From Mobula hypostoma (lineage: Eukaryota), in assembly GCF_963921235.1 (NCBI RefSeq), contig NC_086097.1:123816001-123880000 (forward strand): DNA of 64,000 bases, in the 5' to 3' direction. Under the pieces are notes generated by a model. It saw only the letters and a list, made by a program, of their open reading frames with translations, did no database searches and was not told where the DNA came from. Below are positions 1 to 64,000 of the stretch, piece by piece. Made by a program: the position numbers and the translations under genes. The stretch's first letter is position 1. Each line of letters begins with the position of its first letter.

Positions 1-109
1 TGACTATCCTTTAAGAATACCCTGAATAGAAATGCAAAGCAGATTTTTGAGATTATTGTTTTGTATTATCCCTTACTATTTGCTTGAAATTCCTTTGTTT
101 TTCTTTCAG

Positions 110-239
110 TGAGGTGGTTGTTCCCTCTATGGTTGTTCTGAACACCTCAAACCAACAGTACTTTTTACCAGAAACACCAGTTGGGAGCACTGAGGACCTC
201 ATCAAGTTTATTAATAAGATCATGGAAGGATCAGCAGAA
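110..239 (+). CDS. TMX3: TMX3 (thioredoxin-related transmembrane protein 3), internal coding exon (third from last)
   Basis: Acceptor ttctttcag|T, donor GAA|gtaggt. Encodes EVVVPSMVVLNTSNQQYFLPETPVGSTEDLIKFINKIMEGSAE, matching recalled vertebrate TMX3 (VVLNTSNQQYFL...FINNILDG). Confidence 0.93.
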
Positions 240-525
240 GTAGGTTTATCAGTAGTTGGCATTTTTAACAAAAGTCTAATTTTATTTTTGTTTTGATGTT
301 TTCCCTCTCCCACCTCCTGATTCCACTGAACCACAGATTTATTAACCATCGCAGATTATTGAAGAGAATTTATTATTTGGTTCATTAGAGAAGTGTAAGT
401 CTGCTAACAGGAGCATCTAAATGCTGAGAATGATAAGAAAAACTACCTTATGAAAGTTCAAATTTAGCCATTTTCTTTGAGGAGGACATCAGCAAATTGT
501 CCCAGTTTCAGAAGTAAATCTTAAA

Positions 526-915
526 TTCAAGAGATTCCGCAGATGCTGGAGGAAGTCAGCAGGTCAGGCAGCCTTTAGGGAGAGTAATAAACAGTTGATG
601 TTTCGGGCCAAGTCCCTTCATCAGAACTGGAGAAGAAGGGGAAGAAGTCAGAATAAGAAAGTAGGAGGTGGGGAAGGTGTACGAGCTAGCAAGTGATCGG
701 TGAGACCAGGTGAGGGGGAGGACAGGTGGATGGGGGAGGGGTAATGAAGTGAGAAGCGGGGAGGTGATAGGTGGATAAAAGTAAAAGGCTGAAGAAGAAG
801 GAATCGGTTAGGAGATGAGAATGGACCATGGGAGAAGGGGGAAGCGGGGCACCAGAGAGAGGCGATGGGCAGGTGAGGAGAGGAGAGCCAGAATGGGGAA
901 TGGAAAAAGAGAGAA
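526..915 (-). mobile_element. Penelope-like element 3' end / pseudo-LTR fragment in TMX3 intron
   Basis: Repeat unit tgctggaggaactcagcaggtcaggcagc...gtttcgggcc...cccttcatcag plus a purine-rich tract; the same family is linked to a GIY-YIG remnant at 57133-57590. Confidence 0.8.
592..629 (-). ncRNA. Minimal type-I hammerhead ribozyme motif (PLE-associated)
   Basis: Minus strand reads CAGUU-CUGAUGA-A-GGGACUUGGCCC-GAAA-CA-UC-AACUG: complete core, 5-bp stem I, GGG/CCC stem II. Confidence 0.6.
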
Positions 916-1216
916 CTAAATCTAATTGGCTGTAATAATACAGCTAAATAATAAGTGCACAGGAGCTGCTCCTCATCTGTGAATTCAGCCATTTAGAGAA
1001 GCAAGGATGGTACAGTTGCCCCACAGAACACTTATCACTTCAGTCCTGCAAGCTCCAAATGCCATTACTCTGATTCGATTATTGAGTACATTTGGAAATT
1101 TGTTGTTAAAATTCTTGACCGTTTCCAGCTCTTAAGTGTAGTTTTGAGTTAGTTTCTTTTGCATTTTTGCTTCCTGTTCAACAGTAAATTCATTTATTCC
1201 TTCATTTGATATTCAG

Positions 1217-1285
1217 GCACAGGGAGGAGACAGTTTGTATCATCGTATTAGAAGACTGTTATATGATGGGAAGTCCACAATATTA
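1217..1285 (+). CDS. TMX3: TMX3 penultimate coding exon (69 nt)
   Basis: attcag|GCA...TTA|gtaagt, phase 0-0. Encodes AQGGDSLYHRIRRLLYDGKSTIL (TMX3: AQGGDSILQRLKRIVFDAKSTIV). Confidence 0.93.
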
Positions 1286-1715
1286 GTAAGTATTTGCACA
1301 TTTTGTTTCATTTGCAATTAAATTTGTAAATCTAGAATTATCATTATTAGCTAGAAATAAAACTAAAAGACTAATTGAGCATTGCATATATTTACAGTTC
1401 ATTGGGTTAAGATCTTACAAAGCAATTGTTTGGGTCCCATTGCAATTCAAGACAGACCATTTGAAAAATTTCTACTTTACTGTCAAGCTTCCAAACTGCT
1501 TCCAACTTTTTCCTTGCTTTGTAGGTTCCTATAGTTTCATTTTTATCCCCCTCTGATTATCATGCCCTTAAAACCTTTTCTGCACTTAAGCTTTTCCAAA
1601 CTATCCAGGTGTCACTGGTTATATCTTGTTCTCCCATGTAAAACCAACATACTCTCCCATCTTCAGCTTCCTTTTCCCTTCAAGCTGCTTAATTTTGTTG
1701 TATGTCAGAGAGCGT

Positions 1716-2283
1716 CATAGAACACTACAGCAGAGAAACAAGCATTTTGACCCATCCTAGTCTGTGCCAATCTGTTATTCTGCCTAGTCCCATCGATCTG
1801 CCTGTACCCAGACCATAGCCCTCCATACCCAACACATCCATGCACCGACCAAAATTTGTCTTAAACATTGAAATTGAAACCACACCATCACTCCTGCTGG
1901 CAGCTCATTCCACACACTCACCTTCTGAGTGAAGAAGTTCCCTTCATGTTCACCTTTCATCCTAAAGCCATGACCTCTAGTTCTAGTCTCATCCAACCTC
2001 AGGGGAAAATGCCTTTCTGTATTTACCCTATCTATACCCCTTCATAATTTTGTATACCTTTATCAAATGTTCCCTCGTTCTCCTATGCTCCAGAGAATAA
2101 AGTCCTAACCTGTTCAATCTTATTGATGTCTTTCTCATAGGTAGGTGACCAGAACTGTATACTCCAAACTAGGCCTCAGCAATGTCTTATACAACTTCAG
2201 TGTAACATCTGAACTCCTATACTCAATACTTTGATTTATGAAGTCAAATGTGCTAAAAGCTCTCTTTACGACCCTATCTGCAA
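1716..2283 (-). mobile_element. CR1 LINE 3' fragment (decayed)
   Basis: ORF remnant ETRTRGHG...NFFTQKVSVWNELP, typical of the CR1 ORF2 C-terminus. Confidence 0.85.
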
Positions 2284-2950
2284 CCAACTTTGTGAAATTC
2301 CCTGCATAAAATAAAAAACTTACTTTATAAATACCATTAAAATTTTCTGTCTGGTGAGTGTGAATTTAGTAATTTAATTTCTTGGCTCTATCTCCCATCG
2401 ATGACCAATTATACCTCTTCCACTTTCAACATTTTTCTCCACTTTTCTCCATTGTTTCACTTTGGGGCCTCTCATTGGTGTTATTTTTACTTGTCTAGGA
2501 TTTTTCTGGAATGATTTCTCTTCCCGCTCCCAACATTTTGACTTGCCCACACCACTTCAACATGCAGATGGTTCTCTTTAGCTGCATTATTCATTAACAT
2601 TAAATTACTTTTTCCACACAGAACCTGAGGACACCCATAATCTACATTTTCTCCACCTTGCACAAACCTCGTACATCTGTCTTGTAAGTCTTGCTTGTCC
2701 AAGGCACACACAGACAACGTGCAGGGTGTCCACCTCTGTTACCTGCTTTACCCCTGAATTAGCCCATCTGTTGCTGAAACCTCCTTTTGTTTCTCTGACG
2801 CTTCTAGAGTCATTATCATGGTGAATGTTAATTTGTGTAATTAGTACGACAGTCTCGATATGATACTGTGATAGTCGGGGAGTCGAAGACCAGAGGACAT
2901 AGCATTAGAATACAAGGACATCCATTTAGAACAGAGATGAGGAGAAATTT

Positions 2951-3788
2951 CATAGAAACATAGAAACATAGAAAATAGGTGCAGGAGTAGGCCATTCGGC
3001 CCTTCGAGCCTGCACCGCCATTTATTATGATCATGGCTGATCATCCAACTCAGAACCCAGCCTTCCCTCCATACCCCCTGACCCCTGTAGCCACAAGGGC
3101 CATATCTAACTTCCTTTTAAACATAGCTAATGAACTGGCCTCAACAGTTTGCTGTGGCAGAGAATTCCACAGATTCACCACTCTCTGTGTGAAGAAGTTT
3201 TTCCTAACCTCGGTCCTAAAAGGCTTCCCCTCTATCCTCAAACTGTGACCCCTCGTTCTAGACCTCCCCAACATCGGAAACAATCTTCCCGCATCTAGCC
3301 TGTCCAATCCCTTTAGGATCTTATACGTTTCAATCAGATCCCCCCTCAATCTTCTAAATTCCAACGAGTACAAGCCCAGTTCATCCAGTCTTTCTTCATA
3401 TGAAAGACCTGCCATCCCAGGAATCAATCTGGTGAACCTTCTTTGTACTCCCTCTATGGCAAAGATGTCTTTCCTCAGATTAGGGGACCAAAACTGCACA
3501 CAATACTCCAGGTGTGGTCTCACCAAGGCCTTGTACAACTGCAGTAGTACCCCCCTGCTCCTGTACTCGAATCCTCTCGCTATAAATGCCAGCATACCGT
3601 TCGCCTTTTTCACCGCCTGCTGTACCTGCATGCCCACTTTCAATGACTGGTGTATAATGACACCCAGGTCTCGTTGCACCTCCCCTTTTCCTAATCGGCC
3701 ACCATTCAGATAATAATCTGTTTTCCTATTTTTGCCACCAAAGTGGATAACTTCACATTTATCCACATTAAATTGCATCTGCCATGAG
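2951..3788 (-). mobile_element. Young 5'-truncated CR1 LINE inserted into an older + strand CR1 fragment (about 2873-3962)
   Basis: Uninterrupted ORF WQMQFNVDKCEVIHFG...LVRPHLEYCVQFWSP...RVVNLWNSLP and a (TTTCTATG)n tail at 2951-2974. The older element's gatgaggagaaattt|tagccaaagagtggtg is split by the insertion. Confidence 0.92.
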
Positions 3789-4104
3789 TAGCCAAAGAGT
3801 GGTGAATCTGTGGAATTCATTGCCACAGATTGCTCTGGTCATGGGGTATATTTAAAGCAGTAGAATTGTTTCGGGGAGAAGGCTGGAGAATGGGGCTGAG
3901 AGGGGATGGCAGAGCAGACTTGATGGTCCAAATAACCTAATTCTGCTCCCATGTCTTATGGTAAAACTAAATCTTTAATCTCTCATACAGTTGATAATTT
4001 TAAGAAAGTTTGCTAGATAACAACATTCTTTGCCGTGTTTTTTCTGTCTTCTTCACATGAAAAAATAAAAAATACTGATATTGTGTCCTTTTGTGCTTAA
4101 TTAG

Positions 4105-4395
4105 TCAGTGTTTAAGGCCTCCCCCCTCCTCGGCTGCTTTCTCTTTGGTCTGCCTCTGGGAGTTATTAGCATCATGTGTTACGGAATCTGGACGGCAGAT
4201 GGGGAATATGAACCCGAAGAAGGAGAACTACTCCAGAGTGAAGCCATTGAACAGGGAGATGCAGAGCCCCACGACGGAGAAAAGGAGGAAAATGGCAATG
4301 AAGATGAAAAGGATGATGCAACTACAGAAAGTTCAGAAGCACTCAAAGATGAAGAACTGGAAGAGAAAAGCATGGTAGAAAAGAAAACAGATTAA
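4105..4395 (+). CDS. TMX3: TMX3 last coding exon: transmembrane helix, acidic tail, C-terminal KKTD ER-retrieval motif
   Basis: ttag|TCA GTG TTT AAG. Encodes SVFKASPLLGCFLFGLPLGVISIMCYGIWTAD...EKKTD*; the TM segment is near-identical to recalled TMX3. Confidence 0.95.
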   Translation, partial: SVFKASPLLGCFLFGLPLGVISIMCYGIWTADGEYEPEEGELLQSEAIEQGDAEPHDGEKEENGNEDEKDDATTESSEALKDEELEEKSMVEKKTD

Positions 4396-7014
4396 CATAT
4401 AGTTTATGAATTCCCATCAGGATTTCAGAATGATTAAGTGTATGTGACATTTGAACATCAGTGAAAAATGTTGGAAATTAAAAGCAAGTGGTGTACTTGC
4501 CTTCCAAGATTGACCTGTACTTTTACAGAGACCATCTGGGCCCAAAGAACTTTGAATGATCACATAAATTACATTTTGTTCTTTAGATATAGGTAGTTTT
4601 GGTGGAATCCCTGTTATCTGTCATTACAGGGAAGATTTCTGGTTGTTAATACAAATTGGCGGATATCAAGGATTCCCTGCAGCTTGGTCTTCTGACCACA
4701 GTATCCAAGGTTCAGGTGCAAAGGCACATGTGGTTAACAACCAAACATTAACAGATCTCACAGTCTAATGATGTTTCAGATGATGGCTTTGACCCACCAA
4801 GTAATTAGGAGATGGATAAGAATTCCCTCAGTAGCTTTGAGTTCACACTGAATTTGTCACAAAAGTAAAAGAGATCATATTATGAGTGGATTTACATTGT
4901 TCACAGTCATATCAATCTTCTTCTTCCACTTCCTTAATTAAGAATTGGATAATCTAATGAAGAGTATTTTACCTTGTCACATCAGGCAGTTTTTATATTT
5001 AGAAGGTAACTGGTTTAAAAATTGTGCAGATGGCACTTTTAGGTCAAGTAAGATCAAAACTTATCTCATTGCAGTTTCTCTTAATTACAAATATTGCCAC
5101 TTTATCATCTGAACACAAGACTCAAGCGTTTTTTTTAAATGCATGCATGTTGGTTTAAAACGAAATCAAGTCCCCTCAAGTGACCATTTTTTAATGATTA
5201 ATCTTACACCGTAGCTGCAGTATCTGTAATGTCATAGGAACAATGTGAACAAAGAATGGAAAATAAACTGTGATCATTTTTTAACTTGGTGTTTGATGAT
5301 TACTTATATAAAATCCAATTATACCACTATAGATGTGCAATGTCCACAAATGAGCAGTTCAGATATAACAAACTGTTGCCATAGGATTTCCAGCAACTGC
5401 AGAATCTCTTGTGTTTATGAATTGCTATAGCACATGCTGTTTTGGGTCCCTATCATACCTTTAATGGGAAGTGCACTGCTAATGTTGCAGTAGCTAGGAG
5501 TGGACTAGTGTAAGTTGTTGATATTTAAGATTCACATTAAGATGGATCTTTAGCCAATCTTTCCAAACAAAAGCAGGTTTAAGGGTGCTTTAAATCTAAC
5601 CATGTTGATTATCTGGGATTTACTGTCTCTTATAAAACCTCAAGACCATAGACAGAAGTGCAGATTTAGGCCACACAGCCCATCAAGTCTGCTCTGCCAT
5701 TCCATCATGTCTGATTTATTTTCTCTCTCAACCCCATTCTCCTGCTGTCTCCCCATAACCTTTGATTCCCTCGCTAATCAAGGACCTTCCAACCACTTTT
5801 TTAAAATATACTTAATGACCTGCCCTCCACAGACAACTTTAGCAATGAATATGGGCAATTAAGGAATAAAATTACTGTAGGAAGCCATCAAGAGCCTCAC
5901 AAAACTGCACCTGAGTATCCAGCTTGTTTCTGCAGGAATATCTACGCATCCTCCTGAGATGTCTAAACTGTGGTGTTATTTGTAGTCCAAACTGTGCCTT
6001 GTAAGAGAAGAACCTAAAGTCAGTGCAGTACATATTTTATAAAATGCCTCTGTAAACTAAGAATTGCAGTGCAGACCAGTTTAGTAATGTGCAGGGCTGT
6101 AAACTGCATTTGCATAGTGGTGATAGAACCAGCTAAGCCAGTTGGCAGCTACAAATAAAAAGCACTTCCTTCAGAAGATAGTAGAATGTGCTTCTTCTAT
6201 TAAAGAAAACCTCCAGTCTAATTTACTCTCATCTCTTTGCATCTAACTTATTTTAATTTGCAGTAGCTCAAATAAACCACAGGCTTCTGATGTTTACATT
6301 GCATCTCCAGCTAAATGCAAAACTTGTGATTTTTATCTGTTTGCAATGGTTAATTGTGCTACATCCCAAACTTGGTGTAAAGCTACTAATACATTGGTTT
6401 TGAATAAATTGGTTTACTGAAATGGGGACCATTTTTTTTTAAAAAGCACCCGTCATTCCCTCCCTTAAGTTAGCCATCTCGTAACTGTTATCTGCAGTAG
6501 CCGTTACTAGGAGCTTAGTGCCAGACGGCTGAACTCCAGTCAGCATCGCTCTCGGAATCTCAGGAACTCAGGAGCCTCACTACCAAGACAAGGTGACCAT
6601 CATAAGAGATAGGGGCAGAATTAGGCCATTCAGCCCGTTGAGTCTGTTCCGCCATTCCATCTCAACCCCATTCTTCTGCCTTCTCACTGTAACCTTTGAC
6701 GCCTTTACTAATCAAGAACCTGTCAACCTCCTCTTTAAATATACCCAGTGACTTGGCCTCCCACAGCTGGCTCTGGTAATGAATTCCACTAATTCACCAC
6801 CCTCTAGCTGAAAATTATTAAATTAAAGTTCTTAAACTAGATGGAGAACTGGCCAGGATCCTTAATCCTGTTTGGTGACCAGTGACTTGTCAGCGCTATA
6901 AATGTGGAGTAAAACCAGAATCAGGTTGGTATAGGATTTCCTCTCTAATAGTCAGTTGCCTCTCCTGGTCTTAGGTGAGACAACAGAATACTTCTTGTGA
7001 TAATAAACAGATCG

Positions 7015-7390
7015 GAGTCAAAGTTCAAAGTGAATTTATGTAGATGTCACCATGTACTACCCTGAGATTCATTTTCTTGCTGACATTCACAGTAAAACAA
7101 AGAAAATACAACATAATCAATGAAAAACTGCACACAGATTGACTAACAATCTATATGCAAAGGAAGACAACTGTGCGAAAAAAACAAATAATAATAAACA
7201 AATAACTGAGAAAATGAGTTGTTGTGTCCTTGAAAGTGAGTCCATAGCTTCTGAAATCAATCCAGAGTTGAGGTGAGTGAAGTTATCTATGTTGGTTTGG
7301 GAGCCTGATGGTTAAATAGTGCTATCTGTTCCTGAACCTAGTGGTGTGGGACCTAAGACTCCTGTACTTCCTCTCTTGTGGCAGTAGCAT
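7015..7390 (-). mobile_element. Rex1/L2-like LINE 3' end repeat (other copies at 9898-11770 and 54953-55280)
   Basis: Shared block aaagttcaaagt.aatttat...atgtcacc.t.tactaccctgagattc.ttttcttgc recurs in the window; family assignment is tentative. Confidence 0.55.
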
Positions 7391-9104
7391 CCATCATCAA
7401 ACACCCCATGCTCCAGGTCAGCATCTAAAAAGAGGTTAGATAAAAAAAAGAAACCTATGGAAGTGGGAAAGAAGAGGATAAATTGTACCTTTTACAACAA
7501 ACTTGAAATGCAGATCTAATATCAATTTGCTAACTGCACTTAAATATAAAAATCTTAGACATTAGTCTTCAAAAAAAGGGATTGTTGATGGTGAAGAACT
7601 AAGGTACATTGTGGCTTATATGCACATAAGACATACTGTACGAGCAGAATTAGACCTTCTCCCCGTAACCTTTGAAGCCCTGACTAATCAAGAACCTATC
7701 AACCTCCACATTAAGCAAACTCAATGACTTGGCCTCCGCAGCCGCCTGTCGCAATGAATTCCACAGATTCACCAGCCTCTGGTTAAAGAAATTCCTCCTC
7801 ATTCACGCAACACACACAGAAAGCTGGAGGAACTCAGCAGGTCAGGCTGCATCTATGGAAAAAAATAAACAGTCAGCATTTTGGGTGTGACCCTTCTTCA
7901 GGACTGAAGAAGTTCTTGCAGCATTCTGTATGTGTTGCTTTGGGTTTACAGCATCTGCGAACTTCCTTGACGATTCCTCCTCATCTCTGGTTTTCTATTC
8001 TGAGGCTCTGATCTCTGGTCCTAGACCTCCCCCTCTACAGAAAACATCATCTCCACGTTCACTCTATCCAGGTCTTTCAATATTCAATGGGATATTGTAC
8101 ATACTTGTTCCTTGTGTTTCATCGTTGCACCAAGCATTGGAATATAAAACCCAGGTGTACTTTACAAATTTTAATGAATTTGTTAGGACTCAGGCAAAAA
8201 AATTATCCATTGAAAAATTATCCAGGGTTGTATATGGTGTTATATATGTACTTTGATAATAAAATAAACTTTGAACTTTAAGAGAGAAAGTTATTCCATC
8301 AAATGAATGTACCTCTGGATTAGGTTTCAGTAGAATCTGTTGAATTAAGGTCTTCATGTTACTCGTGGTTGTATACCAGACTAATACTGGATAAAGACCA
8401 AAAATTGGTTGACAATCATGTTTCTATAATCCCTATTCAAGCACTTTCAACAAATAGATCTGTTCCATAGCTTCCATCCTTTTCTCTCTGGTAAAGATAG
8501 TTATCTTATATACCTGCTGCAATGTGAATTACATTAATCTAAGAATAAAAGATTGCAATTATCACTGCCCATTACATACTTGAGAAAATTAATATTAATT
8601 TAAAATTTGTAAAATTGTGATGTTCATTTTCATGAGGCAAGAACATTTGTAGTGAGACTGTTTAACTGCTGGTGGTTCTGGGAACAGACAGCCACTTCTT
8701 AAATTTACGAAACACCTTTGCCTACTTCTTTGTTTGTTAAGTCTGATTTTTTTTCACACTAAGTTTGTTAATAGAATGCCGATAAGTAACCTAAATAATT
8801 TTTTCATTAAAAAGTTACTGTTACAAGTTTACTGTCAAATACCACTTACAGATGTAAGAATTCATTTTTGTTAAGTTGGAATATGCATTTGGCATTTTTT
8901 ATGAATAAAGTTCAGAAAACTTTTATTTGGTCTTAAGTTTAAAAATTACTAAAATCATCCTATATTTGGCATTATATGGTTTTGAATGTGTGGTGAAACT
9001 TGCTGAAGACAACTTTGCTGCTTAACTTTTGACATGCGGAAAGTGAATTAACGTTCTGCATTAACTTAAAGAGGACTTTTTTCTAACTTGCATGCATTTA
9101 TATT

Positions 9105-9603
9105 CACTAGATGGCCACTTTATTAGGTACAGGAGTAGAACCCAGGGTGGTCATCCACTTCAAGGTTTGACGCGTTGTGCTTTCAGAGATGATATTCTGC
9201 ACACCAATGTCATAATGCATGGTTATCTGAGTTATTGTGGCCTTCCTACCAGCTTCAGTCTGTTCATACTCCTCTGAGCTCTCTCCATCACCCACAGAAC
9301 TGCGACGTTCTGGATGTTTTATGTTTCTTGCAGCATTTTTCGTAAACTCTAGAGAATGTTGTGCATGAAATTCCCAGGAGATCAGCAGTTTCTGAGATAC
9401 TCAAACCATCCTGTTTGGCACCAACAATCATTCCATTGTCAAAGTCACTTGGATCATATTTCTTCCTGATCTGATGTTTGGTTTGAACAACAATTGAAAC
9501 TCTTGACCATGCTTTTATGCATTGAATTACTGCCACATGATTGACTGATATGTGCATTAACAAGCAGGTGTACACATGTACCTAATAAAGTGGCCACTGT
9601 GTG
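9105..9603 (-). mobile_element. Tc1-derived non-autonomous DNA element (MITE-like)
   Basis: TIRs (cac...tggccactttattaggtac / gtacctaataaagtggccactgtgtg|ta). Internal remnant SDFDNGMIVGAKQDGLSISETADLLGISCTTFSRVY resembles the Tc1 N-terminal HTH. Confidence 0.85.
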
Positions 9604-9939
9604 TATATTTACCACCCAATCAATAAAACCACTATCCAATCTGAAGCATAAAAAGTTCACATCATCCAGAGAAGGACAGAAATACAAACAAGGATTTGAA
9701 GAGAAATGCCACCGAGCACAGGTAGGTACACCTGCTAGGAAATGCATTATGATTTAGTCAATGCCATCTAAAAGTGGACATTTTATTCAATGGAAATGAA
9801 GCAAGACTTCCCAGATTGTAGAATCTTTAGCTGCAAATATCCTCAAAGCTGTATTACTCTCACTAGAAGTTCAACCATTGTCCCATTTTTTATATACGTT
9901 CAAAATAAATTTATTATCAAAGTACATATATGTCACCAT

Positions 9940-11511
9940 CCTCCAAGACGACCACAACCTTGTCGTGGTTTAGAGTCTTGCATGCCTCAATGACACGGAA
10001 AGCTATGCTAGCTAGAGTCAGGGTTTTGCACTTTGGTTCTTGGTAAGGTCACCTATGCTAAACAGGTCAAAGGGTAGAGGCCAGACTAAGAGTGGTCCAC
10101 CGGTCCTCCAGGTTTGGGGGTTCAGCTCAGAGCTCTCAACTCTGACTGGTCAAACAAACTGACTGGGAGGTTAGTTAGGAAAATTCAGTCGCTAGGTATA
10201 CATGGAGAGGTGGTAAATTGGATTAGACATTGGCTCAATGGAAGAAGCCAGAGAGTGGTGGTAGAAAATTGCTTCTCTGAGTGGAGACCTGTGACTAGTG
10301 GTGTGCCACAGGGATCAGTGCTGGGTCCATTGTTATTTGTCATCTATATCAATGATCTGGATGATAATGTGGTAAATTGGATCAGCAAGTTTACTGATGA
10401 TACAAAGATTGGAGGTGTAGTAGACAGTGAGGAAGGTTTTCAGAGCCTGCAGAGGGACTTGGACCAGCTGGAAAAATGGGCTAAAAAATGGCAGATGGAG
10501 TTTAATACTGACAAGTGTGAGGTATTGCACGTTGAAAGGACAAACCAACATAGAACATACAGGGTTAATGGTAAGGCACTGAGGAGTGCAGTGGAACAGA
10601 GGGATCTGGGAATACACATACAAAATTCCCTAAAAGTGGCGTCACAGGTAGATAGGGTCGTAAAGAGAGCTTTTGGTACATTGGCCTTTATTAATCGAAG
10701 TATTGAGTATAAGAGCTGGAATGTTATGATGAGGTTTATAAGGCATTGGTGAGGCCGAATCTGGAGTATTGTGTTCAGTTTTGGTCACCAAATTACAGGA
10801 AGGATATAAATAAGGTTGAAAGAGTGCAGAGATGGTTTACAAGGAGGTTGCCGGGACTTGAGAAACTCAGTTACAGAGAAAGGTTGAATAGGTTGGGACT
10901 TTATTCCCTGGAGCATAGAAGAATGAGGGGAGATTTGATAGAGGTATATAAAATTATGATGGGTATAGATAGAGTGAATGCAAGCAGGCTTTTTCCACTG
11001 AGGCAAGGAGAGAAAAAAACCAGAGGACATGGGTTAAGGGTGAGGGGGGAAAAGTTTAAAGGGAACATTAGCGGGGGGCTTCTTCACACAGAGAGTGGTG
11101 GGAGTATGGAATGAGCTGCCAGACGAGGTGGTAAATGCGAGTTCTCTTTTAACATTTAAGAATAAATTGGACAGATACATGGATGGGAGGTGTATGGAGG
11201 GATATGGTTCATGTGCAGATCAGTGGGACTAGGCAGAAAATGGTTCGGCACAGCCAAGAAGGGCCAAAAGGCCTGTTTCTGTGCTGTAGTTTCTATGGTT
11301 TCAGAAAATATTTACGGAAACAGCAATGAAGAATCCTTCCACATCTGAGTGCAGTGGGATTCTTGAGTGTCCACACGGGACTTGCATGACTGATAGTAGT
11401 GAAAACCAAGAGAAAACTACTGACACAATGAAGGAAGTCTTGAACATCGCCAGAGAAAGAGGACCTTCATTGCTACCCTAAATACCAGCGGCATAACAGG
11501 CAGTAAGTAAG
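9940..11511 (+). mobile_element. RTE-derived non-autonomous retroelement, interrupted by a CR1
   Basis: 5' part ccttgtcgtgg...cttgcatgcctcaatga...agctatg...ggtcacc...gtggtccac resembles the RTE/BovB 5' UTR; (GTAA)n tail; degenerate TSD 9927-9939 / 11512-11524. Confidence 0.65.
10164..11302 (+). mobile_element. CR1 LINE, 5'-truncated (RT domain to 3' tail)
   Basis: VTSGVPQGSVLGPLLFVIYINDLD...KFTDDTK motifs; near-identical to 17992-19127; tail tttctatggtttc. Confidence 0.93.
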
Positions 11512-12384
11512 TGTATATCATCATATACTACCCAGAGATTTATTTTCTTGCAGGCATGCACAGTAAAACAAAGAAATACAATGGAATCATTGAAAACTAC
11601 ACACAAAGACTGACAGACAAATGAAGACAAACTACAAATAAAAATAAATAAATAATACTGAGAGCAAGTGTTGTCAAGTCCTTGAAAGTGAGTCCATAGT
11701 TTATGGAATCAGTTTGGAGCTGTTTTGAGTGAAGTTATCCACACTGATACAGGAGCCTGATAGTTGTAGGGTTTACAACCTTATAATGGCTGTAGTTCAA
11801 GGGAAGTCTCTAAGCAAATGCATCTCCAATGCACATAAGGAATGCATCTCTTTTGTGCTGTGGGGAATTCTTTTGTCAAAACACTTCAAGATTGCTTTAT
11901 AAAGGCTTGGACCTAAGCTAAATCCCATCTCCTTGACCTTATCTGAAAATGAAATTCCAACAAAAAATTTACTCCATTATAAACACAAGAGATTCTGCAG
12001 ATGCTGGAAATCCAGAGCAATACATGCAAAACACTGGCGGAACTTAGAATGTCAGGCAGCATCGGTGGAGAGGAATAAACAGTCAATGTTTGGGCCAAGG
12101 TCTGGAAAGAAAGGGGTAGAAGCCAGAATTATTCCACTATTTAATCATTCATTGTGCACCTTGGGTAAAGGTATTTGTTTTTGAAAAGGAAGGTGGGAGA
12201 TGTTAGGTTTCTACTCGTTAGCTAAAACACAACTAAAAGATGCAAACACAAGGAAATCTGCAGATGCTGGAAATTCAAGCAACACACACAAAATGCTGGT
12301 GGAACACAGCAGGCCAGGCAGCATCTATAGGAAGAAGTACGGTCGATGTTTCGGGCCAAGACCTTCCTGAAGGGTATAACTAGG

Positions 12385-13197
12385 TCATTCAGCCCATCAT
12401 GGCTGATTTATCATCTCTCTCAACGCCATTCTCCTGCCTTCTCCCCGTAACCTTTGGCAGCCTAATTAATCAAGAATCTATCAACCTCTGCCTTAAATAA
12501 ACGTAATGATTTGACTTGCGCAGTGATCCGTGGAAAAGAATTCCACATATTCATATTCACCAACCCCCGGGCAAAGAATTTTTTCTTAATAACTGTTCTA
12601 AAAGGACATTCCTCAATTCTGACACTGTGCCCTCTGTTCCTAGACTCCCCCACTACAGGAAACATCCTCTTCATATCCACTCTGTCCAGACCTTTCAATA
12701 TTCGATAGGTTTCAATGAGATCTCCCCTCTCCAGTGAGTACAGGCCCAGAGCCATCAAATGCTCCTCATTCAACCCTTTCATTCCTGGGATCATTCTTAT
12801 GAACCTCTGATAAACTCTCTCCAATGCCAGCACAACCTTTCATAGATAAGGGTCCCAAAACTGCTCATGATAATTCAAGTGCATTCTGACCAATGCCTTA
12901 TAAATCCTCAACATTACAGTCTTGCTTTTGAAATGAATGCTAACAATGCATTTGCATTCCTTACCACTGGCTCAACCTGCAAGTTAACCTTTAGAGAAGT
13001 CTGCATGAGGACTCCCAAGTTGCTCTGCACCTCTGATTTTTGAATTTTCTGACGTACAAGATAATCCAACCCTTTATTCTTCTTGCCAAAGTGCATGACT
13101 ATGCACTTCCCTACATTATATTCCATCTGCTACTCCTTTGCCCATTCCCTGAATCATCTAAGTCCTTCTGCAGACACTCTGCTTCCTCAAAACAACC
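12385..13197 (-). mobile_element. CR1 LINE 3' fragment (decayed), flanked by PLE repeats
   Basis: ORF remnants MEYNVGKCIVMHFG and GLYSLERGDLIETYRILKGLDRVD. Confidence 0.85.
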
Positions 13198-16100
13198 TAA
13201 TCAAATCTGAGCAACACACATAAAAGTTGCTGGTGAACGCAGCAGGCCAGGCAGCATCTGTAGGAAGAGGTAGTCGACGTTTCAGGCCGAGACCCTTCGT
13301 TGGGACTAACTGAAGGAAGAGTGAGTAATATTGTTTGCGTAATCAAATCTGGAATTTTTGTGCAATCATCTGGCTCCACATATTAATATGGAAGAAGAAG
13401 GTATAAAAAAAATGGGTGTTAGGAGAAATATTTGGAGAATGAAATGAGGTTTCTCAAGATCAGATCAAAAAGTTTGTATTACGGGAGCCCTTCTGCCTTC
13501 TTTGCAGTAGTCAAAGTAAGAACTACCTAGCCTAATCTAATCTTCCAGCCCCACAGCTTATAGTGTTTCATAACAGTCGCCTCGTTATAGGAAGGATGTG
13601 GAAACTTTAGAGCAGGTGTGGAGGAGAGTTACCAGAATGCTAACTGAACTAGAGAGAATGTCTTATGAGGATAGGTTAATTGTTTGCATGGCTGTAATTG
13701 GGCAGTGCAGGTTCGTTGGGCTGGAAAAATAAAAAAATAAACACCTACTGGAAATGGCTATTAAGCCACAAAATCACCCATCAGCTATCATCCTTTCCTT
13801 TCTGCCATGGTCAATTTTACTCAACGTTTCACTCTTCAGTGAATTTGTAACATATGGCACCTCACACATACAATCAAAATCAGTTATCACTGTATGGTGA
13901 AAATTCTGTGTACGTCAACAGTAATATTTTGGACATCAATTTTAAGAGTAATTTTAGCATATCAAAAGAGTTATTCCTAACAAGGAATAACTGTAATATG
14001 GAGATAAACAATAGAAATTTCAGTTGTTGAAATCCAGATGTTACCTTTCATCAGAGTGAAGTCCTGTCTTCCTTCTTAAATAGGTAGAAAAGATCTCTTT
14101 GTTATCCTGATGAAAAGCAGTTCTGCTTCCTTGATGTGCTGAGAAATATAAATACCTAGTTTTGCTGACTGTTGCAACATCAAGTGCAGATTTTGTGAAA
14201 GATCATTATACGGAAACAATAACTGTTTTTCTCTGACCACAAATGCCTGGATTAGCTATTCCCTTCATTTTCTGCAGATTTTCAGCACCTACACTTAATC
14301 TCATGATAAATCAAACTCTAGAGCCTTCACCTAAGGTAATTGAACTCTGATACTCACAGCCAAAGTGGTCCACTCTGCACATTTAATAAGTATTTGGATG
14401 AATACTTGAAACATTAAGGCTTCGCAGGCTAAGAGCCGCAGTCTGCTTAATGGGATGAACGTAGATTGACATTTGATAACCAGCACAGATGTGGTTGGCT
14501 GAAGGCCTCCTTCCATGCCGTGTGACACTATAATGTTAATGTATAACTGAAGACTAAAAATAACTTAACATTAAAGATAAAAAGTCTGTGTGTAGTCGAG
14601 AGGAGTTTAAGATTAGATTCGGCTGCCTAGCCAACTGCTAGGGAAAGGCTAGTCAGAGTAGATTTGAGTTAACTGCCCCCAATTTATCTATTATTTAATG
14701 ACAGCTTCTTTAGGCAACCTGGTCTATCAGAAACTGCAGGAAATTTAGAAGAATTGAAATTAATGTGCTCTGAAAGTGAATGCTGTTTCTAATTTCATTA
14801 GTGTGGAGGGAAAGAGGAATACTGAAGAATGCAAGGTTCTTTATGTCTCTACCTAATGAATGCAAAAGCAGCACAAGATGTGTGTCCAGCTAAGAAAAAC
14901 TAATAGTATTTTGTGCGACACACACAAAATGCTGGAGGCTCAGCAGACCACAGTGTAGCTCTTCAGCAAAAGATTCATTGCAAGATAGGAGAGAGGACAT
15001 CCTTGCCTAACTCCAGGTTTGATGGGGAAACTTTCCCATCCATTAATCTGAACTGAACTTTGGATATCTGTGTAGAGCAGTTCGATGCAATTTCTTATTC
15101 CACCCCCAAAACCTATTTATGTGTTTATGAAGGGGAATGAACAGCCGGCATTTCGGGCTGTGACCCTTGTTCATGACTGGCCATTAGGGGTGGAGAACAG
15201 TTGTATGGATGCCTACCCGGTCAGCTTAGGCCAGAAGGCCATCAACAAGATATCACACATATACACGATGGGCATGCTCTCCAAACTGGGTTTTAGGGAG
15301 AGAATCAGAAATTGGATCCAACTGATCTGATTAATGGTTGGGGAAGTCTCCCCATCAAGTCAGGAGTCAGCAGGAATGTCTACTCTCCAGCCTTGTGTGC
15401 TGCGTTAAACCCTTCGCTAAAAAGCTTATACTGTGGCACTTCCCCACAGAGCCTATGCATTGGCTGGACCCAGCTTCAGTGCATCCTTCAACACACACCC
15501 CTGCAGCCTGGAACGTGCCAGTTGGCAGCATTCCTCCACAGACATCTCAATGTGCTGGAAGACCAACAGGTTTCCAGCCAAAGTGCATCTTTCATTGAGC
15601 TGCTGATCTTCCAGCAGCACTTGATTACTTTATTTCCAATAACCATATTGTCATCAACCCAAAACACAATCTGGAGATTCCTGAAATGCCAGTGTGAAAG
15701 CTACAGCAAGGCAAGGGTTAAGGTAATGTCCAGGCAAGGATAGCTTACAGATGGTGTGCAGTCAACCCAGGCAAGGAAGGACTTGGAAGGGCAATTTCCC
15801 TCTACACTGATGGGGACTTGCATCTCATGGCACAACAAATTAAAGATGCAAATGAAGGATTCTAGGGTGACGTTTACTATTGGTCAGTTATTTTACTAAT
15901 TCTTAAATAATATTGGCCTTTAACATGGTTATTAACACAGTACCTTAGTGTGATTGGTGATTCATTATGCAAAGGAATTAGAACAGCCAGAAGGTTTCCA
16001 ATTGGTCAATATCTGTATTCAAATCAATTTCTATATAAAAGCAAGTAATTTCTTTGTTCAAACATTTGAACAGTATGGCAACAGTAGCTATGCTGTTCTC

Positions 16101-16587
16101 CTTGTGCATAAGTAAATAAAGTGCGTTTGAGGAACAAGGACAGGTTTTCAGAGTCCAGTTAATCAGTGATGACACCCAGCAGTCCTGATACATCAGGAAG
16201 CTCTGGGCTGCCACCAAACATCGATCCCTCACCTCCCCACAACTCCTAGGTAGCACCTATGGAGGGGTATAACAGTACAGTGTTTCAGGCCAAGACCCTT
16301 CAATAGGGCTGGAAAAGGGGGAGTAGCAAAATAAAGTGGTGCAGGGAGAGGAAAGAGTACAGCTTGGCATGTGATAGGTGGAAAAGGTAAAGGTCTGAAA
16401 TAAGGAGGAATCTGATAAGAGAGGAGGGTTAAGAGTGGAGCCAAGCAATAAAGTTGGAGTATGTCAACTCTCTAGCACTATTCAATAAGATGACAGAGAT
16501 CTACACAATTTAAATTACTTCAATTAGTTTAATCCTATTGGGTTTTTTTTCATTTAAATTGGACTAATTATAATACATTTCTGAACA

Positions 16588-19127
16588 GAGGCAGTTTGAA
16601 AGAGAATTGGAAGAGCAAATCTGCAGAGAGATAGCAGGCAACTGCAGGAAACATGAAGTTGTGGTGGTAGGGGATTTTAATTTTCCATACATTGATTGGG
16701 ACTCCCATACTGTTAGGGGTCCAGATGGTTTAGAGTTTGTAAAATGTGTTCAGGGAAGTTTTCTAAATCAATATATAGAGGGACCAACTAGAGGGGATGC
16801 AATATTGGATCTCCTGTTAGGAAACGAGTTAGGACAAGTGACGGAAGTCTGTGTAGGGGAGCACTTTGGTTCCAGTGATCATAACACCATTAGTTTCAAT
16901 TTCATCATGGACAAGGGTAGATCTGGTCCTAGGGTTGAGGTTCTGAACTAGAAGAAGGCCAAATTTGAAGAAATGAGAAAGGATCTAAAAAGCGTGGATT
17001 GGGACAGGTTGTTCTCTGGCAAAGATGTGACTGGTAGGTGGGAAGCCTTCAAAGGGGAAATTTTGAGAGTGCAGCGTTTGCATGTTCCTGTCAGGATTAA
17101 AGGGAAATTGAATAGGAATAAGGAACCTTGGTTCTCAAGGGATATTGCAACTCTGATAAAGAAGAAGAAGGAGTTGTATAAAAAGTATAGGAAACAGGGA
17201 GTAAATCAGGTGCTTGAGGAGTATAAGAAGTGCAAGAAAATACTTAAGAAAGTAATCAGGAGGGCTAAAAGAAGACATGAGGTTGCCTTGGCAGTCAAAG
17301 TGAAGGATAATCCAAAGAGCTTTTACAGGTATATTAAGAGCTAAAGGATTGTAAGAGATAAAATTGGTCCTCTTGAAGATCAGAGTGGTTGGCTACGTGC
17401 AGAACCAAAGGAAATGGGGGAGATCTTAAATAGGTTTTTTGCGTCTGTATTTACTCAGGAAACTGGCACGAAGTCTATGGAATTGAGGGAATCAAGTAGT
17501 GAGGTCATGGAAACTGTACAGATTGAAAAGGAGGAGGTGCTTGCTGCCTTGAGGAAAATTAAAGTGGGTAAATCCCCGGGACTTGACAGGGTGTTCCCTC
17601 GGACCTTGAAGGAGACTAGTGTTGAAATTGCGGGGCCCTGGCAGAAATATTTAAAATGTCGCTGTCTACGGGTGAGGTGCCGGAGGATTGGAGAGTGGCT
17701 CATGTTGTTCCATTGTTTAAAAAAGGGTCGAAAAGTAATCCGGGAAATTATAGGCTGGTGAGTTTAGCGTCGGTAGTAGGTAAGTTATTGGAGGGAGTAC
17801 TAAGAGACAGAATCTACAAGCGTTTGGATAGACAGGGAATATTAGGGAGAGTCAACATGCCTTTGTGCGTGGTAGGTCATGTTTGACCAATCTATTAGAG
17901 TTTTTCGAGGAGGTTACCAGGAAAGTGGATGAAGGGAAGGCAGTGGATATTGTCTACATGGATTTCAGTAAGGCCTTTGACAAGGTCCCGCATGGGAGGT
18001 TAGTTAAGAAAATTCAGTCGCTAGGTATACATGGAGAGGTGGTAAATTGGATTAGACATTGGCACAATGGAAGAAGCCAAAGAGTGGTGGTAGAGAATTG
18101 CTTCTCTGAGTGGAGGCCTGTGACTAGTGGTGTGCCACAGGGATCAGTGCTGGGTTCATTGTTATTTGTCATCTATATCAATGATCTGGATGATAATGTG
18201 GTAAATTGTAACAGCAAATTTGCTGATGATACAAAGATTGGAGGTGTAGTAGACAGTGAGGAAGGTTTTCAGAGCCTGCAGAGGGATTTGGACCAGCTGG
18301 AAAAATGGGCTGAAAAATGGCAGATGGAGTTTAATACAGACAAGTGTGAGGTATTGCACGTTGGAAGGACAAACCAACATAGAACATACAGGGTAAGGCA
18401 CTGAGGAGTGCAGTGAAACAGAGGGATCTGGGAATACACATACAAAATTCCCTAAAAGTGGCGTCACAGGTAGATAGGGTCGTAAAGAGAGCTTTTGGTA
18501 CATTGGCCTTTATTAATCAAAGTATTGAGTATAAGAGCTGGAATGTTATGATGAGGTTGTATAAGGCATTGGTGAGGCCGAATCTGGAGCATTGTGTTCA
18601 GTTTTGGTCACCAAATTACAGGAAGGATATAAATAAGGTTGAAAGAGTGCAGAGAAGGTTTACAAAGATGTTGCCGGGACTTGAGAAACTCAGTTACAGA
18701 GAAAGGTTGAATAGGGACTTTATTCCCTGGAGCGTAGAAGAATGAGGGGAGATTTGATAGAGGTATATAAAATTATGATGGGTATAGATAGAGTGAATGC
18801 AAGCAGGCTTTTTCCACTGAGGCAAGGGGAGAAAAAAAAAAGAGGACATGAGTTAAGGGTGAGGGGGGAAAAGTTTAAAGGGAACATTAGCGGGGGCTTC
18901 TTCACACAGAGAGTGGTGGGAGTATGGAATGAGCTGCCAGATGAGGTGGTAAATGCGGGTTCTTTTTTTAACATTTAAGAATAAATTGGACAGATACATG
19001 GATGGGAGGTGTATGGAAGGATATGGTCCGTGTGCAGGTATGTGGGACTAGGCAGAAAATGGTTAGGCACAGCCAAGAAGGGCCAAAAGGCCTGTTTCTG
19101 TGCTGTAGTTTCTATGGTTTCTATGGA
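16588..19127 (+). mobile_element. CR1 LINE ORF2 (C-terminal endonuclease + RT), 5'-truncated, several stops and frameshifts
   Basis: VVVGDFNFP, LDLLL, SSDHN (APE endonuclease); YMDFSKAFDKVPH, GVPQGSVLG, KFADDTK (RT); tail (TTTCTATGG)2. Confidence 0.95.
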
Positions 19128-19240
19128 AAGAATGAGTTACCTCATGACCAAGAGATTTTGGGAATATACAGTTTTTTTCCTTGATCTACTTTTGTTTACT
19201 GAATAATGCAAAAGCTAAAATATTTGAAATTTGGCTTATT

Positions 19241-20497
19241 GAAACATAGAAAACCTATAGCACAATACAGGCCCTTCAGCCCACAAAGCTGTGCCGAACA
19301 TGTCCTTACCTTAGAACTACCTAGGCTTACCCATAGCCCTCTATTTTTCTAAACTCCATGTATCCATCCAGGAGTCTCTTAAAAGACCCTATCGTTTCCG
19401 CCTCCTCCACCACTGCTGGCAGCCCATTCCACACGCTCACCATTCTGCATAAAAAACATCCCTGACATCACCTCTGTACCTACTTCCAAGCACCTTAAAA
19501 ATATGCCCTCGCATACTAGCCACTTCAGCCCTGGGAAAAAGCCTCTGACTATCCGCAGGTTCAATGCCTCTCATTATTTTGTACACCTCAATCAGGTCAC
19601 CTCTCATCCTCTGTCACTCCAGGGAGAAAAGGCCGAGTTCACTCAACCTATTCTCACAAAGCATGCTCCCTAATCCAGGCAACATCCTTGTAAATCTCCT
19701 CTGCACCATTTCTATGGTTTCCACGTCATTCCTGTAGTGAGGCGACCAGAATTGAGCACAGTACTCCAAGTGGGGTCTGATCAGGGTCCTATATAGCTGC
19801 AACATTACCTTCCAGCTCTTAAACTTAATCCCACAATTGATGAAGGCCAATGCACCTTATGCCTTCTTAATCAGAGTCGACCTGCGTAGCAGCTTTGAAT
19901 ATCCTATGGACTCGGACCCCAAGATTCCTCTGATCCTCCAAATTGCCAAGTCTTGCCATTAATGCTATATTCTGCCATCATATTTGACCTACCAAAATGA
20001 ACCACCTCACACTTATCTGGGTTGAACTCCATCTGCCACTTCTCAGCCCAGTTTTGCATCTTATTAATGTCCCACTGTAACATCTGACAGCCCTCCACAC
20101 TATGCACAACACCCCCAACCTTTGTGTCATCAGCAAATTTACTAACCCATCCCTCCACTTCCTCATCCAGATCATTTATAAAAATCACAAAGAGAAGTGA
20201 CCCCAGAACAGATCCCTGAGGCACACCACTGGTCACCGACCTCCATGCAGAACCACTCTTTGCCTTCTGTGGGCAAACCAATGCTGGATCAAATGCCTTG
20301 CCTAAATGCATATACCCTACATCTAATACCTTCATCAGTGTGTTTAGTCACATCCTCAAAAAATTCTATCAGGCTCATAAGGCACGACCTGCCTTTCACA
20401 AAGCCATGCTGACTATTCCTAATCATATTATACCTCTCCAAATATTCATAAATCCTGCCTCTCAGGATCTTCTCCATCAACTTACCAACCACTGAAG
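19241..20497 (-). mobile_element. CR1 LINE fragment, tail-to-tail with the previous copy
   Basis: SQHGFVKGRSCL, GVPQGSVLG, KFADDTK, LIRPHLEYCAQFWSP. Confidence 0.92.
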
Positions 20498-21094
20498 TAT
20501 ATAGGATGCTGTGTGTCAATTCTTAGGGAATATTATTCACTATAAAGGTAGGTCTTGATTACATCAGAAATTAGTTTCAACCTATATAATATAGTCCTTT
20601 CAGCCCACGATGTTGTGCCAAAGATCAATCTAACCTTTCCCTCCCACATAGCCCTTCATAGTTTTTTTTAAATTATCCATGTGCCCAACTGACTCCCTTA
20701 AATGTTCCTCGTATATCTGCCTCCAACACCAGCCTCGATAGCCTGATCCACAAACCCACCACTGTGTAAAGACTGTAGAAAAAAAATGTCACTAACATCT
20801 CCCCTATACCTTTCTCCAATCACTTAAAATTATGCCCCTCATATAAGCCATTTCCACCCTGGGAAAAAGTCTAGATCTTTTATAAACTGATCTGCCTAAC
20901 TGGTGGATGTACAAATATCCATTCTAGATCACAAATGTTTTTCCCCATGCATTCATTTCTTATAAAAAGACCAGTCATCACCAATACTCAGAACTGTATG
21001 AAACTAACATTTTTGTCCCCACCCCAATAAATAGTTTTACCAAGGTAGATGCAATGAATTATTGGACTCAAAGAAAATTCTCCGTTTTAAGGGT

Positions 21095-21204
21095 CAACAA
21101 GGAAGTTAATACATTTTATTGATACATCTTCAAGTATGGAAAATACACAGATTGTATCTTCATTGTCTTTTCTCCGTGAATAGAGAATAATCCTGTCAAA
21201 GTGC
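21095..21204 (-). other. COX6C: COX6C non-coding terminal exon (3' UTR) with polyA signal
   Basis: Minus-strand acceptor tttttactttttttgaaacag|GCAC at 21204 and AATAAA at 21120-21115. The 3' end is estimated. Confidence 0.65.
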
Positions 21205-23533
21205 CTGTTTCAAAAAAAGTAAAAAATTTGTATTAGCACAATTTTAGAGGCATCAAAATCAACATCTACCTCAAAAGGGAAGCTGTTCACTGCAGAATTA
21301 AATTATTCTTATGAACTTGCACTGTACAATATTTTAAATTTAGAACAAACTATTTGAGAATGAAAAAACTAACTACTGAAAATCAATACAAAATTTGCAG
21401 CAATGTTTTCTAATAAATTAGTGATCCAAGTATGACCTTTGTTTCTGAACTCAAAATTTAGTTTGAAATTAGTAGCAGCAAATAATTGAATCCCTATCTT
21501 GTCACCTATAAAGGGAAGCACTGCACAGTTCACTGTTCCTTGCAAATCATAAAACTTACTCAAATCAATTTGTGAATTATCATTAACATTACACTGAAAA
21601 TACAAAAATATCTGCTGCAGCTGCTTTATCATACTGCAATGCCAAAAAGGTGAGACTGAAAGCTAGTGACAACTCTACCTTGAACTAGCTCCTTCTATTG
21701 TAAAGATCAAAAGACACAAGGAGTATTTGACCATTCAGCCTATTGAATCTATTCCATCTGCTATTATCCCTCTTAACCCACTCCCCTGCCTTCTCCTCAT
21801 AAACCTTTGATACCGTTAAAGATCAACACCAGGGACTCAAATATTTATAACTTCCATTAACTGGAAAATGGAGTAAAACGTAAGAAAATGTGAGATTATT
21901 CACTTTAGAAAGAAAAAGCAAATTATTACTTAAATGTCCAACTCATGCTATGTTTGGAGGATGCTTTACATGTTATGGAGAAGGAAATGCAAAAAGGAAA
22001 TACGTACATGGCCCTTCAGATGTATGGTAATAAAGCTGCCAAGAAAAATGATGTCTTACAGCAGTGAAAAATCTATCCTGAAGCACTGGTCAAGTGGATG
22101 AGTGGATATGTAATTGAAAAGGTTGTCAGATGTACCACATGCTCAGTATCACAAAAAGAACATTGTGAATGATGGCTCCTCATATAACGTAATAAGCCCC
22201 TGCACTTGCTCAGTGGATACAAAGTAGACATCCACAGAAAACTAAGCCATATCCAAAAAGAGGAGGTTTGGGGACTCTTAGTTGGTTCTATTGGCAGTGC
22301 TCCAGGTAAAAGGAGCTCTGATGTTAATCTCCAACCAAAAACAATCTAGGTTAGTGTAATTAGATTAGATACATTAGAATGCTCATTAGACACATACATT
22401 AGAATGCTCGTGGAAACAAGCAAAATTGCAAATGTAACTTCTGTAGAAGGAGTAAGGGGGTAGACTATTTTCTAAATGGGTAGAAAATTCAGAAAACATA
22501 TGCAACAGGCTTGGGAGATCTGGTGCAGGATTCCCTAAAGGTTAATGTGCAGGTGGAGTCAGTAGTAAGGAAGCCAAATAAAATGTCAGTATTCATTATG
22601 AGAGGACTAAAAACAAGGGTGTAATGCTGAGGGTTTATAAAGCATTGGTCAGACTGCATTTGGAGTATTGTGAGCAGTTTTGAGCCCCTTATCGAAGAAT
22701 AGATGCGCTAACACTTGAGAGGCACCAGAGCAGCTTCACAAGGATGATCCCAGGAATGGAAGGGTTAATGCATGAGGAGTGTTTGATGGCTCTGGGCCTG
22801 GACTCGCTGGAGTTTACAAGTGGTGGGGGAAAGGAGAAGAGAATCTCATTGAAACCCAATGAATAGTGAAAGGTGTAGAAACAGACAGCTGGGGAGGACA
22901 AGTATTTAAAGCAGAGGCTGATAAGTCCTTGATTGGCAAGGGTGTCAAAAGCTACAGGGAGAAGGTAGACCAATGGGTTTGAGAGGGATAATAAATCAAC
23001 CATGATGGAAAGGCAGAGCAGACTTGATGGCCTAATTCTGCTCTTATGTCTTATGGTATTTTTCATCTTTTTTATAGCTCAGCAACTCCACATATTACTA
23101 ATATGAAGACATTCCCTCACGTTAAGCTTTATTTTTCAAAAAGTTTAACTTTTTTCCTCAATCTGTTTAATTTGAGATGTGAGCATCAGTGATGACATCA
23201 TTTAATAGTCACAGCTCATTGTCCTCAAGATTCTGCTGAATCACTACTTGAAGTGGTATGGGTATACTTGTAATAGAAATGCTGATGTTTTGGTGAACAG
23301 TTCCAGAATTTTAAAAAAACAATCCTTTCTGCTTTTGACTTTATGTTGACTTCACCTTTTCAAAATTGCACCCTATTCAGACCTGGCACTGAATTTTTCA
23401 GTCAGATTGTTTGACAGTTGGCTGCAATGCCAGTGCAATATTGCTTACCCCATGTCCCTGGTGCCCTGTGCCAAACCAATTCTAGCAAAACAAAACCAAT
23501 CCCAACAAGCAACAATTTGCCTACAATCAGCTA

Positions 23534-25062
23534 CATTGCCCATAAAAAGCATTTACCCCGAGTTTTCATGTCTTATTGTTTTACAACATTGAATCACAGT
23601 GGATTTAATTTGCTTTTTTGACAAGGAAGTGTTTTTCTGTTGATCAGTGTCAAAGTGAAAACAGACATCTACAAAGTGATCTAAATTACAAATATTAAAC
23701 TCAAAATGATTGCATAAGTATTCACCACCTTTAATATGACAAACTAAATCATCACTAGTGCAGCCAATTGGTTTTAGAAGTCACATAATTAGTTAAATGG
23801 AGATCACCTGTGTGCAGTCAAGGTGTTTCAATTGTTTGTAGTAACAAGACACCTGTAGGTACAAAGTCCAACTGCTGATGAGTCAGTATCCTGGCAAAAA
23901 CTACACCATGAAGACTGAAGAACACTCCAAGCAACTCGCAAAAAGGTTATTGAAAAGCACAAGTCAGGAGATGGATATAAGAAAATTTCCAAGTCACCAA
24001 ATATCCCTTGGGATACAGTTAAGTCAACATCAAGAAATAGAAAGAAAATGGCAGAGCTGTAAATCTACTTAGACCAGGCTGTCTTCAAAAACTGAGTGAC
24101 TGTGAAAGAAGGGGACGAGTAAGGGAGGCCACTATGATAACTCTGGAGGAGTTGCAAGTTTCAGTGGCTGAGATGGAAGACACTATGCATACAACAACTG
24201 TTGTCTGAGTGCCCACCAGTCACAGTTTTATGGGAGACTGGCAATGAGAAAGCCACTGTAGAAAAAAAAACTCGCTTGAAATCTCAGCTAGAGTTTGCCA
24301 GAAGGCCTGTGGGAGACTCTGAAGTCAGCTGGAAGAAGGTTCTATGGTCTGATGAAACCAAAATTGAGCTTTTTGGCCATCAGACCAAGCACAATACATG
24401 AAAAATACACAATCCCTACCGTGAAGCATAACAGTGGCTGCATCATGCTGTGGAGATGCTTCAGTGCAGCAGGCCCTGGAAGGCTTGAGAAGGTAGAGAG
24501 TAAAATTAATGCAGCAAAATACAGGGAAATCCTGGAAGAAAACCTGATGCAGTCTGCAAGAGAACTGCTACTTAGAAGATTTGTTTCCCAGCAAGACAAT
24601 GACCCCAAACATAAAGCCAAAGCTACACAGGAATGGCTTAGAAACAACAAAGATCATGTCCCAGAATGGCCAAGTTGGAGTCCAGATCTCAGTCCAATTC
24701 AGAATTTGTGGCTGGACTTGAAAAGGGTTGTTCACTTACGATCCCCACGCAATCTGACAGAGCTTGAGCAGTTTTGTAAAGAAAAATGTGGAAAAGTTGC
24801 AGTGTCCAGATGTGCAAAGCTGATAGAGACCTATCCACATAGACTCAAAGGCTGTAACTGCTGCCAAAGACGCATCTACTAAATACCGACTTGAAGGAGA
24901 TGAGTAATTATGCAATTATTTTGTATAATAATCGTAATAAATTTAGACCAATTTGTAGAAATTTGTTTTCACTTTGACACAAAAGTAATGTGTCCAAAAA
25001 TAAACCAAATTAAATCCACTGTGATTCAATGTAAAACAATAAAGCATGAAGCATAGGCACTG
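23534..25062 (+). mobile_element. Tc1/mariner DNA transposon, near full length, transposase disrupted
   Basis: TA flanks (23532-33, 25063-64) and imperfect TIRs (ttgaatcacagtggatttaatttg / caaattaaatccactgtgattcaa). Transposase remnants MKTEEHSKQL, WKKVLWSDETKIELFG, QQDNDPKHKAK, WPSWSPDLSPIQNLW (DD34E-type). Confidence 0.93.
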
Positions 25063-25660
25063 TATCAGACATTCTACCCGAACCCTTTTCTGCAATTCAA
25101 AAAAGCTTATTTTTCCAACATTTGCTGGCAATGGTGAAAATACTTCATTGGGACACTAATTTTCTCCTGACATACCAAAAGTAGTATTTACAGCTTTCTG
25201 TCAATTTTGATGTATTTTTTAATATCAGACCCTATCGATTGGCCCGCCATAGCTATTATTGCTTTCAATTAATCATTCTGCTTACAGTTCATACATATGT
25301 AGTTCAAGGACTCAAATTTCAGAACTTGTCTGCAATTTGACATTAAAACTGGCTAAGGGCAGAATTGTGACAACACATTCCTTGCATTCTACTTCATCAC
25401 AAGCCGTGGAGCAAAAAACTGCATTCAATGACTTATGAAAATCTCTGAACATACCTTCCTGATACATGCCACAGACCAAACAACATTTAAAATATAATCC
25501 AAGTTCCTAAACCTTTTCCGTTTAATCTTGAATCTTGTTCCACCATTCTCTCAAGAAATCAAAGCCAAAAATGTCTGCAGTAAAAATGCTCCACTTGCAA
25601 ATTTGTTTCAAAAGCTTTTGAAGCAGGTGAACCTACAGGAAATGTTACCTTTGCAAAAAT

Positions 25661-25837
<177 letters not shown>

Positions 25838-25848
25838 TTAGGAATATA

Positions 25849-26902
25849 CACACAATGGCCACTTTATTAGATACTCCCTGTGCCCTCTAAAGTGAGCACT
25901 GAGTGTCTGTGGTCTTCTGCTGCTGCAGCCGATCCACTTCAAGTTCTGACATTTTGTGCATTCAGAGCTGCTCTTTTGCACACCACTGTTGTAAGGTGTA
26001 GTTATCTGAGTTACTGTCACCTACATGTCAGCTTGAACCAGTCTGGCCCTTTTCCTCTGACCTCTCATTAACAGGCATTTTTACCAACAGAACTGATGCT
26101 GTTTTTTTATGTTGTTGTTCCACACCATTCTCTGTAAACTCGAGACTGAGTGTGAAAATTCCAGATAATCAGTTTGAGATACCCACACCACCCCCTCTGG
26201 CACCAACAATCATTCCACAGAAACATCACTTGGCTCACTTTATCCCCCCATTCTGATGTTTAGTCTGAACCCCGTGACCATGTCTGCATGCTTGTGTAAC
26301 ACGCTATAATATTTCACTGCTAATGTAATGGTTTCTCTGTAACAGCAATGTCTGGGTTATGACTACAGATAATGGGGCTTTGGAATGTGGGATTATCTAA
26401 TGAGGGATGTTGTTCTTTCTTGTAGGTCTGGAAGAGCGATTTTCGCGGTCTTTTATCAGCGAGAGGAGGAGGAAGACGTGGAGAGAGCTAGTAGACCACT
26501 GGACGGAGTGGACTGGGAGTGAGGGTCCGAAGTTTAGTGACACTCAGAGGAGGTCGATGGTTGCTGAATGGCCGTATCAGTGAGCTTCCAATGTGCACTT
26601 TTGGCTTTGTCTTTAAAATGGGCCCTTTTTGTTTTTATTTCCTTTACTAACCCTATATTCAGATTAAGATTTATAAAGTTCAATCATTTAACTGAATATG
26701 GTGTACTGTCTGATATTTTGCAGTGCAGGTTTGTAACTGGGCAACGCATCACACAAACGAGATTTCTTAGCTTGGCAGGGCCAGAAGCTGTCTTCCCCTA
26801 GACAAACACGTGTGGCCGAGCCTGAGGGTTACACCTGTATGCATTGCCTTGATGCTACATGATTGATAGGCTGATATGTACCAAAAAGTTGCCATTGAGT
26901 AC
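25849..26902 (-). mobile_element. Second copy of the Tc1-derived MITE, split by a solo LTR
   Basis: ta|cacacaatggccactttattagatac start; homologous to 9105-9603; degenerate right TIR gtaccaaaaagttgccattgag. Confidence 0.8.
26295..26833. mobile_element. Solo LTR (539 bp, Gypsy-like)
   Basis: Inverted termini TGTAAC...GTTACA; 4-bp TSD cttg/cctg; the host MITE sequence resumes cleanly afterwards. Confidence 0.8.
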
Positions 26903-26984
26903 ATTTTAGAGTGACACTGTACACATATTGTTGAATTGTTTTTTTTTTAAAGCACAAAAGCCAGTGCAGTGATTAATGCATCTT

Positions 26985-27245
26985 GGCACCACAGTAGCAC
27001 AGTGGCTAGCATGCTATTACAGCGCCGGGTGCTCCAGATTTCAATTCCGCTGCTCTGGAAGGAGTTTATGTTCTTCCACAAATGCACAGGTTTCTTTGGG
27101 TGCTCTGGTTACTTCACACACCCAATGACGCACTGGCTATTGTCCTGTGATCTGTGATCAGGCTAGTGTTAAGTAGGTGGGTTGCTGGATGGTGCGGCTC
27201 AGAGAGCCAGAAGGGCCTGTTCCGTACTGTATCTCTAAAATAAAT
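26985..27245 (+). mobile_element. tRNA-derived V-SINE (decayed)
   Basis: tRNA-like head; V-domain-like ggagtttatgttcttcc...gggtgctctggtt; tail gaagggcctgttccgtactgtatctctaaaataaa. Confidence 0.7.
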
Positions 27246-29366
27246 ACAACTTCTCCCTTGCTTTTTTACAAAATTGTCATCATGACCAGTTATCTGATTT
27301 TCTAAGATACAAATTTGAAGAGATTATACAAGCAAAAAAAAATTGAAATGAAGCCATAAATTAGATTGGATGTACCAGAAGCATCTTCACCAAATAGTAT
27401 TTTGGGTTGTCACTAATTGGTTATGGAAAGCAGTAATACCAAATTTGTTAACAGGATAAAATGTTCTCCTTTTCTTTTATTGTACCATTACTGAAATCAG
27501 CACAGCAACATTACAGACACTCATGCCTTCAAGAATATTTTATACAAACTCAATCTCAAAAGTTTGAAATTGAGAGAAGATTGACATCATTTGTCCCACT
27601 GAACCTACATATTTGTGGAACTATATTATTCCTTTTTCCACAAGAATTTTAGTTGCTATTTGATTATTGAATTGCTTTCAGCACATGTTGTTGTTTAGTT
27701 CAGTTTGCTTGAATATTTCTTGCAGTCTCCTTAACTGATGTTGATCAGTTAATCCAGTTATTACTCTTGCCACTGAAAACATCCTTATCATCAAAATTCA
27801 TAACTTGAAGAGTCTTAAAACTCGGTGTCTAAAGTTACCACATCTACAGCCTCATCTTTTCCCAGTGAATCAATTACAAACAAGAATCTTTTACAAACAT
27901 GTGGTTGGTACCTGAAGAACAGAATGCAAGAGCTACTTGGAACAAAGTCAGTAAATCCTTATTGTATTTGTTAAGGAAGATGCTGGCAAAATATTAGAAA
28001 AAGGGGTAGAGGTAGTGGACTGAGGTAAAAATTAACAATAGGTATGTCATTCACAGATTCAGCAGACAGTGGAAACCTTGAGCAACAAACACAAAGTGGT
28101 GGAGGAACTCTGCAGGTAAAGGAGCATCCATGAAGAGGAATAAAGAGTCACGTTTTGGGCAGAGACCCTTTATCAGTACTGGAGAGGCTAGCTAAACCAA
28201 GACTAAACATCACAAGGACCAAGTGGACTGCATCTCAGAATGTGAAGGAAAGTGAGGATAGAGAAGGCAGAACATGCTCTCACCTTCCAATTCTTCCCAC
28301 ATTTTTGTTTTCTCTCAAGAAGTGGGAAAAGTGCCAGAGATTTTTAAGGGCATTTCTAGTAACTGCAGACTGGTCAGCATAACATCTGGTCTAGATGGTG
28401 TTTTAGAGAAAAAAATAATTGGTAAACTTAAGCAAGTCAGCACTTGGATATTTCAATTAAAAACACTGGATCATTAGATAGTGAAATTTGAATTCTCTAC
28501 CATCAGGCTGTGGGGGCTCAGTCATCATATTCATACAATGAACAGATTTCCACACATTGAGAAAATCAAGGATATGGGGAATAGTGCTGCAAAATGGAGC
28601 CAAGGATAATCTGCCATAAGATTAATAAATGGTGGAGCAGGCTTCAGGATCTGACAGCCCCTCCTGCTATTTCTTTTGCAAAGCAAGTAGTCTTTAAGAT
28701 TATGACAGGTTTAGAAAAGGTAGACAAAAAAAAGATGTTCCCATTAGCTCATAAACCTCCTACCCTCAAGTTTTTTTTATTCTGTCTTCCCCTTTCCTCT
28801 CCATTCCTGATGAATGGTTTATTCCTCTCCACAGGAGCAGAACTAGGCCATCCAGCCCATCGAGTCTGCTCCACCATTTGACCACGGCTGACTTATTTTC
28901 CATCTCAAGCCCATTCGCCCCATAACCTTTGATACCCTTATAAATCAAGAACCTATCAACCTTTGCTTTAAGTATACCTAAAAACTGGCCTCCACAGCCC
29001 TTTGTGACAGTGAATTCTGCAGATTCATCATTCTCTGGCTAAAGAAATGGCTCCTCATTTCTGCTCCAAAGAGATATCACTCTATTCTGAGGCTACTTGA
29101 CCTGCTGAGCTCCTCCAGCACTTTGTGTTCCCATTACCTGACGTTTCCGTTGGAGTTAAGTCTGTATCATTCTTTGTATTGTGTGTCTTATATTTTTTTG
29201 TGAATGTACCTGACGTTATGCTCCTCTGCTGCAGCAAGTAATTCATTTCATCTATGCATATGATAATAATCTCAATTTTGTATGTGACGCATCCGCTATT
29301 TTATAGTGTTGGTTACTGTAAGAATTGTGTGGGGTAAAGAGTAACAGATCCATCAAAATGCATTAC

Positions 29367-29477
29367 CCTGAAGGCGCCAGCTACGGAGAAAGCTAGAGTA
29401 ACCGCTATAGCTAAATGAAATCGCAGGCGTTTGGCCAGCAGGCCTCGCATGGCAGGCTTGGCAATCACAGAAGACAT
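29367..29477 (-). CDS. COX6C: COX6C first coding exon
   Basis: Acceptor ttttcctccag| at 29484, ATG at 29477, donor AGG|gtaatg. Encodes MSSVIAKPAMRGLLAKRLRFHLAIAVTLAFSVAGAFR (KP.MRGLLA.RLR.H signature). Spliced protein is 79 aa. Confidence 0.96.
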
Positions 29478-29649
29478 GGTTTACCTGGAGGAAAAGAAGA
29501 CAAAACTAACCTTAATACGGGCCTTAAAATCGGAATAAATTTAACAATAACAGCAAAATAGGTTAATACCCGAGGCAGCCCCCTCCCCACTCTCCCACAC
29601 AGTGGTTCCCCACCTCCAGGGTTATTCCCTGCCCAGTCAATCCCCAAAG

Positions 29650-30110
29650 CTCTTCAGTTCGGGGCCCCGCCGTTACTTCCTCTTCCAGCCGCCCTGACCC
29701 TGGCCGCAGGCTCCAAGGTTACCGGCGCGGATGCGGAACCCACAGGGACCATGATATTAAGCTGACGGACGTAGCATGCTCCTAGCGGCACCGCCGCATG
29801 AGCCCCGAAAAGCCGCCCCTCAATCCCAAGCCTGCAGCCCCGGCGCCAAAACTCACCCCCTTCCGTCCTTCTTACACGGCGACAAGACACCCGCTGCGCT
29901 GCCGACCAACACCAACTTCCGCTCACTACGCGATCATTTCCGCTCCTGGGACGCCGACTCCCGCTGCCAATCACCCCCTCTCGGACTCCACCCATTGGTT
30001 CGGATTCCTCACTGACACTTTCAAGTCCCACCCACATACGTCAGAGATCCCGCCCTTGCCCACGTGATAATAGCTCGGCTGGCCGGGGGGGGACAACTAC
30101 CAAACTCGCA
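29650..30110 (-). promoter_or_regulatory. CpG-island promoter of COX6C
   Basis: Strong local GC/CpG enrichment; ETS/GABPA-type ACTTCCG at 29915-29921, GC box CCGCCC near 30050, E-box CACGTG at 30061-30066. Confidence 0.8.
29857..29950 (-). other. COX6C: COX6C putative non-coding exon 1
   Basis: Consensus donor GGG|gtgagt at 29857/29856 within a CpG island; TSS estimated. Confidence 0.6.
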
Positions 30111-30209
30111 GAGGAACTGTGTGTGAACTCGAGCTGAAACTGTGAGGGGACGGAATTGTTGTTGTTTCTGGTTGGAACCTGCATTTCTCTCAAAGCCAAT
30201 GTCGGAAGT

Positions 30210-30465
30210 TATTCATTTATTTATTGAAATACAGCACGGAATAGGCCCTTCGAGCTGTGCCACCCAGCAATCCCCCGATTGAATCCTAATCTCATCATGG
30301 GACGGTTTACGATGACCAGTTAGCCTTCTTTGGACTGTGGGAGGAAACCGGAGCATGCGGAGGCAACCCGCTCGGTCACAGGGAGAAAGCATACAAACTC
30401 AGTGGTGGGAATTGAACCCGTGTCGTCTGTAGCGTAAAGCGTTGTGCGAACCGCTACGCGACTGC
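30210..30465 (-). mobile_element. tRNA-derived V-SINE
   Basis: A-box-like TAGCGGTT, B box GGTTCAATTCC, V-domain gagtttgtatgc...tgctccggtttcctcccacagtccaaa, tail (AAAT)n. Confidence 0.85.
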
Positions 30466-30499
30466 ATTCATCCTTTACATTCACAGTCGATGCTTTCAG

Positions 30500-31660
30500 C
30501 ACCGTTCTGTTACATTCCCACACACAAATAGCACTGCTGCAACTCAAGAGTGGTACACTACGACAATAATCCTCGCCCTGTCCGGGAGCAAAGAGCCACG
30601 ATACTGTGGTCCTTCCCCGCTGAGTCCTTCTGCAGTCGCTGCACCAAGTTTCAGTGCATCCCTCAGCACAACTCCTGCAGTTTGGCTGTACCACCAGGCC
30701 ACAGCATTCCTCCACCGACATCTCGATGTACTGGCAGACCAACCACACTCGAGCAGACCAAAAAGCGTCTTTCAGCAAGATGATGGCCCGCCGGCAGCAC
30801 TCGATGTTCACCTCCGTGTGCTTCCCTGAGAATAGCCACAATAAAACACAACCCACAGAGGTGAGCTACCGTCTCTTCCCCACCACAGTCATCACGCAGT
30901 CATGGGTTGTGCGGATGATTCTCCAGGGACGATCTGACTGGGAGGGCCCCTCTCACTCCAGCCAGGCTGTTAGTGAGACCGGGCGATGAGGCATTCTGCC
31001 AGATGGGCTGGACAGTCTGCTTGGGAGACCACCCCACTGAGTCCTTCCGCAGTGCCTGCAGAACGTTCTGCACTGACCACTGTCTTGTGGTCAAAGGTGC
31101 TGGCCCAGAAGAACTTTTCAACAAAGTACACGTGATGTTGGGCCATCTGGCTGACTGGGATGTTGCGCAGCAACAAAGCCAGACCCATCCTTTGCAACAC
31201 CAGGGTCAGATAAGATCTAGTCACGAAGTGGTACGTGGTACCTGCTTACTTAAATTCCATGCACAGCCTGATGCGGTTGCAGATGGATGTGTTCTTCAGG
31301 GTGAGAGTGACATTGGGTATGTTTTTGACCCCGCTGTCCAGGGTCTTGTGCATTTTTCCCTGTCTGGCCCACTCCAGCTTGGATCCCCAGATGAACCTGA
31401 AGACAGTTCAGGTGATTTCCAAAGTGGAGGACCAGGGGACAGACCACAAGTACAGCAGCTCTGAGAGCACCTCACACCTGATGACCAGATTCTTCCCAGT
31501 TATCAATAACTCCCTACAGTCCCAATTTCTGTGTTACTTTCGCAGCCCTCTCCAACCAATTCCTGTCGTATACCCTGGACCACACGCCCCCCCCCCCCGA
31601 ACCAGATTCCCAGCATCTTCACGTAATCAGACCTGATGCTGAAGGGGACTCTTTCAAAGA
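30500..31660 (-). mobile_element. Tx1/L1-clade LINE ORF2 C-terminal fragment (decayed)
   Basis: Remnants SDYVKMLGIWFGG, WQNASSPGLTN..VRGALPVRS, LKDAFWSAR..LV; related pieces at about 15180-15640. Confidence 0.7.
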
Positions 31661-31789
31661 CTCTGCAACTCATCAAAATCAACAAAAAACCTCGGCACGT
31701 CGTGGTACTTGGCGCCCACGTATTTAGGTTCCACACACACATCCTGATGCAGCCAAACACGAAGATGGTCATCAGGGTAAGGGTGGCAT

Positions 31790-34700
31790 TGGGTATAGTG
31801 TTATATTTGAATGCATTCAGTATACGGAACAAGGTAAGTGAACTTGCAGCACAGTTACAGATTGGGATGTATGACATTGTGAGCGTCACTGGATCGTGGC
31901 TGAAGGATTATAGCTGGGAGCTTAATGTCCAAGAATAGACATTGTATCGAAAGGGCAGACAGGTAGGCAGAGGGGCTGGCATGGCTCTGTTGGTAAAAAA
32001 AAAATAAAATAAAATTAGAAAGAGGTAACATAGAATCAGGAAGTATACAATCGTTGTGGGTAAAGCGAAGAAACTGCAAGACTCTGATGGGAGTTATACA
32101 CTGAGCTCTGAACAGCAGCAAAGATGTGGTCTACAAATTACAATGGGAGATAGAAAATGCATGTCAAAAGGGCAAAGTCATTGGGGATTTCACTATGCAG
32201 GTAGATTAGGAAAATCAGGTTGGTGCTGAATTCCAAGAGGGGGAATTTGTAGAATGCCCAAGAATGGCCTTTCAGATCAGCTTGAGGTTGAGTCCACTAA
32301 GGGATCAGCTATTCTTGATCGGGTGTTGTGCAATGATCAGAGAGTTAAAGGAAAGGAACCCTTAGGAGGCAGTGATCATAATATGAGAGGATTCACACTG
32401 GAATTTGAGAAGAAGAAGCTAAAGTCAGATGTATCAGTACTACAGGGGAAGAAAGGGAAATACAGAGAGGCATGAGAGAGGATCTGGCCAAAATTGATTG
32501 GAGGGCAACACCAGCAGGGATGATGGCAGAGCAGCAATGACTGGAGTTTCTGGGAGCAACTTGGAAGGCTCAAGATACAGGATAGATACATCCCAAAGAA
32601 GAAGTATTCTAAAGGCAGGATGATGGATGCAACCATGGCTAACAAGGGAAGTCAAAACCAACATAAATGCCAATGGTATTAAAGAGAATACCAAAAGTTT
32701 CTTCAGATATATAAAGTGTAAAAGAGAGCTGAGAACAGATATCAGACTGCTGGAAAATAATGCTGGAGAGGTAATAATTGGGAACAAGGAAATGGTAGAT
32801 GAATGGAATAAGTATTTTGCCTCAGTCTTCACTGGGGAAGACACTAGCAGTATGCTGGAAGTTTGAGAGTTTCGAGGGCAGAAGTGAGTGAAGTTGCCAT
32901 TACAAGGGAGAAAGTGCTTGGGAAACTGAAAGGTCTGAAGGTCGATAAGTCACCTGGACCAGATGACCTACACCCCTGATCTCAAAGAGATGGCTGAAAA
33001 GATTGTGGTGGCATTAGTAATGATCTTTCCAGAACCAATAGATTCTGGCATGGTTGCAGAGGACTGGAAAATTGCAAATGTCATTCCATTCATCAAGCGG
33101 TGTGGGAGGCAGAAGAAAGGAAATTTTAGGGCCAGTTAATCTAGCCTCAGTGGTTGGGAAGATGTTGACGTTGATTGTTAAGGATGTGGTTTCAGGCTGC
33201 TTGGAGGCACATGATAAAGAAGGCCAAAGTCAGCATGGTTTCCTCAAGGGTAAATCTTGCCTGACAAATCTGTTGGAATTCTTTGAAGAAATAACAAGCA
33301 GGATAGACAAAGGGGTATCGGTGGAAAGTGCACACTTAAGGCTTCTTAACAAGCTATGAGCCCATTGTATTACAAGAAAGATTCTAGCATGGATAAAGCA
33401 ATGGCGGATTGGCAGAGGATAAAGAGTGGGAATAAAGGGTGCCTTTTCTGGTTGGTTCTTGGTAACTAGTGGTTCCTCAGGGGCCTGTGTTGGGACTGAT
33501 TCTTTTTTTGGTATATGTCAATGGTTTGGATGAACGAATCGATGACTTTGTGGCCAAGTTTGCAAATGATATGAAGATAGGTGGAGGGGCTGGCAGTGTC
33601 AAGGAAACAGGCTACAGAAGGACTTAGACAGACAAGGAGAATGGGCAAGGAAATGGTAGATGGAATATGGTGTTGGGAAGTGTATGGTCATGCAATTTGG
33701 CAGAAGAAATAAAAGCGTAGACTATTTTCTAAATGGAGAGAAATTCAAAAATCTGATGTGCAAAGAGACTTGGAAGTCCACTAGCAGGTTTCCCTAAAGG
33801 TTAACTTGCAAGTAGGTTGCGGGTGAAGAAGGCAAATGCAATGTTAGCATTCATTTTGAGCGGAATAGAATATAAAAGCAAGAATGCAATGTTAAGGCTT
33901 TATAAGGCACAGGTGAGGCTTCATTTGGAGTATTGTGAGCAGTTTTGAACCACTTAGCTAAGGAAGGATATGCTGATATTGAAGAAGATTCAAAGGAAGT
34001 TCAAGAAAATGATTTTGGGAATTATGACGGGGTCCTGAATTACCCCTGTGAACTGTACTTTTGAAAAGAAAGAGAGAGAGTTGTTCAACACCAGACACCT
34101 TGTTATTAAGAGAGAGAGAGGTAAAAACTGCTTTGAGATGGTTTTATGTTTTCTCTGCTGCATGTTTACATTTTGCAAGGACACTGGCAGCTTCAAAGTT
34201 CTTACAGAGAGAGAAGGGTGGAGCTGCTTGATGGACAACTGGTGTTCAGCATGGTGAGATAAATAGCAGGTCAACTGTTAGACCTACAGACACATGGTTT
34301 GGGACGCTGAATGAGCTTTGTTGTGCCCACAGAAACGGTGGGTTTTGGAGGATCGATCAGTGGCTCTCACAATTTTCACAAAGGGTGTGACCAGTGGGGA
34401 GTTGTTCGTGTGTCCGACCCTCACCTGGGTTGATAATTCCACCATGGAAGAATGGTCCCCTTTGTTGTGGTCACAGTCGGTGACTTCTAAAGGATTTCGG
34501 AGGACAACGGGAAGATTGACGGTGTCAGCTCACCTTGAAGAATCAAACTTATCTCTCTCACTCTCTCTCCATCACTACTCAACTCAATACCATGAACTGA
34601 ACTGAACTTTACCAATCAGTGTAAGACTATCTATTTACCTCTAGACTTGAAGAAGCTTGGTTTTCATATATTTCTATATATATATATAAAGAATCATTGC

Positions 34701-35284
34701 TAACCTGTTTGATTTATCTGCATTTATATTACTGTATTGCATAGTTACTAATAAATAGCATTAGTTAATAGCAATACCGGACTCCAAAGTGTTTTCCATT
34801 TCTGCTGGTTCTTTAACCCATCACAGGGTACGTGACAGGAATGAAAAGCTTATTGTATTAGGAGCATTTGATGGCTCTGGGACTTTACTTACTAGAATTT
34901 AGAAGAACGCAGAGGGATTTCATTGAAACCAATTGAATGTTGAAATGCCTCGATAGAGTGGATGTGAGGAAGATGTTTCCTTTGGTGGGTGAGTCTAAGA
35001 CCAGAGGGCACAGCCTCACAATAGGGGGGCATCCACTTAGAATGGAGATGAGGACGAATTTTTTAGCTGTAGCATGGTGAATCTGTGGAATTCATTGCCA
35101 CAGGCAGCTGTGGAGGCCAAGTCATCTGGTATATTTAAGGAAGAGGTTGATTGGTCAGGACATGAAGAGATACGTGGAGAAGGCAAGTGATTGGGGCTGA
35201 GAGAGAATGGGTCAGCCATGATGAAATGGCGGAGCAGACTCAGTGGACCAAATGGCCTAATTCTGCTCCTATATCTTATGGTCT
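31790..35284 (+). mobile_element. Old CR1 LINE spanning most of ORF2, interrupted by a solo LTR
   Basis: LYLNAFSIRNK, GGSDHN, SQHGFLKGKSCLTNLLEFFE, 3' tail aattctgctcctatatcttatgg; many stops. Confidence 0.88.
34023..34837 (+). mobile_element. Solo LTR (815 bp) nested in CR1
   Basis: Termini TATGACG...CGTGACA (decayed TGTCACG inverted repeat), perfect 5-bp TSD GGAAT (34018-22 / 34838-42), internal AATAAA. Confidence 0.85.
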
Positions 35285-35429
35285 AAACATTACCCTATCT
35301 TCAGATATCAAACTTGAATAGCTCATGGGGCTTTGATGTAAATTTTAACTAAATTGTGTGTAAGGGATGAGGGTCCTGAACTGTTTCCCTTCTGCATAGA
35401 AACCCCCAAATGTTTTAGCACAACTTTAT

Positions 35430-36330
35430 TTTTTTACCTTGTGATTTATGATTGCATATTTTAATCATCGGTCTGGGGATAATTCCCCCTGCTGGTCGGC
35501 ATTTGTCATTGCTAGCAAGAGAAAAATTCAGTGGCTGCTTCACAAGTGGAGTAAAAAGTACAGTGTTGGGAAATGTATGATAATGCATTTTGGTTCTTGT
35601 TCGCTACTGGTGTAAGCTGTATTGATTGTCTCCTGTTATTTTTCACCTTATAAATCTCAAGGCTTCTCAGTCCTGTGTCGCTCTCATCATTATTACATTT
35701 TTCTTCAACAGCACAGATTAATGGTCTTTCTGAAACTGCAACTTGACTTTTTATCTTTTTCTCTTCCCTCGTCAGATTTTTGTCTGCCTGAGATACTCTT
35801 CGTATGTGTCCTACTTTTTGCATTTTCTGCAAGTTTTGTCTTTAAACCTGCATTGGTCTGGTGTATGTGAGCCCCTGCCATAATGGTAACACAATTTGTA
35901 GGTCTTTGTTCAGACGTTACATTATTGTTCATGTTCACTTTCTTGCCTGTCTGCAACTCAATTGCATTTTTTTTTTACTCAACCATTTCTCTCCTCTTGA
36001 GATGAAAGCGTGCTATGCTTTTTTTTTAAGCTCGACTGTCTCATTGCGCTTCAACAGGTAGGTAGTAGTCTCGGGTTTGTTTTAAAACTTACTCATCACC
36101 ACTGTTGTGTTTTGAAATGCCAGAAACTAATCGAAAGAAAAACACAGAACCAAGAGATGCGTGTCTACTTCGTTTTACTTTATTGAGGCACACACATATG
36201 ATGTGGTGGCATAATGACGTATGCCATTCACATACTTTTACATATAACCCGTAATCAATTATGTAAACAACAAAGAATGTTTAATCAAACAATATATTTA
36301 AAATATTACTGAAATATTAAATACATAGCA
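35430..36330 (-). mobile_element. Gypsy LTR retrotransposon remnant: 5' LTR (36103-36330), PBS, internally deleted gag-pol
   Basis: LTR TG...CA followed by PBS-like TGGTGATGAG; double zinc-knuckle remnant CYHYGRGSHTPDQCRFKDKTCRKCK/VGHIRRV at about 35795-35893; no 3' LTR seen. Confidence 0.78.
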
Positions 36331-37003
36331 ACTTCCAAAAACTGAATTTCTAACAACCACTTTAAAGAATCCTGGTAAATAACACAATGTGCCTGTATCA
36401 GATGTTAGTCTCTCCTTGGCGCCTGTGTGGTTAATGGAACTATTAACTTTGTAAGTGAATAATTATGCACCAGAGATAAAACAGTAAAGAAAGAGTAAAG
36501 ATTAGTTTTATTTGTCACATGAATATAGAAACATACAGCAAGATGTGATGTTTGTGTCAAATCAAATCAGTGAGGATTGTGCCTGGCAGCCCACAAATGT
36601 TGCCATTCTTCCGTCACCAACACAGCATGCGCACAACTTACCTGTACTGTGCTGGAGGGAACTAGTGCAACTGTGGGCAACCCACGTGGCCACAGGGAGA
36701 ACATACAAACTCCTGGCACACAGGGATGAGAATCAGACCCCGATCTTGCAGCGTTGCACTAATAGCTATGCTACCATGCTACCATCCCATGCCCCTTCCC
36801 CCAGTGAAACCAGTAAAAAATATAATTGCAGATTTCATTGTGAGGCTTCCCATGAAATAAATCTAGGTTAGAAGTAACAAGCTCCAAGTTCAAACTATAG
36901 TTAATTAAGTGGACTCCCTCTCAACCCCTCCTTCTAACTGCAGATCTTTCATATTTAAATATTCTATTATAAAAGCATTGTGGTCTGACATATTTTATTC
37001 ATA

Positions 37004-37022
37004 TTGTGCCCTCTGGTGGCAT
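37004..37022 (-). promoter_or_regulatory. Candidate CTCF binding site
   Basis: Minus strand ATGCCACCAGAGGGCACAA closely fits the CTCF core CCACCAGRGGGC, in apparently unique sequence. Confidence 0.5.
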
Positions 37023-38229
37023 TGAAAGTTCTGGTGACTGTGTGGGTAGAGCAGGAGCAGAAGTTTACAGTTCTAACACTTTTATTCAGCACAGGCTGTT
37101 TTGAGTACATCCACACAGATGTGTAGTTTAAACAGTGAATTGTGCGTCCGCTACTCTAGAATGGCTACTTCAATCACAGCCGTGGAAAAGACGGGCATTC
37201 CAGTTTCGGCTTCAGATGCTTGCTACAATAAGAAGTTGCTTCTGCCTGATTTATTTTTCTTTCATCAGATTTTACCCATCACTTTTTTTCCTTACCAACT
37301 TTTAAAAGGATTGACTAATAGCCGAGAATTATGTTGATACCTAAAAGCATTTTACACTGTATTCTATTAAATATGCCAAAAGAGTCCAGAGGAAGTTCAC
37401 AAGAATGATTCCGGGAATGAAAGGATTAATGTGTGAGGAGCATTTGATGGCTCTGTGCCTGTACGTGCTGGAATTTAGAAGAATGAGGGTCCTCTCATTG
37501 AAACCTATTGGATATTGAAAAGCCTAGATTGAGACGATGTGGAGAGGATGCTTCCAATCGTTGGGGAGTCTAGGACCAGAGGGCACAACCTCAGAACACA
37601 AGATGAAGAGGAATTGCTTTAACCGGAGCGTGAGGAACCTATGGGGAATTCATTGCCAGCTGTGGAAGCCAAGTCAATGGGTTTATTTAAAATGCACTTT
37701 GATAGGTTCATGATTAGTAAAGGCATCAAAGTTTATGGGGAGAAGGCAGGAGAGTGTGGTTAAGAGGGATAATAAATCAGCTATGATGGAATGGCGGAGC
37801 AAACTCAATAGGCCAAATGGCCTAATTCTGCTCCTGTATCTTATGGTCCTAAGGTCTTATGGCAAGTTTATTCTCTGTCACTGCCTTCTCACAGGGAATA
37901 ATGGCAAGTAACATTCATGTCACAAAACTATACACTTGTAATGCTACTGTGTCACTGTAATTTCCCTTGGGATCAATAAATTGTCTATCTATCAGGCAAT
38001 GAAATCTACATCAAGAAAGAGTCTTAACACATACCCTTGACATTCAAAGGCAATACCAAAATCAATTCCCCATCATCAGTATCCTGGGGTCACCAAAGGA
38101 TCAGCCAGAGAAGTACTATGGCTACAAGGGCAGATCAGGGGCTGGGAATCCCACGAGGACTGACTCATCCACTGAATTCCTGAGAAAGTTTTACTGTCTA
38201 CAAGGCACTAAGTCAGGAGTATGATGGAA

Positions 38230-38560
38230 TCATTGAATGTGAATCTTCAGGCTCCTGTACCTCCTCCTTATTGACAGTAATAAATGTGTGTAACCCAGCT
38301 GAGGGTCCTTAGTGATGGGTACTGCTGTCTTGAGGCACGGCCTATTCAAGATGTTCTCAATGATGCAGAGGGTTGTGCCCATGATAGATCTCTCTGAGCC
38401 TACAACACCTTTCACAACCCTGTGCATTGGTGCCTCCATGATGATGCAGCCAGTTAGAATGATCTTCACAGCACACCTGTAGAAATTTGCTGGAGTCTTT
38501 GGTGACACACCAAATCTCCTCAAATTCCTGATGAAGTAGAGCTGTCTGTGATCAGCTTGC
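38230..38560 (-). mobile_element. Rex1/Babar-like LINE RT C-terminal fragment
   Basis: RQLYFIRNLRRFGVSPKTPANFYRCAVKIILTGCI...RRYRSLK. Confidence 0.7.
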
Positions 38561-38589
38561 CTCTGCTTGAATGTGGAAGCGTTACACAT

Positions 38590-40305
38590 AGTTAGGGATG
38601 TAATGTTGAAGCTGTATCAGACAATGGTGAGTCCAAATCTGGAGTGTTGCGTGCAGCTCTGGTCACCTCCCTACAGGTAAGATATCAGTAAGAGTCAAGG
38701 AAAATTTGCATGGATGTAGCCGAGACCTGTGTTACAGAGAAAAGTTAACAGTTCAGGATTTTATTCCCTGGAGTGGAGGAGAATGAAGGGAAATTTCATA
38801 GAGGTGTACAAAATTATGAGGGGTAAAGGTCGGGTAAATACAAGCAGACTTTCTTCCCTCAGGTTGGGTGAAACTAGAACTAGAGGTCATAGGTTAAGGG
38901 TGAAAGGTAAAATATTTAAGAGGAACCTGAGGGGGAACTTCACTCAGAGGGTGGTGTAAGTGTGGAACAAGCTTCCAGCGGAAGTGGTGGATGGTGGGGG
39001 GTCGATTGCACCGTTTAAGTGAAATTTGGATAAGCACATGGATGGGAGGGGTATGGGGGGTTATGGTCCAGGTGTGGGTTGATGGGATTAGGCAGAATAA
39101 CAGTTTGGCATGGACTAGGTGGGCTAAGGGTCTGTTTCTGTGCTTTACTACCCTATGTCTCTGTGAGTCTCATCTTGTGTGGAGCACTGCAGTGCCATCA
39201 GCTGTCAAATCTGACATCATCCAAGGATTAAACAATCTGTTGGTAACAGTGTGCACCATCTACAAACTGCAGTTACTCACCCAGGCTGCTTCAAACCCAC
39301 AACAACTACATCAAAGAGGCATAAATGTACCGTGCACATAGGAACACCATCACCTATCTGTTCCCCTCCAGCATCCAGACCTGAAAATGCACTTCTGGTC
39401 CTTCAATTCACCTTGGACCTCCCTACCCAGCACAGCTTCAGCAGAATGGCAGCGGTGCTTCAATAAGGCAGCTTCCCAAGCAGGAATGGGCAATAAATGC
39501 TGATATTCCAGACAAGTAGCCAATATTCCATCACAGGGCCTTGTAGATGCTGAAAAGTCCTTGGGAGTATTCGGATCCTAAAATGTAAATTGTAAAAAGC
39601 ACTGTTACATTTGAGTGGGGAGTAGGAGCTAATTGCAAGTATTGCAGAGCTTGTAACCTAAAGATGTGTTCCAGTATATGAGAATTGTAAGTAATTGCTG
39701 CTTTGGGACAACTTGATCCTTGATTAGAGAGCCCCTCTTCAATAACTGACTTGGTCGTTGGTCTGGCCACACCTGGGGTTATGTGAGCAGTTTCTGCCAT
39801 TGGATAGGGTCCAGAGGAGGTTCACAACAATTATCCCAGGAACAGTAGGGTTAATGCATGAGAAGCGTTTGACGGCTCTGGGCCTGTACTCACTGGAGTT
39901 TAGAAAAATGGGGGGGGGGGGTGAATCTCAATGAAATCTATTGTATATTGAAAGGCCTAGATAGAACGGATGTGGTGATGATGTTTCCTACAGTGGGGGA
40001 GTCTAGGACCAGAGGGAACAACCTCAGAATTGAAGTATGTCTCTTTAGGACGGAGGTGAAGAGGAATTTCTTTAGCCAGAGGGTGGTGAAAATGTGGAAT
40101 TCATTGCCACAGACAGCTGTGGAGGCCAAGTCACTGAGTAGATTTAAAGTGGAGGTTGATGGGTTCTTGATTAGGAAGGGTGTCAAAGGTTATGGGGAGA
40201 AGGCAGGTGAATAATGTTGAGGGGGATAATCAATCAGCCATGATGGAAGAGCAGAGCAGACTCAAGGGGCCGAATGGCCTTGTTTTGCTCCTTTGTCCTA
40301 AGGTT
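38590..40305 (+). mobile_element. Two decayed CR1 3' fragments (about 38590-39160 and 39780-40305)
   Basis: YSLEWRRMKGNFIEVYKIM...TRGHRL; GESRTRGNNLRI...FFSQRVVKMWNSLP. Confidence 0.85.
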
Positions 40306-40599
40306 GAATTGAGGTGTTTAAGAGGCTCCTGGATATGCCCATGAATTTGCAGGGAATAGAGGGGTACGATCACATGCAGGCAGAAGGGATCAGTTCAACC
40401 GAGCATAAATTTTGTCACAAATGTCAGGAACAATGAGTTGGATTCTGAATTGCTGCACCGAGCCATGATGCGACCAGTCAGGAAATTTTCAAAAGTGCAT
40501 GTGTAGAAGTTCGTTGGGCTGTTTCATGACAAGCTGAACCTCCTTAAATTCCTTAGAAAGTAGAGGTTCCAGAGATTTTTTTTGCCTGTTCTGGTTGGC

Positions 40600-41333
40600 A
40601 GAGGGAACTATAGGTCCTTAGTTACTGACTTAGAGGGAGGGAATTACAGGTACAGAGTTACTGATGTTTAGGGAGGGAACTACAGGTACAGAGTTACCGA
40701 CGTAGAGAGAGGGAGCTAAAGGTACAGAGTTACTGACGTAGAGGGAGAGACATAGAGGTAAAGAGTTACTGACATAGAGAGAGAGAGAACTACAGGTACA
40801 GGGTTACTGATGTAGAGAGAGGGAATTACAGGTACAGAGTTACTGACAGAGAGAGGGAGCTACAGGTACAGAGTTACTGACGTGGAGGGAGAGAACTACA
40901 GGTACAGAGTTACTGACGTGGAGGGAGAGAACTACAGGTACAGAGTTACTGACGTGGAGGGAGAGAACTACAGGTACAGGGTTACTGACGTGGAGGGAGA
41001 GAACTACAGGTACAGAGTTACTGACGTAGAGGGAGAGAACTACAGGTAGAGTTACTGACGTAGAGGGAGAGAACTACAGGTACAGAGTTACTGATGTAGA
41101 GGGAGGGAACTACAGGTACAGAGTTATTGATGTACAGGGAGAGAACTACAGGTACAGAGTTACTGACGTAGAGGGAGGGAACTACAGGTGCAGAGTTACT
41201 GACATAGAGAGAGGGGGAACTACAGGTACAGAGTTACTGACGTAGAGGGAGGGAACTACAGGTCCAGAGTTACTGATATAGAGGGAGAGAACTACAGGTG
41301 CAGAGGTACTGATGCATATGGGGATAACTACAG
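40600..41333. repeat. 36-bp minisatellite, about 20 units
   Basis: Unit ACTACAGGTACAGAGTTACTGACGT(A/G)GAGGGAGAGA; period 36 (tacagg at 40861 and 40897). Confidence 0.95.
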
Positions 41334-42177
41334 TCCAAAGGTACCGAACCCTAATGGACTTGATGACTGCAGATCTGATGCCCTATGAGTTGATACTGAA
41401 GATCAAAGCGTGATGGTTAATCAGACGTCCATATCGAGCCTGGAGGTCAATTGGAATGCAGAAGTTGAGGCCCAATGGCCAGAGCCCTAAGTGTGCGAAT
41501 TCCTGCGAGTCAGCTGGGGAAGTCGAAGGTCCAGTGTCTGCGAATCCACACGTCCACTGGGGGCTGGAGGCTGGAAGCTGAAGAAGATGATCAATTCTGG
41601 AGTTAGAGAACTCTACGTGTGTGCGGGTGGGTAGGTGTGAGGAAGGAACGGGGCTTGTTTTGCTGTTGTTGCTTGTATAGTCTATCTTGTTGTGTTCGTT
41701 GTTGTTCTGCCAAGCATTGCGGGCATGCTTTGTTGGCACCGGACTGTGTGGCGACACTTGTGGGCTGCCTCCAGCACATCCTTAGGTGTGGAAGTTATTA
41801 ACATAAACAACACATTTCACTGTATGTATCAATGTACGTGTGATAAATAAATCTGAATCTAAATGGGCTAAGTGAAATCAAAGCCACTAGATGTTGTCGA
41901 GGATGTTCCCTTTGCCACTACTAATCCCTATGTGGATTAGCTTCTTAATGCTAAAACCTGGAACTCTTCTGCACTGTAAAAATGGGTATAACACATCCAA
42001 ATCATTCTGTGGCTGTTCCTCACTGTTGATTGTTTTAAATAGGAAATTACCTACTGGAAATAAGTAAGCAAATAAATAAGGATTTGAAGAGATTACTGTA
42101 ATTTAAGAAATTGAAAAGGAAGTTCCAACTTGGAGGATATCTCTTCTATCAAGTCTGGTTAAGTTTATTTTCAGTAG

Positions 42178-42205
42178 TTAGCCAGCTGTAGATGGGTTTA
42201 GTTTC
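42178..42205 (-). CDS. RGS22: Candidate RGS22 terminal coding exon (option B)
   Basis: Strong acceptor ccttttctattgcag|; phase-compatible, giving (K)KLNPSTAG*; AATAAA at 42169-42164. Confidence 0.35.
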
Positions 42206-42350
42206 CTGCAATAGAAAAGGTTACAGTTACCTCAACTTTCACTACTTGATATTGACATTGGCATCCACTGACCACAATCATGTCTGTTAACGTGTCAATG
42301 ATACCCCACCCCACACTGTTTTTACCCCAGCCAATCACAAGACTGTTCCA

Positions 42351-42543
42351 ACACAACATACACAAAATGCTGAAGGAGCTCAACAGGCCAGGCAGCATCT
42401 ATGGAAAAGAGTACAGTGGGCGCTTTGGCCCGAAATGCCCACTGTACACTTTTCCATAGATGCTGCCTGGCCTGCTGAGTTCCTCCAGCATTTTGTGTGT
42501 GTTGCTCAAAGTTCCAGCATCTGCAGATTTTCTCTTGCTTGTG
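42351..42543. mobile_element. Penelope-like fold-back (inverted pLTR) insertion
   Basis: Inverted arms of about 65 bp meeting inside the hammerhead stem II region; 14-bp TSD acaagactgttcca / acaagcctgttcca. Confidence 0.85.
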
Positions 42544-44448
42544 ACAAGCCTGTTCCAGTGGGTTGACGTGTAGCCTGTAATTAATCAACTGAAAAAACTA
42601 CAACTTTATTTTCTAGAATAATTCAGAAGCTGCTATTAGACAACTGATGATGCTGCACATAGTATATTAGAGAATATACTGCCATGAAAAGATCTGAATT
42701 GACATGAACAAAGTGACAATGGCCTAAAATTAGCAGTGGGGCACTCTCTAGTCTTCAACTACAGCTGCCTTGGTAGGTAGTGTCCCAGGACTAAAGCAAC
42801 TCACATTTTAAGACCATAAAACCATAAGATTTAGAAGGAGAATTAGGCCATCGGACCTGCTCTGCCATTCCATCATGGCTGATTTATTTTCTCCCAACCC
42901 CATTCTCCTGCCTTCTCCCCGTAACCATTGATACCCTTATGTATGGGAGGCCACATATAATCTGTATATAAGGTGCCTATGACATAGTTCCCACAGATAT
43001 AACAGCATGGAATTTTTTCTTTTGTCACTGTTCTACAATTTTGTAGTGTGTGGCTCTTGGAAAGGCTACATTTATTTTATTTAATGCATCGTGCACAGAG
43101 GAAGTGTGTGCTTTGAAGACATTTATGCTAGCCTATTGCACACGTGGCCTGTGGACAGTGTTTCCAAGTTTCAGTGTGATTTTCTTTATTTAGAGATACA
43201 GCACGGTAACAGGCCCTTCCGGCCCAACGAGACTGCACCACCCATTTACAGTCATGTGACCATTAGCCCACGAACCCATGCATCCTTGGGACGTAGGAGG
43301 AAACCAGAGCACCTGGAGGAAACCAACAGGAACATGGGGAGAACGCACAGACCCCGGCAAAATCGAACCAGGTACTGCACCGTACTGATATAAGATGGTC
43401 AGGTCCACAGCCATGATGTCGGACATAAGGGTTCTCCTACAAACAGACCTCTGTTAAGATTTGTAGTAGTTAACTGCTCCTAACATCCTACTGAGCCACG
43501 GGTGTCTAAAGAGTTGTCCATAACGATTATGTTAGCAACCTTACTCTGACGCAGTGGAATTCCCCGACACACTGCCTCCATGATACCCCACCTTACGATG
43601 ATTGCTTCCTCCTTCTCTCTCTGGCCAAGCACACGCTTCTCCCAATTTCCGTATTTCTCCCCCCCCCCCCCACTGAACAGAAGCAGCAGTGATGCAAGTG
43701 GAAGAACAAGCCTCGTGCCCAGCTGCTCTGAAAGCCAATTTGGCACATTAGGCAAATGTTACTACAGCCACAGCAACCTGGGTTCGCTTCCCACTGCTGT
43801 CCATAAGGAGTTTGTGCATTCTCCCTGTGACTGTGGGTTTCCTCTGGGTGCTCCGGTTCCCTCCCAAAACGTGTTAGTAGGTTAATTGGTCACATGGGTG
43901 GCCTGAGCTCGTTAGGTCAGAAGGACGTGTTATTGTGCTGTGTCTCTAAATAAATATTGTGCGTAATACCCTTTTGCAATAAAAGAATTCTACCTTCATT
44001 TGGATACTGAAAAGCCATTAAATATGCATCAGACCCTCAATTTATCAGCAGTTTAACATACAATTTCCAATTAAGAAAAATCTCTTTCTTTTTTTCTTTC
44101 TTTTTAAATCTTTTTATTGAGTAAGTATACAAAAAAGGTAAGCCATATAAACATTAATACAATGTTAAAGTATAATAAAATTCCAAAAGATAACAATACC
44201 AAAAAGAAAATACTACAAACAATGTAATTTAAGCATAAGAAACCAAGATAACATAATAGTATACTAGATTTTATATATATCAATGGAAAAAAAGAAAAAA
44301 AAAACCCAAAAAAAAAACCCACCGTGCAACTAACTAAAAGCAAAGCAAAGCAATGGGCTAACTTGAAACCAAACAGAGTTAAACTTAAAATCACGTCCTC
44401 AATCCCGACCTCCATTAAAACAGTGAAAAAAAACAAGAAGGGTAAATA

Positions 44449-47400
44449 TTACATTAAATGAAAATATCGAATAAAAGGTCCCCAAATCTGTTCAAATTTA
44501 AATGAAGAATCATAAAGGTTACTTCTAATTTTCTCCAGATTCAAACATAAAATCGTCTGAGAAAACCAAAAAAAGGTAGTTGGAGCATTAAGCTCTTTCC
44601 AATGTTGTAAAATACATCTTTTCGCCATTAAAGTAAGAAGTGCAATCATTCTACGGGCTGAAGGGGAAAGATTACTAGAAATTTTAGGTAGTCCAAAGAT
44701 AGCAGTAATAGGGTGAGGAGAGATATCTATATTTAATACCTTAGAAATAATATTGAAAATATCTCTCCAAAAAGTTTCCAAAGTAGGGCAAGACCAAAAC
44801 ATATGAGTTAAAGAGGCTATCTGCCCCGAACATCTATCACAGAAAGGATTAATATGCGAGTAAAAACGCGCTAACTTATCTTTGGACATATGTGCTCTAT
44901 GCACCACTTTAAATTGAATTAGGGAATGTTTAGCACAAATAGAGGAAGTATTAACTAATTGTAAAATCTGCCCCCAATCATCCACAGAAATGGTAAGCCC
45001 CAATTCCTGTTCCCAATCTACCCTAATCTTATCAAATGGAGCTTTCCTAAGTTTCATAATAATATTATAAATCATAGCCGATGCACCTTTCTGACATGGA
45101 TTAAGGTTAATTATCGAATCTAAAATATATATAGGAGGAAGCATTGGAAAGGAAGAAAGTATAGTACTTAGGAAATTTCTAACTTGTAAATATCTAAAAA
45201 AATGTATTCTTGATAAGTTATATTTATTAGATAATTGTTCAAAAGACATAAGGGAACCATCTAAAAATAAATCCAAAAACCGTAAAATACCCTTAGTCTT
45301 CCAAGTTTGAAAAGCGCGATCCGTAAAAGAGGGAGGAAAAAATATGTTACCTAAAATAGGAATCGCTAACCCGAATTGATTAAGATCAAAAAATTTTCTG
45401 AATTGAAACCAAATACGCAAAGCATATTTAACGATCGGGTTAGAGACCTGCTTAAGGCGTTTCGAATCAAAAGGAAGAGATGAACCTAAAATAGAACCAA
45501 GTGTATAACCCTGAACAGATTGTAATTCCAATGCTACCCATTTAGGAATAGATAGTATATCCCGGTCAAGTAACCAAAATTTCATATGTCGAATATTAAT
45601 AGCCCAATAATAAAATCTAAAGTTAGATAATGCTAAACCTCCATCTCTCTTAGCTTTCTGTAAATGTATTTTACCCAGTCTCGGATTCTTATTCTGCCAA
45701 ATAAATGAAGAAATTTTAGAGTCGACTTTATCAAAAAAAGATTTAGGAACGAAAATTGGTAATGCCTGAAACACATATAAAAATTTTGGCAAAAAAAACA
45801 TCTTAACTGCATTAATACGACCAATCAAAGTTAAATATAAGGGAAACCATTTAGATGAAAGTTGAGTAATATGGTCTATTAATGATAAAAAGTTAGTCTT
45901 AAATAAATCTTTATGTTTACAAGTAATTTTAATCCCAAGATATGAAAGGTAATTATTAATCAATTTAAATGGAAATTTATAATATAAGGGAAGATGTTTA
46001 TTAATCGGAAAAAGTTCACTCTTACTAAGATTTAATTTATAACCTGAGAAAAGACCAAATTGTGCTAATAACTCTAAAACAACAGGAATAGATCTCTCAG
46101 GATTAGAAATATATAAAAGTAAATCATCAGCATAGAGTGATAATTTATGGGACTTTAATCCCCGAGTTATCCCAGTAATATTTGAAGATTCTCGAATAGC
46201 AATTGCAAGAGGTTCTAATGCAATATCAAATAATAGGGGACTAAGAGGACAGCCTTGTCGAGTACCACGAAAGAGAGGAAAAAAAGGTGAGTTTAAAGAG
46301 TTAGTACGAACCGAGGCTACAGGGGAGTGATATAACAGTTTAATCCAGGATATAAATTTCAAGCTAAAATTAAACATTTCAAGCACCTTAAATAAATAAG
46401 GCCATTCTACTCTATCAAAAGCTTTCTCGGCATCTAAAGAAATAACACACTCAGGAACATTTTGTGAGGGAGTATAAACGATATTTAACAATGTACGAAT
46501 ATTATAAAAAGAGTAACGACCTTTAATAAAACCCGTTTGGTCTTCCGAAATAATAGAAGGAAGTACTTTTTCTAGTCTATTTGCTAATAACTTAGAAAAA
46601 ACTTTAGAATCAACATTTAATAAAGATATTGGTCTATAAGATGCACATTGAGCAGGGTCTTTATCCTTCTTTAGTATTAAAGAAATTGATGCTCTATTAA
46701 AAGATTCCGGAAGTTTACCAAGTTTCAAAGAAGCCTCAAAAACCTTATAGAGCCAAGGAATCAATAAAGAAGCAAAACATTTATAAAATTCAACGGTAAA
46801 CCCATCAGGGCCAGGAGCTTTCCCCAGATTCATAGAAAAAATAACATTCTTAATCTCATCCATTGTAATGGAAGTATCTAATAAAGAAGACATATCCTGT
46901 GAAATCTGAGGAAAGTCTAACTTATCTAAAAAATCATTCATATATTTAGAATCTCGAGGAGACTCTGATTGATATAAAGAAGAATAAAAATCACAAAAGG
47001 TTTGATTAATCCCCACATGATTCAATATCAATCGATCATCTTGGTTATAAATCTGATTGATTTGAGATTTAACATAATTAGATTTCAATTGATTAGCCAG
47101 CAGCTTGCCAATTTTATCACTGTGAACATAAAAATCACTTCTTGTTTTCTTTAATTGGTTTACAATCGAGGACGAGAGTAGTAAACTGTGTTCCATTTGA
47201 AGTTCAGTTCTTTGTTTGTATAGCTCCTCAGAAGGAGCCATAACATATTTCTTATCAATTTCTTTAATCTTGTCCACAATTGCCATCTCCTCCTGCTTCT
47301 GTTTCTTCCTCAAAGCAACGGAATACGAAATAATCTGACCCCGAATATAGGCTTTAAAAGTGTCCCAAAGAGTGTTAACCGAAATATCTTCTGTATGGTT

Positions 47401-48225
47401 AATTGTAAAAAAAAGCTCAATCTGTTCATTCATAAAATTAACAAAGTCCGAGTCCTGAAGCAACAGCGAATTAAAACGCCATTGTCTATTGTTTGGTATA
47501 TTGGCCATAATTTTAATAGAAAGCTTAAGTGGAGCATGATCCGAAATGGTTATAGAATCATAATCACATTTAATCACTGAAGGAATGAGACGAGAATCAA
47601 TAAAAAAATAATCAATTCTTGAATAGGAATGATGAACATGTGAAAAAAAGGAAAAATCTTTTTCCTGAGGATGCAGAAAACGCCAAATGTCCGTCGACCC
47701 AGAATCAGAAAGGAAAAAATTAATCAAATTTGCAGATTTATTAGGTAAAGTCCGTAAAGGAGCCGAACGGTCCAAAGCTGGAGATAAACAGGTATTAAGA
47801 TCTCCGCCCCAAATCAATGAAAACTCGTTCAAATTCGGAAACTGATCAAACAATGATTTATAAAATTCCGGACAATCCATATTAGGAGCATAAACATTAA
47901 CCAAAACTACTTATTTATTAAATAGTAAACCACTAACCAATAAAAATCTACCATTCGGATCAGAGATAATATCCTGTTGTATAAAAGTAACTGAGGAATC
48001 TATAAAAATAGAGACGCCTCGAATCTTAGCATTGGAGTTCGAATGAAATTGTTGTCCCTTCCAGAATTTGAAAAAACGTAGTCTGTCCCCCCTCCGTACA
48101 TGGGTCTCTTGTAAAAATAAAATTTGTGCTTTAAGTCTCCGGAACACTTTAAAAACTGTTTTTCTTTTAATAGGATGATTAAGACCATTAGTATTCCAGG
48201 AGACAAAATTAATAATAGACTCCAT
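44449..48225 (-). pseudogene. L1 ORF2 (APE endonuclease, RT, CCHC), 1259 codons with a single in-frame TAA at 47913-47911
   Basis: SWNTNG, LQETH, VYAPN, GGDLN, YSRIDYF, SDHAP; YRPISLLN, SLDAEKAFD, GTRQGCPLSP, LYADD; CDRC...HMFWSC. ORFs 47911..48279 and 44449..47904 share a frame. Confidence 0.95.
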
Positions 48226-48950
48226 AAATCCTAAAGTCAACCCACAACAAGGAGGATTGACAATAGGCGCGACCCACAAACCCGGAGAGGAAACAGAACA
48301 TACAAAAGATACCAGGGAAAAGGACGCAACCAGAACTTCAATAATGTATATAGCCCAAAGAAAAACAAACTAAAACGTGAAGCCCCTCCCGCCACCCCCC
48401 AGCCCAAGACCCCAAGGCAAAATCTAAAGCAGACCCGCCAGAAAGAAGCAAGCGCTAAAACTACCCCCATGACTTCCGGTATACGCTCCCTAAAAAAAAG
48501 GTATAAATATGAAAAGGATCAGCTAATTGTAAAACAGTAAAAAAATAAGTAAAAAAAAAGTTAGCTCAATTAGAATACACACAGAACAGAACAAAAGCCG
48601 GAAAATATATATTAAAAAAAAAACCACAATAAACCTCAAACTCATGAATAGACACAGCAACAAAAAAAAATAGGATTATTAACATAAAGTGATTATAAAA
48701 AGCAAAACAGAATAAAATTTAAACAAAAACTACAAAATTTAAGGCCGCACAGGAAATACGTAAGATGACAAAAGGGAAGTAACCACCCAGAATCCCCTGG
48801 GAAAAGAAAGAAATGACGCAGTTAAAAAGAAAGTTTAGCAGCCATATTAAGAAATCGAAAGTAAACTTTTCTGCCCAAATAGGGCACAGAAAAGTTAAAA
48901 CCAACCAATTCACAGCCTCCGATCAACGGAGAAAATTAAAAAGAAGGCAA

Positions 48951-49798
48951 TTAAGATGTTGGAGATGAAAGTTGATCCAGATAACTCTGGGCATCCGATG
49001 GAAAATCAAAAAAACGAAGGGCTCCATCTGACATGCGAATCCTTAGACGTGCAGGGTACAGCAGCGCTGGTCTTAAATCCATCTTATAGAATTCCGACAT
49101 CACGGATCTGTAACGGACCCGTTGGTCCCAGATTGGTTTACTGAAATCTTCCACGAATCGGAACTTAAGATCCGAAAAATCAATGAAACCTTTAGATCGA
49201 GCGAATCGAAACAGTCTCTCCTTGTCTTGAAAGTAATGAAAACGTAAGATAACATGCCTAGGTCTATCTAACCTAGACGAGTATGATGGGATTCTGTGAA
49301 CACGATCCAGTAGCGGTGGTTGGTCAGGAAATACAGTAGGAATGGGTTGTTAGCTTCAACGGCTTCCCTCACGCCGATCATTCGTAAATTCTGCCGTCGC
49401 ATTCTAGATTCCAAGTCAGAGTTTTTAAAAGTCAAAAAGTCCAGTTTCTTCTTCATTACATTAATTGTTTCTTCGATTTTCCCCATCTTAAGCTCACTTT
49501 GTTGCGCGAATTTTTGAAGATCAGATATAGCCGACTGATGTTCCGCAATACATGTTTGCATCTTATCAATTAAATCGGCAATTTTCTGGAAATTAGTTGA
49601 GATTTCCGTATGAATCAGGTCTTTAACAAAGCCTGCAATTTCCGTACGAATCATCTCCCTAACAGAGGTTGAAATTTCCCTCTGAATTAACTCCGATATC
49701 GCTTTCAAAGTCACCGGTGATTCAGTCGGAGGGAGATCCGTAGCTTTCGGTTTAACCGGAGGTTTACCATCCTTGCCGTCTTTCCCGTTCTTAGACAT
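48951..49798 (-). pseudogene. L1 ORF1 (coiled coil, RRM, CTD) with one frameshift near 49345
   Basis: DLESRMRRQNLRMIGVRE, then in another frame LDRVHR...RPRHVILRFHYFQDKE...EDFS...ALLYPARLRI. Confidence 0.9.
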
Positions 49799-50499
49799 AG
49801 CAGATCTAAGTATCATCCAATTGTCAGAGAATTCAGTTTAATTCAAAGTATTGTAAAAATTGATGCCTTAATGGTTAATTAAAGTATAGCTGACCATAGA
49901 GAAAAAAAACTCAGAGGTAATGGAGCGAGTCAAGAACGCGACTTCACTCCATGAGCGCTACCGGAAGTCCCTCAGAAAAATCTCAAGGACAATTAATTCC
50001 TTATACCAGGCGGTAAGGTCCGTAACCAGCCATTAAGGACAGGAGGGAGCTGGGAAAAACAAGGTTGCTTCTCCAGTGGTAGATGGGATGGAGGCGAAGA
50101 GCAGTCCTACATTGTTTCTTCCAGCCACCAAGACTGATAGTTCTTTACTCGTAAGTCTTTCACAACCAACCATGAGACCAAAATACAGAAATGAGTATCA
50201 TTGTTCTCCCACACCCATCACCTCCCACTATGATAAAATACCTTCCGCCAATCCTAATACCCTTACACTGGCCTGGTCTTTATTTTCCGCCCCCCCCCGC
50301 CCCCACCCCCGGCCACCACTTCCCCATAGTCACCTTACCACAGGAGCAACTCAAATCTTCCTTCACCATTTCACAACCTCTCCTAACCAACACAACCCCT
50401 GACTACAGCACAGGCCCCATTGCAGCCCATGAATGCTGGCCATGTCAATCCCTGAATCCGACTTAATTCCTGATTCCTGAATGTTTTCCTTGATTTTCA

Positions 50500-51310
50500 A
50501 ACATAGAACATTCCAGCACATTACAGGCTCTTCAGCTCTCGATGTTGTGCTGATCTATTAACCTACTCTAGAATTAAATCTAACCTTCCCTCTCACTTAA
50601 CACTTTATTTTCCTTTCACCAATGTGCTTATCGATGAGCCCCTTAACTGTCCCTAATGCATCTGCTTCTACCACATCCCTGGCACGCACCATTCTCTGTG
50701 TAAAAACACTTTATCTCTAAATCAACCCCCTACTTTCATCCAATCACTTTAAGACTATGCCCTCCCCCACCTAATGGTATTTGACATTTCTGCCTCGGGA
50801 ATAGGTCTCTGGCTGTCTACTCGATTTATGCCTTTTAGTATCTTCAACCCCTCTATCAAGTCACCTCTCATCATCCTTCACTCCAAAGTGAAAAGCCCTG
50901 GGTAACATGCGTAAAATGCTGGAGGAACTCAGCAATGTCAGGTAGTATCTATGTAGAGGAGTAAACAGCTGATATTTTGGGCCTCAGACTCTGATGAAGG
51001 ATCCTGATTTAGGGTCTTGGCCTGACACGTTGACAGTTTATTCATCTCCATAGATGCTGTCTGAACTGCTGAGTTATTCCACCTTTTTGTGTATGTTACT
51101 CTGGACTTACAGCACCTGTAGAGTCTCTTGTGTTGTCTGAGAAATGCCATAGCTCACTTAATCTATCGTCATAAAACATGCTGTGTAATCCAGGAGGCAT
51201 CCTGGTGAATCTCCTCTGCAGTCTCTCTAAGGCTTCTACATCCTTTCTAAACTGAACTGAACACAATACTCCAAGTGTGGTCTAACCAGGGTTTTCTAGA
51301 GCTACAACAT
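50500..51310 (-). mobile_element. CR1 fragment interrupted by a PLE fold-back (about 50903-51140)
   Basis: CR1 3' sequence split at gaaaagccct; inverted PLE arms lie between. Confidence 0.75.
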
Positions 51311-51411
51311 TTTGGGCCTGAGGAGCCATTAAAGTTTGAGGCAATATTACATTTGTAGCAGGAGTCAGAATTCCCTTACAATAGCCATCTAATCTAGCAC
51401 ATACATCCATG

Positions 51412-51439
51412 TCAGTTAACAAGAGATTCTATGTCTATA
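51412..51439 (-). CDS. RGS22: Candidate RGS22 terminal coding exon (option A)
   Basis: Acceptor cttacatttcag|; phase-compatible, giving (N)IDIESLVN*. Confidence 0.3.
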
Positions 51440-52091
51440 CTGAAATGTAAGATATTTCAGAATATATCAAATAATTACTGGAAAAAGCCTCGTTACTGCA
51501 GTTTAATACATATTGCAAAGTCTACTCTTTCTGCATTCTTCAAAGAGACAACTTTGATATTCAGAGTAGCACAAACAAAAGGCTGGAGGAACTCTGCACG
51601 TCAGGCAGCATCTATGGAAGGGAATAAATGTTTAACATTGAGCCGAGACCCTTCATCAGGACCTGATATGAAAGGTCTCAGGGATGGCTTTGACATTCAG
51701 AATAACATGCCCAAAATGCTGGAGGAACTCAGCAGGTTCTAGCATCTATGGAGGGGAATAAATAATCAGTGTTTCGGGTCAAAACCATTCATCGGGGCCT
51801 GATATGAAAGATCTCAGCCTGAATTGTTCCTCTCCATAGTTACTGTCTGACCTGCTGAGGTCCTCCAGCATTTTATGTTTGTTACTCTGGATTTTTAGCA
51901 TCTGCAGAAACTTTTGTGCTTATGATTTTGAGATTCAAAATCTGTTCCGATGGCATGAATTCCATTCCTTCCTTCTAAGAATGAAGGTGAATGGCCAAAG
52001 GTGTTTTTTTCCATCTCAACAAATTCCTGTGCATGCCATCCAAAATCTGGTTTGCAATACTCAATACCGGGCAAGTTCACTTTGGACTCAC

Positions 52092-52167
52092 TTGTTGTAA
52101 TAAAACAGTTTTGAATATTTAGATGATTCACTTAAGTTGTTTGGTGCCATATGGTATTTTGAAGAGC
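52092..52167 (-). CDS. RGS22: RGS22 3' coding exon (76 nt)
   Basis: ctttctttttcacag|...ACAA|gtgagt; only the phase-compatible frame is open: (G)SSKYHMAPNNLSESSKYSKLFYYN. Confidence 0.7.
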
Positions 52168-52815
52168 CTGTGAAAAAGAAAGTTAACTTACTATAAAGTA
52201 CTTGTAGGGAAAAGTAGGACCAAAAAGCACAGCCTCAGAATAGAAGGATGTCCCTTTAGAACAGAGATGAGGAGGAATTTCATTAGTTAGAAGGTGGTGA
52301 ATCTGTGGACTTCATTGCCACAGTCTGCTGTGGAGACCAAGTCATTAGGTATATTTAAAGTGGAGATTGATAAGGGATTGATTAATAAGATATCAAAGGT
52401 TACGGGGAGAGGGCAGGCGAATGGGGTTGAGATGGATAATAAATCAGCCATGGTGGAATGGTAGTGCAGACTAGATGGATGGAATGCCTGATTCTGTCCT
52501 ATGTCTTATGGTCATATGCATTAAGATGCAATATTGCAGGCCAAGTATATGTAACCTGATGTATTTGGCCATTAGCAAATATGATATTTAACATTACTCT
52601 CTATTGAAAAAGATTATCAGCAACGTTTCTGTCTAGAGATGGGCTTTGAAGTTGCATTTTCCAGTTAAGTATGCTATACCACTTCAGGTGAGGGAGGGAG
52701 GGAGAGGGTATTGATATATTGAGGAAAGGAAAGGAAGAGATTGAGAGACTGAGAAATTTAATACAGGGCACAGGCAGAATTCTCAATCCCAAGACTGTTG
52801 AATTTAAAAGTTTAC

Positions 52816-52909
52816 CTGCAATTGTCCCTTGCTCCATAGTCGCTTGTCTTAAAATCAGTGCCTTCTCCCTATCCAGTGCCTCCACGTATTTGGACAAGGA
52901 CCAGGAAAG
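52816..52909 (-). CDS. RGS22: RGS22 (regulator of G-protein signalling 22) coding exon (94 nt)
   Basis: tcctctacag|...GCAG|gtaaac. Encodes LSWSLSKYVEALDREKALILRQ, resembling recalled human RGS22 PTWCYSKYIEALEQERILLKIQ. RGS22 is upstream of COX6C on the same strand in human. Confidence 0.82.
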
Positions 52910-52999
52910 CTGTAGAGGATAAAGTAAAAGATTTTACATTGGCTTACTTTTAAAGGAGCAACCTTTCTTTTCTATCGTATGACCATCATTATTGATGAA

Positions 53000-53620
53000 A
53001 TATGGCAGATGGAATATAGTGTAGGGAAGTGTATGGTAGCAGGAATAAAGGTATAGACGATATTCTAAATGGGGAGAAAATTCAGAAATCAAATGTACAA
53101 AGGGACTTGGGAGTCCTTGTGCAGGATTCCCTAAAGGTTAACATACAGGTTGAGTCAGTGGTGAGGGAGGCAAATGCAATGTTGGCATTCATTTTGAGAG
53201 GACTAGAATACAAAAGCAAGGATGTATTGCCATGGTTTTATAAGGCATTGGTCAGACTGCACTTGGAGTATTGTGAGCAGTTTTGGGCCCCTTATCTAAG
53301 GAAGGATGTGGTGGCCCTGGGGAATGTCCAGAGGAGGTTCGTGGGAATGAAAGGGTTAATGTATGAGGAGTGTTTGATGGCATTGGGCTTGTATATTCGC
53401 TGGAGTTTAGAAGGATGGGGGGTGGGGGGAGATCTCATTGAAAACCTGAATATTGAAAGGTCTTGACAGAGTGGACATGGAGAGAATGTTTCCGATATAA
53501 TGAGAGAGTCTAGGACCAGAGGGCACAGCCTCAGAATAAAAGGACATCCTTTTAGAACAGAAATAATGAGAAATTTCTTTCACCAGAGGGTGGTGAATCT
53601 GTGAAATTCATTGCCACAGT
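53000..53620 (+). mobile_element. CR1 3' fragment
   Basis: VQRDLGVLVQDSLK...YKALVRLHLEYCEQFWAP. Confidence 0.88.
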
Positions 53621-55331
53621 AGGAAAAGGGTGATAAAGGCTTGTTAACTGCAGTTGGTCTGTTTGGAGTGGATAAATAAAGAAGCTAAGTGAAGACAGAG
53701 GAAAGGGAGAACAAAAAAAAACAAGAAAATAATCACTGGAACTGTAAAATATAAACTAGAGAAGCAAAGCATTAAAAAAACAGAAAATGGCAGAGAAACT
53801 CAGCAGGTCACACAGCATCTGTATAGAAAAATAAAGAGTCGACATTTTAGCCCAAGACCCTTCATCAGGACCGGAAAGGAAGGGGTGGAAGCCAGAATAA
53901 GGTGGTGGGGTGGGAGGAGTGGGGGAGAGGAGCACAAGCTAGATGATAGGTGAGACCAGGAGAGGGGGAGGGCGGATAGGTGGGGGAGGAGGATGGAGTG
54001 AGAAGATGGGAAAAGGTAAAGTGCTGGAGAAGAAGGAATCTGACAGGAGAGGAGAGTGAACTGCGGAAGAAAATGAAGGAGGAGGGGCACTTGAGGGAGG
54101 TGATGGAGATGAGAAAGGGTAAGAGGGGAGGCAGAATGCGGAATGGAAAAAGAGAGGAAGGGAGTGGGAAAAATTACCAGAAGTTAGAGAAATCAATGCT
54201 CATGCCATAATGCAACATTTGCAAAGGATTCATGTTGATTAATTAGTGGAATGGCATGTTTGTCATTTAAGAACAGGTGAAATGTACTTGGCTGAAGCTC
54301 CCAAGAGTTTAGAAGAACGAATGGTGATCTTGATACGTGCAATGATTTTAAGGAACTTGACAGGGTCAGGTTAGAGCTAGTGACTGCCCCTGGCTCAGTG
54401 TGTCTAGAACCATAAGACACAGTCTCAAGGTAGGACATCAGCAAATCAGGCCAGAGACAAGAAATTATGTCTTCACCCAGGTAAGGAATCTTGGGAATTC
54501 TCAACACAAGAGGAAAGTGGAGGCTCAGTCACTAAGTATCTTCAAGATAGAGATAGATAGATTTTTAAACACTAATTGAATCAAGTGATATGGAGCTAGT
54601 GCAGGAAAATGACCTTGAAATAAAAGACCAACCATAATCTTGTTGAACGGTGGAACAGGCGCCAGCAACTAAGTGGAAATTCTTTATATTTCATATATTG
54701 GTCTTTTGCTGAAAATCTGAATTAAAAGTAGAATGGAGGAAATATTCAGCAAGCCAGGCAGCATTGACAGAGAAAGAAACATAATGAAGTGACCTAGTGG
54801 AGGGGAAACTAGAGTTGAGGCATCTCAGAAGCATGAATGTGGAAGGTAACAACATCAGAGGGAATATAGAGCAGCTGGAGAAACAGGGAGAATGGAATAA
54901 AGTCCTTGCAAGTAGCAAGGTGGGAAGATGGATTTTAAATGCTATTGGCTAAAGTTCAAAGTAAATTTACTATCGAAGTATGTACATGTCACAGTATACT
55001 ACCCTGAGATTCGTTTTCTTGCAGGCACTCACAGAAGTACAAAGAAATACAATAGAATCAATGAAAAGCTGCACACAAAGTCTAACAAGGAACCAATGTG
55101 CTAAAGAAGAGAAACTGTAAATACAAATAATAATAAATAAGTAAATAATACGGAGAACACGAGTTGAGAATCCTTGAAACTAAGTCCATAGCTTGTGGAA
55201 TCAGTTCAGATTTGAAGTAAGTGAAATTATCCATGCTGGATCAGGATGAATGAAGGAAATGCCTATTCCTAAACCTGGTGGCCATTATGCATGGTCCAGA
55301 TATTATCAGAAAACCAAGCAGGTAATAAGAA

Positions 55332-55632
55332 AAACACATCAAAGTTGCTGGTGAACGCAGCAGGCCAGGCAGCATCTCTAGGAAGAGGTACAGTCGACGT
55401 TTCGGACTGAGACCCTTCGTCAGGACTAACTGAAAGAAGAGCTATCTCCCCCTCCCCCTCTCGCTTTCAAATCTCTTCCTAGCTCTTCTTTCAGTTAGTC
55501 CTGAGGAAGGGTCTCGGCCCAAAACGTTGACTGTACCTCTTCCTATAGATGCTGCCTGGCCTGCTGCGTTCACCAGCAACTTTGATGTGTGTTGCTTGAA
55601 TTTCCAGCATCTGCAGAATTCCTCATGTTTTC
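55332..55632. mobile_element. Young Penelope-like fold-back insertion carrying two opposed hammerhead motifs
   Basis: Perfect 14-bp TSD gcaggtaataagaa (55318-31 / 55633-46); 111-bp inverted arms 55334-55444 and 55480-55590 with about 6 mismatches. Confidence 0.92.
55391..55428 (-). ncRNA. Minimal type-I hammerhead ribozyme motif, core intact
   Basis: UAGUC-CUGACGA-A-GGGU(CUCA)GUCC-GAAA-CG-UC-GACUG; palindromic ACGU in place of stem III. Confidence 0.72.
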
Positions 55633-55667
55633 GCAGGTAATAAGAATATTATTCTGTAACTTCTTAC

Positions 55668-55688
55668 CTTTTGGCCATGACTTTCAAC
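55668..55688 (-). CDS. RGS22: RGS22 21-nt microexon (VESHGQK)
   Basis: ttttctctacag|GTT...AAG|gtaaga, phase 0-0; joins in frame to the LSWSLSKY exon and aligns with recalled human LQPYGRQ. Confidence 0.75.
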
Positions 55689-55971
55689 CTGTAGAGAAAA
55701 TTTAAAGAAAAAGTAGTTCAGTGACTGATTTTTTTTAACTGTTCATGCATTTTCTTGGAGATTATTGGCCCAGAATTTGATTCAGAAGCCTCCCAGTATG
55801 GTTCAAGAAATATGCCTAGAAAGAGCCAACAATTTTGAGGTGACAACTTGCATTTTTCCAAAACATGCTGATGTCTGCCAGCTTTTCAGAGCGATTTATA
55901 CACCCAGTGGCTGTGATGTCATCAAGCTGGCTCAATAGCCAATCATGTTAAAGAATACTCATATGCAGAAA

Positions 55972-56324
55972 GTAGGTGGTGGGGTGGAAATACATCTCTA
56001 CCAGAGGAGGTGTAAAGTGCTCTTTCCCTCCGCTAGTCTGCAGGTCACCCTTAGGCAAGATGTAGGCACCCGCTTAGCCCCCTGATCAGGGTCACGTAAA
56101 GCCATGGGAGCAGATGATGCATATCACAAGTCCTGGTTATGTGACCACTGACGCTAGGTAGACAATCTCTGAAGAGTATTGATAATGATTGGGGTCACCT
56201 GTCTTGTAAAAGTCACTGCCCAGAAGAAGGCAATGGCAAACCAACTCTGCAGGACATTTGCCAAGAACAATCATATTCGTGGATAGACCACGATCGCCCA
56301 CGTCATACGGCATGGCACATAATG
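55972..56324 (+). mobile_element. RTE-related non-autonomous element / SINE
   Basis: RTE-type core gaagaaggcaatggcaaacca...tgccaagaa; tail ...ggcacataatg; 9-bp TSD atgcagaaa (55963-71 / 56325-33). Confidence 0.7.
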
Positions 56325-56724
56325 ATGCAGAAAATTTCAAAGCTGTTTGAGAGTTCTTGCCATTTTACCTGACTCTAAGCAAAACTCATTTCATTCTGAG
56401 TGTAATTATGTTGTCACACAGATATTTCTAAGAATAATCTTTGAACTTACTCATGTTTTTTTGTGATTTTTATTTTGCATGGATGCAATGTTTAGAAACT
56501 TAGATACAACTTGTTTTGAGATTTCCTACATAGGAGAATTTTTTTAAAGTGATTGGTCTATTGTAAGACGAAGAGCATACTTAGACTACAAAGAGCTAAG
56601 TTAAAAATTCTGAATACTTTTACAATGAATCAAGCTTGTATAAATCTTAAATTCAGACCAGTTGAATTGATTTTCACTTGACTGCTGGAAAAGGCAAGCC
56701 ATGTTTGATCACTAGAGAGGAATT

Positions 56725-57590
56725 CTGGGCACAAGAGGTTCTGTAGGTACTAGAAATCCAGAGCAACACACACAAAATGCTGGAGGAACTCAGCAGGTCA
56801 AGGGGCATCTATAGAAGAGAATAAACAGTCGATGTTTCAGGCCAAGACTCTTCGTCAGGACAGGAAATGAAGGGAGAAGAAGCCAGAATAAGAAAGTGGG
56901 GGAGAGAAAGGATTACAAGTTGACAGGTGGACCAGGTGAGGGAGGGTGGGGGAGGGGATGAACAAGGGAGCAGGGAGGTGATAGGAGGAAGAGGTAAAAG
57001 GCTGAAGAAAAAGGAATCTGATAGGAGAAGAGAATGGAGTATAGGAGAAGGGGAAGGAGGGAAGTGACGGACAGGGGTAAGAGGGGAGCCAGACTGGAGA
57101 ATAGAAAAGGAAAGAAAGGGGAAGGGGAGAAATTACTGGAAGCTGGAGAAATTGATATTCCTGCCATCAGGTTGGAGGCTACCCAGACAGAATATGAGCT
57201 GTTGCTCTTCCAATCGGAGAGTGGCCTGATTGTGGCAGAAGAGGAGCCCATGGACTGACATTTCAGACTGGGAATGGGGCGCTGAATTGAAATGGGTGGC
57301 TACCAGGAAATTCTGGACAGAGAGAAGGTGCTCGATGAAGCAGTCCTCCACTTTATGTCATGTGTTACTGATGGACAGGAGCCTGCACTGGGAGCACCGG
57401 ATGCAGTAGATTACCACAATAAACTTACAGGTGAAGTGTCGCCTCACCTGGAAGGGCTGTTTGTGGCCTTGAATGGTGGTGTAGGGGGAGGTGTAGCACT
57501 TGTCCCGCTTGCAGGGATAAGTGCCAGGAGAGAGATCAGCAGGGACAGATGAATGGATAAGGGTGTTCCATAGAGAGCAATCTGAGTGGA
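56725..57590 (-). mobile_element. Penelope-like element 3' fragment: GIY-YIG endonuclease remnant plus terminal repeat
   Basis: HFTCKFIVVIYCIRCSQCRLLSI; FIEHL..VATHFNSAPHS...LEEQQLIFCLGSLQPDGRN; degenerate hammerhead at 56826-56862. Confidence 0.88.
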
Positions 57591-58295
57591 AAGCAGAGAG
57601 GGGTATGACCCAGTTGAAGATATATTGATAGGTTGATTGGTTATGGTAAATATGACCTTTGTGTACAGCTGGTGGAATTAAGGAGTAGTTGACTGGAGTG
57701 TAGGAAAGAACGTGCCACAGGGCGAAAGTGGGGGATGGGATTGATAGGGTTACTCTGAGAGCCAGCATTGGCATGATGGGCCAAATGGCCTCATTCACCA
57801 ACATAAGGAAATAGATGAAAGTTCACATCTTCATCTCCTTGCATAAATTGATTAGTAAGGGCATAAAAGGCTATGGGAACAAGACAACAGAATGGGGTTC
57901 AGAGGGATAATAAATCAGTCATGATGGAATGATGGAACAGATTCGATGGGTCAAATGGCCTAATTCTGCCTCTATGCCTTATGATAACCGATTTTCAACT
58001 TAACCTTTAAGTTCAGTACTTAAGCACTAGAAAACTTGACAACCTAACTCTTAAAGTCTGTAAATTTTCAGAGTTTTTAAAATAAATAAAGATAATTATT
58101 TCCAGTTCTTTGCATTATGATGAGAAATTATTAGTTACAACAGCTTCTAATGAGCATTTAATTCTCAGGACTGAGATGCTCCCCTTGGATCTCATCTGTT
58201 CTTCACCTCTAAACTATTGCTATTGGTGTTCCGCTTTGTCTCTTACATCTGGTCTATTTTTGTCAAATGCTCAGATATTTCCCCAAGTACTGCAC

Positions 58296-58352
58296 CTGTC
58301 CAGGTGATCTAGCACCTTTGACGTTCAATGCTTCTTCATCTGATATCATCAC
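58296..58352 (-). CDS. RGS22: Possible upstream RGS22 exon (57 nt)
   Basis: Acceptor tttctttttaacaag|; open frame VMISDEEALNVKGARSPGQ, phase 0-0; donor gtgcag is weak and there is no recognisable homology. Confidence 0.25.
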
Positions 58353-59649
58353 CTTGTTAAAAAGAAATAACTTGTTGTGATAAATAAAACGGAATCTGTG
58401 TTTAACAATATAACTACTAGTGCATTTCAAACTGATCTTTGCAAAATGCTACATTAATGTAGTCAGCTGATTTTGGACTCAATGGGTCGTATTGCCTCCT
58501 CTCACACTGTAAAGATTCTATGGTCAAATTCAGTGCCATCTTATGGAATTAAACCCTGGCCTGGAAATTCATCACATGACATCTCAAGCTGGAAGACAAC
58601 AAATTAGTTTTGTTTTTCCTTTGAGCCTCTGCCTCTGCTAGTTTCAGATGTGTAGAAGGCTTAGTGCACTGCAGATTTGATCCAACAAGGATGAAGTCAA
58701 AGGGTGGTGATTTCAAGCACTTATATACGGAAGGGACAACCAGGCATAGTTTAGCTCAAATCTGAGCATGTAATTTCCTTCAAATCTGGCCTGACTAACT
58801 CACACTTCTAGTTGTGCCACTTAAAGCTCAGTGCAGCCAGGTTCCAGCTCACACCCCCATCCTGGGTAATGACATGCATGAAAACTATGGTATCCGGGCC
58901 AGTGCTGCATCCACTGGACACCAGGTGTCCATGTCAATATGAGCCAATGCCTTAGTGCGGACCTAGAGGGAAAACTCCAGGCATCATACACACCCACTGA
59001 GTCCCAAATCAAGCTTCACAAAAGATTCTTCGTGAAAATTATTGCAGGCCACAAGTAAACATTACATCACACATTTTCATTTACACACTTTTAGTCTCAA
59101 TTCAACACCAATTGCTTAGAATAAGCATTTTTTTCTATCAATATGTACAAAATGCTTCTCCAATCACATCTTTTATTTCTTGTCCTGTAACCCTCCCTCT
59201 TGTCATTTAAATGTCCATGCCCTCTTCTCATTACTACCATCGGGGAGGAGGTACAGGAGCCTGAAGGCGCACACTCAATGTTTTAGAATGAGCTTTTCCC
59301 CTCCACCATCAGATTTCTGAATGGACAATGAACCCATGAATGTTACCTCACTATTTTTGCTCTCTTTTTGCACAATTTATTTATATATATAGTATAATTA
59401 TTGCATTGACATGGAGAGGATGTTTTGTATAATGAGGGTGTCTAGGACCAGAGGGCACAACCTCAGAATACAAGGATATCCCTTTAGAACAGAGATGAGA
59501 GAAATTACTTTAGCCAAAGGGCGGTGAATCTGTGGAATTTATTGCCACAGATGGCTGTGGAGGCCAAGTCATTAGGTACATTTAAAGCAGAGGTTGATAG
59601 GTGGAACTAATGTTATGAGTTGCATATATTTCAATGCATTGTAAGAAAA

Positions 59650-62400
59650 GTGGTTGAGTTTAGGGCATGGATCAGCACGTGGAGTTATGACATTGTAGCC
59701 ATGAGTGAGATTTAGTTACAGGAGGGGCAGGACTGGCAGCTCAATGTTCCAGGGTTCTGTTGTTTTAGAGTGAGAGTGATTATAGGGGAGGGGTGGCATT
59801 ATTAGTCCTGGAAAATGACACAGCAATGCTCAGACAAGACAGGCTGGAGAGCTCGTTTACTGAGGCTATATGGGTGGAACTGAGGAAGAAGAAAGGGATG
59901 ACCACATTAATATGATTATATTCTAGACCACCCAACAGTCAGTGGGATTTAGAGGAGCAAATTTATAGAGAGATGACAGCCTGTTGCAAGAGACATAAGG
60001 TTGTGATAGCAGGTGATTTTAACCTTTCCACATATTAACTGGGATTCCCATATTGTAACAGGGCTGAAGGGGGTTGAATTCATCAAATGTGTCCAGGAAA
60101 GTTTCCGTCATCAATGTATAGAGATTCCAACTAGAGAGAGAGCGACACTAGTTCTCCTATTAGGCAATGAGACAAGGCAGATGATAGAACTTTGTGTAAG
60201 GGGAAAATTTTGCAACATATTGCATTAGTTTCAAGATAATTATGGAGAGGAATAGATATGGTTGTCAGGTTGAGGTTATAAATTTGAGAAAGGACAATTT
60301 TGATGGTCTCAGAAAGGATCTGACAAGTGTGGATCGGGACAGGCTGCTTTCTGGCAAAGGTGTGCTTGGTAAATGGGAGGCCTTCTTCAGAAATGAAATG
60401 TTGAAAATACCAAGCTTGTATGTGCCGGTCAGAATAAAAGGGAAGAATATGGAACCTTGGCTTTCGAGAGATATTGAGGCCCTGGTTAAGCACTTCATCT
60501 GCATAGGTGCATATCTCAGAAGGAGCAAATGAGGTACTTGATGAGTATAAGAAATGCAAGAGAACACTTAAGAAGGAAATAGAGAGAGCGAAAAGAAGAC
60601 ATGAGGTTGTTTTAGCAGATAGGGTGAGGGAGAATCCCAAGCGCCACCACAGATATTAAAAGCAAAAGGATAGCAAGGGACAAAATTGGTCCTCTGGAAG
60701 ATCAGAGTGGTACTCGGTGCATGGAGTCAAAGAGATGGAGGCGATCTTAAATGGATTTTTTGCATCTGTATCTACTCAGGAAATGTCTATAGAAATGAGG
60801 CAAAACTGCAGTGAGGTCATAGACCATATACAAATTACAGAGGAGGAGGTATTTGCAGTCTTGAGGCAAATTAGGGTGCAGATTCCCCGGAGCCTGACAA
60901 GGTGTTTCCTCGGACACTGTGAGAACCTAGTACTGAAATTATAGGGGCCTAGCGGAAATACTTAAAACGTTCTTAGTCATGGGTCAGGTGCCAGAGGACT
61001 GGAGGATAGCTAATGTTGTTCCATTGTATAAGAAAGGCTCTAAGAATAGGCTGGGAAATTACAGGCTGGAGAGCTTGCTGTAAGTAACTGGAAGGTATTC
61101 TAGGGGAACAAATATATGAGTATTTGGATAGACCTGGACTGACTAAGGATAGTCAGCATGGTTTTGTGTTTGTTAGGTCGTGGCTAACCAATCTTATAAA
61201 GCTTTTAGGGGAAATTACCAGGGAAGTTGAAGGCTAGCTAACGGGTGTTGTTTGCAGGCACTTCAGCAAGATCTTTGATAAGGTCCCACAGGGAGGGTTG
61301 GTCAAGAAAGTTCAGTAACTTGGCATTCAGGATGTGGTAGCAAATTGGATTAGACATTGGCTTCGTGGGATAAGTCAAAGAGTGGTTGCCTCTCTGACTG
61401 GAGGCCTGTGACTAGTGGTGTGCCGCAGGGATCGGGGCTGGTGCTGGGTCTGTTGTTGGCTGTCATCTATATCGATGATCTAAATGATATTGTAGTAAAC
61501 TGGATCAGCAACTTCTGCAGCTGACACCAAGATTGAGGGTGTAGTGAACAGCCAGGAAGACAATCATGGCTTGCAGTGGGATCTGAACCAGCTGAAAAAA
61601 TGGGCTGAAAAATGGCAGATTGAATTAGTGAAGACAAGTGTGAGGTGTTGCACTTTGGGAGGACAAACCAGGGTAGGACTTAAAAGGGTCAGCAGTAGGA
61701 CACTGAACAGTGTGGTAGAACAGAGGGATCTGGGAATACAGATGCATAATTCCATGAAAGTGGCATCACAGCTAGGTAGCACCGTAAAGAAACGTTTTGG
61801 CACATTGGCCTTCATAAATAAAAGTACTGAATACAGGAGATGGGATGCTATATTGAAGTTGTATAAGACATTGGTGAGGCCCAAGTTGGAGTATTGTTTG
61901 TAGTATTGCGGGCCTAATTGGTCACCTACGTACAGGAAAGATGTCAATAAGATTGAAAGAGAAATTTTACAAGGATGTTGCCAGGACTTGAGGACCTGAG
62001 TTATGGGGAAAGTCAATCAGGTTTGGACTTTATTCCCTGGAGTGCAGGAGAATGAGAGTAGATTTGATAGAGGTATACAAAATTATGTGGAGTGTAGATA
62101 GGATAAAGGTAAACAGGCTTTTTCCACTTACATTAGGTTGAGTGAAACTAGAAATAGAGGTCATGGGTTAAGGGTGAAAGGGGAACATGAGGGGGAACTT
62201 CTTCCCTCAGGGGGTGGTGAGAGTGTGGATCAAGTGGCCAGCGGAAGTGGTGGATCTGGGTTCGAATTAAATAGTTAAGAGAAATTTGGATATATATATA
62301 TATATGGATGGGAGGGTATGGTGGGCTATGGTCCAGGTACAGGTCAAAGGGACCAGGCAGATTAGGGTGCCTAATTTTTGTGAGTTGTAGTATTCTATGA
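59650..62400 (+). mobile_element. Old CR1 LINE spanning most of ORF2, heavily decayed
   Basis: Fragments FPHINWDSH, EPWLSRDIEAL, VEQRDLGIQMHNSMKV, LYKTLVRPKLEYC. Confidence 0.88.
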
Positions 62401-64000
62401 CCCTTACACTTTGAGATTCTGATTCTCGTCATCCATCTTGTCACCAACCTCATCCTCAATCTACTGTTTCCTTATTTTAAAAAATCTCTTAGATCTCTAA
62501 CCTCGGATGAAATGTCCTCAAACTGACACACTCGTTGCAGTATTAACTCTCCTCAGGCTGGAGAGCTGGAGGGGGTTATAGTGGGGACTGAAGAACCTTT
62601 AAGTAGGGATAGACTGTTTCTATCCCTCCATTTATGCACCTTCTGCCATTATCATGATGGTCCACACTAAGACATCTTGGACAGGCGGAACAAGTCAATA
62701 ACATGAGTAAATCAGACTCTCAGAGTGGGCCAAGAGGTAGGCAGATGTAAAGATTGCTGGCCAGCATTCCCCAGGTTTAGGTAACTGAACTGAAAGCAGC
62801 CTTCTCTGGGAGATTAGGAGGCCGGAAGTAAGAATTTATGGTGCTGATTATTTCAATGCTCTTTGTTCAAAACTAAACCTTAGACAACGTGAGATGCAAT
62901 TACAACCATTTCCAGGTTGTTTTGTTTAACATTGAAGTTCAAGTCATCACACGTGTGCCTGATGCAGTTTCTATATCAGACTGCACTATCCAGGTATGGT
63001 TATCCCAAAAGTAATGATAGTCAGTGAGGTTTGATAGTGCCTATCCTGGAATGAGAGAGGATCTCATTGAAACCTATTGCATATTGAAAGGCCTAGATAG
63101 AGTGAATGTGCAGAGCATGTTTCCTACAGTGGGGGAAGTCTCAGACCAGAGGGCACAGGCTCAGAATAGAGGGATGTCCATTTAAAACAGTCATGAGGAG
63201 GAATTTCTTCAGCTAGAGGGTGGTCAATCTATGCAATTTATTGTCACAGCCGGCTGTGGAGGTCAAGTCATTGGATATATTTAAAGCAGGGGTTGATAGG
63301 TTCTTGATTAGTAAAGGTGTCAAAGCTAATGGACAGATGGCTGGAGAATGGGACTGAGAGGGAAAATAAATTAGCCATGACTGAATGGCTAATTTTGCTC
63401 TTATGTCTTATGTCTTATGATCAGATACTTAGCTTCTATCCTTACTTCCAAGACCCTTGACCCAGCCATCCCTCCTGAGGCCAAATTACTCTTATTTTCT
63501 GAACTTATGATCCCCTGAGACTTCCAGAGAAGACACTAATCTCCTTTTACCCCTGCCCACCAGCAACCTGTCAACACCCTCAAAAACCAAGCCCCTCTCA
63601 GGCTAGGGGCCACTGATGCAGCTCCTGTCCCTGGCGCAGCAATTTCCTTCTTGGTAGAGTGAAAAACCTCAACTGCAGACATGGCTGAATGTTGTAGAGG
63701 CAGACCCACAGTGGAAAGATTGCTGGGACCCTTCCACATGAGTCCATGGTGCACCTGTAGCAGCAAACTCCAAGTTCTAGACTGGGCTCTCTTGCAGGAG
63801 CTCTTGTGGTCTGAATCGAACAGAAGAGCTTCCCTCCCTCCCTCTTCGCCCTGTTGCAATCAGCAGCCTCTCAATTCATCCAAACCCATCTCCTCCCTCC
63901 ACGCATTGCCAGGACATGTATTCTGATTGCTTGCTGAAGCTTTCCATCACTTGGTAAGTATCAAGCCAATGAAATTATATTATTATATAACCCGAGCTCT

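Follow-up and report, generated by a model that had tools for sequence, protein, structure and literature searches.

A Penelope-like fold-back insertion with a probably silent hammerhead motif beside an RGS22 microexon of Mobula hypostoma

Penelope-like elements (PLEs) typically insert with an adjacent inverted and truncated pLTR, a tail of 30-40 bp on one side only, and a target site duplication (TSD), as set out in parts of PMC3846280 and PMC8557442. The element protein cuts and extends both strands at AT-rich sites, and the tail matches two start sites of reverse transcription (in the relevant sections of PMC11167929). A CX2-5CxxC linker between the reverse transcriptase (RT) and the endonuclease (EN) is used to define Neptune elements (PMC8557442, in part). 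Single minimal hammerhead motifs were reported not to cleave and dimers to show low activity (PMC4209133, main passages), and an anole Penelope hammerhead to cleave only with the element protein (PMC11167929). In the supplements of PMC4209133, hammerheads are given for each species, and those of cartilaginous fishes might be among them.

Here we describe an insertion in a 64,000-nucleotide stretch of Mobula hypostoma DNA (the window) that lies within RGS22, a gene whose product is described in part of PMC13443885 as a radial-spoke protein of motile cilia. The insertion is real, its anatomy had been read correctly, and it belongs to a known kind. Our preferred interpretation, to which we assign a probability of roughly 0.86, is that it represents a dead, 5'-truncated Penelope fold-back that is decaying neutrally, with a hammerhead kept silent by causes other than the antisense arm.

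The insert, its host gene, and its parent family

The features on which the description is based are the following, in window coordinates.

52816..52909, minus strand: next RGS22 exon (LSWSLSKY...), from splice-site heuristics and the gene model
55318..55331, strand not applicable: left TSD (14 bp), GCAGGTAATAAGAA
55332..55444, minus strand: inverted tail-less pLTR arm, sense with RGS22, ending at the tail-less 3' end of the family
55391..55428, minus strand: minimal type-I hammerhead motif, predicted cut 55396/55395
55445..55479, plus strand: 35-nt loop, the 5'-truncated start of the right arm (family pLTR), from the listed family copies
55480..55590, plus strand: direct pLTR arm, hammerhead dead (G12A at 55521, C17T at 55528)
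55591..55632, plus strand: one-sided Penelope tail of about 40 bp, from the bimodal family 3' ends and the Fig. 2 legend of PMC8557442
55633..55646, strand not applicable: right TSD (14 bp), GCAGGTAATAAGAA
55668..55688, minus strand: 21-nt in-frame RGS22 microexon, VESHGQK, from gene models and homologous 7-mers

The two TSD copies match at 14 of 14 positions and enclose 301 bp, and the arms (55334-55444 and 55480-55590) are identical at 105 of 111 positions, a repeat search stretching both to 118 nt at 93% identity. Direct comparison therefore bore out every coordinate that a sequence-only reading of the window had given for a 14-bp TSD, a 301-bp insertion, and 111-bp inverted arms; its distance of 35 nt from the microexon donor to the insert was likewise correct. 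The minus-strand insert has a predicted fold of -217.9 kcal/mol with a long arm duplex that is 95% paired, and the listed family copies likewise have the loop sequence ahead of the arm. Since the arms are inverted rather than tandem, the head-to-tail arrangement of a non-LTR retrozyme is not present. Judged from its sequence, the insert consists of two 3' ends of a Neptune-like Penelope element set back to back, with the tail on one arm.

The microexon (55688-55668) is preceded by a strong pyrimidine tract and a CAG acceptor and followed by a GTAAGA donor. A scan with eight short RGS22 motifs revealed no exon in the window, and splice-site heuristics then found one. For the exon at 52909-52816, RGS22 was the best match among solved structures, a weak one (E 0.76). 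A search with an exon located upstream of the window recovered RGS22 proteins, of which one was 100% identical and bore the source label Mobula hypostoma. The RGS22 model of this species maps in 24 stretches to the minus strand over about 121 kb and reads ...SQQ-VESHGQK-LSWS; VESHGQK recurs in the M. birostris model. Skates and Narcine have homologous 7-mers, as do mammals (LQPYGRQ); exactly these seven residues are absent from two of the six Narcine models (P0122, P0123). The exon is thus in frame, within the 27-nt limit set for a microexon, included in gene models, and conserved, so that both the RGS22 identity and the 21-nt microexon of the earlier reading stand. At the level of gene models, the microexon appears real, far older than the insert, and skippable in another ray. 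As a separate observation, several Narcine models (P0005, P0122-P0125) indicate that the microexon and the preceding 22-residue exon are alternatively skipped. A search of sequencing runs returned eight rows with shares of 0.07-0.08, no RNA run being listed; exon 52816-52909 gave no contig in four of four runs, which has no bearing either way on expression, and comparison of four runs with 15 kb gave a signal swamped by repeats.

A 34-mer from the arm has 56,614 exact genome matches, giving a family of at least 56,614 copies. The perfect hammerhead 34-mer is present in 6,605 genome copies, a set that does not contain the RGS22 locus, and its G12A form in 1,561; reversed-pattern controls gave 0 matches. 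Longer copies contain, in order, RT, thumb, CxxC linker, GIY-YIG, stop, and then the pLTR seen in the insert. GIY-YIG was found in all three longer copies (E 3e-5 to 8e-4, one above the curated cut-off) and RVT_1 in one of them (E 2.4e-5, below the cut-off). Copy L257 has a single open frame spanning the RT motif to GIY-YIG and, like L022 and L027, contains the Cx4CxxC linker CKRNKCYTC, which conforms to the CX2-5CxxC pattern of Neptune between RT and EN. The Penelope origin claimed for the insert is supported by the RT, linker, and GIY-YIG that precede the same pLTR in these copies. With RT followed by a C-terminal GIY-YIG ending just before the pLTR, and with an inverted truncated pLTR, an optional one-sided tail, and a TSD, the parent is by its sequence features an endonuclease-bearing (EN+) PLE. 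Its Neptune-like placement follows from the linker rather than from an RT tree, and Nematis remains the alternative.

Within the commonest subfamily, hammerhead position 11.1 is T in 72 of 113 copies, and G12, the other half of the 11.1 CpG, is altered in only 6 of 113. The amplification of this subfamily apparently took place with the conserved G-C pair replaced by a G10.1-U11.1 wobble, in agreement with the report that the hammerhead is dispensable for insertion in vitro (in part of PMC11167929).

Other repeats were noted in the window. Older Penelope pLTR remnants lie at 12099-13321, 28057-28180, 42354-42540, 51556-51909, 53871, and 56768-56861, some of them as small inverted pairs. An L1-like LINE with an open 1153-aa RT frame and remnants of endonuclease and ORF1 (44449-49837, minus strand) sits in the last RGS22 intron on the strand of the gene, and a DDE_3 transposase remnant occupies 24292-24882 on the plus strand.

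The hammerhead motif and its predicted activity

On the minus strand, the core comprises CTGACGA (55423-55417), GAAA (55403-55400), CG, T, and C17 at 55396, in agreement with the cut that had been predicted between 55396 and 55395. Helix I has 5 bp, the letters of the G10.1-C11.1 pair are kept, and a palindromic ACGT replaces helix III. The minimal type-I anatomy that had been recognized earlier (core letters, a base after A9, G10.1-C11.1, and palindromic 15.2-16.2) is accordingly found, in the left arm only. In the plus-strand copy, GAAA has become AAAA (55521) and C17 has become T (55528), both CpG-type changes, which confirms the loss of G12 and C17 there.

The description of the left-arm hammerhead as intact was correct for the catalytic core letters, which are complete, and not for helix II, which is substituted at 55408 and 55406. 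The change at 55408 is CpG-type and lies in loop II; that at 55406 is a private helix II change found in 0 of 113 unselected copies. The helix II hairpin is not predicted to be stable (+1.9 kcal/mol versus -3.7 in a perfect natural copy), and the probability of the G10.1-C11.1 pair is 0.008 versus 0.994, as estimated with folding models in which the hammerhead core goes unscored. In the predicted minimum, the altered loop letters form a competing helix with the 3' strand of helix I. A modelled double hammerhead has -6.7, compared with -17.9 for the perfect copy. A short helix II may retain activity if G10.1-C11.1 stays.

An Rfam scan gave no hammerhead family at E<=10, as expected for a motif this minimal. 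In a descriptor scan of the RGS22 span, one sense motif passed, that at 55391..55428. Among 12 related copies in RGS22, the other sense copy bearing the core (near 56861) is without helix II and the palindrome, and no competent second sense hammerhead for a cis dimer was found in the RGS22 span. Activity of the left-arm ribozyme is therefore unlikely by these predictions, owing to the absence of a cis dimer partner, the weakened helix II, and the reported need for the element protein. Elsewhere, a 5.3-kb complex tandem and inverted Penelope locus (C1:123707269-123712563) contains five core-bearing hammerhead motifs on both strands, and cis dimers could form there.

Arrangement, splicing, and origin of the fold-back

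The sequence-only reading had proposed that the complementary arm captures the hammerhead in a duplex, a safety catch by which an intact ribozyme could persist in a host intron. Folding of the growing transcript indeed predicted that the motif is captured on emerging, with a mean unpaired probability of 0.07-0.08. Whichever way a head-to-head pair is transcribed, its antisense arm precedes the sense arm, so the predicted duplex would be a by-product of geometry. Moreover, as the ribozyme is predicted to be inactive for independent reasons, there would be little for a safety catch to restrain. Our search found no precedent for the idea in a literature whose coverage was thin for subscription journals.

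In the form of passive shelter, the safety catch would mean that hammerheads of this family in sense orientation within introns carry a mild cost, arising for instance from trans-dimers or the element protein in the germ line, and that fold-backs escape purifying selection as the antisense arm locks the motif; we regard this as quite improbable. The strong predicted sequestration is in its favor, as is the under-representation of tandem hammerhead retrozymes in frog introns, described in part of a 2026 preprint (10.64898/2026.07.22.740005). Introns cut by a hammerhead were still spliced, according to earlier work cited in a passage of PMC2995048.

We compared orientation and arrangement in RGS22 and in 1.4 Mb of three giant genes, delimited by CUB exons on the same strand. 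The three were recognized only from clusters of CUB exons, are presumed each to be a single gene, and are taken to be CSMD. The test comprised 55 copies at least 85% identical, the RGS22 insert being excluded, and a copy was scored as a fold-back if an inverted arm lay within 2 kb. VPS13B, which in human presumably occupies the place beside RGS22, had been expected as a large test gene; a thioredoxin-like exon was found instead (110-239, plus strand, E 0.03, beyond RGS22, presumably resembling TMX3), and the CUB-repeat genes were used. A COX6C exon (25665-25789, minus strand, E 2.5e-16) also lies beyond RGS22, and the local gene order may differ from that of human. Orienting 89 family loci by host exons within 1.5 kb yielded one recognizable exon among 75 candidates. 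At locus L021 (709-900, 1501-1650, plus strand), a single family copy that has lost G8 lies 600 bp after, and on the same strand as, an exon that we take to be stathmin-like.

The 55 young copies comprised 26 sense and 29 antisense, and this lack of overall depletion of sense copies argues against such harm. The core was kept in 6 of 8 sense fold-backs and 12 of 18 sense singles (Fisher p=1.0), so that the enrichment of intact cores in sense fold-backs expected from the safety catch was not observed, at low power, in the 1.4 Mb and RGS22; the antisense values were 7/8 and 18/21. The strict motif was present in 2/8 sense fold-backs versus 2/18 sense singles (Fisher p=0.56, underpowered) and in 0/8 antisense fold-backs versus 5/21 antisense singles. 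This strict class leans weakly in the direction that sheltering by the arm would produce, in an underpowered test; contrasts between fold-backs and singles gave p values of 0.2-1.0 over six settings, none significant. Sense singles kept the core slightly less often than antisense singles (p 0.13-0.42), as with 12/18 versus 18/21 (p=0.26) or, in another setting, 21/58 versus 27/53 (p=0.13), which leans against the neutral reading. A profile search, in which 210 of 299 matches covered the core, gave the same picture.

The core letters were retained in 43 of the 55 young intragenic copies and in 21 of the 22 unselected copies, out of 30, that extended over the core. Exact perfect motifs in the 1.4 Mb numbered two sense and three antisense, with about 1.3 per strand expected. 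Two of the three best-preserved sense copies are true fold-backs with the partner over the motif, compared with none of the three best antisense copies, which would favor shelter by the arm. Against it, a perfect sense copy in giant gene C2 is without an arm of its own, the nearby inverted copies being older (75-78% identical), and the RGS22 locus has decayed in helix II anyway. The core thus survives in most young copies regardless of arrangement, helix II is weakened here, and a competent cis partner is missing, and the safety catch as proposed is not upheld; a small effect of shelter is possible. The wider proposal that sense-intronic fold-backs of rays silence themselves and keep competent ribozymes where singles are purged, their hairpins forming an ADAR and splicing layer that includes the RGS22 microexon, we also hold to be quite improbable.

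Long intronic duplexes are substrates of ADAR, and the hairpin rather than the ribozyme might matter, a 111-bp duplex some 77 nt from the donor altering inclusion of the microexon or attracting editing. The length and 95% pairing of the duplex are compatible with this, and the skipping in two of six Narcine models indicates that the microexon can be regulated. However, the predicted pairing of the donor is unchanged (0.24-0.26 with the insert versus 0.24 without), the NCBI model for the Mobula hypostoma genome includes the microexon, and no private A-to-G type change on the RGS22 strand was found in either arm. Any editing would be common to thousands of such hairpins as a class. We consider a consequence of this kind very improbable; any effect on splicing would appear in sperm or ciliated tissue, given the radial-spoke role described for RGS22.

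The geometry of the insert recurs across the genome. A back-to-back partner within 1.5 kb was found for 7 of the 29 closest other copies and for 5 of 28 copies with a perfect hammerhead (2 of 30 were dropped, with no focal match passing the filter). Among 100 listed places, pairs within 300 bp were back-to-back in six cases and facing or tandem in none. At 6 compact fold-backs per 100 listed places, applied to 56,614 matches, the genome is estimated to contain a few thousand, a figure extrapolated roughly from the initial 5.2 Mb of one contig. The 3' ends of the family are bimodal (tail or no tail), with two sites about 35 nt apart. In most of the 25 back-to-back pairs listed, as in the RGS22 insert, the tail is on one arm only, and the inter-arm distance among these pairs varies from 0 to about 5 kb. 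As spacing differs from locus to locus, the inversion was most likely made anew at each landing. That a short, palindromic, TSD-flanked unit without an ORF moved whole, in the manner of a MITE, has a negligible chance of being correct, given this variation and a junction shared by none of the 29 closest copies.

Of eight fold-backs in which hammerhead position 7 is G in one arm, seven have C there in the other, at loci chosen for likeness to the RGS22-insert arm. This discordance was set aside as a sign of two templates, since the loci were so chosen and the variant is rare (4 of 102 unselected copies); it probably reflects recurrent mutation and the choice of loci, two templates being possible.

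Under the preferred interpretation of a neutrally decaying fold-back, AT-rich DNA would have been cut in staggered fashion by the element endonuclease, and reverse transcription would have started from both known sites, the one with the tail and the one without it. The two resulting copies may then have been joined head-to-head in one step, as suggested by the bimodal family ends and by part of PMC11167929. The insertion would have landed in the intron after the older RGS22 microexon with a 14-bp target duplication, and the core letters of the left arm would have survived by chance, as in most young copies.

As it stands, the insert is of little consequence, being one among an estimated few thousand compact fold-backs. 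Shelter by the antisense arm, if true, would be a new way in which the geometry of integration lowers the cost of a retroelement to its host, and would offer a means of testing in vivo if Penelope hammerheads cleave at all. This genome, which has 6,605 perfect motifs, is well suited to a count for that purpose.

Comparison with known systems

Inverted Alu pairs form long intronic duplexes near exons. The RGS22 insert is also predicted to form a long intronic duplex near an exon, but one probably made in a single integration. With the Neptune clade, the family shares a C-terminal GIY-YIG that has CxxC between its motifs, and the upstream Cx4CxxC linker.

The motif shares with the metazoan PLE pLTR hammerheads described in parts of PMC4209133 and, for PAc, PMC11167929 the core letters, the unpaired base after A9, G10.1-C11.1, a helix I of 4-5 bp, and the palindromic vestigial helix III. 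Helix II has 4 bp in the family, whereas two G-C and two G-U pairs would form it in the RGS22 insert. The RGS22 motif is a single copy with no cis partner.

The closest likeness is to the EN+ PLE insertion units exemplified by Pen2a_Av (PMC3846280; PMC8557442 Fig. 2, as far as these sections describe them), with which the insert shares head-to-head arms, a tail on one arm, a TSD, and an AT-rich target. It differs from Pen2a_Av-type units in being without an ORF, through truncation, and in having arms 35 nt apart; its TSD is 14 bp, compared with 8-10 bp in the rotifer examples given there.
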